Shown here piece after piece: positions 1 to 64,000 of a stretch of 64,000 bases of DNA. Position 1 is the first letter of the stretch. Each line of letters begins with the position of its first letter. Below the pieces are notes generated by a model, which was not told where the DNA came from, ran no database searches, and saw nothing but the letters and a program-made list of their open reading frames with translations. Source of the stretch: Ministeria vibrans ATCC 50519 (Eukaryota; Protista; Filasterea); NCBI GenBank assembly GCA_943704425.1, contig CALSCP010002159.1, positions 1-64,000 of the forward strand, given 5' to 3'. Made by a program: the position numbers and the translations under genes.

Positions 1-2
1 CA

Positions 3-716
3 AGTGTCACTCAGCTGCAGGCCATGTGGACTGGTCGCAATTGCAAAGTGCGCACCGTGACCGATGCGCTGCCGGGTCGGAAGGTGACCCGCCCAGCGAT
101 TGCTGATGCGCTGGTGAAGTTGGAAGAGGATGTGGGGTCGAGTGCGGGGAAGAACTCGTTGCTGATTGTGCACCTACTGGGCCATGGCGTGATGGACGGC
201 GAAGGAGGACTCATTCTCAGCGATGCACGGTACAATGTATCTGGTCGTCTCTCGCGATTGAGTATGAGCTCTCTTGCAGGGCTCGTCTCTGACGTTGCTG
301 GCTGGCAGGGTTGTAATGTGCTGTTTGTGTGCGACTTTTGCAATTCGGGCGCGCTGGTTCTGCCCGAGCACGACCTGACTAGCTCGCACACTCACGCGCG
401 TCTTCGTGGCTATGCACGCCAACTACTCACTGCATCTCTGAAAGACTATGCTGCGTACATGAGCCAGGAAGGGTCGCTCACGCGTCTCACTGAGCTGCTG
501 CTTCAGGCACTGGGACCCGCCAAGGCTGTGTTTCGTCCTGGCGAGACGGCCATCACTGCCGTTGAACTGGCGCGTCGTCTGCTCAAGCTTGACTCGGCCA
601 AGACGAAGACGTTCCAGTCGATGCTGGTGGGTCGTGTTGGGAACGACTGGACGCGCGAGACGAACGAGGGTGACATTCTCATCTTCCGCGATGGCAATGG
701 CGTCCAGACGATTTGA
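3..716 (+). CDS. Caspase-like (peptidase C14, bacterial-type) domain, 5'-partial
   Basis: Frame is open to the window edge. Catalytic dyad motifs LLIVHLLGHG and NVLFVCDFCNSG, then ARQLLTAS...LTELLLQAL...ITAVEL...EGDILIF as in prokaryotic caspase homologues. No introns in the visible part. Confidence 0.75.
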   Translation, partial: SVTQLQAMWTGRNCKVRTVTDALPGRKVTRPAIADALVKLEEDVGSSAGKNSLLIVHLLGHGVMDGEGGLILSDARYNVSGRLSRLSMSSLAGLVSDVAGWQGCNVLFVCDFCNSGALVLPEHDLTSSHTHARLRGYARQLLTASLKDYAAYMSQEGSLTRLTELLLQALGPAKAVFRPGETAITAVELARRLLKLDSAKTKTFQSMLVGRVGNDWTRETNEGDILIFRDGNGVQTI

Positions 717-933
717 CATTTATTTTTATTCTTTATTACACATAATATATCTATTCATTTACAGTTTGCTTGCTCTTTTTCTTTTTCGTAGCGTAAGTTT
801 TTAATAAAAAATAAATGAAAAGCGAGTTGTACTCCAGTCACAAGGGATAAAACAAACACAAAACACACACGAGACACACAGAGAAAGGGAAAGTAAAAGC
901 CCTCACTCACTTTACCCTCACAGATACACAAGA

Positions 934-3229
934 TCACTTTTTGACATAGGCATCCCACTCGAGAGTGCGGTTGGCCAAGGGCAGACATCGCTCGAGGGTT
1001 GGGATGTCGGGCATGTGCTGGCGGAAGAACAGGTCGACAATGGCGGCGGCATGACGCCACCGCCCCTGCGCCATGGCCGTGACCCACTCGCCTGGTTTGT
1101 AAGGCTTCTCTTTGCCCGTTGCTAATTAAGCGTGTGAAGTGTGTGAGTGAACGTGAGAGTGTGAGTGCGAGTATGTGTATCTGTGTTTCGATATGGGTTG
1201 AGCGATGTTGCGTATAGTGACAATGTAAGTATAATGTGTATGTGTATGTGGGTGTGTTTGGTAATGAGTCTGACTGAGACATTAATATTGGCATTGATCA
1301 TGAGCGAGTGAGGGAAAATATTGACAATGAGAGATTGGCAATGAGTGAGCAACACTGAGTGTTTATGCATTGTTTTGTGTGTGACAATTCGTTTTTCCTA
1401 CCGTGCAATATTCCGATTTTTGCCGCAACCACTTCGGGGGAAATACCCATTTTAACGATTTGACGCTCAATCTCCTCCGTAAACATATTCCAATTGCGAT
1501 CAGAAACAGCCAAGTAACGACCATGAGCGACCAGCTAAGCAAGAGCAAGGCAGAGAGAAAACGAGATTGTGTGTGAGAGGATCCACTCAATCACACACAT
1601 TGATAATCTCTCACATGATCAACAAATAAAGACACAATGTTCAACCACTCATCTCACACACATACAAACAAAGATGCTCTTTACGTATTTAAATACAAAC
1701 TGACCTGCATTGGCATCTGAGAACCCAAAATGCGCCACAAGGACTGTCCCTCTCCCTTATTCTGCTCTGTGATCCAATAGTCCGCTTCTGCGTCCAAATT
1801 GTGTCTTCGCCATGGCCGCAAATTCACTCGCATTACTCCCGCATTGAACGATTTGATCGTCGCATTGAATTCCTACCAGACACTCACAGAGAGCAGTATG
1901 AGTATCAAAATATTTTTGTTTCTTCGTTTTGTTTTCTGACTTGATTGCGACGGTCCATCATCATTTTGGCAATCTTTGGAACACTCACAATGGGCCATTT
2001 GAGAGGCGTTTCCCACGGAATGGCCGCACACACTTGATCCTCATCCATCTACAAGAGTGAGACATGAGGGAGAAAGAAACATCAAGGGGGTCGGAGCAAA
2101 GTGAGGGAGACAAAGTGATAGAGAAAAAAAGTGTGGTAGTGTGTGTGTGTGTGTGTGTGTGCGTGTTAATGGTAAACGCAACGCTTTCGTGTGTTTGCTA
2201 TGTTTACTTCGGTTGCAGCGAGAAACTGTCTGAGATCGCGCACTGCAAGTGTGTCAGAATCCAGGTAGATGACGTCATCAATGTCACTGCTGAGCAGTTT
2301 GTGCATGTAGAAGCGTAGATAGTTGCCGGGGCGCGACAGTTCGGGGCGAACGGGAACCCATACGCTGAAAAAAGTAGGAATGAGAGATGACACACACAGA
2401 CACGAGTGTCTCCGTACGTTTTGATCATGTTGGTGTCGTAGGTTCGGATATCAATGGACGCTCGGCGCAACGACTTCTGGTGTTTTCCAGGCTTGTCCTT
2501 GGTTGCCATGAACGCGGCCTTGGGCAAGATACCTTTTGCGAGAGTCGAAGAAAAAATGAGACGGGAAATGTCTTTGACGTTGCGTTTGAAAAACCTGTGC
2601 ATCGGAGAATGGCTTCGGGCATGCGTGCGTCGCCGTCGGTGAACACATGGAAATGAACGGGCACCTGTGTGTTCTCGACCGTGGAGTTGATGAGCGAGGG
2701 CAGCCCGCCCACCGAGTACTTGTCGACGGCAACCACAATGTGGATCTCCTTGCCATTCTCCACTGTGTACACGTTGTCGTCCACGTAGCCCGACGACGCG
2801 CCCCCCGGCGTGCTTTGCCGCACGTCTTTAGACCAGGCAGAGTCGTCGTTGTCCGCCTGCGCGTCCTCATCTTCTCCTTCGGTCACAGGCAATGCCCAAT
2901 TTTCAATCCTGACGTGTGTTGTATTTTTTTTTGTAGATTTTGACAGTGAGTGAGTTGGAAGAAGTGTGAGGTGCGTGTGAGGCACATAGCGCACGAGACG
3001 AGACACGCACTCAAGACGACATGGGACAGATCAACTCTTACCGCTCACTGGAGGTCTGGCTGGGGTCGGAGATGGCTTCTCGCGCGATCAACGATGGAGG
3101 ATTCGGACCAACCGGCAATGGATGAGTGTCACTGCCGTCTTCGCTCGCTCGCATGGAGACTAGCAGGACGGCGACTAGTGCCAGTCCTGCCAACGCAGCT
3201 GCTGCTGCGGGGCGTTTCAGAACGATCAT
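934..3229 (-). CDS. Glycosyltransferase family 8, type II membrane protein (multi-exon)
   Basis: N-terminal signal anchor (3229-3150). Spliced exons give IHIVVAVD, NYLRFYM, VIYLDSD (DxD), FNAGVMRVNLRPWR and ILH|ATGKEKPY. Stop TGA at 934-936. Confidence 0.85.
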
Positions 3230-3411
3230 CGGACGAGAGAACAGAAGAAAAAATTATTAAATTTTCAATTTTGATTTTTGTAATCGAATATCAAATCACA
3301 AAATCTCAACTAGACGTGCTTTATTATCGAGATTATCGGCATTGCTCCAAAATATACAACCCCTTTCACACACTCACACGTTTCTCGCTGTGCTTTTGGT
3401 AGACTTTACAT

Positions 3412-5061
3412 TCATCGACAATTCGAAATGATCACAAGGACGGCTTGACGTGAGCGCACTGCGGGAGCAGTGAAGGAGCGCTGGACACCCTCATGGACCT
3501 TGTTGGTCCACACTTCGCGCACAGTGCAGATAGAGCTTCCTTGGAGCACGGGCAGATCGGCAAAGTTGACGGTGATGGGCTGTGTGCTGGAGGGGTCGTC
3601 GAAGCGATTGAAGAGCGCCACGGCCGCCTGGCCACGCAGCAGAGGCTTGTACCACACCTGAAGACTGCCCGAGGGCGGTGGGGGCGACGGGGGCATGTGC
3701 TGCGTCACACACAGCTGCTCCTTCTGCGCCCCTTTCTTCGTGTACACCAGCGACCCATTGTTGAAGGTGAAAGATCCCTTGGGCGTCGCAATGTCATCGT
3801 CAAAGATCTGCAGCTGAGTGTCACTGCCACTGCCCGGCTCAATGTGCGTTTGGAGACGCAACTTGGAGCGCATGAGACCCTCTGCGTCAATCGAGAACAA
3901 CTCATTGTTCCACGCGGCTTCTCCTTTGCCCGCACAGCTCGTTGTGCCTGTCAGAAGACTGTGCAAAACCACTTTCGAGCCGCAATTCTGCACGTTAAAG
4001 CACATCTCCTGCGGCGCACTCACCAGACACAGTGTGCCCGTCTTCACCTCGTCCCGCAGCCACTGCTGCGCCGCACTTCCCGCAACACACTCTGAAACAA
4101 CCGGCATGGGCTTCTCCGGCGTAGCCTGTGCGGTCCCGTTTGTCTCGTGAAGCAGATCCCCCGCATTTCCTGCATACTCTTGGTTTATCCGAATTGCTTC
4201 GGAATTGATCAAAATCTCGAGAATCTACAGTACAAATACATAGATATACGTATGAGTAGGCGGTAATAGGGTACAAGCGTACTGGTTTGGGCATGGAACG
4301 GATGTCGTTGCCGGCAATGAGAGGCGCACTGGTGATGGCCCACAGACCAAAGTGCGCTTCGTTCATATCACGGATACGCTCACTGCCATCCCACGCAAAC
4401 TCCCCGTTGTCCAGTTCGAGGAAGTCTGGATCGTTCCAGCGACCTGGAGCGCCAAACGACCCGCGTCCCTTGAGTGTGTCCAGGTTGAACATAACGTCCT
4501 TCCAGGTTGGTTGGATGTCGCGGCTCGAGCGCCACATGTTTGCCTTGTCGGCACAGTAAGGCTTCCAGCTGCCCGTCTCACAGCCGTTGTGGCAGTCTGA
4601 AAACAGAATGGGTCGTCCCGTGGCATTGAGGACACTCGACCAGCGAGACACGAGGGTCTCGGCAGACTCGGTTGTCCCACACGCGTCCACCTTGAGCATG
4701 TCCGCTCCCCAGCTTGCAAAAAGCGCCGCGTCTTTCTCCTCGTATCCCTCGCTCATGGGTTTGTCACCGTTGCACTAAATGACCAAACACATGTAACACG
4801 ACACAAAAGAGAGAGAAAGAGGAAAAATAGGGATAGAGAGAGAGAAAGAAAGTGGCAGAGAAAGAGAGAAACACCGCGACACAGAGAGAAACAAAGTGGT
4901 AGAGAAACAAAGTGACAAAGAGAAACAAAGTGACAGAGTGAGAGGAACAAATAGAGAGAAACAAAGTGATAGAAAGAGAAACATAGTGATAGAGAAACAA
5001 AGTGACAGAGAGACAAACATAAACAAAGTGATAGAGAGAGAGAGAAAACAAAGCGACACGT

Positions 5062-5151
<90 letters not shown>

Positions 5152-5674
5152 AATAAGCAGCGGAGTGGGCGGCCCAGTCGTACAGCGTGCGTGCCGGCAT
5201 CGGTGTAGTGGCCGTAGCGGAACCCGAGTGCCTTGACGTGCGCAATGACTGGCGCAATGCCGTCTGGGTACTTGTCGCGGTTCACCATCATGTAGCCGCT
5301 GCTGTTGCGCTGCACCACGCCTGTGTCTGAGCCCGCCCACCAGCCGCCATCTATGACGAGAGAGAGAGGGAGAGAGAGAGAGAGTAACGTTTCATTTCGC
5401 AAAATAAACAAACAATACAAATTAGACCACAAATGCAAAAGGGACTTGTAAGGACTGGCTTTTGTTGATGCTCACCGACGTTGATGTACTGGTAGCCGGC
5501 CTCTTTCATGCCATTGGCAGCCATTGCATCCGCCGTCTCGATGAAGAGCGATGCGTTGAAGTTTCGGTGAAAGTGGTTCCACGAACACCATCCCATGGGC
5601 GGCGTTTGCGCCAATCCATTGTCGAGGGCCACCGCTGCCTGGATCAAACCGATAACCACAACAAAGCAAAGCAT
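3412..5674 (-). CDS. Alpha-galactosidase / alpha-N-acetylgalactosaminidase (GH27), secreted
   Basis: Signal peptide then LDNGLAQTPPMGWCSW, YIN-DGGW, FASWGADMLKVDAC, NMWRSSRDI, GRWNDPDFL, HFGLWAITSAPLIAGNDIR, and a C-terminal LQVWYKPL...AVALFNR beta-sandwich. Confidence 0.93.
4889..5146. repeat. Intronic array of ~8 degenerate AAACAAAGTGA(T/C)AGAG units followed by (AG)n
   Basis: Directly visible, inside a GH27 intron. Confidence 0.85.
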
Positions 5675-5742
5675 CTCAAAAATAATTAATGTTTGTTGGA
5701 TTAGGAAATCTTTCTCGATTGATCATTCAAATATCTTATGTC

Positions 5743-8700
5743 ATGATCCAACGGGTGGTGTCACTCTTAGCCATCATCACTCTGTCATTGTCGACACCGG
5801 CCACCAACCAATGGGATTTCTCTCGATTCGCGCCGTACGTGGACGCAACAGGGACCACATCGGGTCCGTTTCGAGCACCCTCAAACAACAACAATGTTCG
5901 CGCGCTCTTCCTGACCGCAGGCGCCGCCCCGAGACTGTCGCTTGACGGAGTCATGATAACTTCGTCTGAGTCGTGGACTGAGAGGCTTGGGATCCACGTG
6001 GCGGCGTCCGTTGCCAATTGCAGTCGCAGTGCACTTTTGTCGCTTCTCGCGCAATCAGTCAACGTGTCTCCCGTTCCCTCTTGGCTGGGCGACACGGGGT
6101 TTCTCATCGACACAAGCTCGCTGGCAAGCCAAGAGGTTGCCTGGAGCCTGGACGTGGCGTCAAACCTCTGGTCGTGCTCGCGTGTGGACTGGTCGCGTGT
6201 CCCTCTTGACACGCGCCAAGCCATAGTCACTCACGATGTACTCTATCCCTCCATCTACAGTTCCTGCGGCCACTCTGTCTACCTCGTATGGGTTAACGCG
6301 TCTCTCTTGACTGTTCCTACAAACGTGACGCAGAACCTGCTCCGCTTCGATGTGGATCTCGAGAACAAGTCGTGGGCTGCACACGCATTGCCTCAAGCGA
6401 CCGTGAATGCCGGGAGCTCGTCAGCCGGCACCAAGCGCATCATTCTGCTGGCCTGCCGTGAAACGCAACAGCAACAACAACAGCAGCAACAACAACAACA
6501 GACGCGTAGTACGATGTTGACAGGCGAGCTGTTCATGGTGACTCTCGCTCCCGACGTTCCCCTGGCGTCCTTCTCCATGTTCCGTCTGGACCCTTCGAAC
6601 GAGTTTTCCTGGACGCCTGTGTGGAAGTGTCTCGACTCAACCCATCTCTTCACGAGTCTTAGTCTTCTGTTTGAAGCCTCACATCAAACTGTGTTTTCAA
6701 TGCCTGCCAACTCCACCGCTGCCTCGTTCCCTGTGCTGGCAAGCCCCACTTTGCCAATGCCCGTCCTCTTCCAAATTCCTTGGCACGCCATCAATGCTTC
6801 GGGGCTCACTGATACGAGCACTTTGTCATGCATAGCGCAGGGGATCGAACCCACCCTTGTCTTCCTCGAATGCGACCATAGCATCCAAACTCTTGCGCCA
6901 TTACCCCCATCTCTCAACATCAATTCTCAATGGGCCGCCGTGACCTTTCCAGGTCTCGCAGCCCTCTCAACCAATGAATACTCCTTAGCCTCTCCTAATC
7001 TCTCTCAGGGAGAACCACCGACGTTCCTTCGCAACATCTCAAGTGTCGTGCTCTCCTTCACACTGACGCCTTTTGCCTCCATCACCACCAACCCGCAGCT
7101 CAATTATGCCACACTGAAAGAGACCACCAGCACCGACAGTCCCGGTGACATTACCGCCACTCCCAGTGTTATTTCCTTCTACGGAATCATTGGACGCAAT
7201 CTTGCATCGACCAACAAGCTTCTCCTCTTTGACTTTGCGACGCAGTCCGTCTCGCCTGTCACCACATACGGCGACCAAAGGCCCCGGCGACGCGCAGCCA
7301 CTGCCGTTATCCGTTTCAATCTGTCTCCTGCATCCATCGCGACTGCGACCGGTTGGTCTCTTGATCTCGTTCCAGCCAGTGCGTCCTCGGAAGTGTTTCT
7401 CATTTATGGCGGCCTCTCGAATGTGTACGCCGTCGATCCAACACTCTCTTACTTTCTCAACGACACCTGGCTTTACGTGTCCACCACACGTCGCTATGCA
7501 CCACTCACTGACTCGCCCGTGCATGCCAACGAACTGCTGTCGTGGTGTGCGCTTGCCAGTGACAGTGCACTCTTTGTCGTCCAGAATCAGTTCTCGTCCC
7601 CTCCCGTCGCGTGGACTCTGGCGCACTTCACGGACGGCCATGGCGGTGCATGGACGCGCACTGCTTGCCAGTCGACTGTCGCCATGACCATTGGCACATA
7701 CGTCTTTTCGCTGGCTAACATTGTGCATTTTGCGTCGCAGCAGCTCGGATGTACCATCGACATTGTCTCCTATGCGATCGTGACCAACGCGAGCACGGGC
7801 GCTCTTGTTGAACTTGACTGCCAGACGCCCCTTGTGCGCTCCTCGCGTCGTCTCGACCTGTCGCAGGTCACACCCATTGGTGGGTACACGGGCGAGAACT
7901 TGTGCATGCAAGGCATGACATTGACCACCGCGACATTGGCACAAGATCCGATTCTTATTGTTCTCATGGACACCTACTTTGGACCCTCTGCAACCGTGCG
8001 CGACGCTTCCAACTGGTTACAGCCTGTGGTGTTCTCCAACCTGAACACGGGCGAGTCGCAAGTGGTCAATCTCACCATTGCGCCGTCGTCGGTTCACGTT
8101 GCCGAAACCTCGTTAAATCCACGCAATGAACCGTTGTTCAGTGTGAGCGCCACAGGCACAGCTGTGTACGGGACGTACGCTCAGACGACCACTCCGTACT
8201 TGCTCTTCCAGACGGCGCACTACGGCTGTCCCATAGGCTTCTATGGCACTCGTGCGCCGTACTCTCGTCTATGTGAGCCTTGCCCATTGGGCACCTACTC
8301 GAGCGTGGCGGGCGCAACAGCATGCGAGGCGTGTGCAGCACCGCGTAGCACTGCGCAGACGGGCAGCGCGTCCATTCTCGCGTGCAGTGTGTGCTCACCC
8401 ATTGAATGCCACGGCCACGGTGAGTGCATTGTTTCAGGTGGTACCACTGGAATCACTTGCCTCTGTGCGTTTGGCTACAGTGCTACTGACAACTGTCGCA
8501 CGCAATGGTTTGGTGTGGCAATAGGAATCTTCTTTATTGTCTCATTCATCATTGCCGCCATTGTGACGCTCTACGTGCGCTGGCGACGCGACGTACACGC
8601 AGCGACCACCATAGTGGCGCAGACCAAAGAGGAGCTGGAGGAGTTACGACAGACGTGGCTTATTGACTGGAGCACTCTTTCCCATATGGAACATTTAGAC

Positions 8701-9616
8701 TCGGGCGCATTTGGTGCAGTGTTTCGCGCTCGCTGGTGTGATTTTGACGTTGCTGTCAAGGTTCTGCACGACATCTCTTCAGACCAACTGAGTACAGATT
8801 TTGAGCGGGAGTTTCAAACTTTGCGTCAACTGCGACATCCGCACGTAAGAACAAGCGAGAGAAAAAGAGGGCGGGGGGGGGGGGAGTGCGAGTGAGAGTG
8901 GAAGCGATGATGACGACGAAGAGGGAGAGGAGGAAGAACACAAGAAAGTGAGAGAGGAGGGAAAAAGAAACAAAGTGATAAAAAGGGAGAGGGAGACTCA
9001 GGGTGATAGAGAGAGAGAGAGTGAGTGAACAAGGAAAAAGGGGCAGAGAGAGAGAGAGAGAGAGAAAAGGGGTACATAGAACAAACTGTACTGTTTGTTT
9101 GCGTGTGTAGGTTGTGTTGTTCTTTGGAGGAGGAATTAGCAATGGACAGGAGCAATCCTTTATTGTGACGGAGTTTGTTGAGCGAGGCTCATTACGGCAC
9201 GTATTAAGTGAGGAGCTGACCAAGGGTGAAGAGCAACTGAGCGAAGAGAGACGCAACACTATGGCAATGGATATTGCACTTGGATTGCAGTTTTTGCACA
9301 CACGCAGTCCGTGTGTGCTCCATTTGGATGTCAAGTCGCCCAATGTGCTGGTGACGGCAGGGTGGCGATGCAAACTAGGTGATTTGGGGACTGCACGACT
9401 GATGCGGACGTCGTCGTCGGAGACCAGTGGCCACAAGAAGAATAGGAAGGAGAAGAATAAGAAGAAGAAGGGGAGGAGTGAGCGAGGCGTGCAAGTACCT
9501 CTGTTGCCGGTGACGGACGAGCCAATGGAGGACCAGCAAGGGCCATATCTGACTGGAAATATGGGTTCGTTGCGATGGTCCGCTCCTGAGATACTCACTT
9601 TGGGTAGGAGGGTGTC

Positions 9617-9659
<43 letters not shown>

Positions 9660-10031
9660 TTCTTATTATTATTATTTTATTATTAATTTATGTGTACTAA
9701 AATACTTCTGTTATTATTGAATTTGTGTGTAGACAAAGTGCGATATTCTCCAGCAATGGATGTGTATGCGTTTGGAATAGTCATGTGGGAGCTGGTGACA
9801 GGGGAGATACCTTACAGTGACGAGGAATGGGACTGGCGTGTGCGAGAGACAGTGGCAGGTGGTGGACGACCCAGGTGGCCGACTGCGGGGACGCAAGGAG
9901 GAGCGACGCGTGAGGGGCAGTCGTCGTATCAGACGTATGTGAATCTGGCGGGAATGTGTTGGGCGCATGATCCTCATGAGCGACCTTCCATTGATGTGGT
10001 TGTGGGTCGGTTGAATGCTATCTCAATGTGA
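5743..10031 (+). CDS. Single-pass receptor-like TKL (Ser/Thr-type) protein kinase
   Basis: Signal peptide. Large ectodomain with kelch-like (LIYGG..LNDTWLY), GCC2/GCC3 Cys-rich (CEPCPLGTYSS) and EGF-like (CHGHGEC..CLCAFGY) modules, then TM (WFGVAIGIFFIVSFIIAAIVTLYV). Kinase motifs GAFGAVF, VAVK, HLDVKSPN, DLG, WSAPE, DVYAFG over 3 exons. Confidence 0.9.
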
Positions 10032-10573
10032 GGGAGATGTTGTACGACTTGTAATTTTGCTGGACTGTAAGATCTAAACTCATTAATAATTGAAGAGACA
10101 ATAATAGAGATTGAGAACTGAATTCAATGCTATGACAAGGACAATAGACAATTAATCAGGGAATGATTGGTGGTGCGGTTATACTTTGGGTGAGACGCAG
10201 GGGCAGCGCCCCATGTCTTTGTTTTTTTTGACTCAGACTGCGATTGTTGCTGTAAGCAAGCCAAAGGAAGAGGAGCAACAAAGAGAAAGAAAGAGAGAAA
10301 AAAGAGGGCACATTGAGTTGGTCAGGTTCTTTTGACATTTCAATAGTGCGTGTATGCCAATTATTAATAAATTAATAATGAGAATGATAATAATAATAAT
10401 AATAATTAATAATAATACTAATAATTAATCAATTTTTCAGCCAATCTGTTTCCTCTCCCTCTTGATGCTCCTGTAGCTTATCAGAAAGTGGTTCTGGTTT
10501 GTGTTGTCGCTTTTTGTTTTGTGATTGATCATAAATTGGAAACGTCTTCTTTTTCAATTATTAGTGCCTATTG

Positions 10574-13061
<2,488 letters not shown>

Positions 13062-13256
13062 AGTACGAAGGGATGTGTGCACGTGTGTGGATGTTGCTGG
13101 CGCGCGTGTGAACGGCAAACAGAGCGTATGACTCTGTGTTGAAAAATATTCTGATTTGTCATTTCATTGGAAATTTTTATGTTGAATATTGAATTGTTGA
13201 TCAGTTCCACACTCTCAGTCACTCTCTCAATTCTCAATTAAGAAAAATTTGCAGAG

Positions 13257-14583
13257 ATGTCGCGCGAGTACGAGTTTGACTCGTCCGGTGGGACGTTTGT
13301 GTACTTTGCGCTGTCGATTGTGTGTCTGTACCTGATCCCCGCGACCATTTCGCGTGTGTCGGCCGCCCTGGCCGGCAACGACGGCTCTGCGCGCGCCCTT
13401 GCGCTCGCGGACGAAGACAAGAACCAAGCTGACGGTACGACTGCTGGACTGGCGCCGTGGAGGCTCGCAAGAGGGCGAGGAGGCGTCCGTCGATGGCCTG
13501 CCGACGTGGCCCTCGCCAAAACAGCCGTTGCCGCCTGTTTCACCCGCATGTGACTGGCCCACTACACTGTGCATGTGAAGTAGACCCCCCTGCGACCGCC
13601 AAGAAGCCCCGCAGCGCGTCTGGCCAGCGCATTTGGCGTTTTGATTTTTTTTATCAATTATTGTCTTGCTTTTGTTTGTGGAACTGCCGTTGCGGTACAC
13701 CGCCTACCTCCACTGCATTGCACGGCACACCACGATCCATACTGATGTGTGTATGTGTGTGTGTATGGGGTTTCTTTTTGTTTTCCCTTTCTTTCTTTTT
13801 GCGTCTCCTCCAAGTCAAATCATCAAGTGATCAACATGAATGTATTCACCCTCTTAGAGTGCTCCTGCGCCTCCTGTGTCCTCAAGCGCAGTCGGATCAA
13901 GCGCCGTGCCAACAGCAAGTGGTCATGGTGGACTGTCACCTACTGGACCATGTGGGTGCTCTTCATCTTCCTGCTCTACGCCGTGTCGCAAAGTGAAAAG
14001 GGGTAACCAGAGAGTCGACGCGTGTGATTGATCTTCTTGCTTCTTCATCCACTCACACATGCACATGCGCGCAGTTACGTCGAGTACGATCCCTATGAGG
14101 TGCTGGGGCTCGAGCGAGGTGCAACCGAGTCGGAAATCCGCAAACACTACCGCAAGCTCAGCAAAACTATGCATCCAGACAAGAACAAGAACGATCCCGA
14201 CGCAGACGACAAGTGGGTGCGCGTCGCAAAAGCCTATGAAAGGTGCCAAAAAAACAGCAAAAAAAAAAAAAGAAAAAAAGGAAAAGAGGAAGTGTAATTG
14301 GTTGTTCTTTAGTTTGACGGATAAAGTTGTGCGGGAGAATTGGGAAAAGTACGGAAATCCGGACGGAATGCGATCGACATCGTATGGAATTGCATTGCCA
14401 CAATGGATTGTCGAGAAGGACAATACTCTGCTCGTAAGAATTTATCATTACTTTTATGAGGCTAAATTTTTATTTCTTTTCGTTTAGGTTGTTTCGTTCT
14501 ATCTGATCCTTTTGATGGTTGTTCTTCCTCTTGCCCTGTACAAATGGTACACCTCGTCGCAGAAATACGATGAAGAAAAACAG
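13257..14583 (+). CDS. SEC63: Translocation protein SEC63, 5' part (TMs and J-domain)
   Basis: MSREYEFDSSGGTFVYFALS, YDPYEVLG...HPDK, NWEKYGNPDG...GIALPQWIVE. Exon ends at a GT donor at 14584. Confidence 0.92.
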
Positions 14584-14619
14584 GTAAAAGACAAGAGAGA
14601 GAGAAAGGAGGGATCAAAG

Positions 14620-14710
<91 letters not shown>

Positions 14711-14979
14711 TAGAGAGATAGATATATATATATATAATATATATATAGTTATATATAATAATTATAATAATTATAATAATATATTTATATGTATAGAGAG
14801 AGAGGAAAAAGAAGGAGAAAGAAACAAAGTGATATATAGAGAGAGAACCAAGTATACAGAGAGTGTACGTATTGAGACATTGAGTGTATGTGAGTTGCGT
14901 GATTCGCTCTGCAATGGAGTGAGATTGATTGAGCTCCAAAAGAGTCTGTGCATCTCACACGCATTTGGGTCTATTGCAG

Positions 14980-16166
14980 TTTCGTGCGCGCGCAATGCCG
15001 GTCAACACTGAGGAGTTTCTTGAACAAGCAGAAGCCAATGTGGCTAGTGACGAAAAGTACGAATATCCACGCAATCATTTTCTAAACCCGTCCTGTTTAA
15101 CAATCTTTTATTTTGTTTGTACAGGTTCTTTTACGAGTTTTTCAAGCGGGCGAATTCATCGCAGAAGAAGAAGAAGAAGAAGAAGAAGGACGACGACGAC
15201 GAGAGCGACGACGAAGCCGCTTCTGATGACGATGATATCAGCAGGTACGAACAGCGATTGGCAATGAGGGGTGTCTAGAGAGAGTGCGCATGCGTGCATG
15301 TTTGCGTTGTATGTATGTTTTCCGCGCTTTGTTTGTGTTTGAGTACGATTGAGTGTTTTTTTATTGTTAGTATTGAGCATCACTGACTTTTTTCTTTTTT
15401 ATTCTCTCTCTATCCCTATGTCTTTCTTTCTATTTAGTCTGGGGAGTGAGGCGGAGCGCATTCTGACTGCTGAGTTGGGTCTGAACAAGGACGTGGATGG
15501 CATTGACGATGACTTCACCAAAGCGTATCTATTTTTATCCTCTCTTGTCGCCCTGCCCTTATTCTTGCATTGTTGACTTTACTAGGTTAAAAGAGAGTTA
15601 TGCGGCGGAACGGGAAGAGAACAGCCAAAAGAACAAGAAGAAGAAGAAGCGCAAAGCGGAGTCGGATGATGAGAGCTCTGGCGATGAAGACGATGCTGCG
15701 GCTGCTGCTGAGGCAGAGACACTGCGTCGCAACAAGGCACGCCATATGGACGACGATGCGGAGTTCTTTGATGGAGCAGATGACAGCGATGACTCAGAGG
15801 AAGAGATGAGCTCTGACGACGATGATGATGATGAGATGGCGATGAGTGATGAGAGTGATGTGGAGCCGACGGTGAAGGCACAGCTTAAAACTGCAAAGGA
15901 GTTGGCTGCTCGCACGGGACGCAGCGCGGTGTTTGCTGATGCTGATGACTTTTTGGACTTGCTTGAAAAGGACGTACGAAAAAATACCGACACGATGAAT
16001 AGTGAATTGATTGACTTTGTAATTCTTTTTTTTATGTTTCTTTGTCCCTTTTTGTGACCTATAGGCACAAGAAGAACTGTGGGAAGAGAAGCGACGCGAC
16101 GGAAGTCACCGCAAAAGCAACAAATCAACGCACAAACAGATTGCAAAACGACTCAAGCGCAAATAA
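14980..16166 (+). CDS. CEBPZ: 3' fragment of CEBPZ/Noc1/Mak21 ribosome-biogenesis factor
   Basis: PVNTEEFL...SDEKFFYEFF, acidic tracts, SAVFADADDFLDLLE and a basic tail ending RLKRK* match the Noc1/CEBPZ C-terminus. 5' part absent. Confidence 0.7.
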
Positions 16167-16193
16167 ACTAACATCAGAATCTTTTTATTTTCA

Positions 16194-17706
16194 TTACAAT
16201 TCAGTGTGTGAAACGCGACTCTTTTTCAGCAGACCTAGCACATTGCGCTCACTGTTAATCTCATTAATGGTCGTCGCAATGAACAATTGCTATAATTGAT
16301 AGTCATTAATAATTGAACATTGAAATAATTTCTCTCTTTTTTACTTACTCTAAAAAGTTTCATTGTAAAAGGATCTAAAACAAACGAATGGGTGAACTTT
16401 GTGTACCAAACCCTTTTTCAGCGTACCTTTGACGATTTCTCGATGTTCCAATTTTGAAATTTCAATAACGTTCGTCATTGTGCCGGAAAGAGAATCTTCC
16501 GACGAATACCGAGTGTATTCCGGCTCAAGAGTGTTCATTAGAGTAAACACACTCTCACTGAACTATAAGAACAACTACATTAGTTTTATATGTGACGCTG
16601 AAAAGTGAAAGTTACCTTTCCGATTGGGTGAGAGTAATATTGAATTGTTTTGGAAGGAACAGTTTCAACGGCAATTTGTTCCACAGGACAACTGTGCCAG
16701 GAATGAGCCCACGCCAGTGAGTGGTACGGCACAGTCTGATCTACACACACAAATGCCCAATAATAGCAAATGTTATCATTATTATTAATTTTTTCATAAT
16801 TTCGTGGACCGTCTGTTGATGATTGTGTGTGCTTTTGTTGTATTTACCTCCCGAGCGATGAAACTCATTGACACCAACAGTTTCGACTGTCGCTCCCTAT
16901 ACAGTACAAATCAGAAAAGCAATATAGAAACATATAGACTTTACATTGCGCGTGAGTACTCCGCCTGCGGATTCCACAAGTGATGCCTTGAGCGCAAGAC
17001 CGTCACTATTCTCCTCATAGTCGTAAGCAACTTCCGTCTCAAGATCAATCCCCTGTTCAAACACCACACAGTGCCAAAACGAACACATCAATATCCATAC
17101 ATATATTAAAGAAGGCCATATTACTTACGTAGAGCATGAAAATATTTTTTATGGGCGGTCGTTGGGGTTTCTTCAGGAGAGGCGACAAGGGAAACTCATT
17201 GTAGTTTTTCCGCACGAGATTCTCCACACGAAGCAGACCTGAGTCATTGAAGCGGCTGCCCAACACATCAAAAAGACGACCCGATGCAACATCGTTGGAT
17301 GTGAAGGCCTCAGAGGACCCATCGAGGTAGGACACGCGGACAATCGTCGACAGCGCTTCGCTTGCTTCGGCACTGAGCGGCGACGGGTGACGCGGGAGAT
17401 GGTCACTCACGTCATTGTTGCTGTCGATGCTCTTACTGAGGTCTTCATGAACAGGGAAAAACCACGGAAGCGACCCGAGGCTCTGAGAAAGAACCTTCAT
17501 GTTGTAATTCGAGATGGGAAGGCCCATCGGAACGCCACTGAGAAGCGAGCGCACAGGCTGTCCTGCCCCCAAGAGCGGCGCCCCCAGACCAAAGTAGCCG
17601 TCAATGTGCTGCTCCATCCACGCTATCGATGCCTCCTTGCCCACCTCGTTGTCAAGCCATGTGACAAAGTGCAGAAGCACACTGTTTCCCTGTGAATGAC
17701 AAATCG
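16194..17706 (-). CDS. 3' fragment of PDAT/LCAT-family acyltransferase
   Basis: ICHSQGN (lipase Ser motif), HIDGYFGLGAPLLGA, PPIKNIFMLY, DQTVPYHSL, EHREI. The last exon ends HTEL*. 5' part absent beyond (AG)n. Confidence 0.8.
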
Positions 17707-17756
17707 CTAAAAAAAAAGAAAAAGAAACATCCCGACAGTCAGTCAACAAAAAACAA

Positions 17757-17832
<76 letters not shown>

Positions 17833-17981
17833 GGAGAAGTAGAAGAACAAGTGAGAGGGAGGAGAGAGTCAGAACGCGAAGTGAAAGAGAAAAAAACAAA
17901 GTGATAGAGGGAATATATATATATATATATATGCGTGTGCGTTGAATGGGATTTTGATTGACCTTTTTGATTGGATTTCAG

Positions 17982-20269
17982 GTGCATAAGGAGACGTACG
18001 GGGTGTTTTACCAGTTGGCGGAGCACAAAGCCGTGGCAAAGCGGGTTCTGGACACACTGTGTGCGGCAGTGGAGTTTAAGCATGAGGTGACGCAGAGGGC
18101 TACGGACGGAGAGGAGCTGAAAGCGGTACGATGTGAGAGGAGGAGGTGTGTAAAAGTCATGCAACGGTCATTTGCGCCTTGACACGTATGACGTGACATG
18201 ACACACGGAATGATAATTATGATATGATCTAGCATGTTATTGCCAAATGACACGGCCACTCATATTGCAACTACATTTTCTTTGTGTCTGTTTTGTAGTT
18301 GATGGAAGCGGGAAATCTGGTTGTGGACACAACCAAACTCAATGTGGAATATCTGCTGAAGGCGCGCATTTTGCTCGCAGTGCACTTTGCCCGCTGCTCT
18401 CATCTGCTCACTGAAAATCTCCAGACAGGTAAGCTTTTTATTACTGTTTTTGAGAAGTAACACTCTCAAAAGAAAGTAAAAGAACATATTGAGTTGAAGT
18501 CAGGACTAACAGTCATTGTCATTGTGTCCTCGATCTGTTGTACCATTTTTTAGACTTTGATCACGTTATTGGGCGAGCACCAGGTCTTCTTGGCGCTATG
18601 ATTGACATCTATCTCATGAAGTGCAATCAGGACGAGCAGAAGGAAATCAAGAAGTTGCTTGGTCGCAAGGAAGCCATGAAGAAGTTTGCGTTCAAGAAGA
18701 GCAAGCACACGTATGAAAAATGACCTCGAGTCATTCTATTAGTTCTGACGTTTCTCTCTGTCTCTCTCTTTTTTTTTCTTCTTCTTTTTCTCTCTGTATA
18801 GTGTCATGACTGTGTGTCGTCTGTCGCAGCATCTTATTCAAGCACAGCCTGTGCCTTCCTTCCTTGGCCAGTCTCTCCTCCAACTGCCCCATGCGACCCC
18901 CGAGCATCTTAAGCGCGCTCTTGGCCGTAAGGTGACGCTTCCTCATGAGCTTGCGGGCCTTTCCGAAGCATCGCGACGACAGATTTTCAGTGATCTCAGC
19001 GACACTGAGATGGCCGATATCGAGCTGTTCCTTGAGCGATACCCGTGCGTGCTGATCAAGGCTGAGTGTGGCGTCAAAGAGTTCCACCATGTTGCTGAGG
19101 TCACGTGTGGTGCTCAGGCCACCATCACCATCACTCTCAAGCGCATCAATGCCTTCCAGGTACAATATTCCACGACACACACACACTCTCTCTGTTGTGC
19201 CTTGCCTCAACACTCACTGACACACACACACACATTGGTCTTTTTTTTCTCACGCACACACGTTTTAGTATGCAATTGTGAAGGCACAAGAAAAGCGCGC
19301 ACTGGCTCTCACGCAGCGCAGCGCGAGCACATCACGCAGCAGTGGTGCGAAGAAGGGCAAGGGCGGAAAGAAGTCGCGCGGTGGCGCAGCACAGCCCAGG
19401 CGGATCATTGTCTCAGGTGCGCTATTTTTTTTAAAGCTGTTGGGGCATTCATAATTTTCTTTGGTCGTCTTTTTGTCTCCCCTTGGCGTATGTGTTTAGG
19501 TTCGTCGGAACAGTCTGAGAAGAAGGCGGACGGAGAAACTGAGCGAGAGAGCACGCCCGACACTGTGGTGACGACAGAAGACAGTGCGTCTAACCAAGAC
19601 GGAGGAGAACCGACGTCTGTGGTGGAGGAAGAGGAAGAGGAAGACGAGGAGGAGGCGGAGGACCGACGGGTGATGGAGGAGATGCGTAAGATGCGACAGA
19701 AGAAGCTGGATGCGGCGCATGGAAATGAGGACAAGGAAAGTCCTGTGGTGCACGCGCCGCTGTATCCACGCGAGAAGCTTGAGCGCTGGTGGCTGTGTCT
19801 GGTGGACGAACGCAAGGAACGGATGGTGACTGCGCCTGTGCCGGTGATGAACCTTAAGAAGTACACGGGTGCGGTGTTTGATGACAACGGCGTGCTGTTG
19901 AGCGACGCTGAGCAGGATGAAGGGAGCTCAAGCGGAGTACTGGAGAAGGAACTCCGCTTTGCGACCCCTTCAACACCCACCACGCTCAATATCCACGTGA
20001 TGCTGGTGAGCGACTCGTACCTGGAGGCGCAGTACGAGTGCACTTTGGCGATTCAAGTGGTGGAAAAGAAGGAGACGGAGGATGAAAAGCGCGCAGCAGA
20101 GGCCCTCAAGAACAAGAAGAAGAAGGGCAAGGCGGCGTCGGGTGCAACCGACGCAGCGGGTGATGAGACAGAAGACGAGGAGGCACACGACGACGAGGCT
20201 GAGGAAGAGGAGGAAGAGGATGTCGAGGAGGAGAACCCCGTCTTTGACTATTCGGATGAAGACGATTAA
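17982..20269 (+). CDS. SEC63: SEC63 3' part (Sec63/Brl domain and acidic tail)
   Basis: VHKETYGVFYQL..LCAAVEF, LLQLPH, VHAPLYPREKLERWWLCL, VSDSYL and an acidic C-terminus. Splices in phase with the exon ending at 14583. Confidence 0.88.
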
Positions 20270-20460
20270 GTGTGTGTGTTTGTTTGTGTGTGAGAGTGAG
20301 GGAAAGTGCGAGTATTTGAGTGTTGGATGACGAGTAGACGATTAAAATGTGACTCTACCTCTTCCTTTGAATATTGATTATTCCTATATTATAATGTATT
20401 ACAAATAGAATCTTCCGGCCGTCCTGATTTGAAGGAGGACGGAGGGTGCTGCCTTTCCTG

Positions 20461-21200
20461 CTATTGCTGCTTGACTTGCGCGACGCGCAGTCGCTCAACC
20501 TGCTCTTCGCGCGTCGTGGTGCGTGCGGCTGACTGGGCTTCGACGAGGGCGGAGCGAGCCTGGCGTTCGCCTTCAAGCGTGATGCCACTGCCGCGAGCCC
20601 GAAAGTGAGTGAAGCGCTCTCGGCGATGGCGCATGGTGACGAAGGAGCTGAGGACAGCGGTCAGGATCATCGCCCCAAGCAGGACCTTAATCAGCTGCTC
20701 ATGCACCGCCTCGTTCTCGCCCGGCTGCCGTGGCTTGAACTCATCGTCCCAGTGGGGTGGCGTCTGCGCATAGTGGTAGTGGTGCGGGGCGCCGGCGTGG
20801 CCGCTGCGATGGGTGCTGTGGAATCGCAGCAGTGCGTCGTACTCGAGCTTGCGCTGCGGCGTCGACACGAGGTCGTACGCCTCGCTGAGAGCAAGGAACT
20901 GGCGATGGGCAATATCCTTTTGGGTGGTGTCATCGACGGTGTCGGGGTGGCACTTGCGGGCGCGTTCTGAGGTGGAGAAGGCGACAGTGCGAGTGTGAAC
21001 TTGCCGTTGCTTCCTTCGCTCTGCCCTTACCGAGGAACGCTTGGCGGATTTCTTTTGTCGACGCATCGTGCGAGACGCCAAGAACCTGTGGTACACAGAG
21101 GGAGACAGAGGAAGTGAGCAGGAGGGCGAGGAGAAGCGCGGATGACCTTGTACGCATGGAAATGCTGGAAGCGCCGGAATTGGCGCAGTCCCCCCAGCAT
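20461..21200 (-). CDS. DnaJ-domain (type III) membrane protein, probably mitochondrial (DNAJC4/DNAJC30-like)
   Basis: MLGGLRQFRRFQHFHAYK|VLGVSHDASTKEIRQAF..|ARKCHPD...LSEAYDLVS, followed by one TM. Confidence 0.8.
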
Positions 21201-21539
21201 TGCCTGCGCAGTTTTCTATGTGTGCCACGAATAGCTCGTGATTGAGGACTTGGACAGAAAAAAAGCGGAGAATGATCAATGAAATTTAAAAAATTACGAT
21301 TATGACTGTCGACTGATCAGCTTGAATTCTTTGATTCGTCGGTCATAATCTCACAGACTACAGTTTCAGTTTGACGAAGAAGGTTCAGCTCATCAGCTTA
21401 GGCTCAGAGGCTTACCATGTTGTTGCAGACTTGGTTTGCGTCTGATCGTCGGCATGCACGCCGCACAGGCCACAGAGTGACCACAGACCGCAAGTCAGCC
21501 AAAGTCAGCCAAAAAGTCAATAATTTTGTATTCATCCCA

Positions 21540-23220
21540 ATGTCCGTCAATGCGGAGTATGCCATCGAAGAGGGCGAACGAAGGCCCTTGGTGGACCAGG
21601 CGTGTGCGGATGCCATCAAGTGCACTGAAGAGAAGGCGCCGCCTGCCACCGGCACGTTCTTTGGCAGCACCTTCAACATTGTACGTGTGTGCGCTGTCAC
21701 GGCCCCCCACGGCCCTTTGGCTGCTTACACGCGCCGCATGCACCTCCATTACATCTAGATGAATGCGATTATGGGCAGCGGCATCCTTGGCCTGGCGTAT
21801 GCGGCGCGCGAGAGCGGTGTGGTGCTGTTCACCTTGCTCATGCTCATGATGGTTGCCTTTGCGACGTACGCGTGCATTCTGCTGCTGCGCATGTGCACGC
21901 TGACCGGCAAGAAGTCGTACGAGGCGGTACGTTGACGTGGACTGAGGCCGCGAGAAGGAGAGACGCACCGACCTCCAAACGAGTGACTCCTTCTCCTTCT
22001 TCTTGCTTCCTTATAGATTGGCGATGCTGCCTTTGGACGAAAGGGCGTCATTGCTGTGTCCATCTCCATTTGCGTACAGAACATTGCCGGGGCGACCAGC
22101 TACCTGGTCATCTGCGGTGATCTACTGCCCGACATCATCAATGCGCTGGGACACATTCCGACAGGCGTCACCCACATCTACAGCAACCGTGACTTTCTCG
22201 TGTCGCTCGTGACCGTCTGCATCGTCTTCCCGCTTGCGTCTATGCGGCAGATTGGTCTGCTGGGCTACACGTCGGGCGTTTCTATCTTTCTCATGATCAT
22301 CTTCATGATCATGGTCATCTACGAGCACTCGTACATTCCCTGTCCGCTCAACCCGCTCCCCCCAAACTCCACCAATGCAACTCTCTCCTTCGTGTCTCCC
22401 TCTCTCTCCTCACCCCTCCCCTCTCTTGTCTCCCTCGCCGACTCACTCGCTGACCAGTGCAAGGTCAAGCTTGTCACCTTCAACATCCAGACTGTCTTTT
22501 CATTTCCCACAATGGCCTTCAGGTAAGAGTGACGGAGTGACATACCACACACGCGTGAACACCATCAATTTTTACACTCTCACACACACATTCTGTATAA
22601 TAATAATTATAATTATTATTAGCTTTGTGTGCCACACTGCACTTTTGCCCGTCTACGCTGAGCTCAAGGGGGCGACGGAGAAGCGTATGCAGCGCATCGT
22701 GTACACATCCATGTCCGGCACTTTCCTCATCTACTTCCTCAGTGGCATCTTTGGCTATCTGACTTTCTATGACCAGACGGGGACGGATCTGCTGCAGACT
22801 TATTCGCTGTGGAATCCCAACAACACCTTTGTGATTGCAGTGCGGCTCATGTTTGTCACGGCCGTCATTCTGACTGTGCCCGTGGTGCTCTTTCCGTCGC
22901 GCAAGACGCTCACCCTGCTCTTCTGGGGCTACGACGCCCCGTTTTCTTGGCTACGCCATATGACCATCACCGTCGTCCTTGTCGGCACCTGTCTCATTCT
23001 TGCGCTTTTTGTCCCCGACATTGTCGATGTGTTTGGTGTTGCTGGTGCCACCTCGAGCATTTCGCTTGTCTTCCTCCTCCCTTGTTCCTTCTACCTGCGT
23101 CTGTTCGAGGGTCCCTGGAAGTCCAAAAGGAAGCTTCCCGTCTCTCTGATGCTTGCGGCCGGTTCCGTCATTGGCGTTGTTTGTATTGGCGGTGTCATTG
23201 CGTCCTTTATTGTAACGTAA
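21540..23220 (+). CDS. Amino-acid transporter, SLC38/AAAP family
   Basis: FFGSTFNI|MNAIMGSGILGLAYA, QNIAGATSYLVI, FPTMAF|SFVCHTALLPVYAEL, GYLTFY; multiple TMs. Confidence 0.92.
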
Positions 23221-23250
23221 TAATATAACACACTGTTACGTATCATTTAA

Positions 23251-23361
23251 TCAAGTTCTCTGCGGGCTCAGCGAGAACAACACTTGTGCATGGCTGTTGT
23301 CGTTGGCAAGCGTCACGTGGCGCCTCTCGGGCGGATCGTCGACAGAGACGGTATACTGATC

Positions 23362-23457
<96 letters not shown>

Positions 23458-23564
23458 NNNNNNNNNNNNNNNNNNNNNNNNNNNNNNNNNNNNNNNNNNN
23501 NNNNNNNNNNNNNNNNNNNNNNNNNNNNNNNNNNNNNNNNNNNNNNNNNNNNNNNNNAAAACAA

Positions 23565-23617
<53 letters not shown>

Positions 23618-24160
23618 GTGAGTGAGTGCAGTGTCACCTGCAGAGGGGATCTGCGCTGGATTCGTGCAGCGTAGTAGACATGTACAACCGCGGTTGCTAG
23701 GGTTCCAAGGACCATAGCGCATTTGGTGAGCTGTGTCTCCTTGACAACACTTTGCGAATTCTTTTTTTTTTTTTTTGAAAAAAGACGGAAAACAGCCAAT
23801 GTGAAGAGAGGAATGGCGAGATACCTTTCCGGGAGGGACCTCAATGGTGATGTCGTGCATGACGCCCCACCGCGGATTGCGCTCGTAGCGGGCGAGCCAG
23901 CGGAGTTCATGATCCGTCAGCGATTCGCGCGCCACGCCGGCGTACACACGCTGCGTGACCTCAATCTGGCCACGCATGAGCAGGAGAAAGTCGTCGCTGC
24001 CCTGTGCAAGCGGCAGTGGCTCGAGCGATGGCTCTTGAAGGACCGTGCGACGGTTTGCAAAGGTTCTTCTTCTTGCTTCAGCCGCCTCACAGCGCGCCAG
24101 TGTCTCTCGCGCCTCGGCATGCATCGAGCCGCCGCATTGGCACCAGTTGTCCCTCGACAT
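23251..24160 (-). CDS. Hypothetical protein spanning an N-gap
   Basis: ATG at 24160, GC-rich coding-like exons with GT/AG boundaries. No family recognised. The last exon may belong to another gene. Confidence 0.45.
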
Positions 24161-24253
24161 TGTGAATAAGTAATAATGGTGAAAATTTTTAATAGATGAA
24201 TAGTCAATAGTGCGTCTCATGATTCATCAGAGAATACGGCCACTCGTTGGATT

Positions 24254-24571
24254 GTGTCAGAGAAGCCAGGTATTCACTAACTTCGATGGGGGGGTGATTC
24301 CGCAGTTAAACACCCGCCTGACCAAGTCAGGCCAGACCTGTATGCGTCACAGGCCAGGACAAGTGTCCACTTTGAACTTCCCACCATAGCTGATGGAACG
24401 CGTTGACACACAGATCAACATGACACATGCCTACTATAGGCCTCAGCCAGGCCCCAGACCAGACCCGCTCAAACGCCTAGACCCACCCGCACCCCAAGAA
24501 GGTGTTGCGCTCTCCCATCACTTTTTGGAAACGCGTATGTATGGGCGGGGTCTCTGCGGAGTCTCTGCCAC
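24254..24571. ncRNA. Candidate structured RNA (multi-hairpin, unknown family)
   Basis: GTGTCAGAGA (24254) and TCTCTGCCAC (24562) form a closing helix around 7-8 adjacent short inverted repeats. Lies outside any convincing CDS. Confidence 0.45.
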
Positions 24572-24664
24572 GCGATTGCGTTCAAATTGTCTTTTCTTCT
24601 TCAATTTTCATGGAAGCGAGTTAAATATATTACTGTACACTATAATAGAGAAGTTCAGTGCTAA

Positions 24665-26197
24665 TCAAGAATCATCGTCGTCGGTAAGACCAAAATCACG
24701 CAAATTGGAGCGCAAAATGTCGTCGCGGACTGTGGAGATGAGCAGAGGAACAAATTCATCGTCCAGTTGTGCCTGAGGACAACCTCCCTCGAAGGGCACC
24801 TTCAAATTAGCCGAGTACAAAGCCAAGGCAGGGCTGCGCTGGGCCCACGACATGCAGCGAATGCACTGGAGCAAGTATGTGTTGAGTGTGTGGTTGCGAT
24901 ACGCGCGCACAACCTCACTCAACAGTACTTGTTCCTCCATGCGCCCGCTCTCCTTCTCCTTCCCCTTTTTTGTCTTCTTGGCTCTTCGTCGCTCAATTAG
25001 CGCGAGAAATTCCTCACGGGCGCGTTCATCTCGCTCATCACGCTTGCGCTTCACAGTCTGCTGCAGAGTCATCACACGGCTCACTTTCCCGAGTGCCAAC
25101 GACGGACCTGCTCCATCTCCATTATCTACAACCTCCCCCTCCTCTTCTTCCTGCTCCTCCTCCACGTCCATGCCATTGACATTCCCATACAACTGATCCA
25201 GATGCTCCGCCACGAGAGCACACTCTGTGACGCGCGCGCGTTCCAGCTGGCGTGCAGTTGGGCGAGCACAGTGCCGTCGCTCCGTGCGCTCCAGTCCTTT
25301 CAGCAGCTCGCGGATGGCACGCGTGTCGGGACGCGGCCGCCATGCGAGCAAGTCGTGCTCGTTAAACGCCGAACCACCATCGTCAATGGCGTCATGTAGT
25401 TGCGCACCGTTTACTGTCACGACGACCAAAGAGGTGCACTCACGATGCAAGTTGACCACACCTGAAATCATGCGCAGCTGTTGTGCCGCCCACTGCTGCA
25501 CACCGCGGTATCCGTGCACCACGCCAGCCGCGGCCAATTGCCCCAAGTCCACAAGCACAACCAATTCGCGGGGCGCTTCCACCACACTCGCCGCGATCTT
25601 CCAGTTTGTCGACGTGTTCACACTTGTTGCAGCTGCAACTTCGGCTCCAGCGGCTTCTTGCTCTTCAACATCCTCGAGTGCACCGTTCGGGTCCTTTTCC
25701 ACCGGTGTCGGTGTGGTTGCGGTGACAGGTGCAACAAGATGCAAAGGTAAGTGCTGCGCAGTCGTACCTTCAAAGGAGAGCGGCAGCGACGTGACGTGCG
25801 CAGTTTGCGTGACTTCCCCGGCCATCTGAGGGTGCTTGGCAATCATTTGAAAGAGTTCCGACGAGAGGGTCGTTGGCTGTGAGACGATGAGGATGTTGGG
25901 CGTTTGAGACTTGCGTTCGCGCTCTCGTCGCTCCAAACGTAACATTCGCGAAATTTCACGGTCGCGGCGGATCGCGTCGCGCTCCTCCTCGCTCAAACGA
26001 CAGCGCTGGCACGCCGCTGCACAACAGTGGGGAAGTTGGCAGCAGCAGGTAGCGATGGCCGCGGCGGCGCAGGAGCCAAAGCATGACAGAAAGGACGCGA
26101 AGAGCGCTGGAAGAAAGAGACGCTCAGAGGGCGGAAGGTGCAGCGAATACGAGTTGCGCCGGCGTGCATACCTCCACCGGGGCACATGGAGCCGCAT
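24665..26197 (-). CDS. Highly divergent G-protein alpha-like protein (pseudo-GTPase), intronless
   Basis: Cys-rich N-terminus, CRLSEEERDAIRRDREISRMLRLERRERE (G-alpha alphaN helix) and C-terminal DDEFVPLLISTVRDDILRSNLRDFGL (G-alpha alpha5). G-box motifs are absent. Confidence 0.6.
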   Translation of the reverse strand: MRLHVPRWRYARRRNSYSLHLPPSERLFLPALFASFLSCFGSCAAAAIATCCCQLPHCCAAACQRCRLSEEERDAIRRDREISRMLRLERRERERKSQTPNILIVSQPTTLSSELFQMIAKHPQMAGEVTQTAHVTSLPLSFEGTTAQHLPLHLVAPVTATTPTPVEKDPNGALEDVEEQEAAGAEVAAATSVNTSTNWKIAASVVEAPRELVVLVDLGQLAAAGVVHGYRGVQQWAAQQLRMISGVVNLHRECTSLVVVTVNGAQLHDAIDDGGSAFNEHDLLAWRPRPDTRAIRELLKGLERTERRHCARPTARQLERARVTECALVAEHLDQLYGNVNGMDVEEEQEEEEGEVVDNGDGAGPSLALGKVSRVMTLQQTVKRKRDERDERAREEFLALIERRRAKKTKKGKEKESGRMEEQVLLSEVVRAYRNHTLNTYLLQCIRCMSWAQRSPALALYSANLKVPFEGGCPQAQLDDEFVPLLISTVRDDILRSNLRDFGLTDDDDS

Positions 26198-26612
26198 GTG
26201 GCATAGTCTGAGCAATCCTGAGTGCACGAGCGAAAGCGCGAGTGAACTTGTGCGGCGTCTTCGTCGGCCCACTCGCCGTGCAAGCGGGCATACTGCAGTC
26301 TGAATGAGGGGTGGCGACGTCGGGGCATGTAAAGAAAGTGACTTCACTCGCTTAAGTGACGCAGATCTGCCAGATCAGTGAGATCACAGATGTCAGACAG
26401 ACAATGACTCACTGAGACAGTAATAAACAATTAGACTAGAAATAGGGACTTCGACAATGGGTGGCTTCTGACTTTTGCTCAACCATAATCATGAAAGATT
26501 TAAAATTAATCTAATAACCACACGATACCATTCTTCTTTATTTTCTTACAGATGAGACAAAACTGAAACAATATCGCATTTTTAACAGAGATATATTTCA
26601 AAACAGTGGAAT

Positions 26613-27801
26613 TTAGAGACGACGTCTCTTGGGGAGACGATTCCCATTGTGTGGCATGGCTACGTGAAGGGATCAGTGTGAGAGCGAGTCGATTGAAAAT
26701 GAAGTGCAAATAGAGAGGGGCTTACGTGTAACGTCGGTGACGGACACAACGTCGATTCCGGCTGCTTGAATGCCACGCAGAGCAGTCTGACGACCCTTGC
26801 CAATACCGCTGATAGCCAAACGTGCCTTGGACAGTCCAAACTCGTTTCGCATTGCCAAGCCCAAGGTCATACCACACACTTGCCCGGCGTGCGCGGTAGA
26901 CTTGCGGGTGTTTTTAAAGCCACACGCTCCGGCGGTTTTAGTCACCAGCACGCGTCCCTGAGGCACAGGGTTAAAAGAAAGTGTCAAACAGTGCATATTA
27001 AACGCTCCACAGTCAAATAGACTTACGTTTTTGTCCGTCAGAGTCACACGCGTGTTATTCGCAGTGGACTGTCACATAGAGAGAGAGAAAGAGAGATACG
27101 TTTGAGAGTTTGACAAGGAGAGGAGAAAAAGAACAAGTGCGTGTGTGTAAGAGAGGGTTTGAGAAAGTTCAGAGAGAGAGAGGGAGTAGAAAGAACAAGT
27201 GCGTAAGGGAGAGGTTAAGAGAGTTTGAGAGAGATTGAGAGAGGTTAAGAGAGATTGAGAGAGGTTAAGAGAGTTTGAGAGAGGTTAAGAGAGAGAGGGG
27301 GGGGNNNNNNNNNNGGGGGGGAGAAAGAACAAGTGCGTGTGTGTGAAAGAGAGAGAGAGAGAGAGAGTGTGTGTGTGAGAAAGAATTAAAGCGAAAGTGA
27401 CAGATTGAATTGGACACTTTGCGTTGACTCTCTAATACTCACCCGAATAAGAAGAATTGGGAGTGAATCAGCGGTGGCCACGCCGTGCTTTCCCATCATC
27501 ATGTTAGACACGACAAACTCTTGGGCGGTGTTCTAATTGGAAGAGCGAAAACAGAAAACGCGTTTGAGAAGAAAAAAAAAAGGAAAAAAGAGAGAGAAGT
27601 TTTGTGGAAAGATACAGAAGCAGCATCGGGAAACTCCATGTCGGTCAGCATAGGGTCAAGGAGGAAGGTGGCGGGCTCGTTGAGGTCGAAGGCGGCTCTG
27701 TGCGGCGGTGCGGACGACGCCAGTGATCGCACGGCACACGCCGATCGCACGCCGGCTGCCCGCTGCACGACGCCCGCTCTTGACGCGAGTAATCTCAGCA
27801 T
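26613..27801 (-). CDS. MRPS11: Mitochondrial ribosomal protein uS11m
   Basis: Arg/Ala-rich presequence, STANNTRVTLTD, TAGACGFKNTRKST, GIGKGRQTALRG, VSVTDVT|PMPHNGNRLPKRRRL*. One intron contains an N-gap. Confidence 0.88.
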
Positions 27802-27882
27802 GCCTGTCGTGCGGACCGGAGAAAGACAAATATTACTGACTAAGTAACTATTTAATTTTATTCAATGATCAGAATTCTCAAA

Positions 27883-30342
27883 TCAGAGGGCAAAGAAGCG
27901 ACGTGTGTTCTCGAGGGCGCGTGCTGCGACACACTCGGGGGTTTCGCCCGTTGACAGGGCTATGGCATCAACAACGCAGGGCAGTAGCGCTGGCTCGTTG
28001 TGGCGCACTTTGGGACGGACATTGCGCGGCGCAAGAAACGGAGCGTCTGAGACAGAGTGAGTGAGTGAGTGAGTGAGTGGGTTAGGGAGACCATGTCTGT
28101 ACCCGTTTCGATCATGAGCCGGTCATTTGGGATCTCAGCAACGACCGATCTGAGAGTGGCGCCTCTGCGCTCGTCACAGATCCAGCCGGTGATGCCAATG
28201 TAGAAGCCGCGTTGGCAGTAGGCGCGCATGTGCTCGCTGGAGCCAGTGAAGCAGTGGATCACGGTCGGCGGAAGCGAATCCTATGGTAATGAGTATACAA
28301 GTAAGAGAGTGGGCGAGTGAGGGGACGGTTGGTACCTTGAACTCATCGAGAATGGCAACGAGGTCGTCAAAGGCACATCGCTCGTGGAGAAACAGGGGCA
28401 TGCGGAGACGCACAGCCAGAGCCACCTGATGGCGAAACCACTCGCGCTGCACCGCTGGCGGGGAAAAGTTGCGGTCATAGTCGAGTCCACACTCGCCTGC
28501 GCACGGGAAATGTGTGAGACATTGCACACATACACACACATACACACACACATTATATATACAAATAATATATATACACAAGTTCGAATGGGAGTGCAAA
28601 AGAGGAAGAGAGTGTGCAAACGTGTACGTACCAATTGCAACCACTCCGGGTTTTCGTGCAAGTTCCTCCAGCGTAGACAGAGTCGTCGCATTGCAGGTCC
28701 TAGCAAACACACAAAGAAAATCAGAGCAAAAAGTGCAGGGACACAATTAGAAAACAAGTACAGATACAAATACACTGCATGACGCACTAATTTAAACTCA
28801 AACGACCACACACATCCCTCCCTCAGTGTCTATCCCACGTACTTTGCGTCGTGCGGGTGCACCCCTGCAGTCGAAAACACCCTGCCCGCAAACCGCTCAG
28901 TGAGCAGTGCACACGCCCGACTCCCCTTCACACTTGTTCCTGTCGCAATTACCCGCGACACTCCTACTGCATTCGCTCGTGCTACACAGCACACACACGC
29001 ACACACAGATACACAATGCAACAGTTAATCAGGATTGCTTCGTGTGTTCTCTCAAAATACCTAAAACGGACTCTGTGTGTGTTCCGTCCAGTGGGTGATG
29101 CGTCAAATTGCTTCCAATGTCGATCATTTCAAAGCGGTTCTCAGTGGGAGCAGCACAAATTGGAAGAGAAGGCAAAGAGGAGGAGGCAGAGTCCGTTGTC
29201 GGGTGGGACTGAGAAGCACTCGTTGCTGCTGCTACTGCTCCTTTGCCTTTCTTCCCTTTGCCCTTTCTGGAGGGCCCCGCTTCCTCTGACCCACTCGCAC
29301 TCGCACCTGATGTGAATGTCGCAGTGACGGTTGCACCGCGGGACATGAGCGCTGTCAGAATTGAGCAAATGTTACGCGAGTCGTCTGTACGCAAACCCCA
29401 AAACAAACACCGATGAGTAGCGTTCAAAAATCCACGGATGTAGGTCTTCTCACCAATTCCTCTGTGGTGTGTCCCGACGAGAGGCAGACCCAACTCGCGC
29501 AACATGTTGTCCATTCCTTTGGCATTGGCGCCTGTCACACGATTGAACACTTTCTTGATGTTGACCCACTCGCGAAAGTAAGTGGGAACCGCAATGTTGA
29601 GCCGTCTGAGTTGTAGCGGTAGCTACAAGAACACACATAGTCAGTGGAAGCATATATACATTACAACGTGTTACACTGACACAATACATACGCACTCACT
29701 GAAATCTCACTCACTCACTCACTCACTCACTCACTCACTCACTCACTCACTCACTCACTCACTCACTCACTCACCATTGTCTTCAGATCCCAGTCTCCGC
29801 ACGTGACAAACACACACGTCTTGCCCTGCGCGAACACATGGTCGTTGAGGTGCGCTGTGTGCTGCTGGAGCACATCCGCAAAGAGAGGCGCACCATCCAC
29901 TTGGTCTTGTCGGATGCTGGTGAGCTGGCGGCAAAACGGGGACAGCTTTGGGTGCAGTTCGGGGCGGACAAAGCTGGCAAACTCCATCTACGCCGCACAA
30001 TAGGGCAGTGTGAGGGACAGAGTGTGTTATGCAACCCACTCACACTCAGCTGTGGTTGTTATGCAACACACACAAACACGTCTCTGCGTACCTCGTCGCA
30101 TCGACGGCCCGACACAGCATCGTAGAACACGGTGGGAAACTCAATGATCTCCATGGCATCGCGGCTAAGAGGCGGTGGAAGGATGATCGGCACTGCTGAT
30201 CGCACACTGATCGCACAACCTGATCGACTTTCCTTCTTTCTTCTTACCTCGGTTCGCCTTTGGTTTTCCCCTCCCAGCACGTGGCTTCAAAGTCAAGCAC
30301 TGCGTAGTAGTCGTATGGTTGCTTGGGAGCAGCAGACGCCAT
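27883..30342 (-). CDS. ERI1-family DEDDh 3'-5' exonuclease fused to a TatD-family nuclease
   Basis: YAVLDFEATC, EIIEFP, FVRP..P.LS.FC..LT.I.Q, TCGDWDL, HHRGIDDSRNI, then in the same exon MIDIGSNL. Later exons give TAGVHPHDAK, IGECGLDY, LFLHER, IHCFTG, GITGWICDERRG, IETDAPFL, NEP. Confidence 0.88.
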
Positions 30343-30579
30343 TGTTCTTGTCGGGACTGCAAAAGAATATAAAAATGACCCAAAACTCAATGAATAAAAA
30401 ATCAATTCTGGATTCTGGTTTGTCTCTCTCAGTTCTCACCAGATCTTATCACACGCCGCTGAAAAAACCCGATCCAAGGCCTCAAGAACATATACAAAAG
30501 AAGTAGATCAGAAGAGTTCAAAATAAATTTCATTTTCTTTTCTCTCTCTCTCTCTCTCTCTCTCACTGTCACAGTCAGA

Positions 30580-32136
30580 ATGAGTGACGCCGCTGCCGTG
30601 CGCGTCGTGATTCGATCCCGACCGCCCAATGCACGCGAGCGGGGCACCGGTGGCTCTGGTGGCGATGTCATTCTTACAATGACAGAAAATCAGGTTTACA
30701 TTTTTTTTTTTCGTTGATGAAATTTTGACCTTTGTCTCCTTTCTTCAGGCGATTCTGACCAACCCAGCGCTGAAGGAGCCTAAAAAGTTCACGTTTGATC
30801 GATGCTACTGGTCGACGAACAAGGCAGACGCGCACTATGCGCCGCAGGAGCTGCTGTACTCCGATCTGGGGGTGTCGGTGCTCAACAACGCCTTTGCCGG
30901 CTACAACACCTGCCTGATGGCGTATGGGCAGACGAGTGCCGGCAAAACATACACCATGATGGGCGCCGAGGGTGATCCGGGGCTCATTCCGCGCTTGTGC
31001 GCCGATCTTTTTGCGCGAATTGCCTCTTGCGAAGGTAAGTGCACCGATTTAGTGCGTCTTGCCTGCCTGGCTGGATGGCGATTGCCTATCGCCAGGCGGC
31101 TCTATAAGAAAGGCTCTATTTTTATTCTTTGAGGACATATGTCATTCGTTGTGTCACTGTCATGTACGATTCTCATCTGTTTTTGGCGTGCAGAGGCGGC
31201 TGTGAGCGCTGGCGAAGTCGTAATGCACACTGTCGAAGTCTCTTACATGGAGGTAACGGAGAGTCTATTCATTCTTGCTGCATGCCTTCCCCTCTCATTT
31301 CGTTTCCGTTTTCTAGATTTACAATGAGAATGTCAAAGATCTCTTAAGTGACCGACGTGCAACAGGCCCCGCGAGTGCGGCGGGACATCATCTGCGTGTG
31401 CGCGAACATCCCATCACAGGACCGTACGTCGAAGGCCTCCGCACTGTCGCCGTCACCACAGAGAAAGACATTGCGGCACTTATTGAGCAGGGAAATCGCG
31501 TGCGGACTACTGCCTCTACCAATATGAACGACGTGAGCAGCCGCTCGCATGCCATCTTTACCATCAAGTTTGATCAAGTAGGAGACAATCAAACAAAGGA
31601 AAAATAAAGGGGAATTAATGAGGAATGTTGGGACAGGTGCGCTATTTGGACGGAACAGACACGCTTGAAGGAGCAATGGAAAAGAGCAGCAAAATCAATC
31701 TTGTCGATCTCGCTGGAAGGTACAAAGAAACAATGGAGGTTTTGTACACATACACAACAATCTCTCTCTCTTTGTCTGTCTGTCTGTCTGTCTGTTTCTG
31801 TCTGTCTGTAGTGAGCGGCAGAGCCACACACTTGCGACGGGCGACCGACTGCGCGAAGGGGCTGCGATTAACAAGTCTCTCTCGACGCTCGGTCTGGTCA
31901 TCTCGACCCTGGCCAAGCGAGGAGCGGGCGGCAGCAGCAGCAAGAAGAAGGAGCTGTTTGTGGCGTACCGTAATTCGGCACTCACGTGGCTGCTTAGGGA
32001 CAGTCTTGGTGGCAACTCAAAGACCATTATGCTTGCGGCAATCAGTCCCGTGCTGGACTGCTATGACGAGTCCCTGTCGACTCTGCGCTATGCCAATGAG
32101 GCCAAGAAGATTGTCAATCATGCGACGGTCAACGAG
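30580..32136 (+). CDS. Kinesin-3 motor domain (KIF16B/KIF13/KIF1-like), 3'-truncated at (AG)n and gap
   Basis: [52 protein letters not shown]|[25 protein letters not shown]. Confidence 0.92.
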
Positions 32137-32148
32137 GTTCGTCGTAAC

Positions 32149-32211
<63 letters not shown>

Positions 32212-32307
32212 NNNNNNNNNNGATTGTTGAGCTTCACAATGAATCGACGCAGTTGCAACAGGCTCAGTCCAAAAGTCTGATGTCTCTTGCGAATTTTCTT
32301 CTTGCAG

Positions 32308-35300
32308 GGCAATCTCACGCTCGAAGAGGCTCTTTTGAGTGAACAGCTCCCCGAAGACCAAGCGGAGCTTACTACAGCAACACCTGCGCCCTTTCCCGAC
32401 TCTCATGCACCTTACGTGCTCCAAGCGACACACTTCTTCGTCGGTCGCATTGATTCCATCGCTGACAAGTGTCTTGCTCATTTCTCGCAACACTACCTGG
32501 TGGGCGAGGCCAACGTCGTGCTCAGGCGTGACTCAGGTGCCACCGTTCCCGTCCAGGTCATCGCTGCCTTCCCTGCCCGCGGCGATGCGCTCCTGCCGTC
32601 GTCAACTCGCAAGCGGACTGTGTCTGAGCGCAAGAAATTGTCGGTGTCCTCCTCGAGTGACAGTGACAGCGATGCCGACATTCAACAACGACACCAACCA
32701 CACAAACGCTCGCGTGTCACGCCGACTGCCGGTTCGGTCCAACCCAATGGCACTGGAGCTAGCGGTCGTGTCGTGTTGCGCTTGCGCGTGTCGTCTGCAA
32801 GTCTGCCACCCCAGTCGCTTGATGAAGCCACCGAAACAGCCCTCAAGCTGGCCACACCCAAAGCTCTCACGCCCAAAGCTCCTCATATGTCCATGTCGAC
32901 TTCTGGAATACCCAACTCACTCAAGACACCGTCGCGTCGTCCGTCAGCAGCAGCTCCCGTCCAAACCACCTCTAGGTGGTCGTACGACGTGCGTGCAGTC
33001 GATGCCAACACCGGTACCCTTGGTCTTGTTGAGCGTGTCGACGAGACACAACTCTCACGCTCTGCCTGCCCCGTCAATCACGCACAGATTTGTGATTTCA
33101 TTCGTCTCGTAGGCCCCATATTGATTCTCTTTGTTTCCCCTGACTCGGCTGTTCTTTCTTGGTCTTCCCTTAGAAAGCCACGCGCGAGAACTACACACAG
33201 TCGCCGTGGGTGGTCAACGCAGATGATTCCATGGCTTTGGGTCTTTTGCAAGATTATCCACCTGACCTGCGCTCCGCCAAAGTGCAACACGATGAGAAAA
33301 TGGCCGACATTTTGGTACGACCTGAAGGCACAAAAAAGCAAAGACGTGTCATTCTTATTTCCTTGTATTGCCAGGCACGAGAAGAACGTCGACGTGAGCT
33401 GGAGTTGATGGAAAAAACTCTAGCACCCGATGCTCTGGCGCAGTATAAAGCACAGTTGCGAAAAAAGCTCAAGGAAGAGAGCGAGTTGCGCGCGCGTCTC
33501 AAGCGAGCCGAGCTACTGAATGAGCCGGTGGAGGACACAGATCTGCCGGTGCGTCATGACGAACCCATCCGTCCCGCAGGCACGCCCGTTGTCACAAGTG
33601 TTCCTCCGCGCATTTATTTGCGTCTATGTGCTGCTTGGAACACTGTTGATGCCTGTGCTCGCGAATTGGCTCTCTCGCCCAAGGTTTGTTTGCCATTAAC
33701 AAAGTTGTCTTGGGTTTTATTTATTTTCTTGCTTTTTTTTATAGCCACGCTACGATGTTTTTGTACGTGCTGTTCTCGGCGACTCAGGCTCTACCGTTGC
33801 CACTGCCACCTCTGTCTACCGCCACCTTCTTGCCGTTAACTTTGCGCAGCTTCCTTCCACCTTCTTTGTGCCATCCAAGAGTGCGTCTCAAAATTTAATA
33901 ATTTTATAATAATTTTATATTTTTTCATTTTCTTCTTCTATAGAGTGCTCGTTTGAAAATACTCAACCCAACTTCGGTGCACAGACGGTGCCTGAACATG
34001 GATGGGAGTCGTCGTGCACCGCTTTCGTCCTGTGGATGTTGGCCCAGCCCGACTGTCAGGTGTCCGCCCAAGACAGCGCGAGCCTTCCTGCCAGTCTCTC
34101 TTCGGCACTTGCCAGCGCCAAGGGCCCATCTTTTGTACAGTGGTCGACCGAAGTGCGTGCGCGTCTCTTTGTTTGTCTAGTCACCCTGACCCTCGGAACA
34201 CCTCGCCTCGTGAACTATGTGCAGCGTCTTCGAGACGGTGCCCTGCAGGCACAGCGCAATGCTGAGGCGGAGCAGAAGCGTCAGCAACAGCAACAGCGGC
34301 GTCAGCTGACCGTGAAGAAACCTGCGCAGCGCAAACGTGGGACCGCAGCGACACCAGTACGACGTGGCAGTACAACAACGTCCAAGAATAAGGCGGCCAC
34401 CGCGCCAAAAACAAAGAGTGCCGGTGCAGTGAGAGCACGTGCATCGGCGAGGGTCTCACCTGCAACAGGCGGAGTACCCTCAAAGAAGCGCGCATCACGA
34501 TCACGCACTCGTCCCAACGTGTCCACGCCTAAGCTGCCGAAGTACCGACTCCCAGACATGACGCATGTGCTCAAAGAGATTCCCATTCCCGATCTTGCCG
34601 CGGAGACAACAGAAACTACGAGTTGCACGATGGCGGTCGGAAATGGTGTCCCAACGATGGAGGACGAGGCAGTGTCCATGGATGTTGATGTGGCTGAGGC
34701 TGCCAACAGCTCAGCCGTAGCCATGGAGGTGGAGATGGCAGGGGACGACACACATGTTTCTATGGACGTAGGCGTCGATGAGCAGCATGTCGACGGTGGT
34801 GTGAAGCGCGCTGGCGTCAACGATGCACAGGCAGCGGTGGCAACAATTGGTTCTCCTACTATCATTTGTGATCCGGCTACGTCCGGTGACCGCCCCATCG
34901 ATTCGTCAACACACGAGACGCTCGAGGCTGCTGTGGTGCCTCCTGTTACCGAGTCAACGCGCAAGGAGCACTCTCCCCAAGTCTCTATCGCTGAGCCTAC
35001 TGATGAACATGCCGTAGTCCTCACCACTTCTACACTACCCGCTGTGAGTGCCTCCGAGCCGTCCATCGTGCCCACATTTGAGCCCGCACTTGGCTTAGCT
35101 CTCGAGTCTAGTCTCGAAGCAATCGACGAGTTACATGTCGCTGTGTCCGCTGCCCAGCAGACTAGTGCGACTGTCAATTCCGCTAATGGGCCGTCCGACA
35201 GCTCTACCGCAACGTCAACTTCCGGTGCCTCCGATCAACCGACAGTGGAGCTTACGGCTGCGCCCGCTGTCGAGCCAGCAGATACGAGTGCCACGCCAAC

Positions 35301-36552
35301 AAATAAGCTCATTGACCATGCTATCGCAGCATCGACCACCTTTGATCTCATTGATGCACCCGAGCCGACGACAGTTGAGCCGACAGCGCAGGCCGTTGCC
35401 GCCTCGTCTGTTGAACAAGCGGCCACCACTGCTGCGTCCATCGACACGACGGGCGAGCCCGTTAACCGCGTTGTCGCGCCCACGCGTACCGCAAGTTCTC
35501 TCGCCGTGTCCCCGCCCAAGGTCCTTGATGGGTCTCCTCGCAGTGTTATTTCGGGGCCTGTTGCTCTCCCTCCGCCCGTACCTGTCCCCAACATTCCGTC
35601 AAGCGTTGGCTCTACCTCGGCGTCATCATCTTCATCTTCATCCTCCGAATCCGATTCCGATTCCGATTCCGACTCCGACTCCGACTCGTCTTCCTCGTCC
35701 TCCTCATCCGATTCTTCCTCGTCCGATTCCGATTCGAGCTCATCCGGCTCTGACTCCTCCGACTCGTCGTCGTCTTCGTCCGACTCAGACTCCTCTGCGT
35801 CTTCAGCTTCTTCTGACTCGTCCGACTCGTCTGATTCCTCCAGCGACAGCTCAGATGACGACGATGAAGATGATGACGATGATGCCGACGCGTACGCCGA
35901 CAATGATGATGACGAGCTACACCTCATGTTTCATCCACGAGCCACCATTCGCCGTCGCTCCATCATTGCCCAGCGGCGAGCGCGCGAGTTGGAGCGGAAA
36001 CAGCGTGACATGATTGTCAAAGAGCAGCAACGCATTATTAAAGTGCAACGACGCGAGGCACGAGCGCGCCAGAGCACCTACCGTGCACAGGTCAAGGAAC
36101 ACACGCGTACGCAGCAGCTCAATTTGGCGCAAGCTGCGCTCGCTCAGATCCAACAACTCGTCGACCAGGACACCGACTTTGAGCGTCTCCTGCAGCGTAC
36201 TCTAAGCCTCCGCGCCGACCCACTCGGCCTCGATCGTCACCGTAATGTCTACTGGTAAGCCGTCTTAGTAGTTATTTTTTTTTTAAAAAAAAAAAATGTT
36301 CTAACCCCAACACCGCTCTTTCCACTTTTCCCCTCGAAAAGGTATTTCGTTGGTGTTCCCGCGCTATTTGTCTTGCCTGCAAACGAAAGTGCCATCGCCT
36401 GCATCACAGATGAAAGTCAACTGAAGCAGCTCATTAACTATTGCAATCCCAAGGGAATCCGCGAGACGTCGCTGCGAGCGCGACTTCGCGAGTCTCGCCG
36501 CAGTTTCATCAAGGATCTCCGTCGTGCTCAGAGGCACGCTCAACCTGTATAA
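32308..36552 (+). CDS. ACF1/BAZ1/Itc1-like ISWI accessory subunit (WAC, DDT-like, WHIM), 5'-truncated
   Basis: GNLTLEEALLSE (end of WAC), EPVEDTDL, PLGLDRHRNVYW|YF (WHIM2) and LKQLINYCNPKGIRETSL (WHIM3), with long low-complexity Ser/Asp segments. Confidence 0.72.
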
Positions 36553-36943
36553 ACTCTTTTACTATATATGTAATACTGTTTTCTCATTGTCAGTTGTCGA
36601 TCAGTCGATGCACCCCACCTATAACCTTACTAAGGTGAGGGGAGTCGTCGCGTTTGTATACTATGAATACGAATACTATTGGTCGTGATTTCACAAAAAT
36701 TAATATAATAATATAATAATAATAATTATTTCAAATCAGACAAAATAAAAGCAGGACCGCGCTTCTGCCATAGGGTACTATATGCAAAATGATGTTATTG
36801 ATGAGTCATAAGAGGATCTCGAGGGTCGTCTAAGGCCCTCGGAACACTGTGCCAAGTGTCCCAGTCGAATTGCCCAAGTCACATTAGTCACTCTCAGACT
36901 CCCAACTCAACGTCCTCTTTTATTCCGCTTGCGCAACCTTAAA

Positions 36944-37772
<829 letters not shown>

Positions 37773-37869
37773 TAAGCAGTAATAGCACCCTTCTCTACGT
37801 TGTGTGTCTTGTGTTTCAATGTCCTCTTTTGTGTCGTGTGTGTGTGTTTCGTCGCTCCTCCCTTTCTCA

Positions 37870-38075
<206 letters not shown>

Positions 38076-38084
38076 TTCACTCGC

Positions 38085-38226
38085 CTGCATTGCGCGTCAA
38101 TCCATGCACACACAGCACAAGTTCGACGTCTCCCTCAGCGCCCACCGGTGAGTATTCTACGAATGCGATGCGGTGTTTCCTTTCGCCCGTTGTCACCACA
38201 ACACTCTTTTCCTCGACGCTGCACAT
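38085..38226 (-). CDS. First exon of an alpha/beta hydrolase; remainder absent
   Basis: MCSVEEKSV...HRIAFVEY...VLCVHGLTRNA, then a GC-type donor (G|GCGAGT) leading into the microsatellite. Confidence 0.6.
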
Positions 38227-38444
38227 CTCTTCAAAGTCCAAAAGCACGCACACAACTTCCGTGGGGACTGGGGAGTATACAATGGAAATTTCGAGCAACA
38301 CCTCGCAGTGGCACCGGTGCAGATCAGAATATATTTGGAAGTAGATGATCGCAAAAGCTATTCAGAGAAGGAATTCTCGTCAATTCATTAAAATAGTTAT
38401 TCTCACACTTCTCTCTCCCTCCCTCTCTCTCTCTCTGCCTGTCT

Positions 38445-39842
38445 ATGTTAAATAGCCAGTGCCCCCGGTCGGGAAGGGCGGTCAGGGCGGACTCGCTGGC
38501 GACGTACCGTGGGCACACGGTGGGCTTTTGCAATGGGCAGTGCCGGGACGACTTCACCGCACACCCTGAGCGATACGCCGACGAGCGCGCCCTGTTCGAC
38601 GCCCTCATTGCGGCAGGGGGTGCGCGCACTGCCGGGTGTGTGCTGGACCGCATCAACGACCACCTGCTTCTCGCTGTCTTCCAGCACCTTCCCTTTGTTG
38701 ATGTCGTCCACACTCTGCCGCGCGTCTGCCGTCGTTTCCGCCGCGTTGCGCACGACTCCGCCCTCTGGCGCACGTACGCCTTGAGGATACTCTGGCGTGA
38801 CCATGGGCCTGTAGGCTCGCCCGTGCTTGACGTCATACCATTGCCATTGGGCGAACAGAGCGCACCGCACACTCAAAACGAGTACTACTTTTTATTCATT
38901 CTCAACTTTGTTTTTTTTCCTTCTTCTTCTTCCTTCTTTCTCACACACACGTTGTGCCTTTCCTCTCTGTCTATCTTTATCCGTAGTCCATACTCGGTCT
39001 TTCGTGATCGGTATCTCTCGCACATCAAACACGAACACCTTCTCTTTGGCATGCTCAAACTTCCGCGCCCCGCTCCACCTGCGTCGCCCTTTGATCCACT
39101 CACTCTCTCACGACTCGACGAGTTTGAAGCCACTCACAATCTCCGCTTCCCATCCTCCCTGCGCTTCTTCCTCTCACTGCGCAACATCAAACAGCTCATC
39201 TTCAAAGTGACCAAGGCCAACGAGAACCTCCTCGATCCGTGGGAGAGCGAACGGCCCGCCCTCATCATCCTCACAACTCCTGTGCGACCCCACAACGCCC
39301 GTCCTCCTCCCTCTTCCCCCACTTCAGCACGCCCCACCGGTCGCTCCGACACTGCAACAACAACAACGACTTCTACTCCTGAAGAATGCGAGTCGCCGTC
39401 CACACCTGCCGTGCGTGAACTTGAGTTCCGCATCCATCACCAAATCGACATTGTCATGTCCCTCCCGCATGAACTCCTCCAAATGGGCCTTCAAGAAGAT
39501 GAATCACCCTTGCCATCACAATCCCCGCCACCCCCACCCCTCGATCCTCACATGCACCCCCATCACCGTCGCACTGTGCTCTTCCGCTTCCTCGAGCGTC
39601 GTGACATCCCCTGGTTCCGCTACGTCCTTTTCCCCTGCCACTCCGCAGACGCCGATCCTCCCGTCTTTGCCTCCTCCGTGCCCCTCTTCAGCGCTCGCGA
39701 CTTCCGCGAACACCTCCACTCTCTTACACTCATTCACAACCACTTCTCCGAGTTCTGGCTCGCCCATATAGACCGCCAGCTGCAGTGGCACAAAAAGAAT
39801 CCCTTCTTTCTCGATATAGACTCTCTCTCGCTGACAGACTAA
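38445..39842 (+). CDS. YHS-like domain, F-box and SMI1/KNR4-like domain protein
   Basis: NSQCPRSGRAV...YRGHTVGFCNGQCRDDF (YHS-like), INDHLLLAVFQHLP..LPRVCRRFRRVAHDSALW (F-box), LDEFEATHNLRFPSSLRFFL (SMI1-like). Probable intron at ~38883-38985. Confidence 0.7.
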   Translation: MLNSQCPRSGRAVRADSLATYRGHTVGFCNGQCRDDFTAHPERYADERALFDALIAAGGARTAGCVLDRINDHLLLAVFQHLPFVDVVHTLPRVCRRFRRVAHDSALWRTYALRILWRDHGPVGSPVLDVIPLPLGEQSAPHTQNEYYFLFILNFVFFPSSSSFFLTHTLCLSSLSIFIRSPYSVFRDRYLSHIKHEHLLFGMLKLPRPAPPASPFDPLTLSRLDEFEATHNLRFPSSLRFFLSLRNIKQLIFKVTKANENLLDPWESERPALIILTTPVRPHNARPPPSSPTSARPTGRSDTATTTTTSTPEECESPSTPAVRELEFRIHHQIDIVMSLPHELLQMGLQEDESPLPSQSPPPPPLDPHMHPHHRRTVLFRFLERRDIPWFRYVLFPCHSADADPPVFASSVPLFSARDFREHLHSLTLIHNHFSEFWLAHIDRQLQWHKKNPFFLDIDSLSLTD

Positions 39843-39919
39843 TGTTTACCCTGTACACAATACAAATACACACTTCTTCACACCCACCCACATCTCTCTT
39901 CCGTCCTCCACCTCCTCTC

Positions 39920-40549
39920 TCATACTGCGTCGGGACAACCGCACTTCCAGCGCTGTTCAACGGTCGCACAGTCAAAGTGCTCTTTGCCCAGTCGTTTGTT
40001 CACAATGTTGTGCGCACTGCACAGCCATTGCATAAATGCCTTTCGTGACTCAAGCTACGCACACAACACGTATATTCAACTTCGTGACAACCCCTTTTGT
40101 GCTTTTTTTTTGTTGTGGTTGTTGTTGTTGCTTACTCTGGGTGGAAAGTTGTGGATCAACGCACGAAAATGTCGAGCACACTACGTGTAACGCGAAGTTG
40201 CTTTTTTAGTCTTTTCCATCATCGATTGCTTGAGCTCTGCAGTACACATACCTCTCCACACGGATAGAGTAATGAGAGACGGTCGAGAAACTCATAGGCT
40301 GTCGCCTGTAAAGAACAAGCGTGAGAAGAGAGAGAGATGAGAAAAGAGAGATGAACACACACGGAAGATCATTCAGATCAATAATCATCACTGCACAGTC
40401 CTGACCTGCTCATCGGATGTTGGCTCGTCGGGAAAGCGCGCAGCCATCGTATGCAGCAGAGTCCACGACGCACGCCCCAGCTCAGCACGCAGCGTCGCAT
40501 TGCCCAGTGCGTCCATGATCACGTCGTCGGAACTGGCGTCGGGAGGAGC

Positions 40550-40550
<1 letters not shown>
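39920..40550 (-). CDS. ERV2: Erv2-type FAD-linked sulfhydryl oxidase, 5'-truncated
   Basis: LGNATLRAELGRASWTLLHTMAARFP, LYPCGE|CARHF, WLCSAHNIVNKRLGKEHFDC, C-terminal WKCGC. Confidence 0.85.
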
Positions 40551-40643
<93 letters not shown>

Positions 40644-40868
40644 TAGATAGATAGAGATAGAGAGAGAGAAACAAAGTGATAGAGAGAAACAAAGCGATAG
40701 AGAGAGAGAAAGAGAGAGTGAGGAGGGAGAAAGAAAGAAAGTGATAGAGAGAGAGAGAGAGAGAGAGAGGAAAAACACAATATTAATTGTGTGTGTTTGT
40801 GTATGTGTGTGTGTGTCTTTGTGTTGTGTGTGTGTGTCTGATGGACTGCGATGTTGTGGTTGTTGTAG

Positions 40869-41950
40869 CGCTGAGTCAGAATATGGGAAGTACGACTGCG
40901 CTTCCGACGCACACGCAAGTTGAAGTGGTGCGCTTTGAGTCGGTCAGCGAAGGCGTCTCGTCGTACATTGCCTACGTCATTCATGTGCGCTGCAGACACG
41001 AAGAATGGACCGTCACTCGGCGTTACACCGACTTTTTTGAGTTCTCAAAGCAGGTTAACAAAGCATACTCTTTCATTTATATCATAGTATTAATGATGAC
41101 TGTTAACTAACTACATGTCACTCCTGTTTTACCTGTTTACTTTTTTATATATAGGTTTCTCGTCTGTTTCAACTTCCCGTCCCGTTTCCGCCCAAACGAT
41201 TCAAGTTCCTATCGCGCGGTGACGAGTTTGTCGAAGAGCGACGGCACAAGCTGGACTTGTACGTGCGCCATGCCGTTATGGCCTTCCTCATGGTCCCCAT
41301 GTCGATGGTCCAGCTCCACCCATGCAGGCGCACCCTTTGCGAGACTATTCCCTTTCTTGATCCCACCATGCACAATTATTCCCAGTTGACCTTTGGACGC
41401 TCTGCAATGGGATCGCAGAGTGCGGGCCTCGAAGAGACACCCAGTACGAAAAACAAAAAGAAAGAATGATGTTGAGAGATAGGAGGGAGAGAGGAGGGAG
41501 GGACGGAGAAAGAAACAAAGTGATAGAGAGAGGGAAAAAGAAACAAAAGGAGGTTGAGAGAATCAAAGTGATGGCGAGTGTGTGTGTGTGTGTGTGTGAT
41601 TGTGTGTGAGAGATCGAGAGCCTGATACAAATGACTCGTCGTGGACAGGAACACGTCCTTCAGCACAACCCACACCGCGACGCACCCCCGCACCCCTGCT
41701 CCACCCTGTCCTCTCTTCATCTTCAACAACAGCAGCAACAACAGCAGGAGCCGGAGCGCCGTCATCCAGGTCGCCCCCTCAGAGCCGCCTCTCGTTTGGT
41801 CATCAGTCTCCGTCGCCTACACCCCTCGAATTCGACGCAGACGACCCTTTTGATTTGCCCTCTGGTCGTCCTCCCTCTCCCTTACGCACTTACTCAGTTG
41901 TACTCAGAGACAACCCACTTTTTGCAAACGATGACTCTCCTTACTCCTGA
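40869..41950 (+). CDS. C-terminal PX-domain fragment (KIF16B/SNX29-type)
   Basis: EEWTVTRRYTDF, FPPKRF, FVEERRHKLDLYVR, CRRTLCETIPFL. Begins at a splice acceptor after (AG)n. Confidence 0.8.
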
Positions 41951-42002
41951 AACTGTGAAACGCACAATAATTTAAACCAATACTCTCAATTAAAAACCAT
42001 TA

Positions 42003-42405
42003 TTATAATTCTTTTAAAGTACAATAGTCAGTGGACAATACTATTTGTGACTGTCGTGCAAAAAACGACCGAATCATCTCCTCCACACCCAAAAGATCAG
42101 ACCGCACAACTAAACCCTCTCGTTCTCGTCTAAGTGTAGACGTGATAGATTGTCATTAAGTGAATGAGTGAGTGAGTGAGTGGATTGTTCGTTTGAAGTA
42201 TCACTCACCTGAGAGAGTCAACGAGAGCGTGATCATCGACCATTGAACAGTGAGTGATGTCAAGAAAGCGCAATGAGTCGCAACACGCACCGATCTCCTC
42301 GATAATCTCATTTGTGACCCACTGAGAAGAGAGGAAGAGAGGAGAGGAGAAGGAAACAAAGTGAGACAGAGAGAGAAAGAGAGAGAGAAAAAGAGAGTGA
42401 GTGAG

Positions 42406-42444
<39 letters not shown>

Positions 42445-43517
42445 ATGGAGAAAGAAACAAAGTGATAGAGAGAGAATGGAGAAAGAAACAAAGTGATAGA
42501 GAGAGAAAGAAACAAAGTGATAGAGAGAGAATGGAGAAAGAAAAAAAGTGATAGAAACAAAGTGATAGAGAGAGAAAACGATTATGATAAATTCTCGAGA
42601 TACAAATGATAATGAGAAAGACCGTCACACTAAAAAAAAGATTAATTCCTCTTACTATGTTCCGATTGAGTGAGAGTGAGTGTAACGAGTGGCCTGAAGC
42701 GCGCAAAAAGTTCACAAACGACACAGGAAAGGAAATTCCATAAGTGGAATCGAGAGAGAGAGACGTCAGGTTGGAAGCAGAGCAAAGGACGGTCAAAAAG
42801 GAGTCGGGAAAGTACGAGTTGCGCACTGAGAGGGATTTGAGTCGCAATGGAGACTTGAGAATGAGACGATTAATGTGCTACAAGACAACGAATAAGTCCA
42901 AGAAGATCAAAAGTGAAACATTTATTTCGCTTGACATGAATACCTCTGAATCTGCGGTTCTCCAATGGTCCATTTGAATTGAGTCCAGTTGTGGACAGTG
43001 AGTCCAAACCTGAAAAAATACAATCAAAAACAAACAAACAAACATGTAAGTTACCTTTGCGAGTGAGGAGTGAGTGAGACGATCGCAGTGTGCGAGGCCA
43101 AGGGAACGAATGGCGCCCAGTGAAGGCAGAACGCGTTCAAAAGTATCGTCGTTAAGATCCCACCCGTCGAAGGAAATGTGGCGGACGTGTGCGAGCACTC
43201 CAATGTGGTCCAGGAGCTGCACACACAAACATCGCTCAATCCGGAGTGGAGAAAAATCGCATCTTAATATCTTTCGATACCTCAACAAAGGCAAGTGGAT
43301 CAAAACGAAAAAGACGTTGGAACAGAGCGGCTGCGACAGCGCCAGGCGGAAAGAGCAGCGGAGGAGGCGCACAGAGGGGCTGTCGCACGTCGTTGGCGGA
43401 CACGGCGGTCCACAGCTGCCGCTCGCGCACAATGCGACTCCACCGCTGCGACACACGCCACAACGCGATAGACAAAACAGTAAGACGATATAGCGTGAAT
43501 TGCAGCGTCGCCATTCG

Positions 43518-43548
<31 letters not shown>

Positions 43549-43830
43549 GTGCATCGTTTGCGATATTTTTGACAGTTGTGCGTCCAAGCGTACCCGACAG
43601 ACCCCGAGAAGCGCCATGAGTGATGCAGCACCAGCATGACCAAATATCATAACCAGAAGTTCGTCGGGGAGCCTGTTGATGTGCGTCCCGACTTGTGGCG
43701 CAGTCGACCGTTTGAACTTGGCGCGCAAAATTGCATTTCTGAAAATTGAAACGCGTCAAAAAAGCGAAAGGGGAGCTCTTTACGGGTTGTACTCGCTCGT
43801 GCGTGTGGTCAAAGGCCCCCGACCCAGCAT
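42003..43830 (-). CDS. F-box/LRR protein
   Basis: MLGRGPL...|HINRLPDELLVMIF...RVSQRWSRIVRERQLW followed by LRRs (IRSLGLAHCDRLT, LKSLSVRN, LTSLSLD). Confidence 0.8.
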
Positions 43831-43946
43831 TCTGAGAAAATAGTGACTTCCGTGATCAGTCTTCACAGACTGTTTGAGTTGAGACTTCAAAAGTTTCATC
43901 AGAGATCACTCACAAGACATTAGTCATTTTTGTTGTTACTCTCGCC

Positions 43947-46361
43947 ATGCGGGTGTCGATGGACTTGAACATCGTCCGACGTCTAAGAGCGAGGGAATTG
44001 GGTTCGCGTCGTCGTGGCACGCAGCTGCGACAGAATCGGTATGCCAACCAGTCGTGCTGTCCCGGCTGGACGCCCCTCGGCTCATTCTCGCGACGTCCTC
44101 TTGTTCTCCAGGATCATGTACACCAACATCGTGCCTGGGTTCTCTGTGCGCGACTGTACTGTGCCCAATGTAATCGTTCGCAAATTCTCGTCGGACGGTC
44201 GTTGGCTTGTCTGCTTCTCGCGCTCCAGCAGCGCCCTTGTCGTCTACAGATTCACCGTACGTACCCTCCCCACCCCTTGTGCATGTACCTCCGCGCCGTC
44301 TCGCTGCGTTTCCGTGTGATGTCTTGGATGCGACAGTGAGTTCACTTTCGTCGTGCGTCTCTTCATAGGGCGTCTCTCCGCCCAGCGCTGACTTGCTTAC
44401 CGCCGAAGGAGCGCAGGAGTTTGCTAGAGTATCTGCATGGAGTACTTTTTTTGTTGAGATACACTCGGTTATTCTCTCGAATGGCGGAAGTGAGTTGCAA
44501 AAGGTAAGTCTGACACCACTCATCACGTTTCCCTCTCTCTCTCTGTGTACCTCTCTCTCACTGTGCATCTATCTCTATCACTGTGCATCTCTCTCTATTA
44601 CCATCACTTTGTATCTCTCTTTCTCATTCTCCCTCTCTCTTTTACTTGTTTCTTTCTCCCTTCTCTCTCATTATACCTTGTTTCTCTAACCCACCTCTCT
44701 CTTCGCTTTTAGGACTTTTGTTTGTTCTCCGAGAACCACAAGTATGTCATTGTTGGAGGATCGTCGATTGCGACCGACGAGGCGACGGGTGCATCACTCA
44801 CGTCGACGTATTGTAGTACATATCATTTGCGAAACAGTAAGACACTCTAGTGTGTTGAGCTTTTGCTTGATTTATTATTATTATTATTATTATTTTGTGG
44901 TGAGTGTAGCCACCCTTTATGTGGTAGACCTTGCAACAGGAATTGTGTGTGGTCAGCGGACATTTATGCGGGACTGGGTGACTCTGGCGTCTTCGCAAGG
45001 GGTGTTCCTGCACGACGATGTGCTCTGTGTGACACTACAAGAGTCCCAAACGCTTCAACTGCTTCATCTCCGTCCTGACGGTTCTCTCGTTGACCTGCAC
45101 GCCATTGGGCCGTTCTGTTACGATGACGATCGTCTTGTACTGGCTCGCACAGATAGCGCGACGAGACGATCAACACAGTCAACACCGACACCTGCGCGCT
45201 CCACGCCCTCGACATCGACTTCAACTACGACAACCACCGCCACAAACACCGCCACAACCACCGCTACAGCCGCCGCCACAGCCACAGCCACAGCCACAGC
45301 CACAGCCACAGCCACAGCCACAGCCACATCCGCCACCTTTTCCTTTCAGCCCGCCATTAACCTACTTCCACCGCGCCTTGCCTTTGTCCCATCCACCAGC
45401 AATACTACTCCTGCGACCTTCCGGCCCGTCACTCTCCCCTCCACTAGCAATGCTTCTGCCGTTCCCGGCACTTCCACTCTCTCCATGCTCCTGACAGTAA
45501 GATAGAAACACATTGTGTGTGCGCTGCACAGCAGACCGTTTGATTCTGATTGGTTTTGGTGTGATTGTCAGCCCAACGTTGACGATGCAATGTCGACGTG
45601 GGGCACAGGAACTCTCGAGCGACCCTCACAGTGCATCTCAGGACTCATTCAACGTCTTCTCTCGTATGCCCATTTAAATTGTGATTGCTCTGACTTTGAC
45701 GTGTCTTTTTTCTGTCTCCGTCTGTCACTGCGTGTAGCCATCTGTACCGCCAAGCATTGCGTAAACGGCAAGGCGGAGACATTGACGCTCTGCACTCGTT
45801 CTATTCCCAATTTGAGCAGGTACGCAAGTTTTTGGTGCATGCGCGCAAGCACCCTTTTCTTCCTTGACACGCCTGCACTCGTTGCTTTTCTCTTTTCCCT
45901 CAGGTTGCGTCGCTGTGCATCCAACGCGCGCAATTCCTTGACGCGAACCACCTGCTCATCCGGCTTACCCTGCCATCGCTTCTCAACGCACGCACTACCA
46001 CCACCGGCACAACCTTTGCGCTTCTTGTCATCTACTCCATCGCTACCACCGACATTCTCTCTGTGTTCGACACGCAAAGTGAGCAGCTTCTCCGTCTCTT
46101 TGAGCACCACTCCGCCTTCTTTCTGCATCCTCAGTCCTCCCAGGCCCACCTCAGCACCCCCTCATCCAGCATCTTTGCGCGTGATCTCATGCTACGTCAA
46201 AAGTTTGCTGTCAATAGTGCACACAATGGCGGAAAGGTGCAGGCGACGCGACGGGTGCTTGCCACTCTCCCGTTTTGCTGCCAAGTATGATGTTTTTTGT
46301 TCTTCTCTGTGTATGTGTATGTGTATGTGTATGTGAATGTGTATGTGAATGTGTATGTGAA

Positions 46362-46398
<37 letters not shown>

Positions 46399-46882
46399 GT
46401 GTAAAGTGCGAGTGTAAATCTGTGCACACTGACTGTGTCTCTCTGTCTGTCTTACTCTCTCGTGCACTTTCCCGTAGAGTCTGGCCGAGACGCCCTACTT
46501 TGACCACGACCTGTTTGTCTACGACGACAAACTCATTTCTGCTGCGTATCGAATCCGCCAAATCAGCGAATATCCCATCAAATTCCATTCAAGAAAGGTC
46601 CGTCACTGTTTCGCTGACACAGTAAAAGTTGATTTTGTTTTGCTCGTTTCTGCCTAGACTGGCAAAGTCCTGTTTCGCATTCCAACCGACAAAGCACAAT
46701 CGTCCCATGAGAATGGACCGAGACCCAAAAGAGCTGCAAAGTAACATTCACACATATTCTCCGTCCCGACTGACACACCGCGCACATCTAGTTTTGTCTT
46801 TCATCCGTTTCTGCCCTTTGTCCTTTCGGTCCAACACACGATTCATAATCCCGCCACTGTGAATATCCACTTTAAAACTTAA
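43947..46882 (+). CDS. DET1: DET1 (de-etiolated 1) CRL4 adaptor
   Basis: NIVRRLRARELG, VRKFSSDGRWLVCFS, IGPFCYDDD, ISGLIQRLLS, RRVLATLPFCCQ|SLAETPYFD..LFVYDDK, FHPFLPFVLS. Confidence 0.92.
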
Positions 46883-47178
46883 AAAATGAACATTGTATAA
46901 TAATATTGTGAAACGCTACGCAAGCATCGAGAGGGAGCGGAGCCTGATAGACTGGTGTGCAAATAAGGACGCGATAGCACCAAAATAAATACCTCAATGA
47001 TTATTGGTTAATTTGTGAGTGATTCGTGAAGAATATTTTTATTGTGTGTTTTCCTTTGTGATATCCCGAATAAGTCAAAATAAGTAAACTCATGACGATT
47101 GATAAAAAAAATAAAAATATATAAAAATCACTTTTCTCCCTGTCGTCCAGACCACCCCCCCCGCCAGCGCATCTTCCG

Positions 47179-50100
47179 ATGGCCGATCCGAGTGGCCGCG
47201 GGTCCGACAGCGCCGCTGCGCCGCCCGTCCTTGCCGAACTGCGATCGCTCGACGGTGTGCAGCAGCCCATTTCACGCACCACTCGCGTCAAGGTACCCTT
47301 CTTCGTCCCTCCTTCCTCCTCCTTCCCGTCGTTTTCTCCATATTTGCGCCTTCATGTTTCTGAGAGAAGGAAAAATATCTCAACTTTCGTCCAACTTTTT
47401 TCATCCTCAGTACACTTGTGTGGCCGTTTGCGACCGGTTCCTGGCCGTCGGGGCAAACACTGGTGGAGTATACTTCTTTGAGCGACGAACTTTGCGCTAT
47501 TTACAGGTATGTGTGTGTGTGGTATGAGAGAGAGTGATCTGAGACTCCAAAATGAAAAATAAAAACCTGTGTGTTTCTCTCTTCTAGGTTGTCTCGCACA
47601 AGCACGAATACGGCGCAGCGACATGTCTTCGGTTTGCTGCAGACAACAACCATCTTGCTGTGGGCTTTGCCAAAGGGTTTGTCACTGTCTGGGCGACAAA
47701 CTTGCGAAGTCTCAAACTGAAGGAAAAGGTACTTTGTGTGTGTGTGTCAGATCCACCTCCCTCTCTCACACTCACCCGGTATTATTTTCAAAAAAACCCC
47801 CTTTTGTAGCAACTGGCCGTGGTCACGGACTTGCGTGATTCGCCCGTCGTCGATTTGGCATGGGACGACCGCACCATGGTGCTGTTTGCTGGCGACGAGC
47901 GCGGTTGGATCAGTCAGACGCGCGTGAAGACCTCTCACTCCAAGGCGCTGTTCAACTCGACTGAAATTGTCTACCGTGCCGAACATGTAGTGCAACTGTC
48001 CTTTTGCGAGACGCGCCTACTGGTGAGCACCCGAACACGCTGCTTTGTGCTCGACACCGAACACCAAAAGTGCATCCCGGTTGGCAGTAAACCGCGCGAT
48101 GGCGCCTATGGCGCGTGCATTGTACACCCCGCAGGGCGTCCCACTTCGGTGGTGTTTGCAGCGCGACCCGGCTCGCGTGTATGGGAAGCATCGCCTTTGG
48201 ACGGCTCGGTTGTGTCCACGCTGCCCTTCAAGCCCATTCTCTCGTCGATGCCTTCGTCGCCTCTCGTGAGCGTGTCGCGTCCCCAGCTGGTTGGCGGCGC
48301 CCAGGGTCATCCATCCGTGGTATTTTCGCGTCTCCAGTGCACCTCAGAGGGTCTATTGGTCGCGTACGCAGACAGTCGTGTATTTCTGATGGATCCTGTT
48401 GCAACACGCATTGTTGCTTGGCTGCATTTTGGCGAAGACACACACTTTGTCAGCATGACTGTGACAGGCAACACTGCCTATCTCATTACGACCGCATCAC
48501 GTCTGCACGAGCTTGAGGTGCTTCTTCCGCGATTTTGTGCGTCACGTCTCTATGCCGTTGGTGCCTTTGTGCAGTGTGCGGCCTTTCTCTGGCTCAGCGA
48601 TCCGTCGGTGCGCAACCGTGTGCTTGAGCGCATTCTTCTTGAGCTGCGCGCCACCGTCGCTGCCAACGAGGACGCATGTGGCTGCACGATTGCTCAGTGG
48701 GACGCCGCCACGGAGATTGCCGCGGCGGCCCAGCTCAAGAGTGACGGCGACACTGACCTACTGAGTATGGCGGGTGACTTGGATGCAGGTGACACTGCCA
48801 GCACCTTCTTTGACGACGACACCGCCTTTAGCGAATGTACTGCCGATCTCGACGACTCCATCTCGCGTCCTACCATTACCAATTTATACGCAAGCAATGC
48901 CAGCATGCTATCTTCCTCTCCGCCGGTGGCTCATGCAAACTCCCATAAGTCTCCTCTGTCCTCATCACCGGTCGCCTCGTCGCCGTTCATTCCGGGCGTT
49001 GTCACCGTACGTCGTCCCGACGACTCTCTCGACGAGAAACCCTTTTTGCGCAGCGCCTCGTCCACTTCGAGTGCGGCTGGCGAGAGACATTCCTCTTCTA
49101 TTGCACCAGCAGTAGTGGCAGCGGCAGTTGTAGATGAGTCTGTGCTAACCCCCAAGGCTGAGCCTGTGCCCGAAGTCGCCGTACTGCCTTTGATCGCGGA
49201 CGACTCAACGACCGACCGTGTTGCCCCGCCCGTTGAGCCAGTCGCTGCCGAGTCGTTTGTCGACGCGGAATTTGAAGCAACACCATTGGCAGTGGCGGTG
49301 GCAGTGGAGAAGGAGGAAAAGGAGGAAAAGAAAGAAGACGAGGTGGCGAAGACAGCGGAGCGAGAAGCGGTGGAGATGGTCGCCGCACCATCAGTGGTGT
49401 CCACGACGGAACCGACCACGATTGCTGAGTGCGAAATCACGGAGCCAGCAGCCCCCATCGTGGAGTTGGCAGGTACACCAGAGGGTATCACCGACGCAAC
49501 CCCAGAACCTGCCTCAGAGATTGAATCAACACCTGAGCCAGTGACCGCGCTGACACCTGAGCCAACACCTGAGCCAGCGTCTGAGCCAACTTCTGAACCA
49601 GTGGCTGAGCCAACACCTGAGCCAGCGTCTGAGCCAACTTCTGAACCAGTGGCTGAGCCAACACCTGAGCCAGCGTCTGAGCCAACACCTGAGCCAGCGT
49701 CTGAGCCAACACCTGAGCCAGCGCCTGAGCCAATTTCTGAACCAGTGGCTGAGCCAACACCTGAGCCAGCGTGTGAGCCAATTTCTGAATCAGTGGCTGA
49801 GCCAACACCTGAGCCAGCGTCTGAGCCAATTTCTGAACCAGTGGCTGAGCCAACACCTGAGCCAGCGTCTGAGCCAATTTCTGAACCAGTGGCTGAGCCA
49901 ACACCTGAGACAGCGTCTGAGCCAACACTTGAGCCAGAGGCCGAGCCAACACCTGAGGCAGCGCCTGAGCCAATTTCTGAACCAGCGTCTGAGCCAGCGA
50001 TTGAGACTTTGTCTAAGCCAGTCACCGAGCTAACACCCGAGCCAGCGTCCGAGCCAGTACATGAAATGTCGCCTGTGCTATTGCCTGAATCAGCAACTGA

Positions 50101-53100
50101 GCCCGCCCCTGAGCCAACACGTGAGCCAACACTTGTGCCACCATCTGAATCAACACGCGAGCCAACACCTGAGCCTCAACAACCCATCGCCTCTCCCTCT
50201 ACGTCTGCGCCTGAGCTCATCGACACACCTGCGCTGGACGCAACCGAATCGATCGGTGTGGATGAAGGGGCGAGCGGAGAGAAGAAGAAAAAGAAGAAGA
50301 AGAAGGCCAAGATGAAGCGCGCCATTGTCGACTTGGACGCACCCACTGTGTCGCGTGCTTCTCTTGTTGACTTTGCCCTGCCCTCTACCGTAGTGCTTCA
50401 GCCGGAGACGGTCGCATCTCCTTCCACGACAACAACAACGGCAACAACAACAACAACAACGGCAACAACAACATCAGTGTCAACAACACCAGCAACTGCA
50501 ACTATAACTACAAGAACAGCCGCAACAACAGCAACAGCAACAGCAACATCATCAACTGTAACGACAACTTTGCCAGTTCTCGAGTCGCCACTTCCTCCCC
50601 CTATCCAGGTCGCAGCTGAACCCACACCTGCTGAGCCCGCTGCTCTTGTTGTTGTGTCTTCTGAGGTCGCTTCTGAAACTACCCTCGAAACAGCTCCTGA
50701 GACGACTTTAGAACAATCACCTGAGGCTGCACCCGCATCGCCTTTACCCGAAACCGAATCTACGCAAGAGGATACCACACCGCCGCTAGTACCCAAGCCG
50801 ACACCCGAACCTACTGCGAAGGAAGAGCCTGCTGTTGCAGCGGAAGATAGCGCCATGTCTGATGTTGACACTTCGCCTGCTTCACCCACCGAGGAGGAGG
50901 AGGTTGCGTCGCCGCCTGTGATGTTCTCATCATCACCACCCACTGTGGGATCGGCTCTCGAGTCCATTGACGAGGGCAAGAAGAAGCGTTCGACGACGTC
51001 GCTGCTGACCACCGCTACGTCTGCGTCGTCATCGTCGTCGTCGCTGTCCCTCTCGTCGACGATCGCGCAGAAGAAGAAGAAGAAGACGACGCGCGTGACA
51101 GACATTGAACCGGCGGTGGCAGTGACGCCCAAGAAGAAGAAGGGGGCGCGGCAGGTGAGCCATATTCTGTTGGGGCCCGGCGAAGCTTTTGTCGAGTCGA
51201 GCGGATCGCGCGCGATGCCCGGCTCAAGCGGACCTAACTCAGAGTCGGCAAGTCTGGCTGGCGGTGATCTTGCCGATGTGCCTCCCGTTGAAATGGAGAG
51301 TCTCCACTCGGCCTTTCACAGCGGGTCACTCGAGGTGGCGACCACGCCCGACGCGAGTGGTGACTTGCTTGTGACAAGTGTGACGGCACGCTCATCCTTT
51401 GACGCCGGTGGTGAAGATCCTTTTGACGCACGCAATACGATAAGTGTAGCAGGCACACCGCTCGTTGCGAGCCCCTCCAGTGCTCTTATTGCTCCTCCCT
51501 TTGCCGATGAGGACGACGAAGACGACAGCGAATTGATTTTGCGCTTTGTTGAACTGTCGCGTTCCATACAGCTGTCGCGTGCGGCGCCACACATTCTGCG
51601 CGATTGGCTCGTGCAACTCGACCGGTTTAGTTTGGGCCATCCAAGACACCAGCAGCCACGTCGATCTGGGGGCACACAGGATGTGTCGCCGGGCGCACGT
51701 GAGTGCATTTCGGCCTTACTGTGGGCGTGCATTGAGACGGGTGCTGTGGGTGCCGCAACGAGTGCGGAGTGGGACGACGTACAGGTGGCGCAGACAATTG
51801 AGCGTCACCACTGGTGGCTTAATGTGGGCGACACTGCTGTGTTGTGCAACCGACGGCAGGCTGGCCAGTGCTTGCGCGTGCTGCGCAGCATTGGTGCAGT
51901 GCGGTCGGAACGCGACTCACGTCGTCGTGAAGTGGACAAGGTACTGTCGGCGAGTCGTACCGATGTTCGTCGTGCCGTCGAGCTGTTGCGTCAATTTGGT
52001 CTGCCTGACGGCCTTCCCTTTGTGCTCGGGCACCTTCCGCGTTTGTTTGCCCTTGATAGGACACTTGCCGCCGCGTTTTGCGCCGACAGTCACCCGTACG
52101 TGCTCCCACACAATGTGATATCGCCATTCGACGGGGAGCACATTGACGACAATGGAGTGATTGCCTACCTGTCGCTGCTGCTGCTCGACGAGAGCAATGG
52201 GCGCGCGGCGCTCGGGTATCGCCACGATGGGGCGCTTGTGCAGCAGTGGGTACAGTTGTGTCTGCGCACAGGCGCACCGCCGCTCGACACTGTGGTGGCG
52301 GTGGGTGATGGTGAGCCGTGTGCTCAGGCACACAAAGCGCAGTGGCGTTATGGGTCACATTTGGATCGTGTTGTAGCGCTGCAACAAGGGAGCGGTTGTG
52401 ACAGTGGCAAGAGCTTGTCGTTGTTGTCATCGTCGTCGCCTGGGTATACTTTGGCATCGGCGGGGTGTGGTGTGCGTCTTGAGGCAGAGTGGTTGTTACG
52501 GGCACTGGTTGAGCATGGTTACTGGCCCGGAGTGGTTGAGATGCTGCTGGGCATGGGCGGCCAGGTTGCCGCAGTGGTCGACATTTTGCTGAGTCTCAGC
52601 GACGCCGACTACTTGTTTGCCAAGTTGCACGGGCGGGGACTCAAATTGCAACAGTGGGTTGACGTGTTGACACGCACAGTAGAACGCAGTGAGAATGGGA
52701 GTACCGGTGTGACGGTGACGGAGGTGGCGACGCGCCTGACGGGTGTGTTGGGACCGCATGCCATGTCGGACGCACTGACAGACCTGGGAGACGCCGTGCT
52801 TGCCCTGCTGCCTACCTCCTTCCCGCAGTGGCTGTTGTCGGTGTGTCGTGCGCGCAACAAGCAAGAGCAGGCGGTGCAAGAGCTGCTTGAGGCTGTCGAT
52901 TCGCACCTGTGGTCACACAAGACGTCGGCTTTGCCCACTCAAGCACAGTGGTTGGTTGCCGCTGAGACAGCCATTGCCGCGGGAACCGCCTCGCAAGAAA
53001 CAATTGACTTTGTTCAAAAGGTACCAACTCGATAGTAGTTTTGATAACTCTATAGTTTTTTTGTATTGACATTAACATTATGTGCGTAGTGTTCTGTGGT

Positions 53101-53529
53101 GTTTGAGATTGACACGCCGCTCCCGCGCGGCCTGGAGGAGGCCTCGAGTCACTGGGGCGTCACCATGGCCCGCATGGTTGGCGAGGCTTGTCCTTTTTGT
53201 CAGGTGAGCAAAGCGCGTAACCTGATTGACTTGCCGATTGTTAATAAGATTTATGATTGTTGTTGTTGTTGCTGTTGTTGTTGTGATTATTATTATTGTG
53301 ATTATTATTATTGTTGTTGTTATTGCATTTTTTGTTTTGTTTTTGTCGTTGTTGATTTTTTGTATTGCATTCGTAGTTACCATTGAACGAGCGACTGGGA
53401 CTCACTTCGACTCTGCTCGTTTTTGGCTGTGGGCATGTGTTCCATCGTGCCTGTCTGACTGAAGGTGCCTGTGCGCTGTGTTTCCAGCGTCATTTGAGTC
53501 AACAACACCGACAAATTTCAAGCTTGTAA
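47179..53529 (+). CDS. HPS5: HPS5/TECPR2-like WD40 protein (BLOC-2 type) with a long low-complexity middle and C-terminal RING-like finger
   Basis: YTCVAV..FLAVGANTGGVYFFER, LLVSTRTR, VGSKPRDGAYGAC, FAARPGSRVWEA. C-terminal CPFC...CGHVFHRAC...CALC. Confidence 0.78.
49552..49997 (+). repeat. Coding minisatellite of 12-nt subunits (EPTP/EPAS/EPIS/EPVA)
   Basis: GAGCCAACACCT/GAGCCAGCGTCT/GAACCAGTGGCT units in 24-48 nt higher-order repeats. Confidence 0.92.
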
Positions 53530-53615
53530 AATGCAAAAGGAAGCTCGTTTATATTCTTTTTTTTTTTGTGTACAATGTCAATGGCTGTTAAGAGAAAGAA
53601 GCATTAGTGCGTGAG

Positions 53616-54197
53616 TCAGTGGCTGGCGGAGGGCATGCGGCCGAGGGCAATCAGCCGGCGCACAGCGGGCATCCAGGAGGATGCCTCGGATGTGTGGCGG
53701 GTGACGATGAGGACGTGCTCCTCGTCGGCCTCTTGCCAGCGTGCGGCGTCGATGTGTGCGGCGAGTGCGTCGACCCGCAGACGCAGTTCGTCGGGAAGCT
53801 GGTTGGCGTCGAGCTTCTCGTAGAGGGTGTTGAGGCGTTTGGTGACGTCGTCTCGCATGCGTCGGGTCGCTGGCGTCGCATCAGAGGCGGGCAGGAGGGC
53901 GTGCAGGGCGTTGGTGAGGCGAGCGCGAATCAGCGCAATGTCGGGCGTGTCGACGGCCGCGGGCGACTCGGGGGCCGCTGATACTGTTGTGGTGTTGGCG
54001 ATGGGCAAGGTGGTGCATGGTGGAGGAGCTGTGGCCGACGTGGGGGGCGGTGCGGCCGTGGCAGCGGTGGTTGACGGACTTGCAGCGACAGCGCGACGGT
54101 GAGCATGCCGATCGCGTTTGGGAGCATTTTCCGACGCCTCTATTACATCGGGAGTGTCGTTCCAGCCCCGTGGCGCAGCCTCGTACGACCTAGACAT
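53616..54197 (-). CDS. SRA1: SRA1/SRAP-like protein
   Basis: N-terminal RGWNDTP, Pro-rich linker, C-terminal DDVTKRLNTL...SSWMPAVRRLI (SRA1/Sec31-C helical domain). Confidence 0.8.
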   Translation of the reverse strand: MSRSYEAAPRGWNDTPDVIEASENAPKRDRHAHRRAVAASPSTTAATAAPPPTSATAPPPCTTLPIANTTTVSAAPESPAAVDTPDIALIRARLTNALHALLPASDATPATRRMRDDVTKRLNTLYEKLDANQLPDELRLRVDALAAHIDAARWQEADEEHVLIVTRHTSEASSWMPAVRRLIALGRMPSASH

Positions 54198-54350
54198 GTG
54201 AATAATGCGAATATGAATATTTTTATGATTCATAATTTTATTTTTGAATTTTGGGTCAGTTAAATATCTTTGTTTGCAAATAGTCTCTCCGTCCTCCTAC
54301 GCCGCCTTCTCCCTTTCTCCGTTTCTCTCAGTAGAGACTTTACATATACG

Positions 54351-55061
54351 ATGCCCCACCCAGTGGGAACCAACCAACGCGGAGCCGTGTTCGCTGCCCA
54401 GTCGCAGCAGAACCGCTCTGGCCGGAAAACACGTCGCGGTGTTCGTCGCGTCACTGCTCGCGCTGCGTCGCGAGTTTCCGCACCCCTCCTGCAAGACCCA
54501 GTCGCCTTTCCACCACTTGTGCCACAGGAAGCGACACCGGCACCGTCCGTGCCGTCGATTGCCTCCAGTTCGTTTGCGGCTGCCGTTGCCCGCGCACCTG
54601 TGCGTCCGTCGTACTTGACGGCCGTCCAGCGCCCTGCCCGCGCCAAGTTCGTCGATGTCTTTGGAATCAAGCTGCTGAAGACCCACCACGAGCGTGTGGC
54701 GATCCGTTCTGCCGCACAGCGGCCCACAATGAGCGCGAGACGCGTCGAAAGGAATGCGACGCAAGCAACGCGCAAGGCGCTGATGCAATTGCCGGCGACT
54801 GTCATCCAACCCCGACCAGCGCCACTGCGCCGTCGCTCGCCCCGTGCCATCGCCACCCTTGTCCAGCGTTCTCGCTACCAGCGCCTGTCCAGCGTCCGTC
54901 GCTCGCTCAAGCGCGCCACCCTTGCCTCGGGCGAACAGCCGCTCGTGCGCCGTCAGCGTCTCTTTGCGCTGCTCCACCGGCCCTCCAAGTCGACCCTTCT
55001 CTCGCCGCTGTGGGCGTCGCTTCATCGCCACCTCTGGACTACTCCAGTGCACCACCAATAA
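54351..55061 (+). CDS. Hypothetical Arg-rich basic protein, intronless
   Basis: 236-codon GC-rich ORF flanked by AT-rich spacers; no family recognised. Confidence 0.5.
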   Translation: MPHPVGTNQRGAVFAAQSQQNRSGRKTRRGVRRVTARAASRVSAPLLQDPVAFPPLVPQEATPAPSVPSIASSSFAAAVARAPVRPSYLTAVQRPARAKFVDVFGIKLLKTHHERVAIRSAAQRPTMSARRVERNATQATRKALMQLPATVIQPRPAPLRRRSPRAIATLVQRSRYQRLSSVRRSLKRATLASGEQPLVRRQRLFALLHRPSKSTLLSPLWASLHRHLWTTPVHHQ

Positions 55062-55138
55062 CTTGCCATATACATCGCACACACTCCAACAGAAAAAAAC
55101 AAAAAAAAAACAACAATAATAAGAATCAAAATATAATA

Positions 55139-56164
55139 ATGGATTCCGCACTCAAACCCACACTTGAAGATGTCACGACGCTCCTCGCGAACGGTACGAC
55201 CCTTTTTTGCAACTGAAGAACTGTACACCCAATCAAGCACTGACACTGCTCTATATGTCTCTCCCCCCCCCGTTAGGCAATTGCGTTCCCGTGTTCAGCA
55301 CCATCTTCCTTGACCTTCTTACGCCCGTCAGTGCGTACCTGAAACTGGCACAAAACGAACCGTACTCGTTCCTCTTTGAGTCGGTTGCGTCCGGCGAAAA
55401 GCTCGGGCGATTCTCGTTCCTGGGCATTACGGACGAGACACTGCGCGTCGGCGACAACGAGCAGCACACGGGCGATCCGCTTGTCTACATTGAAGAGTAC
55501 GTCTCGCGCGTGCGCTATGTGCGCGTTGAAGGATTGCCCGACTTTACCGGAGGTGCCGTGGGGTTCATTGCGTACGACGCAGTGCGTCATTTTGAGCCAC
55601 ACTGTGCGCGTCGAGAGCGCCTCGACGACTCGATGGAGTTCCTTCCCGAGGCCATGTTTCTCTTCTGCGATTCGCTCGTGGTCTTTGACCATCTCCACCA
55701 CGTTGCCAAAGTCGTCGCGCACGTGCGACTTGATGGCGCCGGGCCCTTTGCCTCTGACGCAGTTGCCCAGGCGTACGCGCATGCCGCCGAGCGCATTGAA
55801 AGCCTCACGCAGCGACTGGAGAGCGCCGCGCCGGTCCCTCTGCCGCCTCAGGGGCCAATTACGCTGGGCCGTGAGTACACCAGCAACATTGGCGCGGAGG
55901 GCTACAAGCAGTTTGTGCGAACACTCAAGGAGCACATTGTTGCAGGGGACATCATCCAGGCGGTACCGAGCCAGCGCGTGCGCCGCCCCACCGACCTGCA
56001 CCCATTCAACATGTACCGCCACCTGCGTTCCATTAATCCTTCTCCCTACATGTTCTACGTCCACATGGGCGACTTCCAGCTCATCGGCGCCTCCCCAGAG
56101 TGTCTCGCTAAAGTTGTCGACGGCAAAGTCACGACCTTTCCCATTGCCGGCACGCGCAAGCGAG
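55139..56164 (+). CDS. TRP2: Anthranilate synthase component I, 3'-truncated at (TG)n
   Basis: DLLTPVSAYLKL, SFLFESV..GEKLGRFSF, FTGGAVGFIAYD, GDIIQAVPSQR, YRHLRSINPSPYMFY, IGASPE, PIAGTRKRG. Confidence 0.95.
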
Positions 56165-56188
56165 GTACGGTCATCTATAGTACAATTA

Positions 56189-56280
<92 letters not shown>

Positions 56281-56291
56281 CGTCTGTGTAG

Positions 56292-57106
56292 CCTCACTCA
56301 GTTGATTCTGACGGGCAATGGAATCGCTTCTCTTTCCTTTCCCACCGACTTCCCCGAAATTACTTCGCTCACTCTCACGCGCAACCAACTCTCCTCTGTA
56401 CGTGACGTGGAGAGGATAAAGCGAGCGCGCGCCACGTGTTTTTAACATACGATTGTTTTGATTAGTGGTCGGATGTGAATGCACTCTGCGCATTGCCAAA
56501 ACTGACACGATTGCGAATGAGTGACAATCCCATCCTGCAAAGTAAAAACGTCAAACTACCCTACGCAATGTTTTATGAATGGTTTGTGTGATAGGTGGCC
56601 GACCTGAGGACATTCGAGAGGAAGTGATTGCGCGTGTGGGGACACTGACTGTGTTGAATGGAACGACAATTACGGAGCGGGAACGAAGAGACTCTGAAAT
56701 GGACTATTTGGCGCGACGGTATTGGGAAGGGAGTACAATGAGTGAAGAAGAGCGACGCAAGGCACACCCACGGATGGATGAGCTTGTGCGGGCGCATGGG
56801 GAGCCGGTGGGGCGTGGTGGCGGTGGCGGTGGTGTTGGAGGTGATGGGGGTGAGAGCAGTGCGTTGAAAGGGCGGTTGATACCTGTGGTGGTACGCTGTG
56901 CGGGCACTGCAGACCGACTTAAGAAGCTCCCGCGCACACTGACGGTCGGGCGATTGAGGGCAATGGTACAGCGGCTGGTCAATGCGAAGAATGGCAGTGG
57001 TGGGATTGTGATGCGTGTGGGGCAGGTCGTTCTGGATGATGATCTGCGAGACTTGTCGTTCTACTCCATTGAGGACAATGACATTCTTCAAGTGGACATA
57101 TTGTAA
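56292..57106 (+). CDS. TBCE: 3' fragment of tubulin-folding cofactor E (LRR and ubiquitin-like)
   Basis: LRRs (LTQLILTGNGI, LRMSDNP), REEVIARVGTLTVLNGTTITERERRDSEMDYL, and a UBL ending LDDDLRDLSFYSIEDNDILQV. Confidence 0.85.
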
Positions 57107-57169
57107 AACATGAATAATAAGAACAATAAAAATAATTATCAACCATCACAAGTGTACAATGCACAATAA

Positions 57170-58681
57170 TTAGTGCGTCTTTTTGGAGTCGATGGGCTCC
57201 ATAGCGGCAATACGCTCGACGAGAGTCGGATGGCTGAAGTGGTATGCAGCGTAGAGTGGATCAGGATCCATGGTGGACAGATTAGACTTTTGGAGTTTGA
57301 TGAGAGCAGCGGTGAGAGGAACGCGACGACCGAGATCCGCGGCGTACGCATCGGCCTGAAACTCAAAGGCACGCGTGAGGCGCGTGATAAGGAGGCCCAG
57401 CACATGTGAGAGGGGCGAGAGGACAAGCTGAAGGATGAGGATAAGGGCAAGCAGGACGGGTGCGTGCGGGGTCGTGGGCACGCCAAAGGACGAGTAAAGC
57501 GACGCGTTGTGTTGGAGTTGTGCAAAGATGTAAAAGTAGGCGAGCTGCAAAAATGAAAAATTGAGAAAACAGAGAGGTAAATGAAAAGTCGTGTGCATGC
57601 TAAACTGTGTGAGGGTCCTTACCCAAACAAATTGCTGAAGAAGGAACATTTTGCGGGTGTGCGAGAGAGCCCAGTGGCCAAACTCGTGGGCAAGAACGGC
57701 AACGACCTCTTCGTCAGAGCAGCGCGTCTGTTCGGCGTCGGAGGTGTCTGCGAGGGAGGCGTCGATAGCCTCGCTCGCGTCCGGGTGGGCTTCTTTGAGG
57801 GCGGCCAGGACGGAGGGGCGCAGGAGCGTGTCAAAGAGCACAATACGCTTGGCCTTGCCAAAGCCGTAGAGGTAGGCGTTGGAGTGTGAGGAGCGTCGGG
57901 AAGCCAGCACGACGTAGAGGGCGCGCAAGGGAAACGAGACGGACGCCGCCAACTGTTCAATGGCGGCGCGCAGTGGTGAGGGAGGCATGTCAACGTAGCG
58001 GTCAAAGAGAGGCGCGATGAGGTTGGGGTACACAATGAGCATGAAGAGGGAGAAGAGCATGACGAACAGCCACAGGTAGAGCGCAAAGTAGTCGCCGCCC
58101 CACAACACAATGGAGATGAGTGCAGCAATCAGAGGAAAGCCGATGAGGACGGTGAGGAGCCAGGAGAGGAGGGTGTCGCGCACAAACAGGGCGAGGGTCA
58201 TTTTGTTGAACCCATGGCGTGCCTCGAGCACAAAGGTGGAGTACAGACTGAAGGGAGCGCCTGTCACCGTTGAGAAGACGGTCGTGGCGGCGAGAAAGAC
58301 GCAGCTGACGGCGATTTCGCGAGACGGATAGGCGTAATGGTCGTCCACTAGGTCGTTGGACCACGACCAGAGCAAGGGGATGGCGCCGTACACGAGAAGG
58401 GCGGTCGTCTCGATCGTCGAGTACAGTTGACGAATGATGCCAAAGCGAAGTTTGTCGCCGCTGTAAGCCTAAATGGACAACGAGAGGTAGAGGTGAACAG
58501 ACACACACACACATATATATACACCTACCTGGGCCTTGCGGAAGGTCTCCTGGTCGACGATGCCGGTGAGGGCGGTAGTGACCGTTTGACGTCGACAACG
58601 TCGCAGCTGACGGAAATCGAGGTAGGCCTCGAAGAGGTAGACGAGCCACTGGAAGGCAATGATGAGCTCGAGCCACATCAT
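57170..58681 (-). CDS. STE24: CAAX prenyl protease 1 (peptidase M48)
   Basis: FEAYLDFRQ, YSTFVLEARHGFNK, ASRRSSHSNAYLYG, RIVLFDTL, VLAHEFGHW (HExxH), FEFQADAYA, YHFSHPTLVERI. Confidence 0.95.
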
Positions 58682-58776
58682 GAGGCAATACCAACTAACT
58701 AAATTTGTTATTATTTTGATTTGAATTAATCACAATGATGATTATTGATTAATTATTACGTCTCTTAGGTTATATC

Positions 58777-59473
58777 TTAATTTGATACAGAACAATACAC
58801 TTGCTTCCCAGCCGCAAAAGTCGCTCTGACATTCAAATCGTCGTCCACAAGCACAAAATCCGCATGAGAGCCATCGAGAAGTGCGCCACGCTCAGGAAAC
58901 ACACCCAAGACGCGCGCAGGATGCACCGACGCACACACGAGTGCCTCGGCTGTCGAACATGATGCGTACAGTCGCAGCTTTCGCACACACTCAATCATGG
59001 TCGCAATGCTAAGAGTAACAATGCAACAACAACAACAACAACAACACGCGTGATCAATGATGACCTTTTTGGTTCCTGTGTTACCTTCCGGCGAGCGTTC
59101 CGTTATGACTCAGAGTCGCTTTGTGCGTCTCAGTGTCGATTTCAATTTCCATTTCGCCCAATTTGTACGAGCCACTCGACAGCCCCATTGCGCAAATGGC
59201 ATCAGTAATCAATACACACCCTAGAAATGGAAAACAATGAAAAAAAAACAGTGGTGGAGAGGCAGACAGATATAGACAGACAGAGACAGACAGACAGAAA
59301 CAGACAGACAGAAACAGACAGACAGAAACAGACAGACAGAGACAGACAGACAGACAGACAGAGACAGACATACAGAAACAGACAGACAGAGACAGACATA
59401 CAGAAACAGACAGACAGAGACAAACAGAGACAAACAGAGACAGACAGAGACAGACAAACAGAGAGAGAGAGAC

Positions 59474-59555
<82 letters not shown>

Positions 59556-60835
59556 AGGGAGAGAGAGATAAACGAGACAGACAGAGGCAAGGGAACGAAG
59601 GAAGATAGAAATGTTACCCTCTGAGTTTGTTCTGTATGCAATTTTGACTGCGGCGGGGTGTGTGTGGACGCCATCGACGATGATAGAGTAGTGAACTGCA
59701 CGGTCGGCAGGCGCAAGCAATCCAATGAGACCCGGGTCACGATGGTGAAACTGGAAAGAGAGAGACAAATAAAACAAACGTTTTTTAAAAAAAAACACGA
59801 GCCACCATGAGATACGCTTCTTTTTCTCCCCTTGGTCCTTACTGGAAGCATTGCGTTAAAAAGATGTGTGATGTAGCGACAGCCAACGTTCCAGGCGGCC
59901 TCCGCTTCGTGCACATGCGCATTGGAATGCCCTGCGGACACCACAATGCCTGACGCACACAGTGCTGGAATGGTCGCCAGGGCGCCACTCAGCTCAGGCG
60001 CAATCGTCATGATCTAATTCTCAATGTTAGTAACACGGGCGCATCAACATGTTCGTACTTTAACGTTTTCCAGGTCGTTGCCCAAGACGTCTCGGACTGT
60101 GTCCATGCCGCCCTCGAGTGATTTTCGCATGTACGCTTCCTTGTGCGCCCCTTTGACTGCAATGAAAGGCCCTTCGATGTGTGCTCCTGTACCAAAAAGA
60201 GGAAAGGCATAAGGCACGTGGTATAGATGGGCGTGCAATCGACGTGCACGACTCGCTGACCTAACGTGGCGGCGCCTTCGTCGGTTGCCGGCAGCAACGC
60301 AAGAGACGGAATAACCTGCGATCACAAAGCAAGTCGAACGTGTGCCGTGGGATTGTCTGCATCTCACCTTGCGATAGACCTCAGGCGTGCTCGTCACCAT
60401 CGTCGGACAGAAGCTCGTGACGCCGTGCGAGTAGAGCAGTTTTCCGACCTTGCGCAGTCCCTGATGAACTTGTCGCTCGTCGGCAGGCGTCGAGAAGTCC
60501 ACGCCCACCGCCCCGTTGATTTGCACGTCGATGAAGCCCGGACAGAGGATCAAGCCTTCGCAGTCAACGCGTACGTCGGGCTAGGCACGTCGGATGGCGC
60601 ACAGGAGAGTCGGATGAAGTCGTGATTGTGATTTTTGCAGTACCATCCGTTTCTCCGTGTAGAACAACTGCCGTGCGTCGACGACTCGCCCGTTTCGCAT
60701 AAAAAGGTCTTCTCGAACAAACTCGTGAGGAGGCGTGACGGTCCGAAGAAGACGACAGTTTCGCAGTTGGACGACCGACTGCTCGTCAAGTTGGGCCAGC
60801 AGTGCCTTGGCCTCGTGCCACACAACGCTCGCCAT
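58777..60835 (-). CDS. AMDHD2: N-acetylglucosamine-6-phosphate deacetylase
   Basis: [78 protein letters not shown]. Confidence 0.95.
59258..59560. repeat. Intronic (CAGA)n/(AG)n compound microsatellite
   Basis: Directly visible. Confidence 0.9.
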
Positions 60836-60991
60836 GCTGAAGATAAGGAAAGATGAGTGATCACTGCTCAGTGAAGAATGAAGCACTTTGACTAGTGGTG
60901 TGTTCACTATTCAGTTGATGGGATCTGGGATTCCTAATTCGATCTGTGCGATATTTTAATTTTTAATAATTTAGAATAGAACGTTGTATTG

Positions 60992-61764
60992 ATGCTCTCA
61001 GTATTGCCCAGAAGCCCCCAATGGGTTGTGCCTTGGGTGGCGGGCCAGCTGCGAGCGCGCAGACGAACAGGAAAGGCCAAGACGGCTCCCGTGAGCAAAC
61101 GTCACACCGCGTCGAAAATCGCACCTCTCGCGCCTCTCCCCGGCACGTCCGACGTCATGTGTCGTCTCAAACAACACATGGAGGCGTCGGAGAAGCCGGT
61201 CGCGCTCGAGAACAGCCGTCCGCCGACTCGTACGGTGTTGTGGTCGGGCGTCGCCTGTTTTGCGTCGATGAGTGCGCTCAGCCTGGCCTTCCACTCGCTG
61301 CCCGAGTCCGAAGCACTCATCATGCTGGGTTCAATGGGCGCCTCGGCTGCGCTGATTGGCGCCGCGCCGTCGGTACGCACAATTGGAACACATAAGTTCG
61401 CTCAAAAAGTCCCTTTGTTGTGTTACAGTTGGACGTCTCACAGCCACGCAATGTGATCGCTGGGCACACCATGAGTACGCTCATTGGTCTGGGGTGGCAT
61501 GCCATTCTGACGGAGCCACTCCAGAACTGGTGCATTGCCGGTCCCATTGCCGTGTCCACCGCCACTGTGGCTATGCTGCTCACGCGCACCATGCACCCTC
61601 CGGCGGGCGGCACAGCCCTTATGGCCGCCATGGGCACCACCCAGTTGCAGCACCTCGGCGCGGCATGTCTAATGCCGGTGGTTGCGTCGTCGGTGTGTCT
61701 TGTTCTGGCCGGCACCGCAGTGAATCGGTCGCTGGGTCGGAGGTATCCCAAGTATTGGTGGTAG
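60992..61764 (+). CDS. HPP-family membrane protein (nitrite-transporter-like) with N-terminal extension
   Basis: GSMGASAALIGAAPS|LDVSQPRNVIAGH, MLLTRTMHPPAGGTAL, C-terminal RRYPKYWW. Confidence 0.9.
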
Positions 61765-62017
61765 GGTGAGACGGAAGAATTGCCACAGCAGACATATGTA
61801 ATCATTTCCATGAATGCACATTGTACACATATTACGGAGTACTCAGTAGAGACTAATGACTGCTGGCCAGTGAGCAGTCACTAGTCAGTAAAGACGGTGA
61901 TGATAGACTGATGGTGAGTAGTGATTGTGAGAAATGTGCAAAGCGTGAGATTTATTCGTAGCGATTACAGGCGATCACTGATCACTCTCGACACTCTGTT
62001 TGACTACTCTATTAACT

Positions 62018-62813
62018 ATGTCTGACTATACTACTCTTCGCGCCGAGTTGTTGACGGCCGAGCGCGCTCACTTGCAGGAGAGCGAGCGACTTGCCGCTCT
62101 GCGTCGGAAGCTTCCTTTGCAGAAAACCAAACGCGAATACACGGTACCATGTGTGTATGTGTGCGTGCGGGCATGTGCCTATCACTCCCATGGTCTCTGA
62201 TTCACCCTTTCAATGGTTGAGAGGTGCGCAATCGGTCGATTGCCGCAATTGTGAAATGGTGTTTGCTTTGCTTGTTTTGTTTTTGTTTTTGTTGTCTCCA
62301 CATTCACATCATTCACGGTGCTGTTTGTCTGTACGCACGGAATCACACGTGGAAAATCAACCCCCATTACTCATTAGTTCAAGAACGAGGCGGGGGAATC
62401 GGTGGAGTTGGCCGGACTGTTTCTGGACACAACGAAACCACTGATCGTCATCCACAACATGGGCAAATGCCCCCTGTGTGCGATGTGGGCGGACACGTAC
62501 GCCAACGACGGTCGAAAGAGCCCGCTTATCCACTTCTTATCCACGCAGGTACAACGCTGCGGTTGCCCACCTGCTTCCGTCGGCGAATGTCGCTCTGACA
62601 AGTGAGACGGAGATGGCGTCGCTGCAAGAGCTCAAGCGCACGCGCGGCTGGACCAATCTGCGCCTGCACGAGTGTGTTGGCAAGGACTTTAACTCGGATA
62701 TGGGTATACAGTTTCCGTCTAACGAGCAGGGACCAGGCATTAGTGTGTTTGTCCTGGTCAACGGCAAAGGTGAGAACACCCTCCCACACACACACACACA
62801 CACATACACACAT

Positions 62814-62850
<37 letters not shown>

Positions 62851-62854
62851 GACA

Positions 62855-62890
<36 letters not shown>

Positions 62891-63164
62891 CCTCACTTTC
62901 GTTTTTCTTCTTCCTCCGTCAGTGCATCACCACTACTCAACCGTGCTGTTTGGTCAGTGTCAGCCCGTCGACGAGAATCCCGTCGGTCCTGGTCGGGGTA
63001 TTGACCCTTATTCGCCAGGTCAGCACTCCCGCCTCCCTTCTTTTTATTCTGTTCGGCTCATACTTGCCTCCTTTCTCTTTCTCTGCGTTGTAGTGTGGCA
63101 ACTGTTGGACCTTCTTCCAAAGGGACGTGGGGAGTTTGATCCGAAATTTTCCTATGACGCATAA
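62018..63164 (+). CDS. DUF899 thioredoxin-like protein (bacterial family), intron-containing
   Basis: RAELLTAER...[71 protein letters not shown]. Confidence 0.85.
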
Positions 63165-63196
63165 ACAATTAATACACATAACGTTTTTATTTTCAA

Positions 63197-63950
63197 TCAT
63201 TTGTTTTGCTCCTCCTGCTGCTGCTGGGGCTGTTGACGTCGCTGAGCTCGAGTGAGTGGTACAGTGGAAGAGGGAGGAGAGTCGGCGAGAAGAGCAATGA
63301 CAGCAGAGCGGAGGAGAGGCGGGGTAAAGAGGGAGGAGGGGAGGGCGAAGGAGTGGGAGGGAGGAAGGACAGGCAGGGAGGGGTGGAAGGGGCGGTGGAG
63401 GCAGAGCAGGCGGGCAAAAAGGGCACGGCACGACGGGAGGATGCGACCGGGAGACTGCGGGTAGTTAAGCAGAGCAGAGGGCATGGGGGGCGGTGGAGGG
63501 GCGTCCACCATGAGCTGCCGTAGACATGCTGTAGCGCATGCGGCCACCACAGGGGCGTTGTAGCCGCCCTCAAGCGCAAGCACAACGCGTGAGTGCACGT
63601 GCGTCACCAGCGCATGCGTTAGGTGTGCATATCCCTCGGGCGTCACTCGGTACCCGCCCAGCTGGTCCCCGTGCGCCGCATCATACCCCGCACTCACAAA
63701 CACCATGTCTGGCCCAAATCCCCGTGCAATAGGCACAACCACATGGGCCATGCAACTCGCATACTCTGCATCGCTCATCCCCTTGCTTCCGTAAAACGGC
63801 ACATTCACAATGTTCCCCCAAGCGCCCGTCTCCTCCGCAAATCCCGTAAACGGATAAAACTTCCCTTTGTCTCCTCGGTGCAACGACACAAATAAAATCC
63901 GCTTGTCGCTCTCGACCAGTTCCTGCGTTCCATTTCCATGGTGTACATCC
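63197..63950 (-). CDS. Class II histone deacetylase, 3' part
   Basis: DVHHGNGTQ, SLHR..FYP.TG, NIVNVPF, PDMVFVSAGYDAAHGDQLGG, LALEGGYN. Continues past the gap and window end. Confidence 0.93.
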
Positions 63951-64000
63951 TGCCAAAAAAAAANNNNNNNNNNAAAAAAAAAAAGAGCGCAATAATTGTT

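Follow-up and report, generated by a model that had tools for sequence, protein, structure and literature searches.

The window, a stretch of 64,000 nucleotides from one contig of Ministeria vibrans (CALSCP010002159.1), belongs to an assembly of 29.7 Mb in 2860 contigs from an intron-bearing eukaryote. Its genes are animal-like; among them are HPS5, F-box proteins and a receptor kinase that carries an ephrin-receptor-like repeat. The gene analysed here lies on the minus strand and is read without a stop from an ATG at 26197 to the stop codon at 24665-24667. Directly upstream lies a ribosomal protein gene with two short GTAAG..YAG introns (69 and 66 nt), whose stop is found about 415 nt ahead of the ATG. 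The features of the locus are listed below, with positions given in the window and residues counted from the ATG at 26197.

26612-27047, minus strand: ribosomal protein S11-family gene (PF00411, E 1.4e-15), directly upstream on the same strand
24665-26197, minus strand: whole open reading frame of the gene under study, 510 codons plus stop, supported by its codon-usage score
26107-26171, minus strand: candidate GT..AG intron of 65 nt within the first 30 codons (GTATGC, pyrimidine tract, CAG)
26000-26119, minus strand: residues 27-66, where a hydrophobic stretch gives way to nine clustered Cys (sequence scan)
25883-26002, minus strand: residues 66-105, G-alpha-type N-terminus (Cys66, alphaN helix, beta1-like strand NILIV), matching the first exon of the C774 G-alpha gene
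24779-25882, minus strand: residues 106-473, orphan middle of about 370 residues with no similarity to G-alpha or any family
24938-25162, minus strand: residues 346-420, in which an acidic run with a net charge of -9 leads into a basic helix with one of +9 (sequence scan), the charged insertion of an earlier note on this DNA
24686-24778, minus strand: residues 474-504, G-alpha-type C-terminus (end of beta6 and alpha5, ending in NLRDFGL), matching the last exon of the C774 G-alpha gene
24668-24685, minus strand: residues 505-510, acidic tail TDDDDS, which takes the place of the one hydrophobic residue that ends canonical G-alpha

Upstream of the ATG the frame stays free of stop codons as far as 26347, which yields an open frame of 560 codons. 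With the Pfam-verified genes of the same window taken as the reference for codon usage, the reading frame scored +0.18 bits per codon and the other five frames were all negative. In a sliding window, the coding signal started at about residue 50 and lasted to the C-terminus, and was weak over the first 50 codons. Because an open frame of about 560 codons carries this in-frame, genome-like codon-usage signal, it is no chance ORF. The compositional traits pointed out in the earlier note were all recovered: the Cys-rich N-terminus contains nine Cys in residues 39-66, the charged insertion corresponds to a charged stretch at residues 300-420, and the acidic tail is the TDDDDS found at the C-terminal end. 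An Rfam scan of 22000-28000 found nothing; the segment 24254-24571, just downstream of the stop, had no match at E<=0.1 and may be the 3' UTR of the gene. A long GA/CT dinucleotide microsatellite at 23313-23625 is broken by an N run (assembly gap), and GA/CT tracts and N gaps were likewise observed within introns of two G-alpha genes of the organism, on contigs C774 and C2090.

The genome encodes canonical G-alpha three times (contigs C774, C434 and C2090), in genes with several short introns each. The C774 gene is the Gq/11-like paralogue; it appears to start with MPLCGGG, without Gly2, and C434 starts with MGLCGG. Ric-8 is also present, with a sole match at C388:27917-28321. A weak PF00503 match on the same contig, considered as a possible fourth G-alpha, proved to be exon 1 of an ordinary GTPase of the Arf/Arl type (C388 segment 55500-59700, minus strand, about 1680-2250 of the segment). 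No G-gamma (PF00631) was detected in a six-frame scan, which is uninformative for a gene so short and split by introns.

Searches of the collections did not assign the protein to any family. Neither the whole protein nor any of four pieces matched G-alpha (PF00503) in Pfam at E<=10, and the locus was not listed by a PF00503 scan of the organism's own genome. Pfam and NCBIfam matches to LigA and to a taurine ABC subunit were at chance level. No relatives were retrieved by a word-index search, by phmmer against 1.84 billion representatives or by a metagenome scan, and a protein search of the organism's own genome returned no paralogue. One gene on contig C122, examined as a potential paralogue, was discarded as CHCH/Mic19-like (CHCHD3-like), having a charged region alone in common with our protein (HMMER E 0.06); its ORF lies in C122:135-2021, minus strand 1294-1803, and ends in twin Cx9C motifs. 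An exact look-up of the protein was blank as well, in collections that do not hold this organism's own proteins: there, the organism's own G-alpha fragment matches only proteins 55-74% identical to it, and the neighbouring F-box protein has no near-identical match. Since the organism's own proteins are missing from these collections, the blank searches mean that an orthologue is not detectable in any sequenced relative, and they are silent about expression. Searches of the organism's genome with the two terminal pieces returned the locus itself alone, a single first-pass candidate, so that they provide no genome-wide ranking.

The protein was compared exon by exon with the three canonical G-alpha genes. 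Using tblastn against these loci, residues 69-105 aligned with the first exon of C774 at 43% identity and residues 474-504 with its last exon at 42% identity. The Smith-Waterman scores against the same two exons were 71 for the N-terminal segment and 64 for the C-terminal segment. Neither was reached in 2000 shuffles of either partner, for which the means ranged from 24 to 30 and the standard deviations from 3.5 to 4.7 (24.6 and 3.6, respectively, for the C-terminal segment). On the first exon, C774 scores slightly higher against our protein (71) than against its own paralogue C434 (69). On the 31-residue segment of the last exon, our protein shares 13/31 identities with C774, against 9 with C434 and C2090, the three canonical paralogues sharing 14-16/31 among themselves. 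The protein also retains all the invariant or near-invariant alpha5 positions of a Gi-class alignment, namely V, D, I, I/L, N, L, G and L.

An independent profile was obtained by turning an alignment of Gi/Gt/Go-class sequences from other species into an HMM, which was run with filters off. On the whole protein it gave exactly two matches, profile positions 3-32 on residues 66-95 and 328-353 on residues 479-504, with a whole-protein score reached by 2/2000 block shuffles. Taken alone, the N-terminal piece scored 8.2 bits and the C-terminal piece 4.2 bits, and in each case 0/1000 shuffles equalled the score. Alignment with a G-alpha profile by hhalign placed residues 66-106 on positions 3-40 (P 0.007). 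The two terminal matches are thus collinear and fall at equivalent ends of the same G-alpha gene, C774. The parallel with G-alpha-q that the earlier note had drawn for the N-terminus is borne out by the Smith-Waterman score and by the PDB matches described below, its claim of a G-alpha-like C-terminal end by the Smith-Waterman score and the background comparison, and a kinship with the Gq/11-like paralogue C774 in particular by tblastn, Smith-Waterman and identity counts. As for a profile match to PF00503, it was absent in Pfam and over the core of the protein, the terminal modules alone matching the Gi-class HMM.

In the aligned terminal segments the third codon positions, of which 12/31 and 3/18 are identical, are randomised, and the synonymous sites between the gene and G-alpha are saturated. 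Amino-acid similarity at the level of paralogues, combined with randomised third positions, points to a long-term constraint on the two ends: their split from G-alpha is old, and their amino-acid identity appears to have been maintained.

Between these ends, residues 106-473 gave only low-complexity matches when compared with every exon of the three G-alpha genes. Their score with the Gi-class HMM was no better than chance, 95-187 of 1000 shuffles being equal or higher. The middle did not beat its shuffles with a profile from which the helical-domain columns had been deleted, nor did any of the sub-blocks beta1-alpha1, switch I to beta5, beta4-beta5 and alphaG-alpha4 tried separately. Regular expressions found no Walker A P-loop GxxxxGK[ST] in the protein, even in a loose form, and no DxxGQ (switch II), [NT]KxD or TCA/CAT (TCAT) motif. 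Residues 105-112, at the position equivalent to the P-loop, contain neither Gly nor Lys. The earlier note had stated that no GTP-binding motif was left, and every G-box motif is indeed absent. It had also lined up internal segments with G-alpha at the P-loop position, switch I/beta2-3, beta4 and beta5/NKxD; these never scored above shuffles, whether the profile included the helical-domain columns or not. Neither the presence of a helical domain nor the clean deletion that it proposed could be seen, since the protein resembles neither the helical-domain columns nor the exons that encode them and the profile lacking these columns gave no gain, and the G-alpha scaffold or retained Ras-like fold that it assumed yields no Pfam or HMM signal in the core and AlphaFold2 pLDDT values of 35-40.

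Because all the guanine-nucleotide-binding motifs and any recognisable Ras-like or helical domain are lacking, the protein is predicted to be unable to bind GTP or to switch in the canonical manner. Nor is it a member of the G-alpha family, since the core features that define this family were searched for and are absent.

Single-sequence AlphaFold2 models reached a mean pLDDT of 40 for the whole protein and 35 for residues 95-345, too low to be used. These low-confidence models display an alternation of strands and helices over residues 100-272, a weak hint of a fold, and long charged helices over residues 292-465. A PDB match to Roadblock/LC7 (PF03259) at residues 113-163 (E 0.6-1.4) was rejected, as it has no counterpart in Pfam and the organism's own Roadblock gene is dissimilar. 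Finally, a protein-atlas search based on language-model features set residues 98-345 beside small-GTPase families only (RagA, Arf, Ras/Roc, IFT22 and Arl16), with scores of 0.83-0.85 that lie below the 0.9 line and make this a lead rather than a finding.

The middle may be a Ras-like domain too diverged to be recognised, or it may be of foreign origin. In the latter case the gene would be a mosaic, in which Gq-like first and last exons were captured, for instance through exon shuffling or the duplication of part of a gene, and came to flank unrelated or new sequence. The middle would then never have been Ras-like, and would form a charged, partly disordered scaffold bearing two G-alpha helices. 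The limits of similarity do fall within a few residues of the end of C774 exon 1 and of the start of its last exon, but these exon ends coincide with beta1 and beta6, so that the boundary match is not independent evidence. The lack of any G-alpha signal in the middle even after removal of the helical-domain columns, its long charged helices and acidic low-complexity runs, and the lack of G-alpha relics or of any frameshift-relic signal in the other reading frames of the locus are all consistent with a mosaic. The atlas lead towards small GTPases and the strand-helix alternation of the models argue in the other direction. On balance we hold a mosaic origin to be possible but doubtful.

Another reading makes the protein a natural, membrane-anchored and nucleotide-free minimal G-alpha, reduced to the Gq helices that face the receptor and G-beta-gamma, which would occupy activated GPCRs, G-beta-gamma or Ric-8 without signalling and would thereby act as a built-in dominant-negative regulator. 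To our knowledge a G-alpha-derived regulator of this kind is undescribed in Holozoa. The mini-G proteins (e.g. miniGq) are engineered G-alpha subunits that lack the helical domain, keep the Ras-like GTPase domain and stabilise active GPCRs. Our protein resembles them only on the model of the earlier note, that of a G-alpha minus its helical domain presenting alpha5. The minimal G-alpha reading as a whole appears unlikely to us.

The similarity of the ends could also be fortuitous, an unrelated lineage-specific protein having a charged N-terminal helix and an amphipathic C-terminal helix that mimic those of G-alpha. The two segments were scored against real six-frame peptides (138,000 residues). 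For the N-terminal segment, 71 is a modest excess over the 62 attained by charged background peptides, and its charged composition inflates the score of alphaN; for the C-terminal segment, 64 stands far above the real-sequence maximum of 38. A search of the PDB (177,635 distinct sequences) with the N-terminal piece gave E-values of merely 0.1-3.6, yet the best 10 matches were all G-alpha N-termini (Gz, Gq, G11; E 0.1-2.1), and those with native numbering begin at Cys3. The same search with the C-terminal piece gave no G-alpha match. Pfam was blank, and a genome-wide protein search did not return the G-alpha exons. By our own estimate, each terminal match taken alone would have a genome-wide E of roughly 1. 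The weight of the case therefore rests not on the single matches but on their joint and ordered placement at the true ends of one G-alpha gene. A fortuitous mimic is further opposed by the retention of every conserved alpha5 position and by an end similarity on a par with that of true paralogues. We thus regard a chance resemblance as quite improbable, and consider it highly probable that both ends are akin to G-alpha.

A retrocopy of a Gq-like G-alpha gene, without function and in decay, would account for a single-exon ORF beside intron-rich parent genes, for the missing core motifs and for the orthologues that searches did not detect, but it is very improbable, since a neutral copy so diverged would have lost its frame of 510-560 codons and its genome-typical codon usage and would not hold ends at paralogue level with third positions saturated. 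The earlier note had taken the intronless structure as a sign of a retrocopy origin. The gene does consist of a single long exon, whereas the canonical G-alpha genes of the same genome are intron-rich; the retrocopy origin itself is unsupported, the synonymous sites being saturated and no hallmarks of retroposition being left.

The reading that we prefer, with a probability of about 0.5, is that of a real, old and lineage-specific gene, of Gq/11-type G-alpha descent at least at both ends, whose product would be an adaptor or a competitor at the membrane. Judged by sequence, the protein retains the Cys at the palmitoylation position, alphaN, beta1, and alpha5 with its conserved motif, the N-terminal elements being preceded by 65 extra residues. 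These residues, ahead of the G-alpha-like Cys66, are Arg-rich at first and continue with a hydrophobic stretch (Kyte-Doolittle 1.86 across 19 residues) and the Cys cluster. Residues 27-66 are a candidate S-acylated, membrane-embedded anchor preceding Cys66, and the protein probably sits on the membrane.

The exact start of this extension depends on the candidate 65-nt intron, which resembles the 69- and 66-nt introns of the neighbouring S11 gene. If it were spliced, the frame used upstream of it would be a different one and the start would move to the ATG at 26187 (or 26328). With the former, the N-terminus would begin with MCPGG and be shorter, hydrophobic and Cys-rich as before. Compared with canonical G-alpha, a hydrophobic Cys-rich extension of 65 residues (37 if the intron is spliced) replaces MG(C).

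In the adaptor or competitor reading, the hydrophobic Cys-rich N-terminus would hold the protein at the cytoplasmic face of the membrane. There, independently of nucleotide, it would expose the two helices that G-alpha turns towards its receptor, G-beta-gamma and Ric-8, here the putative partners, and would serve as adaptor or competitor in the organism's heterotrimeric G-protein system. A decoy role, as proposed in the earlier note, is one that the protein may play; an alphaN helix without switch II is a weak binder of G-beta-gamma. The conserved alpha5 motif is present near the C-terminal end, but where the organism's own G-alpha genes stop right after GLV or GLA, our protein adds six mostly acidic residues past GL. 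Such residues speak against a C-terminus that inserts into a receptor in the canonical way, and the tail may block canonical receptor docking.

With canonical Gq/11 G-alpha (PF00503), of which the organism's own C774 is the nearest, the protein has in common the Cys, alphaN, a hydrophobic beta1 and the alpha5 pattern V-x-D-x-I-L-x-x-N-L-x-x-x-G-L near the C-terminus. It differs in having no P-loop, switch motifs, NKxD, TCAT, detectable Ras-like or helical domain or Pfam match, and in possessing about 370 orphan residues and a six-residue acidic tail past GL. It shares the loss of G-box motifs with the pseudo-GTPases, G-domain folds devoid of their nucleotide-binding motifs, a category to which IFT22 and Arl16, the atypical small GTPases of the atlas lead, presumably belong; the G-domain fold of our protein is hypothetical, and its language-model proximity to small GTPases is weak.

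The plant XLGs are G-alpha-derived proteins with a Cys-rich N-terminal extension that have lost nucleotide cycling, act independently of nucleotide on G-beta-gamma and RGS, and retain, in the C-terminal half, a domain still recognisable as G-alpha-like (PMC8584482). Our protein resembles them by its Cys-rich N-terminal extension, and they provide a precedent for a nucleotide-independent G-alpha derivative competing with canonical G-alpha. It is unlike them in that no G-alpha domain could be detected and no orthologue was found. The G-alpha-like domain of XLGs includes the helical domain, and XLGs are conserved across plants. Outside plants, we know of hardly any G-alpha derivatives without a nucleotide switch.

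Few signalling proteins are as conserved as G-alpha subunits, and a conservation confined to their two ends, as seen here, is surprising. Should the gene prove unexpressed or unconserved, it would be the curiosity of one genome. If it is expressed, alphaN and alpha5 have been kept under constraint long after the GTPase core was lost or replaced, and would have a nucleotide-independent job of their own. The gene would then be a natural test case in which the receptor-facing side of G-alpha acts alone, in a lineage from which the beginnings of animal GPCR signalling are reconstructed.
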